A DNA stretch of 64,000 nt from positions 10,547-74,546 of the forward strand of contig JAKFVL010000010.1 in NCBI GenBank assembly GCA_021732215.1. Reading direction: 5' to 3'. Position 1 is the stretch's first letter. Every line of letters begins with the position of its first letter. Source of the stretch: Hyphomicrobiales bacterium (lineage in GTDB: Bacteria; Pseudomonadota; Alphaproteobacteria; Rhizobiales; Xanthobacteraceae). A model generated the notes under the pieces. It ran no database searches and was not told the DNA's origin. It saw nothing but the letters and a program-made list of their open reading frames with translations. A program made the translations under genes and the position numbers. Below, in pieces: positions 1-64,000 of the stretch.

Positions 1-1
1 T

Positions 2-247
2 TTCCGAACCTACTTCATCAACAACCGCGGCGATGAGGCGATGGGCTCGGTCTGGAGCTATCTCGACCTCACTGCGCTCGGCCGTCAGGAGGTTTGGGAG
101 GACTCGCCGGAAGGCTATCCGCAGACGCCGACGTACAAGTGGTGGAACTGGCACGACAGCTACGTCGATGGCGCCGCGCCCGACAAAAGGTGGGTCGAGG
201 TGTCGGACGCCGGAGAGGCGGCATTCCGCAAGCGCCAAGGCGTTTGA
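2..247 (+). CDS. C-terminal fragment of a DUF899-like thioredoxin-fold protein (gene starts upstream of the window)
   Basis: Frame is open from the window edge (same frame as ORF 41..247). The tail YLDLTALGRQEVWEDSPEGYPQTPTYKWWNWHDSY resembles the conserved DUF899 C-terminus, recalled from memory. Confidence 0.45.
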   Translation, partial: FRTYFINNRGDEAMGSVWSYLDLTALGRQEVWEDSPEGYPQTPTYKWWNWHDSYVDGAAPDKRWVEVSDAGEAAFRKRQGV

Positions 248-271
248 AGCCGCGTCATAGCGGGAGCGAAC

Positions 272-529
272 ATGAGCGAGACATCGATCGGCGAACACGC
301 AACCGGTGCGTTCCGCGGCGACAGCATGACGCCCAGCGCGGCGGGCTGGCTCGGCCTCGCGGCCACGCCGACCTTCGCGATCATGGCGGTGCTTGCGGGT
401 GTGATGGATGGAGCCGCACCGAATTCCATCTGCTCGGCATCGTCGGCACTCAACGGAATGGCGACGATGTACGCGCTGATGAGTGCCTTCCATCTGGCGC
501 CATGGTTGAGATTGGTCTTTGGCCGGTGA
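272..529 (+). CDS. small hypothetical membrane protein
   Basis: 85-aa ORF with two hydrophobic stretches (WLGLAATPTFAIMAVLAGV; MATMYALMSAFHLAPWL). Codon usage is compatible with coding. Confidence 0.45.
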   Translation: MSETSIGEHATGAFRGDSMTPSAAGWLGLAATPTFAIMAVLAGVMDGAAPNSICSASSALNGMATMYALMSAFHLAPWLRLVFGR

Positions 530-542
530 GGCGGCGTCCGCC

Positions 543-1025
543 TCACATCCCGGTTTTGATGTATTCGACCATCTGGGTGACCACCGTACCCCAGCCGCGA
601 TGGAAACCCATTTCCTCGTGCTTCTTGCGGCCGTCCTCGTCGCGATGGATGGCTATCGCGGTATAGCGCGTGCCGCTGCCCTTCGGCTCCAGCGACAGGA
701 CCGCGGTGAAGAACGGATTTTGCGACGGCCGGAAGCCGGGCAGCATCGCGTCGGTGAACACCAGGCGCTGGTTCGGCGCCACTTCGAGATAGCAGCCGGA
801 GTTCGGAAACTCCTGACCTTCGGGCGAACGCATGGTGGTGCGGAAAACGCCACCGGGCCGCAGGTCGATCTCGCAGTCGGTAATGGTCCATGGCTTCGGC
901 ACGAACCAGTGCCGCAGATGCTTCGGCGTCGTCCACACGGTCCAGACCAGATCGGGCGGTACGTCGATGTCGCGTTCGAGCAGGAGATCGAGCTTAGGGT
1001 CGAATTTGAAAACGGATGAGATCAT
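543..1025 (-). CDS. SRPBCC/AHSA1 (Aha1-like) domain protein
   Basis: 160 aa from the internal ATG at 1025 of ORF 543..1421. Typical AHSA1 pattern ([28 protein letters not shown]...GGVFRT). ATGA overlap with the upstream ArsR gene. Confidence 0.85.
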
Positions 1026-1375
1026 GGGTTGGTCTTGTCCTTGAGTTCGAGCAGATAGGAATCGAGCTGGTCGAGGCGGCGTTCCCACAGCGTGCGCTGT
1101 CTGGAGAGCCAGTCTTCGGCAAGCTGCAGCCGTTTCGGCACCAGCTTGTAGGTCCGCACCCGGCCGTGTTTGGCGGAGCGCACCAGTCCGCAGCCTTCGA
1201 GAATGCGCAAGTGACCGACAAACGACGGCAGCGCCATGTCGAACGGCGCCGCCAGTTCGCTGACGGAAGCAGGACTGCGGCTCAGCCGCTCCAGCACATG
1301 CCGCCGCGTCGGATCGGACAGCGCGCGGAACACGCTGTCGATCGGTTTTGCGCCCATCATCGCCGGTTCGGCCAT
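1022..1375 (-). CDS. ArsR/SmtB family transcriptional regulator
   Basis: 117 aa with the winged-HTH signature [16 protein letters not shown]...[29 protein letters not shown]. Classic ArsR-AHSA1 gene pair. Confidence 0.9.
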
Positions 1376-1554
1376 TTGCTCTCCACGGATGCGGTGGTCG
1401 CTGATTAGGCCAACGCAACACTTAGGTCAATGCCTAAGTATTGAGGCCGGCCAATTTCGCCCGGATTTGCAGGAAAGTTGTGGATGGGGCTGTGACCGGG
1501 TCGTATCGGAGCGAGCTGTTGGCCAACGTCGGTTTGGCAAAGGAAACGGCGACC

Positions 1555-1920
1555 ATGGCAAAGACGGCGACGATCTACGGGATCAAGAACTGCGACACGA
1601 TGAAGAAGGCGCGCGCGTGGCTCGATGGTCACGGTGTTCCTTACGAATTCCATGACTACAAGGCGAGCGGGATCGGCCGGGAGCATCTGGTGCGCTGGTG
1701 CAAGGACGCCGGCTGGGAAACGGTGTTGAACAAGGCCGGCACTACGTTTCGCACGCTGCCTGACGGCGATAAGACAGGCCTGTCAGAGGCAAAAGCGATC
1801 AAGCTGATGCTGGCGCAGCCATCAATGATCAAGCGGCCGGTGCTGGAGTTCGGCAGCAAGCTGCTGGTCGGCTTCAAACCGGAGATTTATGCGAAAGAGA
1901 TCGCGGGTGGGAAGAAATAG
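1555..1920 (+). CDS. ArsC/Spx/YffB family protein (thioredoxin-fold reductase-like)
   Basis: Internal ATG of ORF 1441..1920. IYGIKNCDTMKKARAWLD...YEFHDYK and SMIKRPVL are typical of the ArsC_YffB family. Confidence 0.85.
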   Translation: MAKTATIYGIKNCDTMKKARAWLDGHGVPYEFHDYKASGIGREHLVRWCKDAGWETVLNKAGTTFRTLPDGDKTGLSEAKAIKLMLAQPSMIKRPVLEFGSKLLVGFKPEIYAKEIAGGKK

Positions 1921-1953
1921 CGGGCTGAATTTTGCATAAGCCGGACCTGCGTA

Positions 1954-2577
1954 TCAGTCGAACTCGAGTTCGATTGCGGGAGCGAAGCGGCCGGGCGTAT
2001 CGGGCGCTGTATCGCAATCGATGATGGCCTTCAGTACGAACACCGGCGGCGACTTGTCGTTGCGCATCAGGTCGGTGACTTCAAACCGGCCGTGCTCGCT
2101 GATGGCTTTCAGCGAAGCGATAACGCTGGTGACGCGGCTGCAATCGGAAAACGGCATCAGCAGGCGTTCATATTCGACCGCGCGGCCGTCGCGGTCGGCG
2201 AGTTTCGATATCGTGTAGACCGGGCGCTGCAGACGAATGCATTCGAGATAAAGCGGAACCACAACGGGCGCCATCTTCGGACCCATGTAATCGTCAAGCG
2301 TCTGGCCGATGCCCGACGTGCCGAATGCTGGATGCATGCGCATGCTGTCGGCGGCGATGACGATCCGCGGATATCCGTCGCGATGCTGCACACCGCAAAC
2401 GAAGATGTCCGGAAGTTCTTCCTGCAGCCTGTCGGGACGATATCGCGCCAGACTCGGCAGTTTGCCTGTTTGAGCGAACTGCCTCATCCATACGTTCAGC
2501 AGGTCGCGCTGCCTGATCGATTTGATGACCGATGCGTTTGCGGTAGTGAAATCCATAAGCCCGTTCTGCCGAATCAC
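1954..2577 (-). CDS. PAS_5-like (PF07310/DUF1457-type) stand-alone PAS-like protein, paralog 1
   Basis: 207-aa ORF (GTG start; alternative ATG at 2556). Shares the blocks KSI(K/R)QRDLLNxW(L/M)R, YERLL(L/M)PFS and SLKxIS with the three neighbouring ORFs. Confidence 0.8.
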   Translation of the reverse strand: MIRQNGLMDFTTANASVIKSIRQRDLLNVWMRQFAQTGKLPSLARYRPDRLQEELPDIFVCGVQHRDGYPRIVIAADSMRMHPAFGTSGIGQTLDDYMGPKMAPVVVPLYLECIRLQRPVYTISKLADRDGRAVEYERLLMPFSDCSRVTSVIASLKAISEHGRFEVTDLMRNDKSPPVFVLKAIIDCDTAPDTPGRFAPAIELEFD

Positions 2578-2645
2578 GCCGCGAGTGTCGCAACACCCAA
2601 AGCTCGCTGCAACCCGGAACGCGCCGGCGCGTGTCGCCGGGCAAT

Positions 2646-3266
2646 CTAGTTGAATTCGATGATGTCGGAGCCGCTGCCGCGCGCAGGCTTTGCGTGAAAC
2701 AGGTCGCGGTCGATCACGGCGCGCAAGACGTAGACAGGCAGCACGTCGCTGCCGCGCATGAGGTTGCGGATTTCAAAGGCTCCGTCCTCGCTGATGGTCT
2801 TCAGCGACGCGAGAATGCGCTCGACGCCTTCGCTGTCGGAAAACGGCAACAGCAGCCGCTCATAGTCGACGCCGCGTCCTTGTGAATCGACGACTTTCGA
2901 AATCGTATAGATCGGCAGCCTGCGGCTGATGCACTCGTGGTAAAACGGCATCACGACCGTCGCCAGTTTCGGCCCGAGATAGTCATCGAGATTCTGTCCG
3001 CGGCCGGTCTTGCCGTAGGCGTTGGCCATCCGCGTCCCGTCGCTGTCGATGACAATGCGCGGCACGTCGCCGCCGCTGTCGACCGTGTAGTAGACGATGT
3101 CGGCGACTTCGTCCTCCATGCGCTCAGGCCGATAGTCATCGAGCTTCGGCAACCGCTGGTCGCGGGCGTATAGCCGCAGCCAGGTATTCAACAGGTCACG
3201 CTGCTTGATCGATTTGACTGCCGACGGACCGGCACTATCGAGCGCTGTTTGTCGCAGGGTGTTCAT
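2646..3266 (-). CDS. PAS_5-like protein, paralog 2
   Basis: 206 aa with the same conserved blocks (VKSIKQRDLLNTWLRLY, DYERLLLPFSD, ASLKTISEDG, C-terminal DIIEFN). Confidence 0.8.
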   Translation of the reverse strand: MNTLRQTALDSAGPSAVKSIKQRDLLNTWLRLYARDQRLPKLDDYRPERMEDEVADIVYYTVDSGGDVPRIVIDSDGTRMANAYGKTGRGQNLDDYLGPKLATVVMPFYHECISRRLPIYTISKVVDSQGRGVDYERLLLPFSDSEGVERILASLKTISEDGAFEIRNLMRGSDVLPVYVLRAVIDRDLFHAKPARGSGSDIIEFN

Positions 3267-3421
3267 TTCAGCGATCCGTATTGCTGCAAACTTTTATCAC
3301 GAGCGAAATTAAGATGGTGCCAAATTACCGGTCAAGCATCTCAAAAGCCTGCCCGCAAAGCTCTTAACAACTGCCTGCCGACAATGGTTTGTAACCGCCG
3401 CTGGAAACCACATCCGCCCCC

Positions 3422-4057
3422 TCATGCGTCGATGATGTCATCGCTAACCCCTGATTGTGGAGGTCCGGACAAACCCGGATTGATGATGGCTCTGACAAGC
3501 GGAATCGGTGGAGGTGAATTCGATCCCATCAGATTGCTGAATTGAAAACGTCCGTCGAGACTGATGCTCTTGTAAGACCCGACAATATGGTCGATCCGCT
3601 GCGCGGAGCCGAACGGCAGCAGCAGGCGTTCGTAGGACACTTCGGTGCTGTTGAGGTCGAACACGCGGGACACCGAATACACCGGTCGTCGGCTTTCGAT
3701 GCAGGTGAGATACTTCGGATAAACAAGGGCATAGCGTGCTGGCCCGATCGCGGTGTCGAGAAAACGGCGCTCGTCGTCCGTCCGTGGCCGATCGTTGCCG
3801 TAGATCGTGGTGAGGCGCGACCCTGCGTGGACGATGCCAAACCGCGCGTCGGGGCCTTGGCCAACGACGTTGAAAACCATCATGTCGAGCAGTTCGTCTT
3901 CGATACGTCCCGGCCGAAAGTCTCGATAAGGCGGTGGACCGCCGTGATCGGAGTACAAACGTAGCCAGGTGTTCAGAAGGTCGCGCTGCTTGATCGATTT
4001 GACGGCGGAAGGCGCCGCTTCGGTGAAGTCCATCCCCAACCACCCCGAATCCAACAC
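3422..4057 (-). CDS. PAS_5-like protein, paralog 3 (most divergent)
   Basis: 211 aa (alternative start 4033). Contains VKSIKQRDLLNTWLRLY and SYERLLLPFGS, but the middle region is more diverged. Confidence 0.75.
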   Translation of the reverse strand: MLDSGWLGMDFTEAAPSAVKSIKQRDLLNTWLRLYSDHGGPPPYRDFRPGRIEDELLDMMVFNVVGQGPDARFGIVHAGSRLTTIYGNDRPRTDDERRFLDTAIGPARYALVYPKYLTCIESRRPVYSVSRVFDLNSTEVSYERLLLPFGSAQRIDHIVGSYKSISLDGRFQFSNLMGSNSPPPIPLVRAIINPGLSGPPQSGVSDDIIDA

Positions 4058-4103
4058 GGGTACAGTTGCATCAGTCGCCGTGGGGAGGCAATTTCAAATA
4101 CAG

Positions 4104-4724
4104 TCAGATAAATTCGACGACGTCGGGAATATTGTTGGTTCGCCGATGAACAAGGTCGCGATCGATGATGACGCGCACTTTGAATTCGGGGATGCTATCG
4201 TGGCCGCGCATCAGGTTGCGGATTTCGAAGCCGCCGTGGTCGGATATGCTCTTGAGCGAAGCCATCAGGCGCGTGATGCCGTTTCCTTCCGAGAACGGCA
4301 GGATCAGCCGCTCGTAGGCGACGTCACGATCGTAGACGTCCTTCACCATCGAGATCGTATACGCGGGCAGGCCGCGCCTGACGCATTCGCGATAGACCGG
4401 CATCACGGTCGGCGCGAGCTTCGGCCCGAAGTAATCGTCGAGGTAGCTGCCCTTGCCGGGTGCGCCGAATGCATCCGCGAGGCGGTGGCCGTCGTCGTCG
4501 ATCCGGAAGCGCTGCTCGCCTCTCTCTTCCACCACGGAAAGAAAAACCAGATCGGCGATTTCGTCGGCCATCCGGTCCGGCTGAAAGTCGGCGAGTGCCG
4601 GCGCGCGCTGTTCCTTGGCCCAGGCGCGCAGCCAGATGTTGAGCAGATCGCGCTGCTTGATCGACCTGACAACCGATGGTCCTGATCCCTGAAATTCCAT
4701 GGTCCTGTTCCGAAAATCGGGCAA
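4104..4724 (-). CDS. PAS_5-like protein, paralog 4
   Basis: 206 aa (alternative start 4700). Contains VRSIKQRDLLNIWLRAW, AYERLILPFSE, ASLKSISDHG and C-terminal DVVEFI. Confidence 0.8.
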   Translation of the reverse strand: MPDFRNRTMEFQGSGPSVVRSIKQRDLLNIWLRAWAKEQRAPALADFQPDRMADEIADLVFLSVVEERGEQRFRIDDDGHRLADAFGAPGKGSYLDDYFGPKLAPTVMPVYRECVRRGLPAYTISMVKDVYDRDVAYERLILPFSEGNGITRLMASLKSISDHGGFEIRNLMRGHDSIPEFKVRVIIDRDLVHRRTNNIPDVVEFI

Positions 4725-5060
4725 TGGCGGCGATCTTCAATCTAGAGATGCCAAGACTTCATGAATCGGGACATGACAATTCAAACAAGATTAACCAACG
4801 CTTTCGTGCCGGCCGGATTGGTATTCCGTGCTGCCATGGCCGCCGTGGCTGTTGCCGAAAAACCGCAGCAGTCGGGCAGCCGTGACAAAAACGCCGCCCA
4901 GCATTGCGGCTTGCACAATCGTTATCATTCGCTGCATATTCCGCCCGAGCGGACCTGCCGGACAGCCGCGCTCCAATAAATCATCGGCAGATCAGAGTGT
5001 TAGAACAGAAATCGGCTGCGTGCAGGGGCGCTGCGCAGAAGGCCGGTGGGGGAATCTTGA

Positions 5061-5808
5061 TTGTCGGATGAGTTTATTCTCCAGACCCATGGATTGACCA
5101 AGGAATTCGCCGGTTTCGTCGCCGTGCGGGATGTCGATCTGAAGGTCCGCCGTGGCAGCATTCACGCGCTGATAGGCCCGAACGGGGCTGGAAAGACCAC
5201 GTGTTTCAACCTGTTGACCAAGTTCCTGACCCCGACCACGGGACAGATTCTGTACAAGGGGCAGGATATCACGGCCCTGCAGCCGGCCGCGGTCGCGCGC
5301 CTCGGGCTGGTGCGATCGTTCCAGATTTCGGCGGTGTTTCCGCATCTGACCGCGCTGGAGAACGTGCGGGTGGCGCTGCAGCGCCAGCATGGCAATTCAT
5401 TCGATTTCTGGCGCTCGAAATCGGTGCTGGACGTCTACAACCATCGCGCCGAAGAACTGCTGCATGACGTCGGTCTCAGCGAATTTGCCAAGACGCCGGC
5501 CGTCGAAATGCCCTACGGCCGCAAACGCGCGCTGGAAATCGCCACCACGCTGGCGCTCGATCCGGACATGATGCTGCTCGATGAGCCCATGGCGGGCATG
5601 GGCCATGAGGATATCGACAAGATCTCTGCGCTGATCAAGCGCATCTCGGCGAAGTACACGATCCTGATGGTCGAACATAATCTCAGCGTCGTCGCCCATT
5701 TGTCCGATATCATCACCGTGTTGACGCGCGGACAGGTGCTGGCGGAAGGCAACTACGCCGAATTGTCCAAGGACCAGCGCGTCAAGGAAGCCTATCTGGG
5801 AGCGGGTC

Positions 5809-5816
<8 letters not shown>
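5061..5816 (+). CDS. livG: branched-chain amino acid type ABC transporter ATP-binding protein (LivG-like)
   Basis: TTG start preceded by GGGGGAA. Walker A GPNGAGKTT, a degenerate signature region (MPYGRKRALEIA) and Walker B MLLDEP. Confidence 0.9.
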
Positions 5817-6576
<760 letters not shown>

Positions 6577-6618
6577 CGACAACAACGTCAACAAGGCGAG
6601 AGTTCTGGAGGAGGACAC

Positions 6619-7839
6619 ATGTCAAACAAACTTTCTGCACTGCTGCTGGGTACCGCGCTTTCGCTCGGTGCCGTCGCCGGCGCGTTTGCGCAGGACAAGA
6701 ACATCAAGATCGGGGTGCTGACCGATATGTCGGGACTGTATTCCGACATCGGCGGGCAGGGCTCGGTCATTGCCGCCCAGATGGCGGTCGAGGATTCCGG
6801 TCTGACCGCCAAGGGCTGGAAGATCGACATCGTTTCGGCCGATCACCAGAACAAGCCAGACATCGGCACCAACATCGGCCGCCAGTGGATCGATGTCGAA
6901 AAGGTCGACATCTTCATGGACGTGCTGAATTCGGGCGTCGGCCTGGCGATCAACAACCTGGTCAAGGAAAAGAACGCCATCATGATCAACACCGGCGCAG
7001 CGACGTCGGATTTGACCAATGCGCAATGTTCGCCGAATACCGTGCACTGGGTCTACGACACCTACATGCTGGCGAACTCGACCGGCGCGGCGCTGGTGAA
7101 GGCCGGCGGCGACAGCTGGTACTTCCTGACCGCGGACTACGCCTTCGGCGCGGCGCTCGAGCGCGACACGTCGGCGGTCGTGACCAAGTCGGGCGGCAAG
7201 ATCCTCGGAGCGGTCAAGCATCCGCTGAACTCGTCGGACTTCTCGTCGTTCCTGCTGCAGGCGCAGGCGTCGAAAGCCAAGATCGTCGGCCTTGCCAATG
7301 CCGGCGGCGACACCACCAACTCGATCAAGCAGGCGGCCGAGTTCGGCATCGTCAAGGGTGGCCAGAAGCTCGCGGGCCTTCTGCTGTTCATCAACGACGT
7401 CCACTCGCTCGGGCTGAACGTGGCGCAGGGCCTGAACTTCACCGAGACATTCTATTGGGATCTGAACGATCAGACCCGTGCTTTCGGCAAGAGGTATTCC
7501 GAGCGGTCGAAGACCAAGGCGCAGCCGAGCATGATTCAGGCCGGCGTCTATGCGGGTCTGCTGCACTACTTCAAGGCGCTCGAAGCCATGGGCGGCAATC
7601 CCCACGATGGCGCCAAGATCGTCGCCAAGATGAAGGACATGCCGACCGACGATGCGCTGTTCGGCAAGGGCGAAATCCAGCCGAACGGCCGAAAGATTCA
7701 TCCGGCGTACCTTTTCGAAGTGAAGACGCCGGCGGAATCGAAGGGGCCGTGGGACTATTACAAGCTGATCGGCACCACGCCGGCCGACAAGGCTTTCCGT
7801 CCGCTGTCGGAAAGCGCCTGTCCGCTGGTGAAGAAGTAA
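6619..7839 (+). CDS. ABC transporter periplasmic substrate-binding protein (LivK/Peripla_BP_6 family)
   Basis: 406 aa. Signal peptide LLLGTALSLGAVAGAFAQ, then KIGVLTDMSGLYSDIGG, typical of the family. Confidence 0.9.
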   Translation: MSNKLSALLLGTALSLGAVAGAFAQDKNIKIGVLTDMSGLYSDIGGQGSVIAAQMAVEDSGLTAKGWKIDIVSADHQNKPDIGTNIGRQWIDVEKVDIFMDVLNSGVGLAINNLVKEKNAIMINTGAATSDLTNAQCSPNTVHWVYDTYMLANSTGAALVKAGGDSWYFLTADYAFGAALERDTSAVVTKSGGKILGAVKHPLNSSDFSSFLLQAQASKAKIVGLANAGGDTTNSIKQAAEFGIVKGGQKLAGLLLFINDVHSLGLNVAQGLNFTETFYWDLNDQTRAFGKRYSERSKTKAQPSMIQAGVYAGLLHYFKALEAMGGNPHDGAKIVAKMKDMPTDDALFGKGEIQPNGRKIHPAYLFEVKTPAESKGPWDYYKLIGTTPADKAFRPLSESACPLVKK

Positions 7840-7851
7840 CGTGACGTTCGG

Positions 7852-7929
7852 CATGTAGCCCGGAAGATGCGGAGCGAAGTCCGGGGTTGTCGCACCCATG
7901 GTTTTGCTTCGCGCCACCCGGGCTACATG
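7852..7929. repeat. palindromic REP-like element (CATGTAGCCCGG ... CCGGGCTACATG) between the SBP and livH genes
   Basis: Perfect 12-bp terminal inverted repeats at 7852-7863 and 7918-7929, flanking a GC-rich core. Confidence 0.75.
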
Positions 7930-7974
7930 TCGCTTATCTTGTTATGATAGCCTGAACACGAGAGACCGTTCGAC

Positions 7975-8838
7975 ATGCAAGCACTGTACGCGCAGCTTCT
8001 GGTTGGCCTGATTAACGGCTCGTTCTACGCCTTGCTGAGCCTCGGTCTCGCGGTGATCTTCGGCATGCTCAACATCATCAATTTTGCTCACGGCGCGCTC
8101 TACATGATGGGCGCGTTCGTGGCCTATTTCCTCCTGCAGTATTCCGGATTGAACTACTGGTGGGCGCTGATTCTCGCGCCGGTCATCGTCGGCCTGTTCG
8201 GCATTCTGCTCGAGCGCACCATGCTGAAGTGGCTGACCGGACTGGATCATCTCTACGGATTGCTGCTCACCTTCGGCATCGCCCTGATCGTGCAGGGCGT
8301 GTTCCAGAACTACTTCGGCTCGTCCGGTCTGCCTTACGCGATCCCGGACCTGCTCAAGGGTGGCGTCAATCTCGGTTTCATGTATCTGCCGATCTACCGC
8401 GGCTGGGTCGTGGTGTTCTCGCTCGTCGTCTGTCTGGCCACCTGGTATCTGATCGAAAAAACGCAGCTTGGCGCTTATCTGCGCGCGGCCACGGAAAATC
8501 CGACGCTGGTGCGTGCGTTCGGCATCAACGTCCCGCTGATGATCACGCTGACCTACGGTCTTGGTGTCGGTCTTGCCGCGCTGGCCGGCGTGCTGTCCGC
8601 GCCGATCAATCAGGTGCGGCCGCTGATGGGCGCCGATCTGATTATCGTCGTGTTCGCAGTCGTCGTGATCGGCGGCATGGGCTCGATCATGGGCTCGATC
8701 ATCACCGGCTTTGCGCTCGGTGTGATCGAGGGCCTGACCAAATATTTTTATCCCGAAGCCTCCAACACCGTTGTATTCGTACTGATGGTGCTGGTGCTGC
8801 TTGTGAAACCCCAAGGACTGACAGGACGGGCGGCCTAG
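7975..8838 (+). CDS. livH: branched-chain amino acid ABC transporter permease (LivH-like)
   Basis: 287 aa, multi-pass membrane protein. N-terminus LLVGLINGSFYALLSLGLAVIFGMLNIINFAHGA is typical of LivH. Confidence 0.9.
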   Translation: MQALYAQLLVGLINGSFYALLSLGLAVIFGMLNIINFAHGALYMMGAFVAYFLLQYSGLNYWWALILAPVIVGLFGILLERTMLKWLTGLDHLYGLLLTFGIALIVQGVFQNYFGSSGLPYAIPDLLKGGVNLGFMYLPIYRGWVVVFSLVVCLATWYLIEKTQLGAYLRAATENPTLVRAFGINVPLMITLTYGLGVGLAALAGVLSAPINQVRPLMGADLIIVVFAVVVIGGMGSIMGSIITGFALGVIEGLTKYFYPEASNTVVFVLMVLVLLVKPQGLTGRAA

Positions 8839-8935
8839 TGCCCGCTTTCCGAAGTTTGCCAAACGTGGCGGAGATTTCGAGAGCGAACTTCGGAGAGCAA
8901 AGAGCACTGGTAGACCAGGATTCGAGTACCGTTTT

Positions 8936-8990
8936 CGATCTGAAGTTCCTGGATCGAGTGTGCGGCTTGCGAAACAGGAACTTCAGATCG
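8936..8990. repeat. 16-bp perfect inverted repeat (CGATCTGAAGTTCCTG / CAGGAACTTCAGATCG) in the livH-livM spacer
   Basis: Arms at 8936-8951 and 8975-8990 with a 23-nt loop. A second imperfect hairpin (CTTTCCGAAGTT / AACTTCGGAGAG) lies about 80 nt upstream. Confidence 0.8.
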
Positions 8991-9004
8991 ACGGTACTCA
9001 GCAA

Positions 9005-9979
9005 ATGACAACCCTGACCACATCCTCCACCGGTAACAGCAATCCGAATGCGCTGATGCGCGACGAGATGTGGGCGTTCCTCATCATGACTGTGCTGCTG
9101 GCCCTGGTGCCGGTATCGGGCATCTATCCGTTCTTCGTCATGCAGGCGCTGTGCTTCGCGCTGTTTGCCTGCGCATTCAATCTGCTGATCGGATACGGCG
9201 GACTGCTGTCGTTCGGTCACGCGATGTTTCTGGGCACTGCAGGCTACGTCACCGCGCACGCACTGAAAGTGTGGGGCGTCAGCCCCGAAATCGGAATCGT
9301 TCTCGGCGTGGCTGCCTCCGCCGCGCTCGGCGTCGTCACCGGCCTGATCGCCATCCGCCGCCAGGGCATTTATTTCTCGATGATCACGCTCGCCCTCTCG
9401 CAGCTCCTTTACTTCATCTATCTGCAAGTGCCGTTCACCCACGGCGAGGACGGCATTCAGGGCGTGCCGCAGGGAATGCTGTTCGGCATCTTCGACCTGT
9501 CGAAACCGATCACGCTTTATTACGTCGTGCTGGTCGTCTTCCTGCTCGGGTTCCTCCTGATCTACCGGACCATCAACTCGCCGTTCGGCGAGGTGCTGAA
9601 ATCGATCCGCGAGAACGAGCCGCGCGCGATTTCGCTGGGCTACAAGGCTGACCAGTACAAGCTGATGGCATTCATCCTTTCGGCAAGCCTCGTCGGCCTT
9701 GCCGGTGCGGTGAAGGTTTTCGTCGCGCAAAACGCCTCACTGACCGATGTCCACTGGACCATGTCGGGCGAGGTGGTGCTGATCGCGCTGGTCGGCGGTC
9801 TCGGCACCGTGTTTGGGCCAGTGATCGGCGCGTTCATCATCATCGCCATGCAGCAGTATCTGGCGAGCTTCGGCCAATGGGTGCTGGTGATCCAGGGCGT
9901 GATCTTCGTCGCCTGCGTGCTGACCTTCCGCCGCGGCGTGATCGGCGAAATCGGGCATTACTTCCGCCGCTCGCTCTGA
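9005..9979 (+). CDS. livM: branched-chain amino acid ABC transporter permease (LivM-like)
   Basis: Internal ATG at 9005 of ORF 8960..9979. NLLIGYGGLLSFGHAMFLGTAGY is typical of LivM. Confidence 0.88.
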   Translation: MTTLTTSSTGNSNPNALMRDEMWAFLIMTVLLALVPVSGIYPFFVMQALCFALFACAFNLLIGYGGLLSFGHAMFLGTAGYVTAHALKVWGVSPEIGIVLGVAASAALGVVTGLIAIRRQGIYFSMITLALSQLLYFIYLQVPFTHGEDGIQGVPQGMLFGIFDLSKPITLYYVVLVVFLLGFLLIYRTINSPFGEVLKSIRENEPRAISLGYKADQYKLMAFILSASLVGLAGAVKVFVAQNASLTDVHWTMSGEVVLIALVGGLGTVFGPVIGAFIIIAMQQYLASFGQWVLVIQGVIFVACVLTFRRGVIGEIGHYFRRSL

Positions 9980-10113
9980 AGCCCGGTTCGACTGCGTAAA
10001 GCCAGACCCGTTGCCTGCTTCTTGCTCGGCCTGATCGAGGTTCACTCTCCAGAAAGCGGTGGATGACCCGGTTTGCCGGGGCGATGCCTCGCGTTTTACC
10101 CCCGGAATGGTTT

Positions 10114-10131
10114 ATGACAGTTTTGTGACAT
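10114..10131 (-). promoter_or_regulatory. candidate Pho box (PhoB binding site) upstream of the DUF47-pit operon
   Basis: The plus strand reads ATGACAG-TTTT-GTGACAT. The minus strand reads ATGTCAC-AAAA-CTGTCAT, i.e. two 7-bp direct repeats with a 4-nt A/T spacer matching the CTGTCAT-N4-CTGTCAT consensus. It lies 26 nt upstream of the ATG at 10157. Confidence 0.6.
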
Positions 10132-10156
10132 AACCATTTTGTCGGGGTAAGGGTTG

Positions 10157-10801
10157 ATGCTTCGCTGGTTTCGGGCGCTGCTTCCGCGGGAGGAGCGGTT
10201 TTTCGATCTGTTCGCGCAACACTCGGTGACGCTGGTGCAGGGTGCCCGCGCGCTGCAGGACATGCTCAAGGGCGGTGACGACACCGTCGTCCATTGCCAG
10301 CGGATCAATCAGTTCGAGAGCGAGGCCGACAACATCACCCGCGAGGTGCTGACCGCGGTGCGCCGGACGTTCATCACGCCGTTCGACCGCGGCGACATCA
10401 AGGATCTGATCACGTCGATGGACGACGCCATCGACCAGATGCAGCAGACCGCTAAGGCGGTATTGCTGTTCGAAGTCAAGATGTTCGAGCCGCCGATGCG
10501 CGAGATAGGCTCGCTGCTGGTGGAATGCGCCAATCTGGTGCAGCGCGCGATCCCGCTGATGACCGCGATGGGCGACAACGTCTCGATGCTCAACGCGATC
10601 ACCGAGGAACTCACCAAGCTCGAGGGCCGCGTCGACGATCTGCACGACATCGGCCTGAAGGAACTGTTCCTCAAGCACCGCGACGCCAATGCCATCGACT
10701 TCATCGTCGGCAATGAAATCTACAAACATCTCGAAAAGGTATCGGACCGGTTCGACGACGTTGCCAACGAGATCAACAGCATCCTGATTGAACAGGTTTA
10801 G
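10157..10801 (+). CDS. DUF47 / PhoU-like phosphate transport regulator (homolog of the S. meliloti orfA upstream of pit)
   Basis: About 214 aa with the TIGR00153-like pattern (FFDLFAQH...ESEADNITREV...ITPFDRGDIKDL...DDVANEI). ATG at 10157 follows a TTG at 10154. Confidence 0.9.
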   Translation: MLRWFRALLPREERFFDLFAQHSVTLVQGARALQDMLKGGDDTVVHCQRINQFESEADNITREVLTAVRRTFITPFDRGDIKDLITSMDDAIDQMQQTAKAVLLFEVKMFEPPMREIGSLLVECANLVQRAIPLMTAMGDNVSMLNAITEELTKLEGRVDDLHDIGLKELFLKHRDANAIDFIVGNEIYKHLEKVSDRFDDVANEINSILIEQV

Positions 10802-10849
10802 AGCATGATCCCGAAAAGTGGGAACCGGTTTTCGGACCAGATCATGCTC
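10801..10849. repeat. family-A palindromic element (GAGCATGATC...CCGGTTTTCGG...GATCATGCTC), copy 1
   Basis: 49-bp near-perfect palindrome directly after the DUF47 stop and before pit. Confidence 0.85.
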
Positions 10850-10878
10850 AAATACCAAAACCGGCGGGAGGGATCGCG

Positions 10879-11883
10879 GTGGACGCCACCCTGACACTTC
10901 CGATTCTGATCGCGCTGATCGGCGTTGCGCTGCTGTTCGATTTTCTCAACGGCCTGCATGACGCTGCGAATTCGATCGCCACCATCGTCTCGACCCGCGT
11001 CTTGCGCCCGCAATATGCAGTGGCGTGGGCGGCGTTCTTCAACTTCATCGCGTTTCTGTTTTTTGGCCTGCACGTCGCCCAGACCCTGGGAACGGGCATC
11101 ATCGATCCCGGCGTGGTCGATCCGGCAGTGATCTTCGCTGCACTGGTCGGCGCGATCGCGTGGAATCTGATCACATGGTGGCTTGGCATCCCGTCGAGCA
11201 GTTCGCATGCGCTGATCGGCGGACTCGTCGGCGGTGGCGTCGCCAAGGCGGGGCTCTCGGCGATGGTCTGGACCGGGCTCAGCAAGACGCTGCTGGCGAT
11301 CGTTCTGTCGCCTCTGGTCGGTTTCCTGCTGGCGCTGGTGCTGGTGTGGATCGTCTCGTGGCTGTCGGTGCGCTCGACACCGTTCGCGGTGGACCGCGCC
11401 TTTCGCATCCTCCAGTTCGTCTCCGCCTCGCTCTATTCGCTGGGGCACGGCGGCAACGACGCACAGAAGACGATGGGTATCATCGCCGTTCTCCTGTTTT
11501 CGCAGGGCTATCTCGGCTCTGAATTCAGCGTACCGTTCTGGGTTGTGATCACATGCCAGGCGGCAATGGGGCTCGGCACGCTGATGGGCGGCTGGCGCAT
11601 CGTGCGCACCATGGGGCTGCGCATCACCAAGCTGACGCCGATGCAGGGCTTCTGCGCCGAGACCGGCGGCGCCGCGACGCTGTTCGCCGCGACCTGGCTC
11701 GGCGTCCCGGTCTCCACCACTCACACCATCACCGGAGCAATTGTCGGCGTCGGCGCCGCCAAGCGCTCGTCGGCAGTGCGGTGGAACGTGGCGAGTTCGA
11801 TCGTCTATGCGTGGGTGATCACAATCCCGGCGTCGGCGGCGATTTCGGCGGCGACGTATTGGTTCGTTCAGGCTGTCAAATGA
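10879..11883 (+). CDS. pit: inorganic phosphate transporter, PiT (PHO4) family
   Basis: 334 aa, GTG start. FDFLNGLHDAANSIAT and GHGGNDAQKTMGII are the paired PHO4 signature repeats. Confidence 0.92.
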   Translation: MDATLTLPILIALIGVALLFDFLNGLHDAANSIATIVSTRVLRPQYAVAWAAFFNFIAFLFFGLHVAQTLGTGIIDPGVVDPAVIFAALVGAIAWNLITWWLGIPSSSSHALIGGLVGGGVAKAGLSAMVWTGLSKTLLAIVLSPLVGFLLALVLVWIVSWLSVRSTPFAVDRAFRILQFVSASLYSLGHGGNDAQKTMGIIAVLLFSQGYLGSEFSVPFWVVITCQAAMGLGTLMGGWRIVRTMGLRITKLTPMQGFCAETGGAATLFAATWLGVPVSTTHTITGAIVGVGAAKRSSAVRWNVASSIVYAWVITIPASAAISAATYWFVQAVK

Positions 11884-11899
11884 TCGAGCTTTCGGGTCG

Positions 11900-12214
11900 C
11901 TAGGTCACGACTCTCAGTCCGACGATGCCGGCGACGATCAGGCCGATGCAGGCGAGACGGAGCGCGGTTGCGGGTTCGCCGAACAGCACGACGCCGAGGA
12001 TGGCCGTTCCGACCGTGCCAATACCCGTCCAGACCGCGTAGGCCGTGCCGACGGGCAGGGTTTTCAGCGCCAGTCCGAGCAGCACGATGCTGCCGACCAT
12101 GCAGAGGCCGGTCAGGGCGGATGGCACCAGCCGCGTAAATCCTTCGGTGAACTTCAGCCCGATGGCCCAGCCGATTTCCAGCAGCCCCGCGATAAACAGG
12201 ATCGTCCAGGCCAT
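11900..12214 (-). CDS. sugE: SMR family small multidrug resistance protein SugE/Gdx
   Basis: [21 protein letters not shown]...[17 protein letters not shown] is the typical four-TM SugE pattern. Start taken at the second ATG (12214) of ORF 11900..12229. Confidence 0.9.
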
Positions 12215-12382
12215 CGTCGCATTCTCCATCTGATTTCACGGCTTGGTCTAGGCGACCCGCGATTCAGATGCAAGTGCATGTATCTCCAAGGGACCCAACA
12301 GCGTTGCGGAAGGCGGCACCCCTTGATCCTGCCGCCTTTCTTTGCGACACGCGGGCACACTCAAAACCACAGACTGACAGCC

Positions 12383-14008
12383 GTGACCGATCTCGCCACG
12401 CCATCGACCGCATCCGCCGCGCCCGCATCCTCGCTGAAAGCAGAGGTCGCGCGCCGCCGCACGTTCGCGATCATCTCGCATCCCGACGCCGGCAAGACGA
12501 CGCTGACGGAAAAGCTGCTGCTGTTCGGCGGCGCCATCAATCTGGCCGGGCAGGTGAAGGCCAAGGGCGAACGGCGCAACACGCGCTCCGACTGGATGAA
12601 GATCGAGCGTGAGCGCGGCATCTCGGTCGTGACCTCGGTGATGACCTTCGAGTTCGAGAACCTCGTCTTCAACCTGCTCGACACGCCTGGCCACGAAGAC
12701 TTCTCGGAAGACACCTATCGCACGCTGACCGCGGTCGATTCCGCGGTGATGGTGATCGACGCCGCCAAGGGCATCGAAGCGCGCACGCGCAAGCTGTTCG
12801 AGGTCTGCCGGCTGCGCGACATTCCGATCATCACCTTCATCAATAAAATGGACCGCGAGAGCCGCGATCCGTTCGACCTGATGGATGAGATCGAAAAGAC
12901 ACTTGCGCTCGATACCACGCCGATGACGTGGCCGGTGGGACGCGGGCGCGATTTCCTCGGCACCTACGACATCGCGACGGGCGGCATCCGTCTGCTCGAA
13001 GGCGGCGGGGCGAAAACCGGCGCGGCCGAGCAGATCGATATCGCCGATCTCGGCGGCCGCAACGCCAATCTCGATGTGGCGGCGGTCAGGGAAGAACTCG
13101 CGCTGGTCTCGGAGGCTTGCAAGCCATTCGATCTGGAGTCGTTTCGCGAAGGGCATCTGACGCCGGTGTTTTTCGGATCGGCGCTTCGCAACTTCGGCGT
13201 CGGCGATCTGCTGGAAGGTCTCGGCAAGTATGCACCGCCGCCGCGCGCGCAGGAGGCGAGCGGCCGCAGGGTCGAGGCGGATGAAGCGAAGATGTCGGCC
13301 TTCGTTTTCAAGATTCAGGCCAACATGGACCCGAACCATCGCGATCGCATCGCGTTCGCGCGGCTGTGCTCGGGCAAGCTGACGCGCGGCATGAAAGCGA
13401 AGCTGGTGCGTACCGGCAAGCCGATGCCGCTGTCGTCGCCGCAGTTCTTCTTCGCGCAGGATCGTGCGGTGGCGGACGAAGCGTTCGCGGGCGACGTGGT
13501 CGGCATTCCGAACCACGGCTCGCTCCGCATCGGCGACACGCTGACCGAGGGCGAAGACATTGTATTCGTTGGCGTGCCGTCGTTCGCGCCGGAAATTTTG
13601 CGCCGCGTGCGGCTGACCGATGCGATGAAGGCGAAGAAACTGAAAGAAGCCTTGCAGCAGATGTCGGAGGAGGGCGTCGTGCAGGTGTTCCGCCCCCGCG
13701 ACGGCGCACCGGCGCTGGTCGGCGTCGTGGGACAGTTGCAACTCGACGTGCTGAAGGCCCGGCTCGATGCCGAGTATGGTCTGCCGGTGGATTTCGAGAT
13801 CAGCGAGTTTTCGCTGGCGCGCTGGATTTCGTCGGACGACCGCAAGAAGCTGGAGACTTTTATCGCCAACAACGGCTCGGGCGTCGCCGACGACGTCGAC
13901 GGCGACCCGGTGTTTCTCGCCAGGAACGAGTTCTATCTCGGCTACACCCGAGAGCGGGCCGAGGGCATCGCCTTCACCAACGTTAAGGATGTGAAGAAGA
14001 AGTCCTGA
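12383..14008 (+). CDS. prfC: peptide chain release factor 3
   Basis: GTP-binding motifs AIISHPDAGKTTLTEK, DTPGHEDF and NKMD, with full-length RF3 similarity. GTG at 12383 chosen inside ORF 12278..14008; the start is uncertain. Confidence 0.93.
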   Translation: MTDLATPSTASAAPASSLKAEVARRRTFAIISHPDAGKTTLTEKLLLFGGAINLAGQVKAKGERRNTRSDWMKIERERGISVVTSVMTFEFENLVFNLLDTPGHEDFSEDTYRTLTAVDSAVMVIDAAKGIEARTRKLFEVCRLRDIPIITFINKMDRESRDPFDLMDEIEKTLALDTTPMTWPVGRGRDFLGTYDIATGGIRLLEGGGAKTGAAEQIDIADLGGRNANLDVAAVREELALVSEACKPFDLESFREGHLTPVFFGSALRNFGVGDLLEGLGKYAPPPRAQEASGRRVEADEAKMSAFVFKIQANMDPNHRDRIAFARLCSGKLTRGMKAKLVRTGKPMPLSSPQFFFAQDRAVADEAFAGDVVGIPNHGSLRIGDTLTEGEDIVFVGVPSFAPEILRRVRLTDAMKAKKLKEALQQMSEEGVVQVFRPRDGAPALVGVVGQLQLDVLKARLDAEYGLPVDFEISEFSLARWISSDDRKKLETFIANNGSGVADDVDGDPVFLARNEFYLGYTRERAEGIAFTNVKDVKKKS

Positions 14009-14219
14009 GAACGGTTTCCTGCCCGCCTGCGCAGAAGTAATTGTCGGCGCTGCCTTTTCTGCCGATAACCAAATCAGGACAGCGCGGCCTGTGTTTCATG
14101 ATTGGCAATTGGCGGCACGGGGTCACGGGGGTAAGATGCCGGCATTGAATGACTGCGAATTTCATTAGTGGATTAGAGACCGGGTTCCGAACCCATAGCG
14201 ATAACGGCGCGCCTCACCG

Positions 14220-14600
14220 ATGCAGACCTTCGACCATTTCTTCAATGCGGCGATCGCCGAATGGCCTGAGCGGCTGGAGCTGAAGGTGGTCGCGTGCGGT
14301 CCGGTCTATGTGGTCCAGGGCCTCGCGCCGCTTCAGGAGAAGTTGTCGGCGAACTGGGCCAACACGTCATTCGCCGTGTTGATGAGCAACATGCATTGGG
14401 CGATTTCAGCGGTGGTCAACCGCGCATTCGAGACCCAACAGGTGGTCTACATCCGCGATCTCAACAAGGATGCCATCCGTGAGAAGTTCGAGGCTGACCT
14501 CAACGTCATTCTTCACCGGTCGCTGAACTGGAGTTCCACGGACATCGCGGCGATCAAGGCCTACGTCGCCGGCCAGGGACATTTGCCGCTCGGCGCTTGA
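14220..14600 (+). CDS. hypothetical protein
   Basis: 126-aa ORF with good codon bias. No recognisable motif. Confidence 0.55.
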   Translation: MQTFDHFFNAAIAEWPERLELKVVACGPVYVVQGLAPLQEKLSANWANTSFAVLMSNMHWAISAVVNRAFETQQVVYIRDLNKDAIREKFEADLNVILHRSLNWSSTDIAAIKAYVAGQGHLPLGA

Positions 14601-14645
14601 ATCCGGTCTGTTCCGATCCCACGTCTTCCATGGACGGAGGCGCCC

Positions 14646-15251
14646 ATGTTGCGGACCGCATGCCTGCTTGCTTCTGCATTGGCGATCGCCGCGACACCTT
14701 CGCTCGGCCGCGACCGGAACGGTCCGCTCAACAGCGCGCCTTACTCCCAGAATCCATGCAGCTTTCTTGACGGGGTTCCGTGCACGCCGACATTCTGCGG
14801 CGTGTTCAATGAAGGGCCGTGCGTGCCCGACCTGCCGTTCCCCTATGGTAGCGGCGATCTTCGGCTCACCATCGAGAGCGAGCCGAAGGCGGCCGACGCT
14901 GCGAGATATCAGAGGCCGGATCACGACCTGAATACGCTGGGCGACCTCTACGCGATGCTGCGATCCTGCTGGACCCCGCCGCAGCGCGACGCGGCGCGGG
15001 AGGGGATGCAGATGTCGGTGCGATTCGCGTTCAAGCGCTCAGGCGATGTGATTGCGAAACCGGTTGTCACCTATGCGACGCCGGACACGCCAAACGAAGT
15101 CAAGGACGTCTATCGCGACGCCATTGACGCTGCGCTGTCGCGTTGCGCTCCGTTGCCATTGACCAAGGGCCTCGGCAACGCGATCGCCGGCAAGCCGATC
15201 AACATCCGCTACGTCGACAACCGGGCGCTCGGCGAACCCGTCAAGCAGTGA
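14646..15251 (+). CDS. exported hypothetical protein (Cys-rich N-terminal part; C-terminal part reminiscent of a TonB/TolA C-terminal fold)
   Basis: Signal peptide MLRTACLLASALAIAATPSLG; 201 aa. The fold suggestion is only an impression from the LRSCWTPP...VRFAFKRSG...RCAPLPL pattern. Confidence 0.6.
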   Translation: MLRTACLLASALAIAATPSLGRDRNGPLNSAPYSQNPCSFLDGVPCTPTFCGVFNEGPCVPDLPFPYGSGDLRLTIESEPKAADAARYQRPDHDLNTLGDLYAMLRSCWTPPQRDAAREGMQMSVRFAFKRSGDVIAKPVVTYATPDTPNEVKDVYRDAIDAALSRCAPLPLTKGLGNAIAGKPINIRYVDNRALGEPVKQ

Positions 15252-15258
15252 TGCACGA

Positions 15259-15498
15259 TCACTTCGCGCCACGCAGCTTGCACGAGGTGGTGCAGGTGAC
15301 GGTGTTGCCGCCCTTGCACTTCTTGCAGGCGTCGACACACTCCTCCATCAGCGAGGGATCGTACCTGGCGTAAATCTGCGCGACGCAGAGCTTCTGTTCG
15401 GGTGTGAACTCGTCGTCTTTCGAACAGCCGATGAGCACCGATAACCCAAGAAGCGCGAGACATCCGATCTTCAGACGGTGCGTTCCCACATGCGTCAT
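15259..15498 (-). CDS. small Cys-rich lipoprotein
   Basis: Internal ATG of ORF 15259..15534. Lipobox LSVLIGC. The mature part of about 55 aa carries 6 Cys (CVAQ, ECVDACKKC, TC, SC). Confidence 0.55.
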   Translation of the reverse strand: MTHVGTHRLKIGCLALLGLSVLIGCSKDDEFTPEQKLCVAQIYARYDPSLMEECVDACKKCKGGNTVTCTTSCKLRGAK

Positions 15499-15702
15499 GT
15501 GCAATTGATCTCGTCCGCTGAATGAAGCGATCAAAGTTCTGCGGTCTCAATTGTCACCGAATTGTCGTGATCCGCGCAGCCGATGCAAGCATCTCGACGC
15601 CAGGCAACACGGTGGGCGGCTGGTTAACCGCCGTAATCCCGCCATTGTTTGTGCATGCGGCAGTGCACTTGTTGCGTGTTTGCAGGTGTTCCCGATTTAT
15701 CC

Positions 15703-15731
15703 TTGCTAAGGCAGGGCAGATACCCTATATA
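15703..15731 (+). promoter_or_regulatory. candidate sigma70-type promoter of cspA (TTGCTA-N17-TATATA)
   Basis: -35 TTGCTA at 15703-15708, a 17-nt spacer, and -10 TATATA at 15726-15731. This would give a leader of about 145 nt before the cspA ATG at 15883. Confidence 0.5.
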
Positions 15732-15882
15732 GCCGTTATTCGTTTTGCGGCTTGGCTTGTTGACCGCGCCTCCTTTGCTTCAGGCACGAGGCTCTTCTCA
15801 CTGAGACATCGTCGAAATTCGAACCAGTCCGTGCGAGGTCGCGCGGACTTCGAAACTACGTTGTTTTTGGAGAAGTGTTACG

Positions 15883-16092
15883 ATGGCTACAGGTACCGTT
15901 AAGTGGTTCAACTCGCAAAAGGGCTTCGGCTTTATTCAGCCGAACGATGGCGGCAAGGATGTGTTCGTTCACATCAGCGCCGTTGAGCGGGCTGGCATGA
16001 GCACCCTCAACGAGGGTCAGAAGATCAACTACGAAGAAAAAGAAGACCGCATGCGCGGCAAGGTCAGCGCCGAGAATCTCAGCGCAGCCTGA
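15883..16092 (+). CDS. cspA: cold-shock protein (CspA family)
   Basis: [17 protein letters not shown] (RNP1) and DVFVHISA (RNP2); 69 aa. Confidence 0.95.
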
Positions 16093-16300
16093 TTTCTTCG
16101 GGCCTGATATTTCGTCAAGAATGACATTGTCAGGTCATCAAATCGGAGCATGATCGGCAGGCAACGCGGTATCCGCGTTGCGCCGGAAGGCTCCAGAACC
16201 GGAACTGCCACGGATGTACTGGCGTTCTTGTTCGCGAAGCGCCGCTTTCACCTGACGGGTGACAGCGGCGTTGCTGTTTATGGACCGCGGTTCGGGAATT

Positions 16301-16321
16301 GGACGCTGCCGCACAGCGTCC
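16301..16321 (-). terminator. hairpin immediately downstream of the exported-protein gene 16325..16882 (no U-run)
   Basis: GGACGCTG-CCGCA-CAGCGTCC, an 8-bp perfect stem 4 nt after the stop codon. Confidence 0.35.
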
Positions 16322-16324
16322 GCC

Positions 16325-16882
16325 TTACGAGGCGAAAGCGTTACCAGCCCGGATCGAGCACGACGTGCCGGACACATCGGTCGAAATAATGCGGTACATC
16401 CTGCCGTCCATGCCCTTGTGATACAGATCCTGACCGTTCTCCTTGCCGAAGATCACGCGCAGACTGCACCCGGAAAAACCGCCATTGAACGTCGCCTGAA
16501 TGCGCCGTGCGCCGCTGCGCATCTGATTTTCGACAGCCAGTGTCTGCCCCTCGAAACTCGTCGCCAGATTGCTCGATCCCTGGCCGGAGCGCTGGCTGCC
16601 GCCATCTGGATCGGCGTCGGTGTTGTTTGAGCGGTTGCGGTTGTTCTGCCGCGTCAGGCGCGTGAACATCCGGCCATTGTCGCTGATGTAGACCAGCAGT
16701 ACCGATGAGGTGTTGCTGCGCGTCGTGTCGCCCGCGTCGGCTTTTTGGACGCGGAACTCGCCCCATGAGAGCCGCACTGTCTTGTTGTAGAGCGCCTTTG
16801 GCGCGTCGGCAGTTGCAGCATTTGTCAGGAGAACAAGCGTGGCCGCAGACACTCCGCAGCGCAAACAAGAACGAAGAGCCAT
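16325..16882 (-). CDS. exported hypothetical protein
   Basis: Internal ATG at 16882 of ORF 16325..17179. Signal peptide MALRSCLRCGVSAATLVLLTNAATADA; 185 aa; low-complexity N/R/S-rich centre. Confidence 0.6.
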   Translation of the reverse strand: MALRSCLRCGVSAATLVLLTNAATADAPKALYNKTVRLSWGEFRVQKADAGDTTRSNTSSVLLVYISDNGRMFTRLTRQNNRNRSNNTDADPDGGSQRSGQGSSNLATSFEGQTLAVENQMRSGARRIQATFNGGFSGCSLRVIFGKENGQDLYHKGMDGRMYRIISTDVSGTSCSIRAGNAFAS

Positions 16883-17010
16883 TGCAAATGTCCTCGTCTC
16901 AAGAATGTATGGAATGCGCCGACATACTAGCATCCGGACCTGAATTCGCAATCCAGATGGACAGCGGAGCAAGGTAGTCCGTGCGCTGCATCGACGTGCA
17001 ATGTCTGCGA

Positions 17011-17505
17011 TCAGACCGCGCGAGCGATCTTCAGCGCCTCGACGTTCCTTTTGATGTTGGCGAGTGCTGTCGCCGCTTCCTCGTCGATGCGGCGGATCAT
17101 CTCGTCGGTCGGAGGTTTCTTGCGCTTCGGGTTTGCAATCGTGCGGGTGAACTTCGTCGCGCCCGCCAGTTCCTCGCACGTGTAGGTGCAGACGATCGGG
17201 CCGATGAAATCGGTGTTGGCTGTTGCGGTCCAGAGCGTGGGTTGAATCCGGTCAAGTACGGTCCAGTCGAGTGCGACCTCGCCGGTGCTGGTGCGCCATT
17301 TTTCGTGGAACGTTTCGCCCTTCTGCAGCGGACGGTTCGGGCTGTCGATATGATGCGACGCCGCGATCCACTCTGGCCACGATTGCGGATTGCTGACGTA
17401 ATCCAGCACGGCGGCGGGCATCGCCTCGATGACGATATCGTGGCTGCGCTCGTAACAAAACGTTTCGGACGCGGCGCTCTCGGACATACTGTTCCCCCGA
17501 TCCAT
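17011..17505 (-). CDS. SRPBCC (polyketide cyclase/dehydrase-like) family protein
   Basis: 164 aa. VLDYVSNPQSWPEWIAAS is typical of Polyketide_cyc2/SRPBCC proteins. Confidence 0.7.
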   Translation of the reverse strand: MDRGNSMSESAASETFCYERSHDIVIEAMPAAVLDYVSNPQSWPEWIAASHHIDSPNRPLQKGETFHEKWRTSTGEVALDWTVLDRIQPTLWTATANTDFIGPIVCTYTCEELAGATKFTRTIANPKRKKPPTDEMIRRIDEEAATALANIKRNVEALKIARAV

Positions 17506-17619
17506 GTTCTTGCGGAGCCGATGAGGGGGATCAAGCGGCAGACCGGCGGCAATTGTGTGGCGGTCGGCTTTGTGGTTTGTCTAGCGGCGATAAGCCCGCC
17601 GAACAGGAGATGAGCCGTC

Positions 17620-17943
17620 ATGCCACGTTACGAAGGCGGAGGACGTCACCGCCTTGCCAACGAGCGCGAGGCCGGCCTTGGGTCGAGCGCCGATGCGCGC
17701 ATTCAGTATCGCGTGGTGGATCCGAACACGATTCAGAGCATTCAGGACAACAAGGCTCCTATCGCGACCTTTACGATCAAGGTCGGCAGCTCGAGCTGCA
17801 GCCTCGAATATCAGGCGAAGCTGAAACCGGGGAAGACCGAATATGTCTCGTTCTCGCAGTTGGCCGGCAAGATGGAGCGCTGCAAGAGCTTCACTCTGGC
17901 GCACCATACCTGCACCATCAACCAGGCGGCGCGCCGAGGATGA
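17620..17943 (+). CDS. hypothetical protein, translationally coupled to the downstream TPR gene
   Basis: 107-aa ORF. Its TGA overlaps the ATG of the next gene (ATGA at 17940-17943). Confidence 0.5.
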   Translation: MPRYEGGGRHRLANEREAGLGSSADARIQYRVVDPNTIQSIQDNKAPIATFTIKVGSSSCSLEYQAKLKPGKTEYVSFSQLAGKMERCKSFTLAHHTCTINQAARRG

Positions 17944-19253
17944 TTCACGATCGTTACGGCCTGCCGCTCTCCACTGCGTCCGATAACGCCGCCGCGGCCT
18001 ATCTCCATGGCGTGGATTTGATGCTGTCGGCATGGCCCGGCGCGGCGGAAGCGTTCGATGCGGCCATCGCTGCCGATCCGGATTTCGCGCTGGCGCACAT
18101 TGCCCGCGCCCGCGTGCATTTTTTCTATGCGGAAGCGCAGGCCGCGCGGATTCGCTTGACCGAGGCGCGTGAACTGGTCGCGCGGCGTGGCACCGAGCGC
18201 GAGCAGAATCACGTCGAAACGCTGGCGCTCGGCATGGAAGGTCAACCGGCGAAATCTCTCGCGTGCGCGTTGGCGCATCTGGACCGCTGGCCGCGCGATG
18301 CCATCGTCATGTCGCTGCCGCTCGGTGCGTTCGGCCTGTTCGCATTTTCGGGAATGGCCGATCACGATCAGGCCCGCGTCGATCTTTGCGAGCGCCACGC
18401 GCGGCACTATGGCGACGATTGGTGGTTTCTCACCTATCACGGCTGGTCGCTGACCGAGAATGGTGACGTGGTCCGTGGCCGTGCGACGACGCAGCGCGGC
18501 TTCGATCTGCGGCGCGAGAACGCCAACGCAGCCCATGCGCTGGCGCACGCGATGTTCGAGGACGGTTCGGTGACGGACGCAGAGGCGCTGGTCGAGGACT
18601 GGCTGCCGATCTACGACCGTGCCGGCATTCTGCACGGGCACATGTCGTGGCATCAGGCGCTGGCGGCGCTGGAGCATGGCGATGCCGAGCGTGCGCTCGC
18701 GATCTACCAGGATCGCATACAGCCGAAGGTCACGACCGCGCCGCCGATCAATTCGGTGACCGACGGCACGTCGCTGTTGTGGCGGATGACAATCGAAGGG
18801 CACACGGTTCCGCAGGATATATGGGACGATGCAGCCATCCACGCCGAGCGATCGTTCCCCAATGCCGGCGTGACCTTCGCCGATGTGCATATGGCGCTGG
18901 TTGCGGCCGCCACCGGCAACAAGGCCGGCCTTGAGACACGCATCGGCACGCTCGAGAAGCGGCTCGGCGACGGGAAGCTGGCCGCCGGAGCGGTGGTCCC
19001 GGCGATCTGCCGCGCGGTGCGTGCGTTTGCGGACGGGGATTACTCCGGGTGCGCCCGGATTCTTGATCCGGTTGCCGGTGAGGTGGTACGGGTCGGCGGC
19101 AGTCATGCCCAGCGTGAGATGATCGAGGATACGCTTCTCGTTGCTCTGATGAAGAGCGGCGAGGCGCCGAAGGCGCGCGCCTTGCTCGACGGTCGGCTGC
19201 ATCGCAGGCCCTCGCTGCGGGACGCACGGTGGCGGGCCGCGGTGATGGCCTGA
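17940..19253 (+). CDS. tetratricopeptide-repeat protein (TTC38-like family)
   Basis: 437 aa from the internal ATG of ORF 17553..19253. Helical-repeat composition with HGHMSWHQALAALEHGD, as in bacterial TTC38 homologs (from memory). Confidence 0.7.
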   Translation: MIHDRYGLPLSTASDNAAAAYLHGVDLMLSAWPGAAEAFDAAIAADPDFALAHIARARVHFFYAEAQAARIRLTEARELVARRGTEREQNHVETLALGMEGQPAKSLACALAHLDRWPRDAIVMSLPLGAFGLFAFSGMADHDQARVDLCERHARHYGDDWWFLTYHGWSLTENGDVVRGRATTQRGFDLRRENANAAHALAHAMFEDGSVTDAEALVEDWLPIYDRAGILHGHMSWHQALAALEHGDAERALAIYQDRIQPKVTTAPPINSVTDGTSLLWRMTIEGHTVPQDIWDDAAIHAERSFPNAGVTFADVHMALVAAATGNKAGLETRIGTLEKRLGDGKLAAGAVVPAICRAVRAFADGDYSGCARILDPVAGEVVRVGGSHAQREMIEDTLLVALMKSGEAPKARALLDGRLHRRPSLRDARWRAAVMA

Positions 19254-19364
19254 TCGGGGATCGGTTGATGCCTTGACCCGGGCGCGCTACAGGAAGCGAC
19301 CGCTTCGCCGATCCGGGTCGTCGGGGTACTGAGAAATTCGAGTCAATTCTGTGTGGGAGCGAGA

Positions 19365-20414
19365 ATGGCGCGCAATGTCCTGATCCTTGGAGCCTCGTAT
19401 GGTTCCTTGCTGGCGACGAAGCTGTTGATGGCGGGTCACAACGTGACCCTGGTTTGCCGGAGGAATACCGCAGAACTCATCAATCGCGATGGCACCGAAG
19501 TCCGTATCAAGCTGCGTGACGAGCCGGCGCACCGTTCCATCTTCTCCCGCGATCTGCCGGGGAAACTGGACGCGACCTCGCCCGACAAGGTCGACATCTC
19601 CCGTTACGACCTGGTTGCCCTTGCCATGCAGGAGCCGCAATACACCAACCACACGATCCGGGTTCTGATGATCAAGATCGCCGCCGCGGAGCTGCCGTGT
19701 CTTTCGATCATGAACATGCCGCCGTTGCCCTATCTCAAGCGGATCGAGGGGCTGGCGGATATGGATCTCGAGGAGGCCTATACCAATGCGCAGGTATGGG
19801 AACGCTTCAAGCCGGGACTGGTGACGCTGTGCTCGCCCGATCCGCAGGCCTTCCGTCCGCCGGAAGAAGCGGCAAACGTGCTTCACGTCGGTCTGCCGAC
19901 AAATTTCAAGGCCGCGACTTTTGCGGATGAAAAGCACAACAAGCTGCTTCGGGAGCTGGAAGCGGACATCGATGCGGTGACGCTGGACGGCCACGACGTT
20001 CCCGTGAAGCTGAAAGTGTTCGATTCGCTGTTCGTTCCGTTGGCGAAATGGTCGATGCTGTTGACCGGCAATTATCGCTGCATCACGCCGAACGATCCGC
20101 AGTCGATCCGCGATGCGGTGCACGGCGACGTGAAACTCTCGCAGGCCATCTACAATCATGTCGATGCCGTTGCCCGGCGTCTGGGCGCCGACCCGCAGGA
20201 TCAGGTGCCTTTCGAGAAGTACGCCAAGGCGGCGGAGAGCCTGCTGAAACCTTCATCGGCTGCTCGCGCGGTGGCAAGCGGAGCGCCCTTTATCGAGCGG
20301 GTCGATCTGCTGGTGAAGCTGATCTCGCATGAGCTCGGCATGCCCAATGCCGACATCGATCGCACGGTTCAGGTCGTCGATCAAAAATTGAGCGAGAAGA
20401 TCGTCGAGGGCTGA
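19365..20414 (+). CDS. ketopantoate reductase (ApbA/PanE)-family NAD(P)-binding oxidoreductase
   Basis: N-terminal Rossmann motif NVLILGASYGSLLATKLLMAGHNVTLVCR; about 349 aa. Substrate specificity unknown. Confidence 0.65.
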   Translation: MARNVLILGASYGSLLATKLLMAGHNVTLVCRRNTAELINRDGTEVRIKLRDEPAHRSIFSRDLPGKLDATSPDKVDISRYDLVALAMQEPQYTNHTIRVLMIKIAAAELPCLSIMNMPPLPYLKRIEGLADMDLEEAYTNAQVWERFKPGLVTLCSPDPQAFRPPEEAANVLHVGLPTNFKAATFADEKHNKLLRELEADIDAVTLDGHDVPVKLKVFDSLFVPLAKWSMLLTGNYRCITPNDPQSIRDAVHGDVKLSQAIYNHVDAVARRLGADPQDQVPFEKYAKAAESLLKPSSAARAVASGAPFIERVDLLVKLISHELGMPNADIDRTVQVVDQKLSEKIVEG

Positions 20415-20446
20415 TCCGTCGCGCGGCACATTCAACGGTGATGCAG

Positions 20447-21472
20447 TCAACGGTGATGAATGTGCCGCTCTTCGTCGTCGTCCGGCTGCGAGCGTTCGTA
20501 TGCAGCATCCCATCTGGCAAGAGCCGGAAGACCGCCGTTGGCCATCCGTAGCTGCCTGAGCGCGACCCGGATGTTGCTCAAGGTATGCCGCCCGGCGACG
20601 GACATGTCGGCGGGGTCGCGGTCCTGCTCGACAGCGATGCGGACCTGATCCTTCAGATTTGCGAAGCGGCTATTGCCATACCGGCGCAGAATCGCCTCGA
20701 ACGAGGTGTATTTTTCCGGATCGTATGGACTGTCATGGCCGTTCGCATCCTTGGCGGGATGCGCAGGATAGAAGTAGCCGCACGGAACAAGCCCATCGGG
20801 GATCGGCTCCGTTGCCGAGTGGGTGCGGCGATGACGAAGCAAGTTTGGCAGGACGTGGGTATGCGGTCCTTCCGGACTTTTGCCATCGGCAGGCGGGATC
20901 GGCTGATACACTTCGAGCCGGCCGATCCGGGTCACGAACACGCGGTGCGGGCTGTGCGCCAGAATGAGTTGGCCCGCCGGGTTGCCCGGCGCAAACGTTT
21001 CCTGACCGCAATGGGCGCGAAGTTGTTCGGCCAGAGCGGGGTCGCCGGTCCGCACGCAGACATCGACCTGCCAGGTATCGAGTCCGATATCGAACAGGAT
21101 GTCGTTGCGGTTGCCGGGATTGAGCGCGTCATGGTCAGGGCCGAGCTCGGTCAGTGTCGCGCGGTGGTTCATCGCGCTGCGATCGCGGGGCAAGCAGATG
21201 GCAACGCGCTGGCTCCAGCTCAGGCGCGTCGCGGTTTCAAACGCAAAAAGCTGCATGCCCTCGTGCGAGTCGAGCCGAACTCCACCTCGGTTGGTCATCA
21301 CCGAGTGGTGGTCCATTTCCGCCGCTTCGCCGATATCGCGCATGAACTCGCCGATCGCGCCGAATGTGCCGAGGCTCCATTGCGTTTTCGGATTGGCGAG
21401 TTGATCGGACAGGCAGGCGGCTTCGTCGGTACCCATCGTTGTTTCCGTGCAGGTCATGCTATACTTCTTCAT
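20447..21472 (-). CDS. conserved hypothetical protein (His-rich segment HTHVLPNLLRHRRTH), last gene of the NHase-like gene string
   Basis: Long ORF 20447..21490 with good codon bias. The start is uncertain because the 5' end overlaps a palindromic repeat; MKKYSM at 21472 chosen. Confidence 0.65.
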   Translation of the reverse strand: MKKYSMTCTETTMGTDEAACLSDQLANPKTQWSLGTFGAIGEFMRDIGEAAEMDHHSVMTNRGGVRLDSHEGMQLFAFETATRLSWSQRVAICLPRDRSAMNHRATLTELGPDHDALNPGNRNDILFDIGLDTWQVDVCVRTGDPALAEQLRAHCGQETFAPGNPAGQLILAHSPHRVFVTRIGRLEVYQPIPPADGKSPEGPHTHVLPNLLRHRRTHSATEPIPDGLVPCGYFYPAHPAKDANGHDSPYDPEKYTSFEAILRRYGNSRFANLKDQVRIAVEQDRDPADMSVAGRHTLSNIRVALRQLRMANGGLPALARWDAAYERSQPDDDEERHIHHR

Positions 21473-21474
21473 TC

Positions 21475-21542
21475 GGGCATGATCTTCCAAAACCGGAATC
21501 CATCCCGGATCAAGTCCGGGACCGGCTTTTTCCGGATCATGC
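21475..21542. repeat. family-A palindromic element, longer variant, copy 2
   Basis: GGGCATGATCTTCCAAAACCGG...CCGGCTTTTTCCGGATCATGC with the inner hairpin CCCGGATCAAGTCCGGG. Confidence 0.7.
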
Positions 21543-22118
21543 TTTTGGCAGCGATACGCCGATCATGTCACCAAGCGTGACGATCCTGGCGAGTTGATCC
21601 TCCGACCAGCCGTCGGTGCCCGCCGGGCGTTGCGGCAGCACCATCCATCGGTAGTCGGCCGTTGAGTCGACGACATTGATCTTGATGTTGTCAGCCAGCG
21701 TGGTGTTGAATTCCGCGAGCAAGCCGCGCGGATCACGAACAGCACGCGATCGATAGGTCGCCGACTTGAACCAATAGGGCGGGTAGCCCAGGACGGCCCG
21801 GGGATAACAGCTGCACAGCGTGCACACGACCAGATTGTGGACGTTGCCCGCATTCTCCAGCACGCCAAGCGGCGGCATGCCCAGCATGGGGATACCGATC
21901 ATCTCGGCAGCGCGGGTGCCGTTGGCCAGCATGAGCGACTTATAAGCAGGATCGAGCCAGGCTTTCGCGACCATTCGCGCGCCCTGTCCGGGGTTGGCGC
22001 TGTCGGTCGACGCCATCTGGGCGACGAGTTCGTCGTCGGTCAGAATCTCCTTGTGCTTGAGGACTCGCAACACGGCTGCAAGCACGTCCTCACTCTTGAA
22101 ATCTTGAAACAGGGTCAT
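21537..22118 (-). CDS. nitrile hydratase alpha-subunit-like protein (Co-type CTLCSC metal site)
   Basis: VVCTLCSCYPRAVLGYPPYWFKSATYRSRAV is the NHase alpha active-site region; Thr after the first Cys is the Co-type signature. ATG at 22118 forms an ATGA overlap with the upstream ORF. Confidence 0.88.
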   Translation of the reverse strand: MTLFQDFKSEDVLAAVLRVLKHKEILTDDELVAQMASTDSANPGQGARMVAKAWLDPAYKSLMLANGTRAAEMIGIPMLGMPPLGVLENAGNVHNLVVCTLCSCYPRAVLGYPPYWFKSATYRSRAVRDPRGLLAEFNTTLADNIKINVVDSTADYRWMVLPQRPAGTDGWSEDQLARIVTLGDMIGVSLPKA

Positions 22119-22399
22119 CGCCGTTCCAGCCAATGTTCGTAGACTTCAACCACGACTGTGTCCGTATCCTTGTTTTCACCCGGCCAGATATCGTTGAGCG
22201 GGAAAGCGACATGATACAGTTCTCGCAGCGGGGCCGGCCGCGCGAATGCAAGGTCTTCAGGGTTCGGGAAATCGCCGAGATGCCGGACGATATGCCCCGT
22301 CTTGCCGCGGATGTAGTGCGGAGAGCGGATATGGACCTGGCCGCGGGTCTCGGGCCAATCGTTCTTGACATGAACCTTGTCGCCGGGCGCAAACATCAT
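22115..22399 (-). CDS. nitrile hydratase beta-subunit C-terminal (SH3-like) half, encoded as a separate ORF
   Basis: 94 aa. FAPGDKVHVKN...HIRSPHYIRGKTGHIV...LYHVAFPLNDIWP...VVVEVYEHWLE aligns by eye with the C-terminal domain of NHase beta. Confidence 0.8.
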   Translation of the reverse strand: MMFAPGDKVHVKNDWPETRGQVHIRSPHYIRGKTGHIVRHLGDFPNPEDLAFARPAPLRELYHVAFPLNDIWPGENKDTDTVVVEVYEHWLERR

Positions 22400-22728
22400 C
22401 GCGCGTTTTCCAATGCCGATCGGATTTCAGCTTCCGTCAGAACGCCCTTCTTCAGCAGGTTGGCGACGATCGATCTTATCCAGCGATTGTAATAACCGAG
22501 CCGGTGATACTCCTCTTCCGGCAGAGCCTCGAGTTCCTTGCGCAGCTCATCGACAACCATAATATTCTTGCGGCCTAGGATGAGGCGCAGCGCGTCAACC
22601 TCGCGGTCGAAAACCGACAGCGTGTGCGGATCGATATCGATCGGCTCGCACATGTACTTGCGGCTTCCGCCGATCGAATGATGAGGCCGAGCTTCCTTTG
22701 TTTCATCCTGAATGGGGTGGTCGTTCAC
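22396..22728 (-). CDS. nitrile hydratase beta-subunit N-terminal half, encoded as a separate ORF (alternatively an NHase accessory/activator-like protein)
   Basis: 110 aa. HSIGG (the HDxGG position), VVDELRKELE (the DExR position), YYNRWIRSIVANLLKKGVLT (the YYE(H/R)W...KG position). ATGA overlap with the next ORF. Confidence 0.75.
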   Translation of the reverse strand: MNDHPIQDETKEARPHHSIGGSRKYMCEPIDIDPHTLSVFDREVDALRLILGRKNIMVVDELRKELEALPEEEYHRLGYYNRWIRSIVANLLKKGVLTEAEIRSALENAR

Positions 22729-22857
22729 GATTGCCTCGGTTCAATCTCGAAGGAGATGGCTCGGACGGACTCGCCGAAACTTCTGAAACCCGATGGATAT
22801 TCTGGTCTCTCTGGCCGGGGAGTCAACCGAGGTTGCACAAATACGAGTTCACGAAAC

Positions 22858-23823
22858 TCAATTGATCTTGATGTCCGCGGACTTGATGACATCGGCCCAG
22901 AGTCTGATCTCGGCATCGATCCGTGCGCGCAGGTCTTCAGGCGAGGAGGGCGCAGCGTCGATCAGTTGCACCTTCAGCTTTTCGCGTACCTCTTGCTTGC
23001 CGAGAATCTCACGGACGTCGGCATTGATCGCCTCGATGATGGCGCGCGGGGTGCCGCCCGGCGCGATCAGCGCGTTCCAGGCGTCCGACTCCACGTCGAT
23101 ACCGCTTTCCTTGAGCGTCGGCACGTTGGGCAGATGCGGCGAGCGTTTCGACGTCGAGACGGCGAGAATTTTCACCGCGCCAGTCGCGAGCTGCGGAGTG
23201 ACCGAAATCGCCGGGAGGCAGGCCGCCTGGACGTCGCCGCGAATCACCGCGGTGACCGCCTGCGGCGACCCGGCGTAGGGGATGTGCAGCAGCTTTGCGC
23301 CGGCGCGTTGCGCGATGGCTTCCATGGTGAGATGCGACAGCGAGCCGATGCCGATCGAGCCGAACGCGACGCTGGTGTGATTGCGCTTCAGCAATGCGAG
23401 AAATTCCGCGACCGAGTTGACGCCGAGACTCAACGGCACCACCAGCACGCTGGGCAGCGTGGTCAGCATCGAGACCGGTGCGATGTCCTTTGCCGGATCG
23501 TAAGGCAGCTTTGAGAACAGCAGCGTGTTGATGGCGAGCGGCCCACCGAGCGAAATGCCGATCGTCGTGCCGTCCGGCTCGGCCTTGGCCACCGCATCGG
23601 TTCCGGTGTTGCCGCCTGCGCCCGTGCGATTCTCCACGATGACGTTGATGCCCGGATGTTTCGCCTGCAGGTTTTCGGCGAGAATTCGTCCCACGATGTC
23701 CGGCGTCGAGCCCGCGGCATAGGGCACGATCAAGCGCACCGGCTTTACCGGCCACGTTTGCGCAGCGGCCGGGCCGGCAGTGGAAACCGCGAGCAAAGCG
23801 AAAAAGGCGAAAAGGCGTTTCAT
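22858..23823 (-). CDS. Bug family (TctC-like) tripartite tricarboxylate transporter substrate-binding protein
   Basis: 321 aa. Signal peptide, then WPVKPVRLIVPYAAGSTPDIVGRILAE...NRTGAGGNTG, typical of Bug/TctC proteins. Confidence 0.9.
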   Translation of the reverse strand: MKRLFAFFALLAVSTAGPAAAQTWPVKPVRLIVPYAAGSTPDIVGRILAENLQAKHPGINVIVENRTGAGGNTGTDAVAKAEPDGTTIGISLGGPLAINTLLFSKLPYDPAKDIAPVSMLTTLPSVLVVPLSLGVNSVAEFLALLKRNHTSVAFGSIGIGSLSHLTMEAIAQRAGAKLLHIPYAGSPQAVTAVIRGDVQAACLPAISVTPQLATGAVKILAVSTSKRSPHLPNVPTLKESGIDVESDAWNALIAPGGTPRAIIEAINADVREILGKQEVREKLKVQLIDAAPSSPEDLRARIDAEIRLWADVIKSADIKIN

Positions 23824-23999
23824 CTGGCTTTCTTAAAGCGAGTTGCTTGCGAGGCCAACGCCCTTTCTCTGCATCTCGCCGTTCCGTCGCAGGCTCAGTG
23901 CACGGGCAGCATTGCGTGCAGCACCCTAAAAATGATACCGGGGCGTCAGGATAATATGGCGTGACCGGGCGAATTCGCTTCGGTCCGGTGAGGTGTCGA

Positions 24000-24584
24000 A
24001 TGGGCTTGGCGCTGATGTTGCTCGGGCTGGCGCTGTTCATGGGCGCCCATGTCTTCACGACGATGCGCGATGCGCGGGCCTCGGCGCTCGCTCTGCTGGG
24101 CGAGCCCGGGTACAAGGCGATCTACGGACTGGTTTCGCTCGCTGGCCTCGTTCTGATCTCGTGGGGCTTTTCTCAGTATCGCGCCACCGGCTGGATCAAC
24201 GTGTGGTATCCGCCGGTGGCGTTCAAGCATCTCACGCTCGCGCTGATGCTGCCCGCGTCGATCATGATCGTGGCGGCTTATATTCGCGGCCGCATCTATC
24301 TGACGCTGAAACACCCGATGCTCACCGCCGTCAAGCTGTGGGCGCTCGCGCATCTGCTCGCCAACGGCGATCTCGGCTCGATCATCCTGTTCGGATCGTT
24401 TCTCGCCTGGGCGGTCTACGACCGCATCTCGCTCAAGCATCGCACCGACGCGGGCGGACCGCCAATCCCGGTCGGCGGGATTCAGAACGATCTGATTGCG
24501 ATCGCGGTCGGGGTGGTGGTGTATCTGGCGCTCGCGTTCGCTTTTCATCCCGTTGTGATCGGCGTGCCTGTGGTCGGAGCATAA
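24000..24584 (+). CDS. NnrU family membrane protein
   Basis: Multi-pass membrane protein. HPMLTAVKLWALAHLLANGDLGSIILFGSFLAWAVYDRISLK is typical of NnrU. Start taken at MGLALM within ORF 23961..24584. Confidence 0.8.
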   Translation: MGLALMLLGLALFMGAHVFTTMRDARASALALLGEPGYKAIYGLVSLAGLVLISWGFSQYRATGWINVWYPPVAFKHLTLALMLPASIMIVAAYIRGRIYLTLKHPMLTAVKLWALAHLLANGDLGSIILFGSFLAWAVYDRISLKHRTDAGGPPIPVGGIQNDLIAIAVGVVVYLALAFAFHPVVIGVPVVGA

Positions 24585-24593
24585 GGGAATTTC

Positions 24594-25442
24594 ATGTCTG
24601 TTCAGAACAAGACCAAGCGTAAAACGGCCCCGGACATTCTGGCCCGCAAGGGCGGCGATCCGATCGTGATGCTGACGTCGTATCACGCGCATACGGCGTC
24701 GCTGGTCGATCGCTATTGCGATGTCATTCTCGTCGGCGACTCGCTCGGCAATGTGATGCACGGCTTCGAGACCACCGTGCCGGTGACGCTCGACATGATG
24801 ATCCTGCAGGGGCATGCGGTGATGCGCGGATCGCAGCAGGCGCTTGTGGTTGTCGACATGCCGTTCGGCTCCTACGAAGCGTCGAAGGAACAGGCGTTTC
24901 ATTCCGCGGTCCGTATCCTGAAGGAGACCCATTGCGGTGCGGTCAAGCTCGAGGGTGGCGCGCGCATGGCGGAAACCATCGAGTTTCTGACCACGCGGGG
25001 CATTCCGGTGATGGGTCACATCGGCCTCACGCCGCAGTCGATCAACACGCTCGGCAGTTTCAAGTCGCAGGGCAAGGAGGAGGGTGCGCAAATCGCCCGC
25101 GGCGACAATGTCACCGGCCCGATCCAGGACGACGCGCGCGCGGTTGCGCAAGCAGGGGCGTTCTCGGTGGTGATCGAAGCCGTCGCCGAACCGCTTGCGC
25201 GCCGCGTTACCGAAATCATCCCGATCCCGACCATCGGTATCGGCGCAAGTGCTGCCTGCGACGGGCAGGTGCTGGTGCTGGAAGACATGCTTGGGCTGTC
25301 GGCATGGGTGCCGAAATTCGTCAAGCGCTACGGCGATCTCGGTCCGGGTATCGAGAAGGCCATTCAAGACTACGCCAGCGAGGTTCGTTCGCGGGCGTTT
25401 CCCGGCCCCGAGCACGTCTATGGGTTGAAGCCGAAGGGCTGA
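24594..25442 (+). CDS. panB: 3-methyl-2-oxobutanoate hydroxymethyltransferase
   Basis: [14 protein letters not shown]...[14 protein letters not shown]...[10 protein letters not shown]...AVKLEGG...[14 protein letters not shown] are full-length PanB motifs. Confidence 0.93.
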
Positions 25443-25505
25443 TCGGAGCACGGAACAAAGCCCGTCCGATCCGGCTTGGTAAGGTTGAGTTTCGGAGCGA
25501 CCGAT

Positions 25506-25730
25506 ATGACCGCCTCACTTAGTGACAGCGATATTTCGATCCTGAGTGACATCGGCCAGTTTTCGGCCGAGGCAGCGGATGCGGGAAAGCAGCACGCGAT
25601 CGAGCGGTTGTGTCGCAACGGCTTCATCGCACCCAACGCTCCGGGCGGGCGGGCTAAGGCCCCTTACAGCCTGACCGCGAAGGGCGAAGAAGTGCTCACC
25701 TCTCGCGGAGCCGGGCTGAACGAAGCCTGA
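25506..25730 (+). CDS. small hypothetical protein
   Basis: 74 aa from the internal ATG of ORF 25476..25730. No recognisable motif. Confidence 0.45.
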   Translation: MTASLSDSDISILSDIGQFSAEAADAGKQHAIERLCRNGFIAPNAPGGRAKAPYSLTAKGEEVLTSRGAGLNEA

Positions 25731-25859
25731 GCCTTAACGCTTTGAACAACCTCACTTTGCCTTGCGGCTGCCACACCGCTAGGGTAACGCCTGCATTCGG
25801 GGAATAGCCAATTCGGTTGAGCGGGACGGCCTTCCAGGCAGCGACGGGGTTTGACTTAA

Positions 25860-26513
25860 GTGTCTGAATTATTTGATGAAGTCGACGAGGAAATGCGCCG
25901 TGAACGGCTCAAGAAGCTGTGGGATCGCTATTCCGTCCTCATTATCTCGGCCGTGGTTCTGATCATCGCCGGAGTCGGCGGCTGGCGTGGCTATGACTAC
26001 CTCGAGACCAAGAAGGCCCAGGAGGCTGGAGCCGCGTTCGAGGCCGCCGTCACGCTGTCGGAAGAGAACAAGTCAGCCGAGGCCGAGGCCGCCTTCAACA
26101 AGATCGCTGCCGAGGCACCAAAGGGCTATCGCACGCTGGCGCGGCTGCGCGCCGCAGCCGAGTCGGCCAAGCGCGATCCAAAGGCTGCAGCGCAGCTTTT
26201 TGACGCCGTCGCGGCCGATGCATCGGTTGGCGTCGCCGAGCAGGATCTGGCGAAGGTCCGCGCTGCGGGCCTGTTGATGGAATCGTTATCCTTTGCCGAC
26301 ATGATGCAGCGGCTTGAACCGGCCGCCGCCGCAGGGCGTACCTATCGCCATACCGCGCGCGAATTGCTCGCTCTGTCGGCCTGGCGCAACAACGATACGG
26401 CGGCCACGCGGCAGTGGCTCGACGCCATCACCGCCGACGCGCAGACGCCACCGAGCATGCGCTCACGCGCGGAAGCCCTGCAGGCCCTGCTGCCGGCGGT
26501 CGCCAAAAGCTGA
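25860..26513 (+). CDS. YfgM-like membrane-anchored TPR-like protein
   Basis: 217 aa, GTG start. One N-terminal TM segment (VLIISAVVLIIAGVGGW), then an Ala-rich helical domain. Sits upstream of der as yfgM does in E. coli. Confidence 0.7.
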   Translation: MSELFDEVDEEMRRERLKKLWDRYSVLIISAVVLIIAGVGGWRGYDYLETKKAQEAGAAFEAAVTLSEENKSAEAEAAFNKIAAEAPKGYRTLARLRAAAESAKRDPKAAAQLFDAVAADASVGVAEQDLAKVRAAGLLMESLSFADMMQRLEPAAAAGRTYRHTARELLALSAWRNNDTAATRQWLDAITADAQTPPSMRSRAEALQALLPAVAKS

Positions 26514-26540
26514 GCAAGAGTCGAGAGAGTCGAGGCAAGC

Positions 26541-27074
26541 GTGACCGAGAAACGAAACAGCCCCATGCGCCGATTGATCGCCGTGACGGTGCTCGCCGCA
26601 TTGTCCGGCGCGCTCGCCGGCTGCGGCAGCTTCAGCACGCCGAATCTCGACCCATCCGATCTGTTCGATTTTCTCGATACCAAGAAGAAGTTGCCAGGCG
26701 ACCGCAAGGCCGTGTTTCCCGAAGGCGTGCCGGGCCTCGAGCAGGGCGTGCCGCGCGATCTCTACAGAGGCGCGCGTGCATCGGCGCCTCCCCAGGTCGC
26801 GCCGGAGCCGCCGCCGGTTGTCGAGCAGCCCAGACAGAAGCAGCGTAGCGCCGCACGGCCGAAGCGTGAGCCGGTTCAGCAGGAGCCTGTTCAATCCGAT
26901 GGCGACGCAGCCGCTGCCGAGGAAGGCGTCGCCGCGGCGCCGCCTGCGCCTCCGCCGCCGCGCCGCCGTACCACCCAGCGGCAGCAGCCGGTGCAGCAAC
27001 AGCAACCCGCGGCTCAGGATGCGGCGCCTGCGCCTTTCCCGGCTCCATTGCCGAGCGGCTCGTTCTCGCGCTGA
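26541..27074 (+). CDS. Pro/Gln-rich lipoprotein
   Basis: Lipobox LSGALAGC, then a low-complexity P/A/Q-rich sequence; 177 aa (alternative start 26565). Confidence 0.65.
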   Translation: MTEKRNSPMRRLIAVTVLAALSGALAGCGSFSTPNLDPSDLFDFLDTKKKLPGDRKAVFPEGVPGLEQGVPRDLYRGARASAPPQVAPEPPPVVEQPRQKQRSAARPKREPVQQEPVQSDGDAAAAEEGVAAAPPAPPPPRRRTTQRQQPVQQQQPAAQDAAPAPFPAPLPSGSFSR

Positions 27075-27134
27075 TCTCCATTTTCCAGCATTCATATTTG
27101 ACACGTCGCCCGGATTGGGCGCACGGAACACGTC

Positions 27135-28514
27135 ATGCCTTTCACCATCGCCATGATCGGCCGCCCCAACGTCGGCAAATCGACCCTGTTCAACCGTCTG
27201 GTGGGGCAGAAGCTGGCGCTCGTCGATGACCAGCCGGGTGTCACGCGCGACCGCCGCGAAGGCGAAGCGCGGCTCGGCGATCTCGAATTCACCGTCGTCG
27301 ATACGGCTGGCCTCGATGAGGGCGAGCGCGGGTCGCTGACCGCGCGGATGCGCGAGCAGACACAGACCGCCATCGATGCGGCCGATGCGCTGATGTTTGT
27401 CGTCGATGCGCGCGCGGGCGTGACGCCGGCCGACAAGGCGTTCGCCGACCTCGCGCGCCGCGCCAACAAGCCGGTGGTGCTGGTCGCCAACAAGAGCGAA
27501 GGCAAGCAGGGCACGGCGGGCGCCGCCGAAGCCTACGCGCTTGGGCTCGGCGATCCGGTGCCGATTTCGGCCGAGCACGGCGAGGGCTTGAGCGATCTCT
27601 ACGATGCGCTGCGCGTGCTGATGCCGGAACCGGATCACGACGACGATGACGAGGATGTCGACGACGACGGTGCGGAGGCTTGGGTCAATCGCCCCATCCG
27701 TGTTGCCATTGTCGGGCGGCCCAATGCCGGCAAATCGACGCTGATCAATCACCTGCTGGGAGAGGAGCGTCTGCTGACCAGCCCTGAAGCCGGCACCACA
27801 CGCGATGCGATCTCGGTCAACGTGACGTGGCAGGGCCGCGAGTTTCGCGTGTTCGACACCGCCGGGATGCGCCGCCGCGCCCGCATCGACGACATGCTCG
27901 AAAAACTCTCGGTCTCCGACACGCTGCGCGCCGTCAAATTTGCCGAAGTCGTGGTGCTGATGGTGGACGCGCAGAACAAGTTCGAGGAGCAGGATCTTCG
28001 CATTGCCGACCTGATCGAGCGCGAGGGCCGTGCGCTCGTGATCGCCGTCAACAAGACCGATCTGGTCGAGCGCAAGGGAAACTTTCTCACCGGGCTGCGC
28101 CGCGATGTCGATCATCTGCTGCCGCAGGTGAAAGGTGCACCGGTGGTCGCGGTGTCCGGCCTGATGGGCGAGGGCATCGGCCAGTTGATGAAGGCGATCG
28201 TCGAGGCCTATGCGGTGTGGAACAAGCGCGCCTCGACCAGCGCGCTCAATCGCTGGTTCGAACAAGTAGTGGCCAACAATCCGCCGCCTGCGGTGTCCGG
28301 CCGCCGGTTGCGGCTGAACTATATCACGCAGGCCAAGGCGCGGCCGCCGAGCTTCGTCGTGTTCTGCTCGCGCGCGGATGCGGTGCCGGAATCCTATCTG
28401 CGCTATCTCGTCAACAGCCTGCGCGAGGTGTTCGAACTGCCCGGTACGCCGGTGCGCATCACGCTGCGCGAGAAGGCCAATCCGTTTGCCCACAAGGCGA
28501 AGCGGAAATCATGA
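27135..28514 (+). CDS. der: ribosome biogenesis GTPase Der (EngA)
   Basis: Two tandem GTPase domains ([14 protein letters not shown]...DTAG and [14 protein letters not shown]...DTAGMR...NKTD) plus a KH-like C-terminus. Confidence 0.95.
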
Positions 28515-29764
28515 GCGGCGAGCCCGCGATCGCAGATCGCGTACTTGCGCCGCGCCGTGCCGCCTTCGTTTTCATTTTCATCACCGTGCTGCTGGATATG
28601 CTCGCGCTCGGGCTCATCATGCCGGTGCTGCCGAGGCTGATCGCGAGTTTCACGGGCAACGACACCGCGGACGCCGCGCGCATTTTCGGACTGTTCGCCA
28701 CCTCATGGGCGCTGATGCAGTTCATCTGCGCACCGCTGCTCGGCGCGTTGTCCGATCGTTTCGGCCGCAGGCCCGTGGTGCTGTTGTCCAATTTCGGTCT
28801 CGCGGTCGACTATATCCTGATGGCGTTCGCGCCGTCGCTGATCTGGCTGTTCATCGGCCGTCTGATGTCGGGCGCGACGGCGGCCAGCATCTCGACCTCG
28901 TTCGCCTATCTCGCCGACATCACGCCTGCCGAGAAGCGCGCGGCCGCGTTCGGCAAGGTCGGCGCTGCATTCGGCGCCGGCTTCATTCTCGGCCCCGCGG
29001 CAGGCGGCCTGCTTGGACAGATCGACCTTCATCTGCCGTTCTGGGTCGCGGCCGGTCTCGGTCTCGCCAACACGCTTTACGGTGTGTTTGTGCTGCCGGA
29101 ATCGCTGCCGCAGGAACGCCGCGCGGCGTTCAGCTGGCGCAGGGCGAACCCGGCCGGCGCGCTTTCGCTTCTGGTGACACGGCCCGGTCTTCTCGGTCTC
29201 GCGGTGGTGAATTTCGGAAGCCAGATCGCCCATACGGTTTTGCCCAGTGTCTATGTGCTGTACGCCGGCTATCGCTACGGCTGGAACGAACTGGCGATCG
29301 GTCTGTCGCTGGCATTCGTCGGCCTCGCGTCGGTGCTGACGCGCTGGTTCATCGTCGGTCCGGTTGTTGCACGGCTCGGCGAGCGCAACGCGATCATGCT
29401 CGGATTTGCATCGGGGATTTTGGGATTTATCATCATCGCATTGGTACCCAACGGATTATGGGCGATGATCTGCATCGTGCCGTTGTCGCTTTGGAGCATC
29501 GCCGATCCGGCGCTTCAGGGCATGATGACGAAGCTGGTGGGCGCGGACGAGCAGGGCCGGCTGCAGGGCGCAAATGTCAGCGTGCAGAGTATCGCGCAGC
29601 TGATCGGGCCATTCCTGTTCACACTGACATTCGCCCTGTTCATCGGAACATCCGCGCCATGGACGCTGCCGGGCGCACCGTTCCTGCTCGCAGCGGCCCT
29701 GCTGGCTCTGACGGTGACATTCGCGTCGCGCACGATCGCGGTGATCAAGTCGCCTATCGTGTGA
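28511..29764 (+). CDS. MFS transporter (TetA/DHA1-like efflux pump)
   Basis: 417 aa from the internal ATG, with an ATGA overlap with the der stop. MFS motif [15 protein letters not shown]; 12 predicted TM segments. Confidence 0.88.
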
Positions 29765-30575
29765 ACTTCCGCTTCCACAAATCCCATGCGCGGGTGTGGA
29801 TCTGATCGATCACCTTTGCTGCCTGCGCCGATTCATCGGCATCGAGGAACGTGATCGGTCCGCCGAGCGCGATTGCCTGCGATTGCATTCTCGCATTGGC
29901 GTCGGTGTAGACCGCGCGGAACACGAGCAATGGTAACGTCGGCGCGACGACGACGTTGCCGTGGCCGCGCATCAGCACGACCGCATTCTGCCCGAGCATG
30001 TCCGCCAGCGACTTGCCGAGCTTGCCGTTGCCGACCAGCATGTTGGTCGGCCCGCCCGCGGCCTGCTTGATGTCGAACACCGGCACGCCCGAGGCGAGAA
30101 ACTGCGAGACGTGATACATCGGCTGCAGTTTCACTTGCGTGTTCGCAAAGGGGATCACCGCAGGCGAATGGCTGTGCACAACGGCGTTGACGTCCGGCCG
30201 GGCGCGATAGATTTCGGCGTGGATGAAGCGCTCCAGAAAATGCGCAAAATCGGTCTTGGCGCCATGGGGTACGCCCTCGAGATCGTATTCGACGATGTCG
30301 TTGGCGGTGACGAGCGCGGGCGCGAGATTGCGTCCCATCAGGAAACGCTGCGGATTGGCCGGGTGGCGGACGCTCACGTGTCCGAATGCGTCCAGCACCT
30401 GCTGATCGGCGAGGATCAGGTTGGCGGCGACGAGATCGCCGACAACATTGAGATCGACCGGGGTCGCGGAGGTCGGAGGCGATTGCGCAAGGGGTTGCTG
30501 GGCAAAAGCCGCATGCGGCAGGATCGCCATGCAGGCCAGCAGCGCCAGCCGTCTCACAACCGATGCGCTCATCAA
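29754..30575 (-). CDS. class II aldolase/adducin-domain protein with an N-terminal signal peptide
   Basis: 273 aa. RRLALLACMAILPHAAFAQQ looks like a signal peptide. GHVSVRH...VVHSHSP...VLMRGHG are class II aldolase metal and fold motifs. Confidence 0.8.
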   Translation of the reverse strand: MMSASVVRRLALLACMAILPHAAFAQQPLAQSPPTSATPVDLNVVGDLVAANLILADQQVLDAFGHVSVRHPANPQRFLMGRNLAPALVTANDIVEYDLEGVPHGAKTDFAHFLERFIHAEIYRARPDVNAVVHSHSPAVIPFANTQVKLQPMYHVSQFLASGVPVFDIKQAAGGPTNMLVGNGKLGKSLADMLGQNAVVLMRGHGNVVVAPTLPLLVFRAVYTDANARMQSQAIALGGPITFLDADESAQAAKVIDQIHTRAWDLWKRKFTR

Positions 30576-30599
30576 TCGCCTCCCGAAGATGGGCCCTCG

Positions 30600-30977
30600 T
30601 TATTTCACTTTGGTCCAGCTGGCCGACTTGCAGATCAGCCCGCCAAGCGCGCAGCCCTGCGTCGTGAGCGTGTTGCCGGCCAGCGTCATCTTGCCGGTAT
30701 AGGTCTTGCCGTCTTCGGGGTTGAAGGCGGTGCCGCTCCATGCATTCGCGCCATTCGGCTTCATGTCATAGAAAATGCGCTGGCCCAATTTCGCCGGCGT
30801 TTCGACGCCGGGTTTCAGCCAGGTGATGGTGCCGCACACCGAGCTGCCGCAGGGCGCGAATCTGACATGCGACGCGCCGGTATCGCGCAGCCATGTCCCC
30901 GATACGTCGTCGGCGAACCCCGGCGTTGCGAGCAATACAACAGCCGCCGCGGCGATTGTGAATTTGAATGAACGCAT
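30600..30977 (-). CDS. DUF2147 domain exported protein
   Basis: 125 aa with a signal peptide. GTWL...CG..VCGTITWL...W.G..FNPEDGKTYTGKMTL is typical of DUF2147. Confidence 0.8.
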   Translation of the reverse strand: MRSFKFTIAAAAVVLLATPGFADDVSGTWLRDTGASHVRFAPCGSSVCGTITWLKPGVETPAKLGQRIFYDMKPNGANAWSGTAFNPEDGKTYTGKMTLAGNTLTTQGCALGGLICKSASWTKVK

Positions 30978-31087
30978 GGTCGATTCCTCGTGTCATTTTG
31001 GTCATGCAGGCTTGTTCGTCTGCTTGAATGGAAGTGAAGATCGGCAATCGTATGAAGTCAATATGGCGTCTTCTGGCGTCGTTGGTC

Positions 31088-31197
31088 CGTGATTCCCGAC
31101 AGCGCGTATGCGCTGATCCGGAATCCATCTCTCCGCGGGTTTGGAGCATGCGGGCCTTTGGATTCCGGGTTCGCGCTTTGCGCTCCTCGCAATGACG
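31088..31197. repeat. family-B-like palindromic element, diverged copy
   Basis: Right end CGCTCCTCGCAATGACG plus the internal inverted repeat CCGGAATCCA / TGGATTCCGG. Confidence 0.45.
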
Positions 31198-31208
31198 TCC
31201 CGCTTGAA

Positions 31209-31946
31209 CTATGCCGCCAGCGACTTCAGCGTGCGCGTGCGATAATCGTAGAGCTTGCCCGTCTCTCGCCACGACGGTGCGCACATCGGCACGATGAGGT
31301 CCGCCGCCTGATCCGGCGAATCGAGCGCGGAGGAATCTTCGCCGGGCATGATGGTTCCGCGCAGATGCGTGCGGATCGGGCCGGGATCGAACAGGTTGAC
31401 GCGCAGCGGCGTGGTCAGCGTTTCGTTGGCCCAGGTGCGGGCGAGAATGTCCAGCGCGGCTTTCGAGGCGGCATAGGGACCGCGATAAGCCGGCGCGAGA
31501 TGCGCGGCATCCGATGTGACGAACACCGCGCGGCCCGCATCGGACACCTTCAGCAGCGGGTCCATGCAGCGGATCAACTGGAAGTTGGCGTTGAGATTCA
31601 CCGCCATCAGGCTGTTCCACGGCTTCAGCTCGATGTGGCCGAGCGGCGAGGAGGGGCCGGCGACGCCCGCGTTACCGACGAGAATATCGAGCTTGCCGTG
31701 CCGCTCATGCAGCGCCGCGCCGAGCCTGGCGATGCCGTCGGTATCGGTGAGATCGAGCGGGACCAGCGTGGCGCCTGCGTTGCCGGTCTTGCGGATCGCG
31801 TCGTCGAGTTCTTCCAGTCCGCCGACCGTGCGCGCCGTCGCAATCACATGCGCGCCTTGCTTCGCCAGCGCGAGCGCGGTCGCATAGCCGATGCCGCGCG
31901 ATGCGCCGGTGACGAGAGCGATGCGGGAGGCGAGGGATTGGGTCAT
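31209..31946 (-). CDS. SDR family oxidoreductase
   Basis: TGASRGIG cofactor motif, NAG, and the YAASKAA catalytic motif; 245 aa. Confidence 0.9.
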   Translation of the reverse strand: MTQSLASRIALVTGASRGIGYATALALAKQGAHVIATARTVGGLEELDDAIRKTGNAGATLVPLDLTDTDGIARLGAALHERHGKLDILVGNAGVAGPSSPLGHIELKPWNSLMAVNLNANFQLIRCMDPLLKVSDAGRAVFVTSDAAHLAPAYRGPYAASKAALDILARTWANETLTTPLRVNLFDPGPIRTHLRGTIMPGEDSSALDSPDQAADLIVPMCAPSWRETGKLYDYRTRTLKSLAA

Positions 31947-31965
31947 TCAGATCGGTTTCGGATTT

Positions 31966-32099
31966 ACCCTCTCCCCTTGTGGGAGAGGGTGCCGAGCGAA
32001 GCGAGGCGGGTGAGGGGTGATTTATCAGGGCTCAACCCCTCACCCGGCTCGATCTCGTTTCACTCGATCTTGCCACCCTCTCCCACAAGGGGAGAGGGT
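31966..32099. repeat. family-C composite palindrome (ACCCTCTCCCCTTGTGGGAGAGGGT ... ACCCTCTCCCACAAGGGGAGAGGGT)
   Basis: Two 25-bp units (31966-31990 and 32075-32099) are exact reverse complements of each other, and each is nearly self-complementary. Central hairpin GGGTGAGGGGT / ACCCCTCACCC (32008-32045). Confidence 0.85.
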
Positions 32100-32122
32100 T
32101 CGCAAGGCCTCACGCCTGTCAG

Positions 32123-33658
32123 TTAACTCGCCTCGGCCAGCAGCGAGAGCTGGCGCGGCTGCGGCGCGGTCTCGGCGCGATCGGTCAGCGGGGTCGGGTA
32201 GTCGCCGGTGAAATAGTGATCGGTGAATTTGGGGTGCGCGGGATCGCGGCCGGGTTCGCCCATCGCGCGGTAAAGGCCGTCGATCGACAAAAACGCCAGC
32301 GAATCCGCGCCGACGACCTTCCGCATTTCTTCCAGACTGTGGGTTGCCGCAAGCAGACTTTCGCGATCCGGCATGTCGATGCCGTAGTAATCCGGATGCG
32401 TGATCGGGGGCGATGCGATGCGGAAGTGCACTTCGCTGGCGCCCGCATCGCGCATCATCTTGACGATCTTCATCGAGGTGGTGCCGCGCACGAGGCTGTC
32501 GTCGATCAGGACGATGCGTTTGCCGGCAATTGCCGCGCGGTTGGCGGAATGCTTCATGCGCACGCCAAGCTCGCGCACGCTCTGCGTCGGCTGAATGAAG
32601 GTGCGGCCGACATAATGGTTGCGGATGATGCCGAGTTCGAACGGCAATCCGGATTGATGGCTGTAGCCGATGGCGGCGGGCACGCCGGAGTCCGGCACCG
32701 GGACGACCACGTCGGCATCGATATGGCTTTCGCGTGCGAGCTGCGCGCCGATGGCCTTGCGCACGTCATAGATCGGGCGGCCGCCGAGGATGGAATCCGG
32801 CCGTGAGAAATAGATGTATTCGAACAGGCACGGCCGCGCCGGGACTGGCGGGAACGGCTTGTGGCTCTGCACGCCGCTTTCGTCGAATACGATGACTTCG
32901 CCGTTCTCGATGTCGCGGACGTATTTCGCGCCGATGATATCGAGCGCGCAGGTCTCCGACGTCAGGATCGGACAGCCGTCGAGGTCGCCGAGCACGAGCG
33001 GGCGGATGCCGAGCGGGTCGCGTGCGCCGACCAGCTTCTTGTTGGTGAGCGAAACCAGCGAGTAGGCGCCCTCAAGCGCGCGCAGCGCCTCGATGAAGCG
33101 GTCGATGAAATGGTTGCGTTTGGATTGCGCGACGAGATGCAGGATGACTTCGGTGTCGGTTGTCGATTGCATCATGGCGCCGTGGCGCACCAGCTCGCGG
33201 CGCAGCGTCAGGCCGTTGGTCAGGTTGCCGTTGTGGGCGACGGCGAAGCCGCCGGCATTCAACTCGGCGAACAGCGGCTGCACATTGCGCAGGATGGTTT
33301 CGCCCGTGGTCGAATAGCGGACATGCCCGACGGCGGAGTTGCCGGGCAGGCGATCGATCACATCGCGCTTGGAGAAGGTATCGCCGACCAGACCGAGCCG
33401 GCGTTCGGAGTGAAAGCGCTTGCTGTCGAATGAGACAATTCCGGCGGCTTCCTGGCCGCGATGCTGAAGGGCATGAAGGCCGAGGGCGGTGATGGCGGCG
33501 GCGTCGGGATGACCGAAGATGCCGAACACGCCGCATTCCTCGCGCAGCTTGTCGCCGTCGAGATCGAAGTCGTCGCTGGCAAGGTCGGGTGGCGGATTTC
33601 TGGCGTCAGTGGAGGGGCTTTTCATCGCGTCCATTGCGCCTCTCTCCGCGGGGATCAT
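32123..33658 (-). CDS. purF: amidophosphoribosyltransferase
   Basis: CGVFGIFGH Ntn nucleophile region, PRTase motif VLIDDSLVRGTT, full-length PurF similarity. The start may lie slightly downstream. Confidence 0.95.
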   Translation of the reverse strand: MIPAERGAMDAMKSPSTDARNPPPDLASDDFDLDGDKLREECGVFGIFGHPDAAAITALGLHALQHRGQEAAGIVSFDSKRFHSERRLGLVGDTFSKRDVIDRLPGNSAVGHVRYSTTGETILRNVQPLFAELNAGGFAVAHNGNLTNGLTLRRELVRHGAMMQSTTDTEVILHLVAQSKRNHFIDRFIEALRALEGAYSLVSLTNKKLVGARDPLGIRPLVLGDLDGCPILTSETCALDIIGAKYVRDIENGEVIVFDESGVQSHKPFPPVPARPCLFEYIYFSRPDSILGGRPIYDVRKAIGAQLARESHIDADVVVPVPDSGVPAAIGYSHQSGLPFELGIIRNHYVGRTFIQPTQSVRELGVRMKHSANRAAIAGKRIVLIDDSLVRGTTSMKIVKMMRDAGASEVHFRIASPPITHPDYYGIDMPDRESLLAATHSLEEMRKVVGADSLAFLSIDGLYRAMGEPGRDPAHPKFTDHYFTGDYPTPLTDRAETAPQPRQLSLLAEAS

Positions 33659-33661
33659 GCG

Positions 33662-34291
33662 CTAGCGCCCCGCTTTGCCGTCGATCAGTTGTTTCAGTCC
33701 GTCGCGGGTCGATTTGCCATAGCCACCCGTGTTGGGAGCCGGAGTCGGTTCCGCATCGGTCTGCTCTTCATCAGGCTTGGTCTTTTTGAGCCTTTTTAAA
33801 ATGGTGCTCTCGGGGTCGTCCGGCAAGACCGACTTCAGCCATTCGCCGCTGCTTTTCAGCGTCGTCAGCGTCTTGGCCTGCGCCACCCAGGTCGGCTGCT
33901 GCTTTTCCGGCACCAGCCAGTCGAAGAACAGGTAGGCGACCACAATGATCAGGAGTCCGCGGGCGAGGCCGAACACGAAACCGAGCGTGCGATCGAGCGC
34001 GCCGATCCGGGAATCGAGGATCATGTCGGAGATCCGCACCGTGATGACCGACACCACGATCAGCGTGCCGATGAAAATGCCCGCGATCACTGCAATCGTG
34101 GCAACCGTTTCGTTGCCGAAATAGCCTCTTGCGGAGGGCAGCAGTTTTGGAAATCCGTAGAGCGTGGCGATGGCGGCGGTGGCCCAGGCGGCGATCGAGA
34201 GAATCTCGCGCATGAAACCGCGGACCATTGCAAGCAGGCCCGACAAAAGCATGACGCCGAGCACGATAATGTCGAGAAGCGTAATCGGCAT
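33662..34291 (-). CDS. cvpA: colicin V production protein CvpA family membrane protein
   Basis: N-terminal LDIIVLGVMLLSGLLAMVRGFMREILS pattern and the conserved cvpA-purF arrangement. Confidence 0.88.
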   Translation of the reverse strand: MPITLLDIIVLGVMLLSGLLAMVRGFMREILSIAAWATAAIATLYGFPKLLPSARGYFGNETVATIAVIAGIFIGTLIVVSVITVRISDMILDSRIGALDRTLGFVFGLARGLLIIVVAYLFFDWLVPEKQQPTWVAQAKTLTTLKSSGEWLKSVLPDDPESTILKRLKKTKPDEEQTDAEPTPAPNTGGYGKSTRDGLKQLIDGKAGR

Positions 34292-34505
34292 TTGATCGTC
34301 AGGTCCGCTACTGGTCAGCCCGCATGCCCAATCCGGCGAATCGATTCCGATCGTGCCTGCTCAGGTGACGGCGATATCGCACATCCTGCAAGGCCAAGAA
34401 ACGGCACAGATAACCGGTTTACTCACCGATCCCATGCATTCTTAACAGAGCGTAGTGTCCGTCACCGGCCGCGCGGGCGGTATATAGCCCCCGTCAGCAA
34501 GGCCG

Positions 34506-35948
<1,443 letters not shown>

Positions 35949-35966
35949 GCAGTGCCGCGAGATTCG

Positions 35967-36698
35967 CTATGCCGGAGTGATGAAAGCGTTCCATAGCATG
36001 GATAGGCCGCAGATCAGCATCATTCCATCGAGGATGAAACGGAAACTGTCGGCGTCGAGCCGCGCCACCGCGCGTTTGGAGATGAAGGTGCCAGCCATGA
36101 TCGCCGAGCCCGCGATCAGTCCCTTGGTGACGATGTCGAGCGGTAGCGCGCCGAAGCTGCGGAACGTGATCGCCTTGCTGATGTAGAGGCCGAGCGAACT
36201 CGCGGCTTCGGTCGCGAGGAACGCGCCTTTCACCAGCCCGTAGGAGAGAAAGAAAGGAAGGTTCAGTGGCCCGGTCGAAACCACGATGCCGGTGAGATAG
36301 CCGATCAGCGCGCCTGCGATGGCGAGATGGACCAGCGTCACCTGGTAGTTTTGCGCGGTCATCCAGCGGCGCACCGGAATCATCGCAATGATGAACACGC
36401 CGATCGCAATGTCGATGATGCGGGCAGGCAGCGCCAGCAGCGTCATGGCGCCGAGTGCGGCGGCGGGTATTCCGGGAATGCTGTAGGCGGCAAACGCGCG
36501 CCAGTCGATCTCGCGCCACCACGCCAGAATACGCGACAGGTTCGCCATGATCGCGGCGATCGCCATGATCGGCACGGCTTCCTTGGGGCCGAACGCATAT
36601 GCCAGCACCGGGATCAGGATGATCGACGAGCCGGTGCCGACGATCCCCGAGATCATTCCCGCGAGGAGACCTGCGATCAGGACGAAGCCATAAGCCAA
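35967..36698 (-). CDS. TauE/SafE (TSUP) family anion exporter
   Basis: 243 aa, multi-pass. AGLLAGMISGIVGTGSSIILIPVL is typical of TSUP. Confidence 0.85.
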   Translation of the reverse strand: MAYGFVLIAGLLAGMISGIVGTGSSIILIPVLAYAFGPKEAVPIMAIAAIMANLSRILAWWREIDWRAFAAYSIPGIPAAALGAMTLLALPARIIDIAIGVFIIAMIPVRRWMTAQNYQVTLVHLAIAGALIGYLTGIVVSTGPLNLPFFLSYGLVKGAFLATEAASSLGLYISKAITFRSFGALPLDIVTKGLIAGSAIMAGTFISKRAVARLDADSFRFILDGMMLICGLSMLWNAFITPA

Positions 36699-36959
36699 TG
36701 GTGTGCTGCCGTTGTTTCCGGGATCATGCCCGTGTGCGCTGCGGGAGTTGAGAGCGAACCAAAGCGATTCTCAAGCGGCTGTGCGTTCCAGCCGACATGC
36801 TTTCCTGCCATACTCGCTTCGCGCGGTCGTTTTGGATTGCGCGTATTCGTGTCGCAAAACCGGTTTCTGCTTTTGCGGAATACGCGCGAGAACCGCAGCG
36901 CCAGATCGCGGTCACCCTCTCCGGGCAAAGGCCGCGGCAAAAAAGGGGAGTGGATCGCG

Positions 36960-38081
36960 ATGAGAGGATTGCTTGCTGCTGCCGGACTGCTGTTTGCTTC
37001 GATGCTTTCAACTGCCACGCTTCACGCGGCCGATGCGCCGAAATTCCAGGTCGATGCGGCCTGGCCGAAACCGCTGCCGAACAACTGGATCATGGGACAG
37101 GCGGCCGGTATCGCGGTCGCTCCCGACGATCGCATCTGGGTGGTGCAGCGTCCGCGCACGCTGACCGACGACGAGAAGGCCGCGAGTTTTACTCCGCCGC
37201 GCACGAAATGCTGCGTGGCCGCGCCGCCGGTGATGGAATTCGATGCGGAGGGCAATCTGCTGCGCGCGTGGGGCGGCAAGGGCGAAGGCTACGACTGGCC
37301 GCAGAACGAGCATGGCATTTTCGTCGACACCAAGGGCTTCGTCTGGCTTGCCGCCAACGGAGAAACCGACGGACAGATTCTGAAGTTCACCCGCGACGGC
37401 AAGTTCGTCATGCAGATCGGCAAGCAGGGGCCGCAGACCAACAGCCTCGACACCACGCGGCTCGGGCGTCCTGCCAACATGACGGTGGATACCGCAGCCA
37501 ACGAGGTCTACATCGCCGACGGTTATTACAACCACCGCATCGCGGTGTTCGATTCCGAGACCGGTGCGTTCAAGCGCCATTGGGGCGCTTACGGCAAGCC
37601 GCCGACTGACGACAAGCTCGCGGCATTCGATCCCAACGCCGCGCCGACGCAGCAGTTCGCCAATCCGGTGCATTGTGTGCGGATCGCGAGCGACGGCCTG
37701 GTCTACGTCTGCGACCGCACCAACAACCGCATCCAGGTGTTCAAGAAAGATGGTTCGTTCGTGAAAGAAATGTTCATCGAGAAGACCACGCTTGCCAACG
37801 GCGCGGTGTGGGATCTTGAGATCTGGCCGGATGCCAACGAAACGTTCCTGATCAACGCCGACGGCGCAAACAACGAGGTCCGCACGCTGATGCGGGACAC
37901 GGGCGAGATCGTCGGGCGCTTCGGCCGCAACGGCCGCATGGCCGGCGACTTCCACTGGATTCACAATCTGGCGCTGGATTCCAAGGGCAATATCTACACC
38001 ACCGAAGTCGACAGCGGCAAACGTGCGCAGAAATTCCTGTTCAAGGGCGACACGGTTCTGAAGAAGCGCACGGCGAACTGA
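36960..38081 (+). CDS. exported NHL-repeat beta-propeller protein
   Basis: 373 aa from the internal ATG of ORF 36327..38081, with a signal peptide. Repeated YIADGYYNHRIAVFD / VYVCDRTNNRIQVF / IYTTEVDSGKRAQKF NHL-like blades. Confidence 0.8.
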   Translation: MRGLLAAAGLLFASMLSTATLHAADAPKFQVDAAWPKPLPNNWIMGQAAGIAVAPDDRIWVVQRPRTLTDDEKAASFTPPRTKCCVAAPPVMEFDAEGNLLRAWGGKGEGYDWPQNEHGIFVDTKGFVWLAANGETDGQILKFTRDGKFVMQIGKQGPQTNSLDTTRLGRPANMTVDTAANEVYIADGYYNHRIAVFDSETGAFKRHWGAYGKPPTDDKLAAFDPNAAPTQQFANPVHCVRIASDGLVYVCDRTNNRIQVFKKDGSFVKEMFIEKTTLANGAVWDLEIWPDANETFLINADGANNEVRTLMRDTGEIVGRFGRNGRMAGDFHWIHNLALDSKGNIYTTEVDSGKRAQKFLFKGDTVLKKRTAN

Positions 38082-38085
38082 AGGT

Positions 38086-38203
38086 TGTCATTTGCGAGCC
38101 ATCGGGTCTCGCCTCCGGCGAGCCCGATGACACGCTCAGCGAAGCAATCCATATGACTGAATTTACAGAATTGCTTCGTCGCTGCGCTTCTCGCAACGAC
38201 GGG
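38086..38203. repeat. family-B palindromic element (GTCATTGCGAG...GAAGCAATCC...GGATTGCTTCG...CTCGCAATGAC type), copy 1
   Basis: TGTCATTTGCGAGCC...GCGAAGCAATCCATATG...AGAATTGCTTCGTCGC...CTCGCAACGACGG, between the convergent NHL gene and alr. Confidence 0.8.
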
Positions 38204-38220
38204 ATGGATGTCGGTTTCCT

Positions 38221-39435
38221 TCAATCGCCGGCTTGGGGCGCCGGCTGGTCCATAGCCTTCGGCGGCTCCGCAGACGCGGGCGCGTCCTTGTAGACGCGGG
38301 CGTAGCGCGGGCCGAGGCTTGTCAGCACCTCGTAGCCGATGGTGCCGAAGTGATGACCCAATTCATCGACGGTGATGCCGTCGCCAATGAGTGTTGCCAT
38401 ATGGCCGCGCCGCACTGGCGCTGTGACGTCAGTCACATCGATGGCAGTGAGGTCCATCGAGATGCGGCCGGCGATCGGGCAGCGCTGGCCTGCGACGATG
38501 GTTTCGGCGCTGCGGGTGCCGTCGACGCCGCTGGCGGCGCGGAAATAGCCGTCAGCGTATCCGGCCGCGGCAACGGCAACGCGCGTGTCGCGCCGCGCCG
38601 TCCACGTCGCGCCGTAGCCGATGGTTTCACCCTTCGCCACATGACGCACCTGCACGATACGCGCCTTCAGATCGATCACCTGCTGCATCGGATTGTCGGC
38701 TTCCGGCGTCGGATTGACGCCGTACAGCGCCGCGCCCGGCCGGATCATGTCGAACAGAAAGTGCGGTCCCAGAAAAATTCCCGACGAATTGGAGAGCGAC
38801 GCCGAGACGCCGGAAAACAGACTCGCGATCTCGCGAAATGCCGCGACCTGCCTGGCATTCATCGGATGACCGAGCGTTTCGGCGCAGGCGAGATGGCTCA
38901 TGACCAGCGAGAATCCGGGATTGACGGTCTTCATTCGCGGCGCAAGGCCCTGGGCTTCGCCGATGCTGAGGCCGAGCCGGTTCATTCCGGTGTCGATATG
39001 AATCGCGGCAGTGCCGAGCCATCCGGCAGTGGAGCGAAACGCATCCCACTCGGCCAGTTCGCCCATGTCGCCGATCACCGGCATGCAGTTGATGGCAGCG
39101 AACTGATCGCCGGTGCCGGAAAACAATCCGTCGAGCACGTAGATTTTGGCGGTCGGCGCGGTCGCGCGCACGGTGCGCGCTTCGTCCAGCGTGGCAACAA
39201 AGAACGTCTTGCAGCCCGCGTCGCTGAGCGTCTTCGTCACCGGTGCGAGACCGCAGCCATAGGCATCCGCCTTGACGACGCCCGCGCATTCGGCCGGCAC
39301 GCCCTTGCCTTCGAGCTTCTTCCAGTTCGCTGCGATCGCGCCGAGATCGACGGTGAGAATGCCGTTGGCCGATGCGTTGCCGGCGGCGGGCGCAGCCTGT
39401 GCGGCGATGGATTTCGGATCGGTGGCGCGGTTCAT
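38221..39435 (-). CDS. alr: alanine racemase
   Basis: PLP-lysine region GVVKADAYGCG and full-length Alr similarity. The N-terminal extension may mean a later start. Confidence 0.9.
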   Translation of the reverse strand: MNRATDPKSIAAQAAPAAGNASANGILTVDLGAIAANWKKLEGKGVPAECAGVVKADAYGCGLAPVTKTLSDAGCKTFFVATLDEARTVRATAPTAKIYVLDGLFSGTGDQFAAINCMPVIGDMGELAEWDAFRSTAGWLGTAAIHIDTGMNRLGLSIGEAQGLAPRMKTVNPGFSLVMSHLACAETLGHPMNARQVAAFREIASLFSGVSASLSNSSGIFLGPHFLFDMIRPGAALYGVNPTPEADNPMQQVIDLKARIVQVRHVAKGETIGYGATWTARRDTRVAVAAAGYADGYFRAASGVDGTRSAETIVAGQRCPIAGRISMDLTAIDVTDVTAPVRRGHMATLIGDGITVDELGHHFGTIGYEVLTSLGPRYARVYKDAPASAEPPKAMDQPAPQAGD

Positions 39436-39502
39436 GATGGCCGCACCATACGCGCGGAGCGGGGAGGGTCAACCGCGCAGAATATCGATTGCAGGCAACG
39501 AT

Positions 39503-40996
39503 TTAGGGGCGATACGGCAGCGGTGTGTCCTGCGACAGATCGCTGAACCGTGTCAGACTGGCCTCGAATTGCAATTCGACGGTGCCGGTCGGTCCGTGAC
39601 GCTGCTTGCCGATGATGACTTCAGCCTTGCCGTGGACCAGCGCCATTTCGGTTTGCCATTTCTCGTGCTCGGGCGTTCCGGGGCGCGGCTCCTTGTTTTG
39701 CAGATAGTATTCTTCGCGAAACACGAACAGCACGACGTCGGCGTCCTGCTCGATCGAGCCGGATTCACGCAAGTCCGAAAGCTGCGGGCGCTTGTCGTCG
39801 CGGTTCTCTACCTGACGTGAGAGCTGCGACAGCGCGATGATCGGGACGTTCAGCTCCTTCGCCAGCGCCTTCAGGCCGGTGGTGATCTCGGTGACTTCCT
39901 GCACGCGGTTGTCGGACCGCTTGCCGGAGCCCTGCAAGAGCTGAATGTAATCGATGATCAGCAGGTCGAGACCCTTCTGGCGCTTCAGCCGCCGCGCTCG
40001 CGCGGTGAGCTGTCCGATCGAGAGGCCGCCGGTGTCGTCGACGTAGAACGGGAGGTTCTGCATCTCGACCGCGTGATCGCGAATCTTGTCGAAATCGGTT
40101 TCGGTGATGCCGCCGCGGCGGATCGAGCTCGACGAGATACCGGTGCGCTCGGAAAGAATGCGCGTGGCGAGCTGTTCCGACGACATTTCGAGCGAGAAGA
40201 ATCCGACGATGCCGCCATTGACCGACTTCATCTGGCCGTCGGCCTGCACTTCGCCGCGCCATGACTTCGCGACGTTGTAGGCGATGTTGGTGGCGAGTGC
40301 GGTTTTGCCCATCGCGGGGCGACCGGCAAGGATGATGAGATCGGACGGCTGCAGGCCGCCCATCTTGGTGTCCATGTCGCGCAAACCGGAGGCGAGGCCG
40401 GAGAGATGGCCGTCGCGCGCATAGGCATTGGCCGCCATATCGACGGCGATGGTCAGGGCCTGCGCGAATTTCTGGAAGCCGCCGTCGTAGCGGCCCTGTT
40501 CGGCGAGGTCATAAAGGCGGCGTTCGGCATCCTCGATTTGCGCGCGCGGCGCGAAATCGACCGGTGCGTCGTAGGCGACGTTGACCATGTCCTCGCCGAT
40601 CTGGATCAGATCGCGGCGCAGAGCCAACTCATAGATGGTGCGGCCGTAATCGGCGGCGTTGATGATGGTGGTGGCTTCGGCTGCAAGACGCGCGAGATAC
40701 TGGCTGACCGTCATGCCGCCGAGGTCGGCGTCGGCCAGAAAGGTCTTAAGCGTCACCGGCGTTGCGACCTTGCCCATGCGGATCAGGCTGCCGGCGGTCT
40801 CGTAGATCTGCTGATGGATGCCTTCGAAAAAATGCTTCGGTTCGAGAAAATCCGAGACCCGATAGAAGGCGTCGTTGTTGATCAGAATCGCGCCCAGAAG
40901 GCTCTGTTCCGCCTCGATATTGTGGGGCGCGGAACGGTACGCCGGCGCGGATGCATCGGGCGCGAGCTTGAGAACGTTCGATTCGGGCAGAGCCAT
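39503..40996 (-). CDS. dnaB: replicative DNA helicase
   Basis: PHNIEAEQSLLGAIL N-terminus, Walker A AGRPAMGKTALA, IIDYIQL, LSQLSRQVE. Confidence 0.96.
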   Translation of the reverse strand: MALPESNVLKLAPDASAPAYRSAPHNIEAEQSLLGAILINNDAFYRVSDFLEPKHFFEGIHQQIYETAGSLIRMGKVATPVTLKTFLADADLGGMTVSQYLARLAAEATTIINAADYGRTIYELALRRDLIQIGEDMVNVAYDAPVDFAPRAQIEDAERRLYDLAEQGRYDGGFQKFAQALTIAVDMAANAYARDGHLSGLASGLRDMDTKMGGLQPSDLIILAGRPAMGKTALATNIAYNVAKSWRGEVQADGQMKSVNGGIVGFFSLEMSSEQLATRILSERTGISSSSIRRGGITETDFDKIRDHAVEMQNLPFYVDDTGGLSIGQLTARARRLKRQKGLDLLIIDYIQLLQGSGKRSDNRVQEVTEITTGLKALAKELNVPIIALSQLSRQVENRDDKRPQLSDLRESGSIEQDADVVLFVFREEYYLQNKEPRPGTPEHEKWQTEMALVHGKAEVIIGKQRHGPTGTVELQFEASLTRFSDLSQDTPLPYRP

Positions 40997-41435
40997 GGGC
41001 TTTGGTAGTCCGGTTTTCGGGCGAATGCGGGGCGCGCATCAAAGCGCCAGCCGGAGGCCCGACGGAAGCACCGATCTGTCTTATGCACGATTCCCACATG
41101 CCCAGCCGTCAAAGGCGGCACAAGACGATTTGCGCCTTGACGCTTGATTGCAGAACTCGCCGTTCCGCTCGGGTCGCCGGCAGCGCGAAAATGGAAGCCG
41201 GGCCAATGAGAACATGAAGGTTTCGGTTGCCCGGAACCGGAGACGGGCAAATTCGCGCGGCGGCGCAACAGTACCTCAAGCACAGGGTACCGGAATCGTT
41301 ATCAGCCTCACTCAAATGGGATGATCCTGCTGAACCTTTTGGCGAGCAGGACGACCTATTGTGCAGCAAGACGGCATTCCAATGGAACGCATCCAGGCGC
41401 CCGGCGTTGAATTGTACGCTCAAAGGTATCGGATC

Positions 41436-41651
41436 ATGGCTGACGGATTCAAACAGCTGCAGAATGGCCGGCAGGATAATTCCTGGCTATCGATGCTGGT
41501 CGATACCATGAATGCGGTTTCGGAACCGCAGGCTGTTCGCTGTCCCTGCGATTCCTGGGTGGTTGATGCCTTGAAGGCCAAGCTCGAACGGCCGGCGTCC
41601 GCAAACCGTATCGCGAAGCGCCATCTCGCCGATCTCACGCCGACATTCTGA
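41436..41651 (+). CDS. possible small hypothetical protein (weak call)
   Basis: Only ORF of note inside an 870-nt gap. 71 aa from the ATG at 41436 (ORF 41361..41651). No motif and a weak RBS. Confidence 0.25.
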   Translation: MADGFKQLQNGRQDNSWLSMLVDTMNAVSEPQAVRCPCDSWVVDALKAKLERPASANRIAKRHLADLTPTF

Positions 41652-41865
41652 TCGTTGTCAGGCCGCGTGTGTTCCTAATTCGCTGCGCCTCAGAGTTTCC
41701 CGCAGAGTGCGTCAAAAGATTCCGGCCGCAGTCCAGTGCAATGCTGTGGCACACCAGCCGCGCTTTTTTGAGACGTGGACCGCGCCATCTCGGCGCTTCC
41801 ATTCGCTCGCGTTTGCGGTAAAAGGTGACCGGCCTCGGCGGGCCATTTCCGCTTCGGAGGATTGA

Positions 41866-42801
41866 ATGTTTGGCCGAACGCTCTGTTTGGCGGCGTTAGC
41901 GATTCTGACCGGGTTTGTCGTCGTGTTTCCAGCGCGAGCGCAGAATCTCGACGCCGGAAAGACGCCTGCTCAATTGTTCGGCGGAAGCTGCGCTGAGTGC
42001 CACAAGAGCGCGCGCGGCTTGCTACGGAGCGTTGCGCCCGGTTCGTTGCCGGGTTTCCTGCGTCAGCACTATACGACCTCGACCGACATGGCGAAGACGC
42101 TCAGTGGTTTTCTGCTTGCCAATGGTGCGACAGAGACGCCGCGCGTCGCCAACATTCCCACCAATCGTCAGGGCCGTCCGGATGCTCAGCCGAGCAACCC
42201 GCAAGGAGCGGCAGCTGCTTCACCCGGCACAAATGCTGGCCAGCAGGGCAGGCTGCCTCGTCCGGATGCGCCCCTGCAGCAGGCGGCCCGGCCGGATGCG
42301 GATGGACTTGGTCAGTCCGAGCCCCAACGTGCGCCACGCAATGCCAAGCAGGGCGCACGCGCGCCGGAGGCCGGTTCTGATGGCCAGCCGCTGACGGGCC
42401 AGCCCGGTTCTGCATTGCCTAATGCCGGGGCGAAAGCTGGCGCACGAAATACCAAGCGAGGTGCAGAGCCCGACACCCCCGTTGCAGTCGCTGCGCGGGA
42501 TCCTGTTGCGCAAGTGCAGGCGCCGGCCGGAGACGCGGCGATCTCGGCTGCGGTGCCGCTGCCGGAATCCGCCAACCTGCCGCCGCCGACGATTGCCGAC
42601 TTCAAGGCCGAGCCGCCGAGATCCGAGCCGCCAAAACAGCAGCAGGCGGCAGCACCCGCTGCCACTGCGACCGTGTCGCCTCAGCCCCCAGCTGCCTCAC
42701 CCCCTCCGGCTCCGCCGCAGGCGCCGGGACGCACGTCTTCGGCGTCGCTCGCGCCCAGGCCGCCTGCCGGACCGCCGCCCGCGCCGCCGATCTCGCATTG
42801 A
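41866..42801 (+). CDS. exported protein with a single CxxCH (cytochrome c-type) motif and a long Pro/Ala-rich tail
   Basis: Signal peptide LAALAILTGFVVVFPARAQ, then GGSCAECHKS. The last roughly 210 aa are low-complexity P/A/Q/G. Confidence 0.7.
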   Translation: MFGRTLCLAALAILTGFVVVFPARAQNLDAGKTPAQLFGGSCAECHKSARGLLRSVAPGSLPGFLRQHYTTSTDMAKTLSGFLLANGATETPRVANIPTNRQGRPDAQPSNPQGAAAASPGTNAGQQGRLPRPDAPLQQAARPDADGLGQSEPQRAPRNAKQGARAPEAGSDGQPLTGQPGSALPNAGAKAGARNTKRGAEPDTPVAVAARDPVAQVQAPAGDAAISAAVPLPESANLPPPTIADFKAEPPRSEPPKQQQAAAPAATATVSPQPPAASPPPAPPQAPGRTSSASLAPRPPAGPPPAPPISH

Positions 42802-42851
42802 TCGTGCGCCGATCCGGGCAGCGGCTTTTGACCTTTCGCGAGAACAAAAAA

Positions 42852-42880
42852 ACCCGGTTCGCATCGCGAACCGGGTTTTT
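42852..42880. terminator. bidirectional rho-independent terminator between the CxxCH-protein gene and rplI
   Basis: AAAAAAA-CCCGGTTCGC-ATC-GCGAACCGGG-TTTTT: a 10-bp GC-rich stem flanked by an A-run and a T-run. Confidence 0.85.
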
Positions 42881-42915
42881 CATTTCGAGTGGCAACGCGA
42901 GAGTTGCGCTGACGA

Positions 42916-43521
42916 TTACTTCTCTTCCTTCTCCGCAGCGGGTGCTGGCGCGACGTCCTCGGGCTGCGCATCCGGATCGAAGAATTCGCCGGCGGCGGCG
43001 ATCGCTTCCGCAGCGGCGTCCTGATCTTCCTGACGTGTGGAGATGTCTTCTCCGCGCTTGATGCGCGCAGCTTCATCGGCGCTGCGGGCGACGATGACGG
43101 TGATGCTGGTTTCAACTTCCGGGTGAACCGCGATCGTGACCTTGCGCTGACCGATCACCTTGATCGGCGCATCGAGCCAGACTTGCGGGCGGCTGACGTT
43201 GACGCCATCGGCGGCGAGCTGATCGACGATGTCGCGCACGGTGACCGATCCGAACAACTGGCCGCTTTCCGACGCCTGACGGATCACGATGATCTCGCGG
43301 CCCTCGACCTTCTCGGCGACCTTGGCAGCTTCGCCCTTGGCTTCAAGGTTGCGGGCTTCGAGATCGGCTTTCATGCCGTCGTATTTCTGACGGTTTTCCG
43401 CGGTTGCACGCAGCGCCTTCTTTCGCTTGAGCAGGAAGTTGCGCGCGTAACCGTCCTTCACTTTCACCACTTCGCCCATCTGGCCAAGTTTGGCGACACG
43501 TTCCAAAAGAATGACTTCCAT
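42916..43521 (-). CDS. rplI: 50S ribosomal protein L9
   Basis: [31 protein letters not shown]. Internal ATG of ORF 42916..43545. Acidic C-terminal extension. Confidence 0.95.
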
Positions 43522-43567
43522 TTCGTTTCTCCTCGATGATTTCAAGCTGTTGAAGAATGGGATGCGG

Positions 43568-44536
43568 TCATGTCGTCGGGACCGCAGGTCGATGGCGCTG
43601 CAGGAAGCGTTGCCGGAATCCGAACACGGCGTCGGCGAGGCCGACGATGGCCATCACGATCACCGGCCAGCCAAACACCATTACGGTGGCGTAGGCGAAC
43701 GACAGCCACAGTCCGCGACTCTTCAGCGCCAGGGTGACTGTGTGCAACGTGGCGAAACCGGTCACCGCGTAGGCTGTCATCAGCGCCGCGCTGACGATCT
43801 GGGATGCGATGGCCAGCAATCCGCCGGTGAAGCAGAACGCGATCGCAGCCGAGAGTGCGGCCAGTGTCATCGGCGGCAGCGCGGTGGACTTGATGTCGGG
43901 CCACGGACGGTTCAGCCGGCCCGAGGTACGAGCGATCTTGGCCGCAAGCCAGACGTTAAGCGTCAGCGCGATCAAGGTGCCGAGCGTGCCTGCGGCCGGA
44001 GCGAGAATGGTCATCAGATTGCCGAGCCCTCGCGCACCTTCTGCTTCGGCGACGCGGGGACCCAGCATGCGCATCAATCCGCGGCGCAGTGCAGCCTGAA
44101 TGGTTTCTGCGTCGCTGCCGAGCGTCAGCAGCGTGCCCATGGTGATGAGAGACGCAAATGCTGCGATCCAGAGCAGGATACGGCCGATCGGATACCATTC
44201 CAGCGTCTGCGCATCGTCGGGGCTTGCAGGCACGACGGTTGCAGATTCGACAGGACGGCCGAGCAGTATCAAACGGCCGAGCCACCACGCCGGGAGCGCC
44301 GCCCACAGCGCGAATGCGATCATGTAGGAAAAGCCGACGACCAAACCTAGTCCGATGGCAGCGGCGATGCCGCCGATGGCAGCGGCGAACGGACCCCAGC
44401 CGAGTGCTGTGACCAGCAGCGGCAGCGGCGCGAGATACATCAAGACAACGGAAATCAGCGATCCGGAAATCACGGACGCGAACATCAGCGCTGATGCAGC
44501 GCCGGCGGCAATGGCAATGAGTATGCTCGTCATCAT
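43568..44536 (-). CDS. DUF2232-type integral membrane protein located between rpsR and rplI
   Basis: About 322 aa, multi-pass. Start at MMTSIL within ORF 43568..44581. Confidence 0.75.
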
Positions 44537-44621
44537 CAGCTGTCCCGCCCCCTTTGAGCGGTTAGAGGCGTTTCGCCCCAACCATCCACCGCAGCATGAC
44601 CCGCGGTGTTTCGATTTATAT

Positions 44622-44716
44622 TGTCATTCGCCGTCAGCCATTGCGAGGAGCGTTAGCGACGAAGCAACCCAATTGGCCGAATTTTCTGGATTGCTTCGCT
44701 GCGCTCGCAATGACGG
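44622..44716. repeat. family-B palindromic element, copy 2
   Basis: TGTCATTCGCC...CATTGCGAGGAGCG...GACGAAGCAACCC...GGATTGCTTCGCTGCGCTCGCAATGACGG, between rpsR and the DUF2232 gene. Confidence 0.8.
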
Positions 44717-44731
44717 GCGTTTCGTTTCGTA

Positions 44732-44971
44732 TCAGCGGATCACGTAAGGCAGCAGACCGAGATAGCGCGCGCGTTTGATCGCAATCGCCAGCTCGCGCTG
44801 TTTCTTGGCCGAGACGGCGGTGATCCGGCTCGGCACGATCTTGCCGCGCTCGGACACGTAACGCATCAGCAGCTTGGAATCCTTGTAGTCGATCTTCGGC
44901 GCGTTATCGCCCGTGAACGGGCAGCTCTTGCGGCGGCGAAAGAACGGACGGCGAGCACCTGCTTCAGCCAT
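44732..44971 (-). CDS. rpsR: 30S ribosomal protein S18
   Basis: RRRKSCPF...[42 protein letters not shown]. Confidence 0.96.
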
Positions 44972-44976
44972 GATGA

Positions 44977-45450
44977 TTACTCCTCAACCGCAGTTGCATC
45001 GGCATCGCGCGGACGGCGCGGGCCTCGATCGCCACGGAAACCGCCTTCGCGGTCGCCACGAAAGCCGCCGCCATCACGGTCGCGGCCACCAAAGCCGCCG
45101 CCGCGATCGTCACGCTCGCGATCGCGATCCGCCTTGCGCATCATCGCCGACGGGCCTTCTTCAAGTTCGTCGACGCGCACGGTGAGATAGCGGATGACGT
45201 CTTCGTTGATCCGCTCCTGGCGCTCGATTTCCGCAACGATGGCGGCGGGGCCATCGATGTTCATGAACACGAAGTGAGCCTTGCGGTTCTTGTTCATGCG
45301 GTAGGTGAGGGAGCGCACGCCCCACTGCTCGGTCTTTGCGACCTTGCCGCCGAGTCCTTCGATAACGCCCGTGATCTGGGTCGTCAGTTCTTCCACCTGC
45401 TGGGTGCTCGCGTCCTGACGTGCGAGAAACACATGCTCATAAAGAGGCAT
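44977..45450 (-). CDS. rpsF: 30S ribosomal protein S6 (with an Arg/Gly/Asp-rich C-terminal tail)
   Basis: [13 protein letters not shown]...[22 protein letters not shown], followed by an [25 protein letters not shown] tail. Confidence 0.95.
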
Positions 45451-45455
45451 GAAGC

Positions 45456-45513
45456 GTCCTTTCCTGTTGGCGCGGGTCCTGGCGGCAAGCCCTTCGAGGC
45501 CTTCGGAAAGGAC
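45456..45513 (-). promoter_or_regulatory. rpsF leader hairpin that sequesters the Shine-Dalgarno sequence
   Basis: On the mRNA strand GUCCUUUCC (45513-45505) pairs with GGAAAGGAC (45464-45456). The latter is the SD, 5 nt before the rpsF AUG. Confidence 0.5.
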
Positions 45514-45748
45514 TCGATAAATGCTCAGAAGGCGGAAGCACGGGACGACGGACCGACTGGCCCTGCCACATCAATCGCCTGAAAGGTGAGATTGCTGAGA
45601 CCGTCCGTTCAGCTCCCGGCCGGGATCCACGGATGCGCGCGTTATAGGGGTTTTCAGCGGGATGGCAAGGCAAAGTCCCTGGTTTCGGGGGCGTCTTGCC
45701 GAGGCTTTTCGGAGACTAGCGGCCCGCCACGAGCATTGATTTATTTGT

Positions 45749-45763
45749 TTGTATATCATACAA
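45749..45763. promoter_or_regulatory. palindrome TTGTAT-ATC-ATACAA, candidate TetR operator overlapping an AT-rich promoter-like stretch
   Basis: Perfect 6-bp arms, 48 nt upstream of the TetR start, inside the only AT-rich patch (TTGATTTATTTGTTTGTATATCATACAAGGAATG) of the spacer. Confidence 0.5.
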
Positions 45764-45810
45764 GGAATGCTGAAGTTAGATCGTTAGACACCGTTGGACA
45801 GAAGGTGGCG

Positions 45811-46500
45811 ATGAGCGAAAGCGCCCTTCAAAGCAGTCTTGAAGCCCCAAGCAGCGATCCCAAGCACGCTGCGCGGGCGACACGCACGGCAGGGCGGCAG
45901 ATGCGCTCCAAGCTGCTGGACGCCGCCAGCCGCCTGTTCAAGGAACGTGGGCTCACGGGTGCTTCGATCTCGGACATTGCGGCAGGCGCGGATGCGTTTC
46001 CGAGCCAGATCACCTATTACTTCCGCACCAAGGAAGCGCTGTTCGTCGAGGCCGCCTGCCGCGACATGCTGTACGTCGCCCGTGCCGCGGAGCAGGCCGC
46101 GCTGCTCGCGCAATCGCCGCAGGATTACACCCGCGCGCTGGTCGCGAGCGTGACGGCTTCCGATTCAGTGGCATTCTTCGCGGAAGCATTGACGCTGACG
46201 CGACGACGGCAGGATCTGGCGCCGCTGGTCGAGCGCACGATCGCGCGGCTGCACAGCGAGGGCCTTCGCGCTTACGTTGGCCAGATCGAGCGGCATGGCT
46301 GGCGGTCCTTGCGCGATCCCGACACCACCTCGCGGCGATTCTGGGCGGTCGCGATCGGGGTCGCCGTCGAGGGTTACGCCATGGGGCGTTCGGCGGAGGA
46401 ACTTTGCGCCGAGATGCTGCGCATCATCGGCGAGCAGGCCGATGTGCGGTTGCGCGTCGTTGGCGATGCGCACACCAAAGATGAGGAGGGACAATCATGA
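45811..46500 (+). CDS. TetR/AcrR family transcriptional regulator
   Basis: HTH region LLDAASRLFKERGLTGASISDIAAGADAFPSQITYYFRTKEALF. Stop overlaps the start of the desaturase gene (ATGA at 46497-46500). Confidence 0.88.
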   Translation: MSESALQSSLEAPSSDPKHAARATRTAGRQMRSKLLDAASRLFKERGLTGASISDIAAGADAFPSQITYYFRTKEALFVEAACRDMLYVARAAEQAALLAQSPQDYTRALVASVTASDSVAFFAEALTLTRRRQDLAPLVERTIARLHSEGLRAYVGQIERHGWRSLRDPDTTSRRFWAVAIGVAVEGYAMGRSAEELCAEMLRIIGEQADVRLRVVGDAHTKDEEGQS

Positions 46501-47522
46501 CTGCGCTGCGCATGCGGGCCCGCGATTTTCTAACCGAGGACCAACTGATCGCCGTGCGAACACGCAGCACATGGAAAGGCATCGCCCTGATCGTTCATGC
46601 GTGGGCGCTGATCGCAGGCTCGATCGCGCTGGTTGCGTGGTGGCCCAATCCCGTGACATTTCTGCTCGCGGTCGGGATCATCGGCTCGCGACAGCTCGGC
46701 CTCGCGATCCTGATGCATGACGGCGCGCATGGCTGTCTTTCCAGTGATGAGAAACTCAATCTGACGCTGAGCCAATGGTTTTGCGCCTATCCGGTGTTTG
46801 CCGAGACCCGCGCCTATCGCCGCTATCATCTGCAGCATCACGCCAACACGCAGCAGGACGACGATCCCGACCTGATCCTGTCGGCGCCGTTTCCAATTAC
46901 GAAAGTGAGTTATCGGCGCAAATTCCTGCGCGATATCACGGGGCAGACCGGCTACCAGCAGCGCAAGGCGCAAATTCTCAACGCGCTGGGGCCATCGGAG
47001 TGGCCAATCCAGCGGCGGGTCGTGCATTTTTGGGAGAAGCTCGGACCGCAGGTTTTGGTCAATTTGCTGATGGTCGGTGCGATGGCCCTGGCCGGCGTGT
47101 GGTGGGCCTATCCGTTGCTGTGGCTGTTGCCGCTGATGACATGGATGATGGTGATCACCCGCATCCGCAACATCGCCGAGCATGCGGTGGTGCCGGATTC
47201 CAGCGACCCGCTGCGCAACACCCGCACTACGCGCGCGAATGTTCTTGAACGGCTTTTCATCGCGCCGTATTACGTCAACTACCATCTCGAACATCATCTG
47301 TTGTTCTACATTCCCTGTTACAATCTTCCGCGCGTGCACCGGATTCTGTCGGAAAGCCCGCATGCCGGCCGGATGGAAGTGCAGCCGAACTACATGGCCG
47401 TGCTGCGGCTGGCGACGACGAAGCCGGACCACGAGGACCGCCCCGGCGAACTCGTCAGCATCGCCCGCCGCGCGCGGGCAGGCGCTACAGCCGCCGGCGA
47501 TCAGGCAGCGGGCGGATTCTAG
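46497..47522 (+). CDS. membrane fatty acid desaturase family protein (three His boxes)
   Basis: HDGAH, HLQHH and HLEHH histidine boxes with TM segments; 341 aa. Confidence 0.88.
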   Translation: MTALRMRARDFLTEDQLIAVRTRSTWKGIALIVHAWALIAGSIALVAWWPNPVTFLLAVGIIGSRQLGLAILMHDGAHGCLSSDEKLNLTLSQWFCAYPVFAETRAYRRYHLQHHANTQQDDDPDLILSAPFPITKVSYRRKFLRDITGQTGYQQRKAQILNALGPSEWPIQRRVVHFWEKLGPQVLVNLLMVGAMALAGVWWAYPLLWLLPLMTWMMVITRIRNIAEHAVVPDSSDPLRNTRTTRANVLERLFIAPYYVNYHLEHHLLFYIPCYNLPRVHRILSESPHAGRMEVQPNYMAVLRLATTKPDHEDRPGELVSIARRARAGATAAGDQAAGGF

Positions 47523-47588
47523 CTGCATTCTTCTCGCGGCGCGGCTTGACAGGGGTGCCCGGCTCCGTGTCATACGGCCCTCCTGTTT

Positions 47589-47636
47589 GAGCATGATCTC
47601 GTGGGGAAAAACCTTTTTCCGCGCTTTGTGCTTTGC
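47589..47636. repeat. family-A element, degenerate copy 3
   Basis: The left arm GAGCATGATCTCGTGGGGAAAAACC is recognisable; the right arm is decayed. Confidence 0.4.
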
Positions 47637-47648
47637 GAAGGGCGCGCG

Positions 47649-48605
47649 ATGACGGCAGCATTTACATTTCCGGGACAGGGTTCGCAGGCGGTCGGCATGG
47701 GCAAGGCCCTCGCCGAAGCGTTTCCGGCGGCGCGCGCGGTCTTCGATGAAGTCGACGCGGCTCTCGGTGAAAAGCTCACGGCGATTATCTGGGACGGACC
47801 GGCGGAGACGCTGCAACTGACAGAGAACGCGCAGCCGGCGTTGATGGCGATGTCGATCGCGACGCTGCGCGTTCTTGAGGCTGAAGCCGGTGTGTCGATT
47901 GCGCGTGACGTTAAATATGTCGCGGGTCATTCGCTCGGCGAATACTCTGCATTGGCCGCGGCTGGCGCATTCTCGATCAGCGATACGGCAAAGTTGCTGC
48001 GCACGCGCGGGCTGGCGATGCAGAAGGCGGTGCCTGTCGGCGCCGGCGCCATGGCCGCGTTGCTCGGTATGGAATACGACGTTGCCGTCGAGGTCGCGTC
48101 CGAGGCCGCGCAAGGCGAGGTTTGTCAGGCCGCCAACGACAATGGCGGCGGCCAGGTCGTCGTGTCAGGCAACAAGGCCGCGGTCGAACGCGCGGTCGAG
48201 ATCGCCAAGACCAGGGGCGCCAAGCGCGCGATGCTGCTGCCGGTATCGGCGCCGTTCCACTGCCGGCTGATGCAGCCTGCGGCCGACGCGATGGCGAAGG
48301 CGCTGTCGGATGTGAAGATCAACGCACCGTCAGTGCCGGTGGTCTCGAATGTGCTCGCGTCCGCGATCAGCGATCCGGATGAGATTCGCAAACGTCTGGT
48401 CGAGCAGGTTACGGGCACCGTGCGCTGGCGCGAGTCGGTGGCCTACATGGCGCAGAACGGCGTCACGCATTTTTTCGAGATCGGCGCGGGCAAGGTGCTA
48501 AGCGGTCTGGTCAAGCGCATCGCTGACGGCGCGACCGGCATTGCGGTCGGCGGTCCCGCCGACATCGAGGGCGCGAAAACCGCGCTTGCCGCGGCGAAGA
48601 GTTAA
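47649..48605 (+). CDS. fabD: malonyl CoA-acyl carrier protein transacylase
   Basis: FPGQGSQAVGMG and the active-site GHSLGEYSAL. Internal ATG of ORF 47601..48605. Confidence 0.95.
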   Translation: MTAAFTFPGQGSQAVGMGKALAEAFPAARAVFDEVDAALGEKLTAIIWDGPAETLQLTENAQPALMAMSIATLRVLEAEAGVSIARDVKYVAGHSLGEYSALAAAGAFSISDTAKLLRTRGLAMQKAVPVGAGAMAALLGMEYDVAVEVASEAAQGEVCQAANDNGGGQVVVSGNKAAVERAVEIAKTRGAKRAMLLPVSAPFHCRLMQPAADAMAKALSDVKINAPSVPVVSNVLASAISDPDEIRKRLVEQVTGTVRWRESVAYMAQNGVTHFFEIGAGKVLSGLVKRIADGATGIAVGGPADIEGAKTALAAAKS

Positions 48606-48643
48606 TTGAGCGTGATCGGGGTCATGCTCGACAGGAGAGTTTC

Positions 48644-49381
48644 ATGTTCGATCTGACTGGCAAGACCGCGCTCGTCACGGGTGCGACCGGCGGTATTGGT
48701 GGTGCGATCGCGAAAGCATTGCACAATCAGGGCGCAACCGTTGCGCTGTCCGGGACGCGCCGCGAGGTGCTGGATAAATTGGCCGCAGAACTCGGCAGCC
48801 GTGTTCACGTTCTGCCGTGCAATCTCTCCGATACCGCCGAGGTCGAGGCGCTGGTGCCATCCGCCGACAAGGCGATGGGCCACCTCGACATTCTCGTCGC
48901 CAATGCCGGTGTCACCAAAGACAACCTGTTCGTTCAACTCAGCGACGAGGCGTGGGACGATGTCATCCGCATCAATTTAACCGCGACATTTCGTCTATCC
49001 CGCGCTGCGACCAAGCTGATGATGCGCAAACGCTTCGGCCGCATCATCGCCATTACCTCCGTTGTCGGCGTGACCGGCAATGCGGGGCAGGGAAACTATG
49101 CGGCCTCGAAGGCAGGCTTGATCGGCATGATCAAGTCGATCGGTCAGGAGTACGCGCGCCGCAACGTGACCGCGAATTGCATCGCGCCGGGATTTATCGC
49201 AACGCCGATGACGGATGCGCTGAACGAAAAGCAGCGCGAGGCGGTGCTGGCGAAGGTTCCGGCAGGCCGGCTCGGTACGCCGGACGACATTGGCGCAGCC
49301 GCCGTCTATCTCGCATCCGATGAGGCTGCCTACGTGACCGGACAAACGCTGCACGTCAACGGCGGAATGGCAATGATTTGA
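48644..49381 (+). CDS. fabG: 3-oxoacyl-ACP reductase
   Basis: TGATGGIG, NAG, YAASKAG, and the C-terminal LHVNGGMAMI. Confidence 0.95.
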   Translation: MFDLTGKTALVTGATGGIGGAIAKALHNQGATVALSGTRREVLDKLAAELGSRVHVLPCNLSDTAEVEALVPSADKAMGHLDILVANAGVTKDNLFVQLSDEAWDDVIRINLTATFRLSRAATKLMMRKRFGRIIAITSVVGVTGNAGQGNYAASKAGLIGMIKSIGQEYARRNVTANCIAPGFIATPMTDALNEKQREAVLAKVPAGRLGTPDDIGAAAVYLASDEAAYVTGQTLHVNGGMAMI

Positions 49382-49679
49382 GGCGTCTGCTCGCTTATTT
49401 GAGGCGGTCATCTGGCCGGTCGGGGCGTGTGGTCAAGCCCCGGGAAGTGTGGTAACCGGACGGCCGTTGGGCGGGCGGAATTGGAGCGGGCAGAATTGGG
49501 ATTGCAGGATTTTCAAACCCTGTATATTGCCCTTCCGAAACCCGGTCGTTAGCTACCCGTTCCGGAACAGAGCACCAGTGCTCTGCGCGGCAAGCGGCGG
49601 GATGGACTGAGCGAACTCACCACGATAGCTCGTATCGTTTTACGGTCGAGTCCAATGGAACAAGCACGAGGTTGAAACG

Positions 49680-49919
49680 ATGAGCGAGATTGGCGAGCGG
49701 GTAAAGAAGATCGTGGTCGAACATCTGGGTGTCGAGCCGGAGAAAGTCGTGGAAGGCGCGAGCTTCATCGACGATCTCGGCGCGGACAGCCTCGATACGG
49801 TCGAGCTCGTCATGGCTTTCGAGGAAGAATTCGGCTGCGAGATTCCGGATGACGCGGCGGAGACGATTCTCACCGTCGGCGATGCCACCAAATTCCTGGA
49901 AAAGAACGCCAAGAGCTGA
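49680..49919 (+). CDS. acpP: acyl carrier protein
   Basis: Phosphopantetheine attachment motif [19 protein letters not shown]. Confidence 0.97.
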
Positions 49920-49941
49920 GACCCGGATGCGATAACCGACC

Positions 49942-49980
49942 AGCCGGAAGGATCGCGCCGAAGCGGTCCGCCGGCTTTTT
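49942..49980 (+). terminator. rho-independent terminator/attenuator after acpP
   Basis: Two-part stem (AGCCGG/CCGGCT and GGATCGC/GCGGTCC with one G-U pair) followed by TTTTT, 23 nt after the acpP stop. Confidence 0.65.
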
Positions 49981-50034
49981 GGTGTTCGGCGTCATGCTGG
50001 TGTTAAACTCGCTGGCCGGATCGGAGAAGGACGG

Positions 50035-51300
50035 ATGAGACGGGTGGTCGTCACGGGGCTGGGCATGGTGTCGCCGCTCGGCTGTGGCGTCGAACTGACC
50101 TGGAAGCGCATTCTCAACAGCGAAAGCGGAGCACGGCAGGTCGAGAGCTTCGACGTGTCGGACCTGCCAAGCAAGGTCGCCTGCATCATTCCGCGCGGCG
50201 ACGGCAGCAACGGCACCTATAATCCTGACCAATGGATGGAGCCAAAGGACCAGCGCAAGGTAGATGATTTCATCGTCTTTGCGATGTGTGCCGCACATCA
50301 GGCGCTCGATGACGCCGACTGGCACCCGAAAGCCGAATCCGACAAGTGTGAGACCGGCGTGATGATCGGCTCCGGCATCGGCGGCATCGCCGGGATCGCC
50401 GAAGGTGCGATTTCGCTGAAGGAGCGCGGACCGCGCCGGATGTCGCCGTTCTTCATCCCGGGCCGCCTCATCAATCTCGCCTCGGGCTACGTGTCGATCC
50501 AGCATGGTCTGAAGGGACCGAACCACTCGGTGGTAACGGCCTGTTCGACCGGCGCGCATGCGATCGGCGACGCGGCGCGGATGATCGCGCTCGGCGACGC
50601 CGAGGTGATGGTGGCGGGCGGCAGCGAATCGCCGGTCAACCGCATGGCGTTTTCCGGCTTCTGCGCGCTCCGGGCGCTCTCGACAGGTTTCAACGATACG
50701 CCCGAGAGGGCCTCGCGGCCCTACGATCGCGATCGCGACGGTTTTGTAATGGGCGAGGGCGCGGCGGTCGTGGTGCTCGAGGAATACGAGCATGCCAGAA
50801 AGCGCGGCGCCAAGATGTACGCCGAGGTGGCCGGCTACGGCCTGTCGGGCGACGCTTTCCATATCACCGCTCCGTCCGAAGACGGCGATGGCGCCTACCG
50901 TTGCATGGCCGCCGCGATGAAGCGGGCGGGTATCTCCGCGGCAGACATCGATTACATCAACGCGCACGGCACCTCGACGCCGCTCGGCGACGAAATCGAG
51001 CTCGGCGCTGTGCAACGTCTGCTCGGCAATGCCGCCTCGAAGGTGTCGATGTCGTCGACCAAGTCGTCGATCGGACATCTGCTGGGGGCGGCCGGTGCGG
51101 CGGAAGCGATTTTTTGCACGCTCGCGATCCGCGACAATGTGGCGCCGCCGACCATCAATCTCGACAATGCTTCGGTCGAGACTGCCATCGATCTCGTGCC
51201 GCACAAGGCGCGTCAGCGTGAAGTCAACATTGCGTTGTCGAATTCCTTCGGGTTTGGCGGTACCAATGCGTCGCTGATTCTGCGTCGCGTGGCGAATTAA
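50035..51300 (+). CDS. fabF: beta-ketoacyl-ACP synthase II
   Basis: RRVVVTGLG, active-site ACSTGAH, INAHGTST, NSFGFGGTNASL. Confidence 0.96.
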   Translation: MRRVVVTGLGMVSPLGCGVELTWKRILNSESGARQVESFDVSDLPSKVACIIPRGDGSNGTYNPDQWMEPKDQRKVDDFIVFAMCAAHQALDDADWHPKAESDKCETGVMIGSGIGGIAGIAEGAISLKERGPRRMSPFFIPGRLINLASGYVSIQHGLKGPNHSVVTACSTGAHAIGDAARMIALGDAEVMVAGGSESPVNRMAFSGFCALRALSTGFNDTPERASRPYDRDRDGFVMGEGAAVVVLEEYEHARKRGAKMYAEVAGYGLSGDAFHITAPSEDGDGAYRCMAAAMKRAGISAADIDYINAHGTSTPLGDEIELGAVQRLLGNAASKVSMSSTKSSIGHLLGAAGAAEAIFCTLAIRDNVAPPTINLDNASVETAIDLVPHKARQREVNIALSNSFGFGGTNASLILRRVAN

Positions 51301-51431
51301 TGCATGATATTCAGCGACTCCACCGTTTTGCCGTATTCAGAGATATTTGTCATGACGGGCGGTAACGCAGTGCGGGCGGCAAAGGGACGGCTCCCCGCAA
51401 TGATCGGATCAACAGTGCCAGGTTTGCATCG

Positions 51432-52667
51432 ATGAGTGAACGGCCGCCGATTTCGCCGCGAAGCGCGCGTGCGCAGCTGGAGCCGGAACAGGTGCCTCAG
51501 CCGCGCCGGTCCGAACGCGCGCGCAATCCTTTCGTCATCGTCGGCAATGCCATTTTCACGCTGATCATCATCGCGATGATCGGCGCGGGCGCAGCGTACT
51601 TCTACGGCCGCCAACTGCTGGAAGCGCCCGGACCGTTGCAGGCCGACAAGATCGTCAATATTCCGACCAAACTCGGCACCAGGGACATCGCCGACATTTT
51701 GATCCGCGAGGGCGTAATCGACACCAACTGGTTGGGCTTCCTCGGCGGCGTCACTGCTCTGAAGGCGCGGTCCGAGCTGAAGTCCGGTGAATACCTGTTT
51801 CAGAAAAAAGCCAGCCTGCGTGACGTGATCGACGTGATCGTCGATGGCAAGGTCGTGCAGCACACCTTCACGATTCCGGAAGGCCTCACCTCGGAGCAGA
51901 TCGTGGCGCGGTTGCTGGAAAACGACGTACTCTCCGGCAGCATCAAAGAAGTGCCGCGCGAAGGCACGCTGCTCCCGGAAACCTACAAGTTCACCCGTGG
52001 CACCAGCCGCGACCAGATGATCCAGCGCCTCCAGCAATCGCAGAAGCGCGTGCTGGCCGAGGTGTGGGAACGGCGCAATCCGGACATTCTGGTGAAGTCG
52101 CCGGAGCAACTGGTGACCCTGGCATCCATCGTCGAGAAGGAAACCGGCCGCGCCGACGAGCGCAGCCGCGTCGCCGCGGTGTTCAGCAATCGCCTGCGTC
52201 AGAAGATGAAACTGCAGTCCGATCCGACGATCATCTACGGTCTGGTCGGTGGCAAGGGGACGCTGGGGCGGCCGATCAAGCGCAGCGAGATCACGCAACC
52301 TTCGCCTTACAATACATACGTCGTCGACGGCCTGCCGCCGGGACCGATCGCCAATCCGGGCCGCGCCTCGCTTGAAGCCACGGCAAATCCGGCCCGCACC
52401 CGCGACCTGTTCTTTGTCGCCGACGGCACCGGGGGGCATGCCTTTACCGAGACATATGACGCGCATCAGAAGAATGTCGTGAAGCTGCGTGCCCTCGAGA
52501 AGCAGCAGAACGACACGCTCGAGGCCGCAGAGGAACCGGCGCCGGCCGCAGCCGCGCCAACGGCTTTCGCGCCTGCCGACCCGTCCGCCGCGGCGCGGGC
52601 CGCGACGCCTCCGCCCGCCGCGCAGAAAAAGCAGCAACGCCCGCGGTCACCGCAGGCCGCTCAATAA
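51432..52667 (+). CDS. mltG: endolytic murein transglycosylase MltG (YceG family) with an Ala/Pro-rich C-terminal extension
   Basis: N-terminal TM segment, then TLASIVEKETG...SDPTIIYG...NTY...GLPPGPIANPG...FFVADGTGGHAF, the YceG motifs. Confidence 0.92.
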   Translation: MSERPPISPRSARAQLEPEQVPQPRRSERARNPFVIVGNAIFTLIIIAMIGAGAAYFYGRQLLEAPGPLQADKIVNIPTKLGTRDIADILIREGVIDTNWLGFLGGVTALKARSELKSGEYLFQKKASLRDVIDVIVDGKVVQHTFTIPEGLTSEQIVARLLENDVLSGSIKEVPREGTLLPETYKFTRGTSRDQMIQRLQQSQKRVLAEVWERRNPDILVKSPEQLVTLASIVEKETGRADERSRVAAVFSNRLRQKMKLQSDPTIIYGLVGGKGTLGRPIKRSEITQPSPYNTYVVDGLPPGPIANPGRASLEATANPARTRDLFFVADGTGGHAFTETYDAHQKNVVKLRALEKQQNDTLEAAEEPAPAAAAPTAFAPADPSAAARAATPPPAAQKKQQRPRSPQAAQ

Positions 52668-52737
52668 TCAGCTGCTGTTGATGACGCCTGGCCGCGCCTG
52701 AAAGTCGTTCCCGTTAGCTGTGACGATAATCTAGAGT

Positions 52738-52786
52738 GGGCATGATCCCGAAAAGTGGAAGCCGGTTTTCGGACGAGATCATGCCC
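52738..52786. repeat. family-A palindromic element, copy 4
   Basis: GGGCATGATCCCGAAAAGTGGAAGCCGGTTTTCGGACGAGATCATGCCC, nearly identical to copy 1. Confidence 0.85.
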
Positions 52787-52854
52787 AAACCAAAGACAAG
52801 CATCGAGTCCATTCAACGCTGCTGAATTTCAATCCCACCTGGAGTATCGCGCCG

Positions 52855-53742
52855 ATGGCGCTATCGAGCATGACCGGCTTCGCCAGAAGCCATGGCAGCA
52901 GCGGACCCTATACGTTCGAATGGGAGCTGAAGTCCGTTAACGCCAAGGGCCTCGACTTTCGGATGCGGTTGCCGGCCGGATGGGACGAGATCGAGGCGCT
53001 GGCGCGCAAGCGCGCGTCTGAACTGCTGTCGCGCGGGACGGTCTACGCCAATCTCACAGTCAAACGCACGGATGCCGCGGGCGCGGTGCGCATCAACGAC
53101 GACGTTCTGGCTGCGATCGTGAAGGTGTCCGCCGATCTTGCGGCGAGAACCGGCGCTGCGCCGCCGAGCGTCGATGGATTGCTCGGGATCAAGGGCGTCA
53201 TCGAAATCGCCGAACCTCAAACCGACGAGGCCGTGGAGCAGGCTGCGAAGCAAGCCGTCGCTGCGGGCTTCGAGCAAGCGCTGACGGCGCTGCTTGAGAT
53301 GCGAAAGCGTGAAGGTGCGACACTCGGCGATGTTCTCACGCAGCGAATGGACGAGATCGAGGTACTGGCGAAAGCTGCCGAAACCGCACCCGGGCGCAAG
53401 CCTGACGCGATCAAGGCGAAGCTCGCCGAGCAGATCGCCGCGTTGCTGGAAACATCGGAGCGTTTCGATCCGGACCGGCTGCATCAGGAAGCGCTGTTGA
53501 TTGCGACCAAGGCCGACATCCGCGAAGAACTGGACCGCATCTCCTCGCACGTCGCGCAGGCCCGCGAGCTTCTGGCGAAGGGCGGTGCGGTTGGCCGGCG
53601 GCTGGATTTCCTGTCGCAGGAATTCAACCGCGAGGTGAACACCTGCTGCTCGAAATCGAACGATCTCGATTTGACCAACACCGGCATGCAGATGAAGAAT
53701 GTCGTCGAGCAATTCCGCGAACAGGTTCAGAATCTGGAGTGA
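52855..53742 (+). CDS. YicC family stress-induced protein
   Basis: SMTGFAR N-terminus and C-terminal FLSQEFNREVNT...MKNVVEQFREQVQNLE. Confidence 0.92.
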   Translation: MALSSMTGFARSHGSSGPYTFEWELKSVNAKGLDFRMRLPAGWDEIEALARKRASELLSRGTVYANLTVKRTDAAGAVRINDDVLAAIVKVSADLAARTGAAPPSVDGLLGIKGVIEIAEPQTDEAVEQAAKQAVAAGFEQALTALLEMRKREGATLGDVLTQRMDEIEVLAKAAETAPGRKPDAIKAKLAEQIAALLETSERFDPDRLHQEALLIATKADIREELDRISSHVAQARELLAKGGAVGRRLDFLSQEFNREVNTCCSKSNDLDLTNTGMQMKNVVEQFREQVQNLE

Positions 53743-53745
53743 TGC

Positions 53746-54402
53746 ATGGCAAGTGGCCACGGCAGCGACAGTCTTGAGCGGCGCGGGCTGATGTTCGTGC
53801 TGTCCTCGCCCTCCGGCGCGGGCAAGACCACGCTGTCGCGCATGCTGCTCGGCAAAATTCCGGGTCTCAACATGTCGGTGTCGGCGACGACACGGCCGAT
53901 GCGTCCGGGCGAGATCGACGGCCGCGACTATCATTTCGTCGACAAGGCGCGCTTCACGGAGATGGTGAAGGGCGATGAGCTGCTCGAGCATGCCACCGTG
54001 TTCGACAACTCCTATGGCACGCCGCGCGCGCCGGTGGAGGCCGCGCTCTCGTCAGGCAAGGATGTGCTGTTCGACATCGATTGGCAGGGGACGCAGCAAT
54101 TACGGGAGAAGGCGCGGGCCGATGTGGTTAGCGTCTTCATCCTGCCGCCGTCAGCCGCCGATCTGGAGAAGCGGCTGCATACCCGCGCGCAGGATTCCGA
54201 CGAGGTCATCCGCGGCCGGATGGACCGCGCCAGCCATGAGATGAGTCACTGGGCGGAATACGACTATATCGTCGTCAATCATACGCTGGACGAAGCGTTC
54301 GCCGAAGTGCAGTCGATCCTGAAGGCCGAGCGGCTCAAGCGCGAGCGCCGGATCGGGCTGACGTCATTCGTGCGCCAGCTGCAGAAGCAGCTCGAAAAGT
54401 AA
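53746..54402 (+). CDS. gmk: guanylate kinase
   Basis: P-loop SSPSGAGKTTL, TTRPMRPGE.DG.DYHF, DIDWQG. Confidence 0.95.
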   Translation: MASGHGSDSLERRGLMFVLSSPSGAGKTTLSRMLLGKIPGLNMSVSATTRPMRPGEIDGRDYHFVDKARFTEMVKGDELLEHATVFDNSYGTPRAPVEAALSSGKDVLFDIDWQGTQQLREKARADVVSVFILPPSAADLEKRLHTRAQDSDEVIRGRMDRASHEMSHWAEYDYIVVNHTLDEAFAEVQSILKAERLKRERRIGLTSFVRQLQKQLEK

Positions 54403-54415
54403 ACCCGGTGCCTCT

Positions 54416-54527
54416 CGTCATTGCGAGCCAACGGGTCCGCGCAAAGCGCGGCCCGATGACAGGCTCCGCGAAGCAATCCACATCACAGCGATGGATTGCT
54501 TCGTCGCTGGCGCTCCTCGCAATGACG
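54416..54527. repeat. family-B palindromic element, copy 3
   Basis: CGTCATTGCGAGCC...GCGAAGCAATCCACATCACAGCGATGGATTGCTTCGTCGC...CTCCTCGCAATGACGG, between convergent gmk and the ADH gene. Confidence 0.85.
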
Positions 54528-54537
54528 GATGGCTGTC

Positions 54538-55596
54538 TCAATTCACCAGCATGATGCGGCCGACGACCTTGCCGGCGCGAAGCTGATCGATCCAGGTCTG
54601 CACTTTCGCCATCGGCTCCTGCTTCATTGGCACTGGCTTGACTTTGCCCGCGCGCGCGAGCGCCATCAACTCCTGGGCTTCCGCAAGCGTGCCAGTCATG
54701 AAACCCTCGATGGTCATGCGCTTGTAGATCCACTGCACCGTCGGCATGCTGAAGTTGCCGCCCATCAGGCCGGATACGACGATCTTGCCGCCGCGCGCCA
54801 CGACCGAGGTCGCAAACGCCATCGACTTCTCGCTGCCGGCGAAATCGACGATGGCGTCGAAGCCGCCACCAGTCTCCTTCACCATTCGTCTGGCAACTTC
54901 GGCCTCGCTGGGGTCGTAGGCGGCCGCGGCTCCGTTCTTCAGCGCTGCCGCTCGTGCGTCGGCGCTGAGATCGGCAACCGAGATGGCCTGCTTGAACAGC
55001 GCGGGCGCGATCGACAGTCCCATCATGCCGACGCCGCCCAGCCCGATCAGCAGCAGGTTGCGCTGGCGTCCGCGGCCTGCGAGGCGCTTCAGCGCGCCAT
55101 ACGCAGTGATGCCCGAGCACATCAGCGTCGCCGCCATGTCGGGCGCAACATCGCCATACGGGATCAGGTACTTTGCATCGGGCACCAGCACGTGGGTCGA
55201 GAAACCACCATCTATTGAAACACCGAGGAAGCGGTTGCGGGCGCACAGGTTCTCGTCGCCGTTCAGGCAATCGCGGCACTGGCCGCAACCGATCCATGGA
55301 AACACCGCGAACGTCTTCCCGACAATATCTTTCGGCGCATCGGGGCCGACCTCATCGACGACGCCTGCGATCTCGTGACCCAGCGTGAATGGCAGCGTCA
55401 TGCCGCGCGTGGTGTCGAGCTTCTGGCCGTTTCCGATATCCGCATAGCCGTCCTGGATGTGCAGGTCCGAATGGCACAAACCGCAACGGTCGATCTTGAC
55501 CAGAACTTCAGAAGCCTTCGGCTTCGGCGTATCGACAATGGTTTCGCACAGCGGTGCACCGAACTTGACCAGCGACTGGCGACGCATCTGCGCCAT
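54538..55596 (-). CDS. zinc-dependent alcohol dehydrogenase family protein
   Basis: GLCHSDLH and GHEIAG zinc-site motifs, and GLGGVG cofactor motif. The ATG at 55596 is preceded by GAGGAG, so it is preferred over the TTG at 55611. Confidence 0.9.
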   Translation of the reverse strand: MAQMRRQSLVKFGAPLCETIVDTPKPKASEVLVKIDRCGLCHSDLHIQDGYADIGNGQKLDTTRGMTLPFTLGHEIAGVVDEVGPDAPKDIVGKTFAVFPWIGCGQCRDCLNGDENLCARNRFLGVSIDGGFSTHVLVPDAKYLIPYGDVAPDMAATLMCSGITAYGALKRLAGRGRQRNLLLIGLGGVGMMGLSIAPALFKQAISVADLSADARAAALKNGAAAAYDPSEAEVARRMVKETGGGFDAIVDFAGSEKSMAFATSVVARGGKIVVSGLMGGNFSMPTVQWIYKRMTIEGFMTGTLAEAQELMALARAGKVKPVPMKQEPMAKVQTWIDQLRAGKVVGRIMLVN

Positions 55597-55607
55597 GGGC
55601 ACTCTCC

Positions 55608-56474
55608 TCAAACCGGGTTTGATTTTGCGGCCTGTATATCCGCCAATTCACGGGCCATGGCAACAAATCCGGACACGGGAACGGTCTCGGCGCGTCGCGT
55701 CGGATCGATACCTGCGGCAGCCGCCAGTTGCGACGGATCGGCGCTCAATGATTTGAGGCTTTGCCGCAACATCTTGCGCCGTTGCCCGAATGCGGCAGCC
55801 GTGACGCGCTCCAGCGTTCGCAGGTCGCACGGCTCGGGTGCAGCGCGCGGGATCAGGCGCACCACCGACGAGGTCACGTTTGGCGGCGGCACAAAGGCGC
55901 TCGGCGAAATATCGAACAGAATTCTTGTCTCCGCGCGCCAGTTGGCGAGCACCGCGAGCCGCCCGTAGGCCTCGTCGTTGTCGCGTGCGGCAATCCGCTC
56001 GGCGACCTCTCGCTGGAACATCAGCACCATCATGTCGAACCACGGCGGCCACGGCTCGGTGCTGAGCCAGCCGACCAAGAGCGGCGTCGCGATGTTGTAG
56101 GGCAGGTTGGCGACTATGCTGGCGCGGGCTTCGCCGAGCAGAGACCTTGGGTCGAAGGTCATCGCGTCCGCGTTCACGATATCGAGCCGCCCGGGATAGC
56201 GCTGCGCGATCTCTTCCAGCGCCGGGATCGCGCGTTCGTCGCGTTCGACAGCGATCACGCGCTTGGCTCCGAGCGCCAGCAGCGCGCGGGTCAGGCCGCC
56301 CGGGCCCGGACCGATCTCGACCACGGTGCGGTCATGCAGCGGCTCGGCGGCGCGGGCGATGCGGGCCGTCAGATTCAAATCGAGCAGGAAGTTCTGACCG
56401 AGCGATTTGCGTGCCGACAGGCCGTGCTTCCGGATCACCTCGCGCAGCGGCGGCAGGTCGTCGATGGCGCTCAT
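55608..56474 (-). CDS. rsmA: 16S rRNA (adenine1518/1519-N6)-dimethyltransferase
   Basis: [27 protein letters not shown] overlap with the pdxA stop. Confidence 0.95.
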
Positions 56475-57478
56475 GCTTTGCCGGTGGCGGTTGCCATGCG
56501 CGCAGCGAGTTTCAGCGCAGCGATCAGACTTGCCGGATTGGCCTTTCCGGTGCCGGCGATATCGAACGCGGTGCCGTGATCCGGCGATGTGCGGATGAAC
56601 GGCAGGCCCAGAGTGACATTGACCGCGTCGTCGAAGGCGATGGTCTTGATCGGGATCAGCGCCTGGTCGTGATACATGCAGATCGCGCAATCGTAGGTCT
56701 TGCGCGCAGCTTCATGAAACATCGTATCTGCGGGCAGCGGACCGCGCACATCGATGCCCTCGGCGCGCAACGTCTCGACCGCAGGCGTCACGATGGCGCG
56801 GTCCTCGGTGCCGAGAGTGCCGTCTTCCCCCGCATGCGGATTGAGGCCGGAGATGACGATGCGCGGGCGTGCGAGGCCGAAGCGGTTTGTCAGGTCACGG
56901 ACGACGATGCGCGCGGTCGTTGCGATCAAATCGCCGGAGAGCTGCGCAATGGCGTCTCGCAACGGCAGATGGATCGTCACCGGCACGACCGCGAGCGAGG
57001 GCGACCACAGCATCATCACCGGATGCGGCTTGCCGGCGGGTGAAGCAGCCAGTTCGGCGAGAAACTCGGTATGGCCCGGATGGGCGAAGCCCGCCTTGTA
57101 GAGCACGGACTTGGCGATCGGGTTGGTCACAACCGCCGCGGCGCGGCCCGCGGTCACGTCAGCGACCGCATGGAGGATCGCAGCGATCGCGGACGGCGCG
57201 CTGGATGCGTCAGGCGCGCCCGGCACGGCCGTGGCGCGCTCGCCGCTCAATACGACCGGCAGCGCATCGGCGAACACCGCCGGTGCGTCCTCCGCTCGCC
57301 CCGCAGCCAGCGGGATTGACACGCCGAGATGTCTTGCGCGCGCCGCGACGAATGCATCGTCGCCGATCAGGTAGAACGGAGGCAGTTCGAGTTCGCGCCG
57401 CCGCAGCCATGCCGCGATCGCAATGTCCGCGCCGATACCCGCAGGCTCACCAATCGTCAGCGCAAGCGGCTTGTCCAT
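56471..57478 (-). CDS. pdxA: 4-hydroxythreonine-4-phosphate dehydrogenase
   Basis: [40 protein letters not shown]. Confidence 0.95.
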
Positions 57479-57487
57479 CAGCCGGCG

Positions 57488-58429
57488 TCAGCGATATTCG
57501 ATCATCGCCGACTTGCGGACGTCGGAGAGATATTCTTTCGACTTCGCCTCGTACTTCTGCTGGAACAGCTTGTCGCGCGCCTCGCGCTTTTGCGGCGTAT
57601 CGACCGTCGTCGGCTTGCGGCTGCACAGCGCCACCATCTCGATGCCCTGCTTGGTAACCTCGGGCGGCGTCAGGCGGCCAACCGTGGTCTTGTCCAGAAT
57701 TTCCCGCAACGCGGGCGCCAGGTCGGCCGATGTCTTGACGATGTTCTCCTTGATCGCTCCGTCCCGCATCGAACGGAACAGCGTCGCGGCATCGTCGCAG
57801 CTCTGGACACGGCTGCGCAGCACCTCGGCTTCCTTGCGGCGCTGTTCGACGATCGCCGGGGTAGCGCCTCTGGGCATCACCAGCACGACAGGGCGCATCT
57901 GGTACTCGTAACTCGCGTCCTTGTCGTCCGTCTTGATCTCGACCGAGGATTCGACATCCTTTTCGCCAACCAGCAGGCTCTGCCGGAAGCGTCCGCGCAC
58001 CAGATTGCCCCAGACGAGCTCGGCCTTCATCCGGCTCTTGAGCGTATCGGGCCGAATGCCCTGCGCTTCGAGCGATTTAGCGAGCTGTTCAGGCGTCAGA
58101 CGCAGCCGCGAACTCATGCTGGCGAAGGCGCCATCGACCTCGGCGATACCGTATTCAATGCCGAAACGTTTGCCTTCCTTGACCTTGACCTTCTCGTCGA
58201 TCAATTCCTGGATCACCTCAGCACGCGAGGGCGTCCTGCGAGCGGTCAGCACGATCAGCTTCGATCGCTGCTCGATGTCGAAATTGGTGATCGGCTCGCC
58301 GTTGACGACAACCGCAACCGATTGAGCGAGGGCGGGCGCCGTGAGTCCCGCCGCAAAAATGACGGCCGCAGCCGCAGCGACAAAAGCGCAGTGGCGTACG
58401 ATCGAGATCGAAATCATTGCTGGTATCAT
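57488..58429 (-). CDS. surA: SurA-like periplasmic chaperone (SurA N-terminal domain type)
   Basis: Signal peptide, then VAVVVNGEPITNFDIEQR. Conserved position between lptD and pdxA. Confidence 0.8.
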   Translation of the reverse strand: MIPAMISISIVRHCAFVAAAAAVIFAAGLTAPALAQSVAVVVNGEPITNFDIEQRSKLIVLTARRTPSRAEVIQELIDEKVKVKEGKRFGIEYGIAEVDGAFASMSSRLRLTPEQLAKSLEAQGIRPDTLKSRMKAELVWGNLVRGRFRQSLLVGEKDVESSVEIKTDDKDASYEYQMRPVVLVMPRGATPAIVEQRRKEAEVLRSRVQSCDDAATLFRSMRDGAIKENIVKTSADLAPALREILDKTTVGRLTPPEVTKQGIEMVALCSRKPTTVDTPQKREARDKLFQQKYEAKSKEYLSDVRKSAMIEYR

Positions 58430-58559
58430 GGTTCCGTATCCCAGTATCCCGATAGCTCCATTCTCGCCGGATGGTGCCGGCCAGCCGCTCGATTGCAGGT
58501 CAGCCGGCTGGCTGCATGACCCGAACTGTCGCCGTCGATCTTGCCACGCATCGCAGGTG

Positions 58560-60998
58560 TCAGAAACTACTGCCAGTCGACTGCGTAACGGTTGATGCGC
58601 CGATGGTCCGCAAACCGATCTGTAACGTGACGCGATGGTCGGTCCTGATCGCAGTTCCGATATTATAGGCGTAATCCGTGATGTAGTTCACGCCCAACAC
58701 GAAGCAATCGTCCACGTAACCCGCGCCGATAATGTACTGATTGATTTTGTTGGTATTGAGATCGTAACGGAAGCCGCCTGCGAGCTGCAAGTTCGAGGTA
58801 AGTTTGAGCGAGGCGTTTGCGAGCACGCCTTCGCGCCGGTTAATGAACCCAAGCTCCGGCTGGCGATCGTAATTGCCGTAGATGGCGCTGACCGACCACC
58901 TGTCGAAACTGGCGGAGGCTTCTGCTTCGAAACGCCGGACGTCGCCGGTGCGTTCATCGAGGCGGGCGCGGGCCGTGAACGCCAGAGTGCGATTGGGACG
59001 GTACTGGAGGCGGGTGACGTAATCGGATCGTCCGGTCTCCAGACCCGAGTTGATGCCGATGTTCGTCAGGTCGCCCGCCGCGAAAGAGTTGCGGCCGAAT
59101 AGATCGTAGGATTGCCCGAACAGGAAGTTGATCGTACCGCCCTTGTCGAACTGTGTCGTGGCCTGCACGCCGACATTGGCGCGGCCGCCGCCTTCAACCC
59201 TGTCCCAGCCCGAGAATTTATTGACGCTGAACAGGTTGCTGTCGTCGAAGATAAGGCTTTGCGCGTCCTCGTTCGGCAGCCGTCCGGCATGGGTCTCGTT
59301 TGGACGGATGATGACCTGCGCGATCGGGGTCACCGTGGTCGTTCCCCACGGCTGCACATTGATGAACGGATAGCGATACTCAAGGCCGACCGTCGGCAGC
59401 AGCCGGCCGACCTGGGTGCTGCCCGACGGCAGGTAGTTCGCGGTGCCCGGATCGTTCCTGATCTCCGCATCGATCACGTCGGCGCGCAGCGATGCGAACG
59501 GCGTCCAGATCTGTCCGGCCGAATCCGTAAACGATCTTCGCCATGTCACTTCGCCCGAGAAGCGCGTGTAGGTGCCGGCCACGCCGCGCAGCAAACAGTT
59601 GGCTGGAATCTTCGCAGCCGGATCTGCGCTCGACGGCAGGCATGCGCCGGTTGCGAGAGCCGCGGGCGAGATCGCATCGAACGCGGCGGTACCGCGCGTC
59701 AAGCTCGTGAAGTTGGTCCGATAGCTCAGCTCGCCGCCAAAAATATTCCGATTGATGACGTTGGAATAGTCGATCACCGGATGAACGACCGGGATCTGGC
59801 TCTGAACATCGGAGGCCGAGTATCCGAGATAATGGATGATCCGCGCATCGAAGAAGCTGCGGTTGCCGAGCCCGGTCAGGTAGATCTGCGAGACACCCTC
59901 GGTCGGAACGACGAGAAATGCATTCAACTGGTTCCTGAAGACCGACAGACGGTAGTCGCGGAAAAACGCGGTATCACTGACCAGAACGCCTTCCCAGCCC
60001 CAAACCCATTTGTCGTTGATCGCAAGCTGGCCCTTGGTTTCGATACCGCCGCGCAGGTCGCGATCGCCGGGGGTGCCGGCGTATTCGTTTTTGTTGAGCT
60101 GGCTGATGCCGTAGGCGCGGATATTGTAGGATCCGTTGATCAGGCGCTGACGGAATTCGCCCTGTAACAGCACGCCCTGCGTTGTCATGAAGCGCGGCGT
60201 CAGCGTCAGGTCATAGTCGGGTGCGAGCGCCCAGAAGTAGGGCGTTTCCACGCCGATACCGTTGCGCGTGTTCGATGAGAATCGGGGCGCGAGGAAACCG
60301 CTTTTGCGTTTCACCGTCGGGTCCGGCGTTGCGAAGTACGGCAGATAGGCAAGGGGGATACCGAAAAATTCGAGGCGTGCATCCTCGAAGTACAGCATCT
60401 TCTCGCCCTGGTCGTGAATGATGCGGGCGCCCTTGACTTGCCACAGCGGCGGCTTCTTCGGGTTATCCCTGCAGGCTGCGCAGGCGGTGTAGACGCCGTT
60501 CTGGAATACGGTGAATTCGCCGTTGCTGCGATCCGCTCGGGTCGCCGCCATCCGCGTCTGATCCGCAGTGTCGACCTTGAGCGAGTCGACGAAGCCATCG
60601 CGGTAATCATCGCTGAGATCCAGGAAATTGGCGTAGGTGATCTTGCCCTCGGTATCGGTCAACCGAACGTTGCCCTCGGCCGCAAGACGTTTGGTTTTCT
60701 GATCGTAGATGACCTTGTCGGCTTCGAGCGTCTGGCCGTTATAGAAAATCTGGACGTTGCCGACCGCTGACACCCGCGAGTTGGTGTAGTCGTAATCAAG
60801 CTCGACAGCCTGCACGAGCATCTGGTTGTTTTTTTCGACCCGTTGCGGAGCGGGTCTCGGCGGGCGCGGATTGAAGGCGACGCCTGTCTGGGCGTCCGCC
60901 GATGTGGACGCAGCCATACCCAGAACCAATACCGCGCAGAGCAGCAGAGCGAGCGCCGGAAGGCGTGCAATCAGACGAACAAAGACACTGCCGCGCAC
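58560..60998 (-). CDS. lptD: LPS assembly outer-membrane protein LptD
   Basis: About 812 aa. N-terminal OstA domain (LEADKVIYDQKTKRLAAEGNVRL) and a large beta-barrel. GTG at 60998 chosen so the signal peptide (RLIARLPALALLLCAVLVLGMAAS) is N-terminal and there is no overlap with lptG; the start is uncertain. Confidence 0.9.
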   Translation of the reverse strand: MRGSVFVRLIARLPALALLLCAVLVLGMAASTSADAQTGVAFNPRPPRPAPQRVEKNNQMLVQAVELDYDYTNSRVSAVGNVQIFYNGQTLEADKVIYDQKTKRLAAEGNVRLTDTEGKITYANFLDLSDDYRDGFVDSLKVDTADQTRMAATRADRSNGEFTVFQNGVYTACAACRDNPKKPPLWQVKGARIIHDQGEKMLYFEDARLEFFGIPLAYLPYFATPDPTVKRKSGFLAPRFSSNTRNGIGVETPYFWALAPDYDLTLTPRFMTTQGVLLQGEFRQRLINGSYNIRAYGISQLNKNEYAGTPGDRDLRGGIETKGQLAINDKWVWGWEGVLVSDTAFFRDYRLSVFRNQLNAFLVVPTEGVSQIYLTGLGNRSFFDARIIHYLGYSASDVQSQIPVVHPVIDYSNVINRNIFGGELSYRTNFTSLTRGTAAFDAISPAALATGACLPSSADPAAKIPANCLLRGVAGTYTRFSGEVTWRRSFTDSAGQIWTPFASLRADVIDAEIRNDPGTANYLPSGSTQVGRLLPTVGLEYRYPFINVQPWGTTTVTPIAQVIIRPNETHAGRLPNEDAQSLIFDDSNLFSVNKFSGWDRVEGGGRANVGVQATTQFDKGGTINFLFGQSYDLFGRNSFAAGDLTNIGINSGLETGRSDYVTRLQYRPNRTLAFTARARLDERTGDVRRFEAEASASFDRWSVSAIYGNYDRQPELGFINRREGVLANASLKLTSNLQLAGGFRYDLNTNKINQYIIGAGYVDDCFVLGVNYITDYAYNIGTAIRTDHRVTLQIGLRTIGASTVTQSTGSSF

Positions 60999-61054
60999 AT
61001 CAATGCGCAGCCCGCGTTCGGGCAAACTTGTCCCTCGGGTGGCGACCACTGCCA

Positions 61055-62143
61055 CTACCCGTCCTCCTGGTACAACAAGGCCAAAAAACCGACGAGGCCG
61101 CCCACGCAAACGGGCAGCCAAGCAGCCGCAACTGGATGCATCAAATCGGCCTTGCTCAGATCCTCAGTAACTTTCGATAGAACATAGAGCAGAAAGCCTG
61201 CTCCCACGCCACTCAAAACCATCTTTTGCACGCCGCCGAACCGGAAGAACCGTAGACTTACCGCTGCAGCCAGCATCACCATGGCTGCGAGAAGAAATGG
61301 CCGTGAAATCAGCTTCTGATACTGCAGGCGATAACCTGCCGTGGCGAAGCCCGAGTTCTCCGAAGACCTGATGTATTCTGGTAGTTGCCAGAAAGACACA
61401 GTCTCCGGCGTGGAAACACTGTTTCGGACCTGAGCGGGTGTCAGGTTGGTCGCCAGGAAGACTGTATCCTGCAGTGTTGGCGGACTATCGAGGGTGTAGC
61501 GGCGAACCCCTCTGAGCTGCCAGCGGCCGGGTTCCAGGGAGGCATCGCGGGCCTCTATCCGCTCCTTGAACTGTCCGTTCGGTTCAAAGCGAAAAATCGT
61601 CAGGGCAGTCAGTCGCATACCCTGCGCCTGGCTGTTTCCCGCGTTGATGATGGCCTGGCCTTCCGCGGTGGCCTGATTGATCCAGAAACCGGCGGCGTCC
61701 TGGAGTCCCGCGCCGCCGCCGCTGAACATCTCCGCCTCCATCTGCTTGGAGCGCTCCTGCAAGCTGGCGGAGAGTGGATTGTAGAATGCGGTCGCGAGTG
61801 CGCCCAGCACCAGCGCACTGATCAGAGCCGGAGTGATGAACTGCCAGGCCGATACACCTGCAGCGCGCGCGACGACAAGTTCCAGTTTGCGCGACAGCGA
61901 CAGGTAGCAGGACATCGCGCCGATCAGGATGCAGAACGGCATCATCCTTTCCAGCAGCTGCGGCACCCGAAACAGCGAGGTCTGCGCCACCGTGATCGCC
62001 GACACGGAGGGAATGCTGGAGGTCCGCCGGAGCAGCTCGATATAGTCGACGAAAACAACCAGCAGGAAAATGCCGGCGAAGACGGCGATTGCCGCCGAGA
62101 TGAAGCGCAAGGCGAAATAGCGCGAGAGAGTGTTGGCAATCAT
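61055..62143 (-). CDS. lptG: LPS export ABC transporter permease LptG
   Basis: YjgP/YjgQ family. Start MIANTLSRYFALRF inside ORF 61055..62191. Second gene of the pair. Confidence 0.88.
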   Translation of the reverse strand: MIANTLSRYFALRFISAAIAVFAGIFLLVVFVDYIELLRRTSSIPSVSAITVAQTSLFRVPQLLERMMPFCILIGAMSCYLSLSRKLELVVARAAGVSAWQFITPALISALVLGALATAFYNPLSASLQERSKQMEAEMFSGGGAGLQDAAGFWINQATAEGQAIINAGNSQAQGMRLTALTIFRFEPNGQFKERIEARDASLEPGRWQLRGVRRYTLDSPPTLQDTVFLATNLTPAQVRNSVSTPETVSFWQLPEYIRSSENSGFATAGYRLQYQKLISRPFLLAAMVMLAAAVSLRFFRFGGVQKMVLSGVGAGFLLYVLSKVTEDLSKADLMHPVAAAWLPVCVGGLVGFLALLYQEDG

Positions 62144-62156
62144 GAGCCGACCTCCC

Positions 62157-63317
62157 TCACGCCGCAGCCGGCTGACGGGTGATGCGCGCAACCATGCGGT
62201 TGAAGCTGGCGATCAATATCGCCGGCGGCTCGATCTGAATGCAACGCAGGATCACCCAGAGGCTCAATCCCGATACGGCGAACAGCACGACGTACTGGAT
62301 CAGCGCTGCCCATTCCGAAGATGCCGACAGCACCGACAGCGCATAACCTGCGATGCGCAGCGACAGGACCGCGACGATGGCGCCGACCATTGAGAAAGTG
62401 CGGCTCTGGCGCGTGGTGCGCGGCGAGCCGAGAAATGCAAACGTCAGCAGGACGAACGCGAACGGATAGATCGGCGCCACCAGACGATCATGCATTTCGG
62501 CCTGGAAACGCGCAGGAATCTGCAGATATGCCTGGTCATCTGCGGGCGGCCAGATCAAGTCCCACAGGTATCGCTCGCGCAAATTGTAGTTCACGGTCTG
62601 CGTCTGGCCGACGAACTTCGACATGTCGAAAGCGTAGCGGGTGAATGCCACCAGCGCAGGATCGCGCTTGCCGGCCTCGAATCGCTGCAGGTTGCCGGAT
62701 TCGAGAATCAGGAATGTGCCCTTGTCGTTTTTCAGAACGGTGCCGCGATCGGCCACGATGCTGAGGCGCTCTTTTGGATCGCGGCGATCGTCGACGAAAA
62801 TTCCAGTCAGCAACCCGCCCGGCTGACGCTCGCGAATCCGGATGGTGAGATTCTGCTCGAGCTGGGTGAAGCGGCCGGGCTGCAGAATATTCGCCATGAC
62901 GTCGGCGGTGATTTCTGTGTCCCAGCGCTTCAACCGGCGCAATCCGTCGGGAGCGATGTAGAAGGCAAGGGTGCTGACGAACAGCGCGACCATGACGGTC
63001 GCGTAGAAGAAGGGCCGGAACAGACCCCATGGCGGAAGTCCGGCGGCGTTCATCACGATCACTTCGGAATCGGTGGAGAGCTTGTTGAGGGTGTAGGCCA
63101 CCGCAATCATCAGTGCGAGCGGTGCGATGATCAGCGCCAGCACCGGGATCGCAAGACCAGTGACGCCGATGAAGACCAGGATGGTCTGACCCTGGTTCGT
63201 CATGAGGTCGATGCCGCGCAGCGCCTGCGTGATCCAGATCACGCCGGTCAAGCTGACCAAAACCATCGCGAATGCGCCGAGCGTGGTCCGGAAAATATAC
63301 TTGTCGATCGACCCCAT
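62157..63317 (-). CDS. lptF: LPS export ABC transporter permease LptF
   Basis: YjgP/YjgQ family. Start MGSIDKYIFRTTLGAF inside ORF 62157..63362. Divergent from pepA as in E. coli. Confidence 0.88.
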   Translation of the reverse strand: MGSIDKYIFRTTLGAFAMVLVSLTGVIWITQALRGIDLMTNQGQTILVFIGVTGLAIPVLALIIAPLALMIAVAYTLNKLSTDSEVIVMNAAGLPPWGLFRPFFYATVMVALFVSTLAFYIAPDGLRRLKRWDTEITADVMANILQPGRFTQLEQNLTIRIRERQPGGLLTGIFVDDRRDPKERLSIVADRGTVLKNDKGTFLILESGNLQRFEAGKRDPALVAFTRYAFDMSKFVGQTQTVNYNLRERYLWDLIWPPADDQAYLQIPARFQAEMHDRLVAPIYPFAFVLLTFAFLGSPRTTRQSRTFSMVGAIVAVLSLRIAGYALSVLSASSEWAALIQYVVLFAVSGLSLWVILRCIQIEPPAILIASFNRMVARITRQPAAA

Positions 63318-63475
63318 CGATCCCTGGTGTCCTGTCCCCGCCGTGTTCTGTTTCCCGGACAACTGAAGGCCTCAAAAAGGCCCCCCAACAGCATCTGAAG
63401 GAATTACCCGGCTTTTGATCTTCTCACTACCATCCCTTTGATTGGTCAACAAAATGGCTTGGCTGTGACGGGTCT

Positions 63476-63489
63476 TTAACCATGGTTAA
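63476..63489. promoter_or_regulatory. perfect 14-bp palindrome TTAACCATGGTTAA (carries the CtrA-type 8-mer TTAACCAT on both strands)
   Basis: Located in the lptF/pepA divergent spacer. Seen directly in the sequence. Confidence 0.35.
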
Positions 63490-63674
63490 TATTCCGCTAA
63501 TCGTGTCTTTGCGGTCACGCCGAAGGCCGATTTTGGAGGCGGCTCGCGCCAAGGTGATGCGCGGGCGGCATCAGGTTCCGGCATGCGCGCTTGGCAGCAC
63601 GGATGCGGACACGCCATAGTGAAAAATCAAACCGTATCCCGCCCTCGAACCTATCGATTCTGGAGGATTTGCCC

Positions 63675-64000
63675 ATGTCCGACGCCGTACAGGTCGGCTT
63701 CGTTCCGTTTGCCGCCGCTCCGAAAGGCGTTCTGGTCGTTTTTACCGACGAATCGCTGAAGTTTGGCCCTGCGGTCCGGAAGATTCTGGGCTCCGCGGCG
63801 GAGACGGTCAAACGCGCCGCGGCGGCTGCGGCCTTCAAGGGAAAACATGCATCGTCGCTGGACCTCTTGGCGCCCGCGGGTCTCAAGCTCGACCGGCTTG
63901 TCGTGGTTGGTACCGGCAAGGCGGGAGCGATCAAGGAAGAAGACTACATCAAGCTCGGCGGCGCCACCGTCGGCAAACTGAAGTCGAACGCGGAAGCCGT
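63675..64000 (+). CDS. pepA: leucyl aminopeptidase, N-terminal part (continues beyond the window)
   Basis: Open frame from the ATG at 63675 (RBS GGAGGA at 63663-63668) to the window end. [17 protein letters not shown]...[11 protein letters not shown] is typical of the alphaproteobacterial PepA N-domain. Absent from the ORF track because no stop lies in the window. Confidence 0.8.

Follow-up and report, generated by a model that had tools for sequence, protein, structure and literature searches.

Described split-beta enzymes and the layout of the locus

The division of the beta subunit of nitrile hydratase (NHase) over two polypeptides is not new: it has already been characterised in Streptomyces and is common in genomes. 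The anhD-anhE-anhA genes of Streptomyces canus encode a biochemically characterised cobalt enzyme that has no activator; AnhD acts as a chaperone, and the holoenzyme (ScNHase) has the composition AnhD2E2A2 (PMC7329996). ToyJKL of Streptomyces rimosus consists of three polypeptides, the two small ones being beta halves (cited in PMC7329996). Thiocyanate hydrolase (SCNase; ScnB-ScnA-ScnC of Thiobacillus thioparus, PDB 2dd4), whose three subunits turn SCN- into COS and NH3, carries cobalt at a Cys cluster and is encoded in the order N-half, C-half, catalytic subunit. Canonical cobalt-type NHases, such as those of P. putida, Rhodococcus J1 and Klebsiella, have a single beta subunit of ~220 aa with a linker and a separate accessory gene, and genes for an amidase and a cobalt transporter are usually adjacent.

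The locus described here lies in a 64-kb stretch of DNA (the window) from the chromosome of an alphaproteobacterium, in a housekeeping region (prfC, purF, radA, alr, dnaB, panB, der). On the minus strand, a gene for an N-terminal beta half (beta-N; 22396-22728, 110 aa, GTG start with GAGG 5' of it) is followed by genes for a C-terminal beta half (beta-C; 22115-22399, 94 aa) and for an alpha subunit (21537-22118, 193 aa from its ATG; the mechanical ORF begins further 5', at TTG 22133). The start of beta-C overlaps the stop of beta-N at 22396-22399, and the start of alpha overlaps the stop of beta-C at 22115-22118, both as ATGA; ORFs and overlaps are all positioned as the initial annotation had claimed. 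These overlaps would couple translation of the three NHase genes. Directly downstream of alpha, on the same strand, lies a gene of family DUF6925 (20447-21490; Pfam PF21973), which went unmentioned in that annotation.

The 129 nt 5' of beta-N (22729-22857, minus strand) are likely the operon's own promoter region; the promoter scan gave one weak sigma-70-like match there (22826-22799), a number not above chance expectation. Upstream of the operon follows a TctC gene (22858-23823), for which a part in substrate uptake was considered and dismissed. The gene is missing from all 80 genome loci compared, from locus L008 and from locus L187, which keeps the other four genes together, and is therefore not part of the unit.

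Neither a signature amidase nor a P14K-type accessory protein was found by tblastn in the whole 64-kb window, and the same holds for a HoxN, NicO or CbtAB cobalt transporter, RcnR and a CobW-like gene. A Pfam scan of flanking genes gave no aldoxime dehydratase domain. An Rfam scan of the whole window returned no RNA family, so the window is without a cobalamin riboswitch. The earlier statement that no aldoxime dehydratase, amidase or obvious activator gene is adjacent thus stands for the known gene types, but it overlooks DUF6925.

Among described systems, AnhDEA is matched in gene order (beta-N, beta-C, alpha), in the split at the linker, in the CTLCSC motif and in having no P14K-type activator gene. 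The initial annotation had placed the locus correctly in a three-subunit family, naming SCNase and ToyJKL as precedents, but missed this exact match. There are differences from AnhDEA as well: the window alpha is without the His-rich N-terminal extension, its unit includes a DUF6925 gene, and the locus sits on the chromosome of an alphaproteobacterial host, surrounded by housekeeping genes.

The beta halves, the alpha subunit and the predicted enzyme

All three ORFs were matched when searched with NHase alpha and beta models, as the initial annotation had proposed to check. Beta-N matches Pfam NHase_beta_N (PF21006; E 1e-11, 45 bits against a cutoff of 21.5) and beta-C matches NHase_beta_C (PF02211; E 8e-19, 68 bits against 27.7), which bears out the earlier assignment of the 110-aa ORF to the helical N-terminal half and of the 94-aa ORF to the SH3-like C-terminal half of an NHase beta subunit. 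TIGR03888, the model for full-length NHase beta, is matched at positions 23-95 by beta-N and 138-225 by beta-C, so that together they make up a single beta subunit, although each half on its own (43 and 68 bits) scores below the cutoff of 152. The linker of ~40 residues found in canonical beta is missing between them. Residues that align with catalytic residues of canonical beta are Arg63 (in DELR, equivalent to betaArg52/56), Tyr79 and Trp83 of beta-N, which also has Tyr80, and Arg25 of beta-C (in HIR, equivalent to betaArg141/157). An AlphaFold model of beta-N alone was of low confidence (pLDDT 58.8).

The 110-aa ORF was also considered, already in the initial annotation, as an activator-type protein. 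It would then be merely a P14K/NhlE-type self-subunit-swapping chaperone, the mature enzyme consisting of alpha and beta-C. Such activators are distant homologues of beta-N and similar in size, and AnhD of S. canus does have chaperone activity; AnhD is nevertheless part of the ScNHase holoenzyme (AnhD2E2A2; PMC7329996). In phmmer searches beta-N matched other stand-alone beta-N proteins at E 1e-10 to 6e-25 and canonical beta at 1e-5 to 2e-7, against only 0.02-0.17 for three P14K-type accessory proteins. In beta-N the catalytic Arg of DELR, which is Gln or Val in those accessory proteins, is retained together with the Tyr-Tyr-x-x-Trp pocket motif, and TIGR03888 (nitrile hydratase subunit beta) is its sole NCBIfam match with E <= 0.01. 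Beta-N is hence closer to beta subunits than to activators, and a role as activator only is highly improbable.

The alpha ORF matches Pfam NHase_alpha (PF02979) at E 5e-69 (232 bits against a cutoff of 27.2) and is ~50% identical to the alpha chains of solved cobalt-type NHases (4ob1, 3qxe). Against TIGR01323 (nitrile_alph) it scores 220.7 bits, under the equivalog cutoff of 249.85. By these profile scores it belongs to the NHase family, as a divergent subgroup whose strict functional equivalence to classical enzymes is uncertified. The metal-binding and catalytic motif, as defined for NHases in PMC7329996, lies at 21807-21824 on the minus strand and reads Cys99-Thr-Leu-Cys102-Ser103-Cys104, followed by Tyr-Pro-Arg. 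The alpha metal site in the ~193-aa ORF (VVCTLCSCYP) and its reading as cobalt type from the Thr, both claimed earlier, are thus upheld: Thr within CTLCSC and Tyr after the motif (VCTLCSCYP) are both present, and the iron-type reference 2qdy_A differs in having Ser and Thr there (VCSLCSCT). Arg107 stands where canonical enzymes have Trp after CSCYP; CTLCSCYPR was found in 78 of the 79 motif occurrences from split-type loci and CTLCSCYPW in 11/11 canonical loci. Likenesses to canonical cobalt NHases extend to the alpha fold and metal site (~43-50% identity), the pair of catalytic Arg residues of beta and the Tyr/Trp pocket.

An Arg after CSCYP is likewise seen in SCNase and in proteins annotated scnC, the order of the two beta halves and the catalytic subunit is that of SCNase, and among PDB chains beta-C comes closest to SCNase alpha (2dd4_A, E 2e-8). 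These likenesses would fit a thiocyanate hydrolase. The window alpha, however, scores 171.7 bits against the SCNase gamma model TIGR03887 (cutoff 291.45), lower than against the NHase model, falls outside the scnC group of the neighbour-joining (NJ) tree, and is without the insertion of ~11 residues typical of SCNase gamma (query 39-192 aligns to 2dd4_C 57-221). With chains of 126 and 243 aa, SCNase subunits are also larger. Beta-N shows hardly any match to the beta proteins that accompany scnC (E 0.2-0.6), and sulfur-oxidation or COS-related genes were not seen among the flanking genes scanned. Thiocyanate hydrolase activity is accordingly very unlikely, slightly more so than the activator-only reading of beta-N. 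A literature search on Arg136 of SCNase gave nothing relevant.

The beta halves as two small polypeptides, three in all, are shared with ToyJKL, and the subunit sizes are similar, which would be compatible with a deazapurine NHase acting on toyocamycin or preQ0-type nitriles. The toyJ-K-L order is a different one, with alpha first, and the genes are part of a deazapurine antibiotic cluster. Deazapurine biosynthesis genes were not seen among the flanking genes scanned in the window, and the region is one of housekeeping genes; furthermore, the window alpha shares only 46% identity with a Streptomyces split-type alpha and belongs to a different clade. This substrate class is very unlikely, marginally more so than thiocyanate.

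The reading preferred here, at a probability of about 0.8, is a cytoplasmic cobalt-type nitrile hydratase of three polypeptides, together with the proposal on DUF6925 made below. In the predicted enzyme, alpha would hold the cobalt in its CTLCSC site and, by analogy with characterised NHases, the second and third Cys would be modified to sulfinic and sulfenic acid, respectively. Beta-N and beta-C would jointly replace the usual beta of ~220 aa, without its linker of ~40 residues, each contributing one Arg that hydrogen-bonds the oxidised cysteines; beta-N would also line the substrate pocket with its Tyr/Trp wall. The predicted reaction is the hydration of a nitrile to the amide. Beta-N may double as a self-subunit-swapping and metal chaperone, as in S. 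canus AnhDEA, in which case a P14K-type activator would be unneeded.

Conservation and relationships of the split operon

The two small ORFs abut exactly and jointly cover one beta model, as would be expected of a normal beta gene broken by mutation or sequencing error, and one related contig (L007) does show frame errors of the assembly type. Orthologues with a fused beta ORF, by which the initial annotation would have recognised such a frameshifted pseudogene, were not found: three ORFs in the order beta-N, beta-C, alpha occur in 86/86 related loci, with spacing that fits a 4-nt overlap at 48 of the beta-N/beta-C and 39 of the beta-C/alpha junctions. The split is also present on 12 independent contigs that carry an identical alpha, and the same arrangement is found in finished RefSeq plasmids (Agrobacterium, Streptomyces, Planktothrix). 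The linker of ~40 residues is deleted rather than frameshifted, and dN/dS values are 0.088 for beta-N, 0.037 for beta-C and 0.049 for alpha (0.04-0.09 over the three NHase ORFs), indicative of strong purifying selection across both halves. The pseudogene reading is refuted by these conservation data and keeps next to no probability; at the sequence level, the split-beta, cobalt-type NHase operon is real and conserved.

On contig L007, beta-C and alpha appeared to be fused. This candidate fusion was rejected as most likely an assembly frameshift: the matches are in different frames, and beta-N is garbled too on that contig, which bears assembly-type frame errors.

Stand-alone beta-N proteins are widespread. 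All 13 homologues from a protein search are 102-113 aa long, relatives are encoded in at least 470 genome stretches, and in a profile search 123 of the best 149 cluster representatives are of 160 aa or less. RefSeq annotates the split type as two 'SH3-like domain-containing proteins' and nthA, and a HoxN or CbtAB cobalt transporter adjoins the split-type relatives there.

The NJ tree of alpha subunits groups the window alpha with those of Agrobacterium rubi and of an Acetobacteraceae type (100% bootstrap), all sampled members being split, and places canonical NHase alphas in a separate clade (89%). The window alpha thus falls outside ordinary two-subunit NHases, in agreement with the initial annotation, and by this tree is one of an alphaproteobacterial clade that stands apart and is uncharacterised. 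Split-type alphas of Streptomyces, Burkholderia and Rhizobium form another group (96%). Streptomyces split enzymes were represented in the tree by Streptomyces sp. NBC_01176, as a proxy for S. canus and S. rimosus; the window alpha (~46% identical to the proxy) lies in a different, 100%-supported clade, so that common descent with the Streptomyces split enzymes was not seen as a shared alpha clade.

The closest annotated relative is on plasmid pW2_73_1 of A. rubi (RefSeq), where beta-N (97 aa), beta-C (105 aa) and alpha (221 aa) are encoded by overlapping genes in the same order. Its alpha is 53% identical to that of the window and of the same clade, but the operon is plasmid-borne, directly follows an amidase gene, encodes an alpha with a His-rich N-terminus and is without a DUF6925 gene. 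Loci of the Acetobacteraceae type are flanked by housekeeping synteny (an SH3-domain protein, MoeB, TrpS). No conserved neighbour that would hint at the substrate was found among them, a RidA-like gene (in nine loci) and a CobW-like GTPase gene (in eight) being too sparse, and a literature search on Acetobacteraceae NHase gave nothing relevant. For the alphaproteobacterial clade, the housekeeping setting with no amidase nearby suggests a role other than classical nitrile catabolism.

The DUF6925 gene and its possible role

The protein encoded downstream of alpha matches Pfam PF21973 over nearly the whole profile (E 6e-115, positions 4-300 of 300). Its longest ORF, of 347 aa, starts at TTG 21490; on identical contigs, gene callers have used ATG 21472 (341 aa) or 21436 (329 aa). 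Its dN/dS is 0.113. Invariant residues comprise Cys99, Lys280, His210, His212, His224, His244 and several Glu/Asp, and the C-terminal tail is acidic and His-rich. The AlphaFold model is good (pLDDT 83.9); a Foldseek search of the PDB with it gave no fold relatives (best E 0.026, TM ~0.1), a profile search against PDB sequences gave no match, and a literature search on DUF6925 gave nothing relevant.

In the window, alpha and DUF6925 are separated by a gap of 46-100 nt that contains a hairpin. DUF6925 is absent from 80/80 genome loci of the same NHase clade and from locus L188, which makes it dispensable for split NHases in general, and L105 and L106, two members of the DUF6925 clade, are not adjacent to NHase genes. 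These findings would agree with an accidental adjacency, the operon consisting of the three NHase genes alone. The same four genes are, however, found together in a completely different genomic context: in L187, whose alpha is 93% identical, DUF6925 directly follows alpha with a TGATG overlap, and the flanks are entirely different. The closest relatives of the window DUF6925 sit between nthA and nthB of canonical cobalt-NHase operons (14 loci), and an NHase alpha gene, of a different NHase class, is immediately upstream of DUF6925 in 13 of 73 informative metagenome loci as well as in L104. The window DUF6925 shares a subclade with these NHase-operon genes in 56/60 bootstraps. An accidental adjacency is consequently improbable, and a functional link of DUF6925 to NHase, as suggested by these gene neighbourhoods, appears quite likely.

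Other DUF6925 operons are for the import of corrinoids (vitamin B12), with DUF6925 as the last gene and, 5' of many, a cobalamin riboswitch. In Phaeobacter, DUF6925 overlaps cbiZ, an amidohydrolase gene. By gene neighbourhood, then, the new element of the window is an uncharacterised DUF6925 gene that travels with the operon and recurs in other NHase and B12-uptake operons.

Two roles were weighed. As a new amidohydrolase, DUF6925 would process the amide product, completing the path from nitrile over amide to acid and NH3, and would not be a cobalt factor. NHase operons normally have an amidase, which neither the window nor the canonical operons with DUF6925 contain; the overlap with cbiZ in Phaeobacter and the invariant Cys99, Lys280 and several Glu/Asp are consistent with such an activity. 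On the other hand, similarity to CbiZ (hhalign) or to solved hydrolase folds was undetectable, a gene for a CsoR/RcnR-family repressor, a metal sensor, adjoins DUF6925 in two loci of the nthA/nthB type, the protein has the acidic, His-rich tail and the four invariant His residues, and a position between alpha and beta with start/stop overlap typifies maturation factors. Processing of the amide, and with it the amidohydrolase reading, is therefore judged unlikely, at about one chance in four. Handling of cobalt for the maturation of alpha is the better candidate, held at somewhat below even odds. Since the canonical operons with DUF6925 also retain a P14K-like accessory gene, it would not be a simple replacement of the activator.

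DUF6925 is thus probably the fourth gene of the window's NHase unit, as a putative cobalt-related component, and its product would be the fourth functional component of the system. More tentatively, and rather doubtfully for the present, DUF6925 may be a family for cobalt trafficking or salvage, of which one subfamily matures cobalt-type NHases and the rest serve in corrinoid-import operons, the window enzyme being supplied via DUF6925. If this were true, the four-gene unit of the window would be a self-contained NHase that relies for the supply or insertion of cobalt on DUF6925, not on a P14K-type activator or HoxN/CbtAB, and the B12 regulon would be linked to non-corrin cobalt enzymes, possibly through the release or transfer of cobalt from imported corrinoids.

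The split form is no curiosity but defines large clades, with no fewer than 470 genome stretches that encode relatives and metagenomic alpha sequences in the thousands, and the Arg in place of Trp beside the metal site offers a simple marker of the split type as well as a candidate determinant of specificity or assembly. Since NHases are industrial biocatalysts and poor heterologous maturation hampers their use in practice, a missing accessory gene would be of importance. The proposed link to DUF6925 would give a testable handle on cobalt delivery to NHases that are without an activator and, for the DUF6925 family, a first functional context for a fold that is confidently predicted and has no solved relative.

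Three ORFs for a nitrile hydratase with a divided beta subunit

Three abutting ORFs on the minus strand of the window encode proteins of the nitrile hydratase (NHase) family: beta-N (22396-22728, 110 aa, with a GTG start and a Shine-Dalgarno GAGG 5 nt upstream), beta-C (22115-22399, 94 aa) and alpha (21537-22118, 193 aa). ATGA stop/start overlaps occur at both junctions, exactly where the initial annotation had placed them, and the products match Pfam NHase_beta_N (E 1e-11), NHase_beta_C (E 8e-19) and NHase_alpha (E 5e-69), respectively, confirming the proposed NHase-like locus with a split beta. Beta-N covers positions 23-95 of the full-length beta model TIGR03888 and beta-C positions 138-225; together they thus make up the two domains of a single beta subunit, without the linker of approximately 40 residues, which is missing rather than frameshifted. 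The catalytic residues of all three proteins are intact: alpha possesses the metal site VVCTLCSCYP (Cys99, Cys102, Ser103 and Cys104; 21807-21824), beta-N retains Arg63 within D-E-L-R as well as Tyr79, Tyr80 and Trp83, and beta-C retains Arg25 within H-I-R. In alignments with canonical beta subunits, the residues kept in the beta halves fall on the catalytic Arg pair and on those of the pocket. By homology, the enzyme is predicted to convert nitrile to amide via a Co(III) Cys-cluster, and only to this activity do we commit.

The split was found to be genuine. At least 470 genome stretches encode a relative (scan of one genome per species), the best 80 loci belonging for the most part to Acetobacteraceae/Rhodospirillales MAGs, along with Lichenihabitans. 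The order betaN-betaC-alpha, with one ORF each and no fused beta, was seen in 86/86 loci having all three genes, with 4-nt-overlap spacing at 48 betaN/betaC and 39 betaC/alpha junctions. An identical alpha occurs on 12 independent metagenome/MAG contigs, all twelve with the split. The 13 beta-N homologues from a protein search (53-92% identity) are all of 102-113 aa, and a profile search with beta-N against 1.84 billion cluster representatives gave 902 matches at E <= 1e-3; 123 of the 149 best representatives are <=160 aa, only 10 being of full-beta size. Comparison with L187, a relative whose alpha is 93% identical, gave dN/dS values indicative of purifying selection (beta-N 0.088, beta-C 0.037, alpha 0.049). 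A frameshifted pseudogene is therefore excluded by the 86 split loci, the size of the homologues and the low dN/dS. At one locus (L007, 2446-3671) an apparent betaC-alpha fusion gene of 299 aa is called on the contig. It is probably due to a long-read assembly frameshift rather than to a natural fusion, as beta-N is garbled there, with matches falling in different frames.

As an alternative, the initial annotation had proposed that the 110-aa ORF is an activator-type protein. Using phmmer, beta-N was compared with other stand-alone beta-N proteins (E 6e-25 to 1e-10), canonical beta subunits (E 2e-7 to 1e-5) and three P14K-type proteins, the accessory proteins of canonical NHases (E 0.02-0.17). 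At the position of the catalytic Arg, which beta-N shares with all beta subunits, the accessory proteins carry Gln or Val, and beta-N matches a single NCBIfam model at E <= 0.01, that of nitrile hydratase subunit beta. Beta-N is therefore a true half-beta, and the activator reading fails as to its identity. It nevertheless keeps some truth in spirit, as the beta-N equivalent AnhD of Streptomyces canus acts both as a subunit and as a self-subunit-swapping/metal chaperone (PMC7329996). A motif C-x-x-x-D-x-x-P-H (Cys27, Asp31, Pro34, His35; residues 27-35, 22624-22650) is invariant among the 14/14 aligned beta-N proteins of the window's clade and specific to it: Agrobacterium rubi, Streptomyces and canonical beta all lack it. 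It could form a patch that binds metal and bears on a chaperone role.

Relationship to known three-subunit enzymes

The split-beta architecture is neither rare nor undescribed. The cobalt NHase of S. canus CGMCC 13662 is encoded by anhD-anhE-anhA without an activator gene; its beta is supplied in two parts, AnhD (N-terminal) and AnhE (C-terminal), and in vitro work has resolved how the enzyme matures (PMC7329996). The toyocamycin NHase ToyJKL is a further three-subunit precedent cited in that paper. The same architecture is present on finished RefSeq plasmids of A. rubi, Streptomyces sp. NBC_01176 and Planktothrix agardhii, accompanied by an amidase in the first and by an aquaporin and HoxN in the second. 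In Burkholderia sp. PAMC 26561 and Rhizobium sp. AB2/73 the order is permuted to betaC-alpha-betaN, with cobalt transporters (HoxN or CbtAB) alongside. PGAP labels these beta halves 'SH3-like domain-containing protein', except for one beta-N of Streptomyces sp. NBC_01176 ('nitrile hydratase'). In the permuted operon of the Burkholderia plasmid, beta-C (L093, 1838-2308) has a 60-residue N-terminal extension holding a twin-arginine-like signal (SRRSWLKALAASGAAVAMG), which hints that this NHase may be Tat-exported and periplasmic. Plasmids of Azospirillum ramasamyi (L097, 1524-2375) and Roseomonas marmotae (L098, 1433-2284) carry a single 283-aa 'SH3-like' protein preceding an scnC-annotated gene, with HupE/UreJ or CbtAB genes nearby. 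This protein appears to be a fused beta-N and beta-C partner, the reverse of the split in classical thiocyanate hydrolase (SCNase).

A neighbour-joining tree of alpha sequences, with tips labelled by operon architecture, placed the window protein in one clade (100% support) with A. rubi and twelve sequences from genome loci, mostly of Acetobacteraceae type; all members are split. The split types of Streptomyces, Burkholderia and Rhizobium fall into a separate group (96%), canonical two-subunit enzymes, including an Fe-type reference identical in sequence to 2qdy_A, into a third (89%), and scnC-annotated proteins into a fourth. The window alpha shares 58-67% identity with its genome-locus clade-mates; the value drops to 51% for A. 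rubi, 46% for the Streptomyces type and 40-43% for canonical enzymes. Its scores reach neither the NCBIfam equivalog cutoff for NHase alpha nor that for SCNase gamma. The placement outside ordinary two-subunit NHases agrees with the initial annotation, whose main reading, a three-subunit Co-type member of the family, is supported by the domains, the conserved split and the separate clade. SCNase function is unlikely, the alpha lying below the gamma cutoff and outside the scnC group, and ToyJKL function is likewise unlikely. On this tree the window alpha represents a new, uncharacterised clade within the known three-subunit kind.

Every split-type alpha examined carries CTLCSCYPR (one with FPR instead), whereas every canonical alpha examined carries CTLCSCYPW; Arg follows CTLCSCYP at 78/79 occurrences of the motif in genome loci, and it does so too in the window lineage, in the five plasmid split types and in scnC-annotated proteins. 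In the window, Y-P-R comprises alpha residues 105-107 (21798-21806). This Arg, in place of the canonical Trp, may mark or determine the split class. His-rich N-terminal extensions of alpha (e.g. HDHDHDHHHDHDH) were observed in five other split-type loci (L090, L091, L092, L093, L095) and in L104, the canonical alpha of a DUF6925-linked operon; none is present in the window alpha (22059-22118) or in Acetobacteraceae-type alpha (192-200 aa).

A DUF6925 gene in cobalt NHase operons

As the architecture is known and characterised, the split itself is of modest interest; the newest element is an association with DUF6925 (PF21973). A gene for this family, overlooked in the initial annotation, lies directly downstream of alpha on the same strand (20447-21490, minus strand; Pfam E 6e-115), after a gap of 46-100 nt with a hairpin. 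The surroundings are a chromosomal housekeeping region (prfC, purF, radA, alr, dnaB, panB, der), and the 64-kb window was found to lack a signature amidase, an accessory protein, a cobalt transporter and a second NHase. Acetobacteraceae flanks of the split operon likewise show housekeeping synteny. The TctC gene upstream of the operon in the window is not conserved with it. An Rfam scan of the window (1-64000) gave no family (tRNA, rRNA, riboswitch) at gathering score. Convergent to the DUF6925 gene is that of a 353-aa protein (19353-20414, plus strand) with an N-terminal ApbA/PanE Rossmann match only (E 8.5e-5); a 53%-identical homologue occurs in L050, 2.4 kb downstream of alpha. In the window, panB is 4 kb away (24594-25442, plus strand).

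Four observations argue that the DUF6925 gene belongs to the NHase unit. In L187 betaN-betaC-alpha-DUF6925 is intact although all flanking genes differ from those of the window, so that DUF6925 moves with the operon; its start there overlaps the alpha stop (TGATG), and its dN/dS is 0.113. Among 80 metagenome loci with DUF6925 relatives plus L104, the order nthA - DUF6925 - full-length nthB - P14K-like accessory occurs in 14 (L104, L107, L109, L111, L112, L115-L117, L123, L132, L133, L143, L179, L185), showing DUF6925 inserted inside a canonical Co-type operon; this corresponds to 13/73 metagenome loci having usable upstream sequence. The window DUF6925 groups in a subclade with four of the genes inserted between nthA and nthB (56/60 bootstraps). 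Furthermore, two of these canonical operons have a gene for a metal-sensing repressor of the CsoR/RcnR family (PF02583, E 1e-21) divergently just upstream of DUF6925, between it and nthA (L117 2262-2618; L123 4465-4800; both minus strand). Three facts caution against reading too much into the association: DUF6925 is absent from 80/80 genome loci of the window's NHase clade, canonical operons with DUF6925 retain the accessory gene, and in the window the gap with its hairpin sets DUF6925 apart from alpha.

DUF6925 in corrinoid-import operons and its possible role

The fourth observation concerns the other context of DUF6925, corrinoid import. Elsewhere, the family closes operons for a TonB-dependent receptor, SBP, FecCD permease and ATPase, and in Phaeobacter it directly follows cbiZ. 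Cobalamin riboswitches (RF00174) were identified beside these TonB-receptor/ABC-importer (+cbiZ) operons in 8/13 scanned importer loci, seven upstream of the operon (L101 526-734; L102 1140-1339; L157 2109-2307; L162 1054-1257; L163 1-94; L167 2574-2775; L178 37-235) and one downstream of DUF6925 (L140 7004-7207). Seven score 126-143 bits, the weakest, a match cut off by the contig end, scoring 57. These riboswitches place the family in the B12 regulon.

The protein has no signal peptide as judged by eye. Family-wide invariants include Cys99, Asp119, Asp134, Asp143, His210, His212, His224 and Lys280, and the C-terminal tail is acidic and His-rich. AlphaFold gave a confident model (pLDDT 83.9, pTM 0.83), for which no solved relatives were detectable by fold (PDB) or by sequence. 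A cobalt-handling or maturation role is favoured, since cobalt is the common denominator of the two contexts. The main rival is a novel amidohydrolase, for which the adjacent CbiZ and the lack of an amidase speak; DUF6925 has no similarity to CbiZ. A literature search found no mention of the family. DUF6925 is thus repeatedly associated with both cobalt NHase operons and the B12 regulon, an undescribed link that offers a concrete, testable lead.
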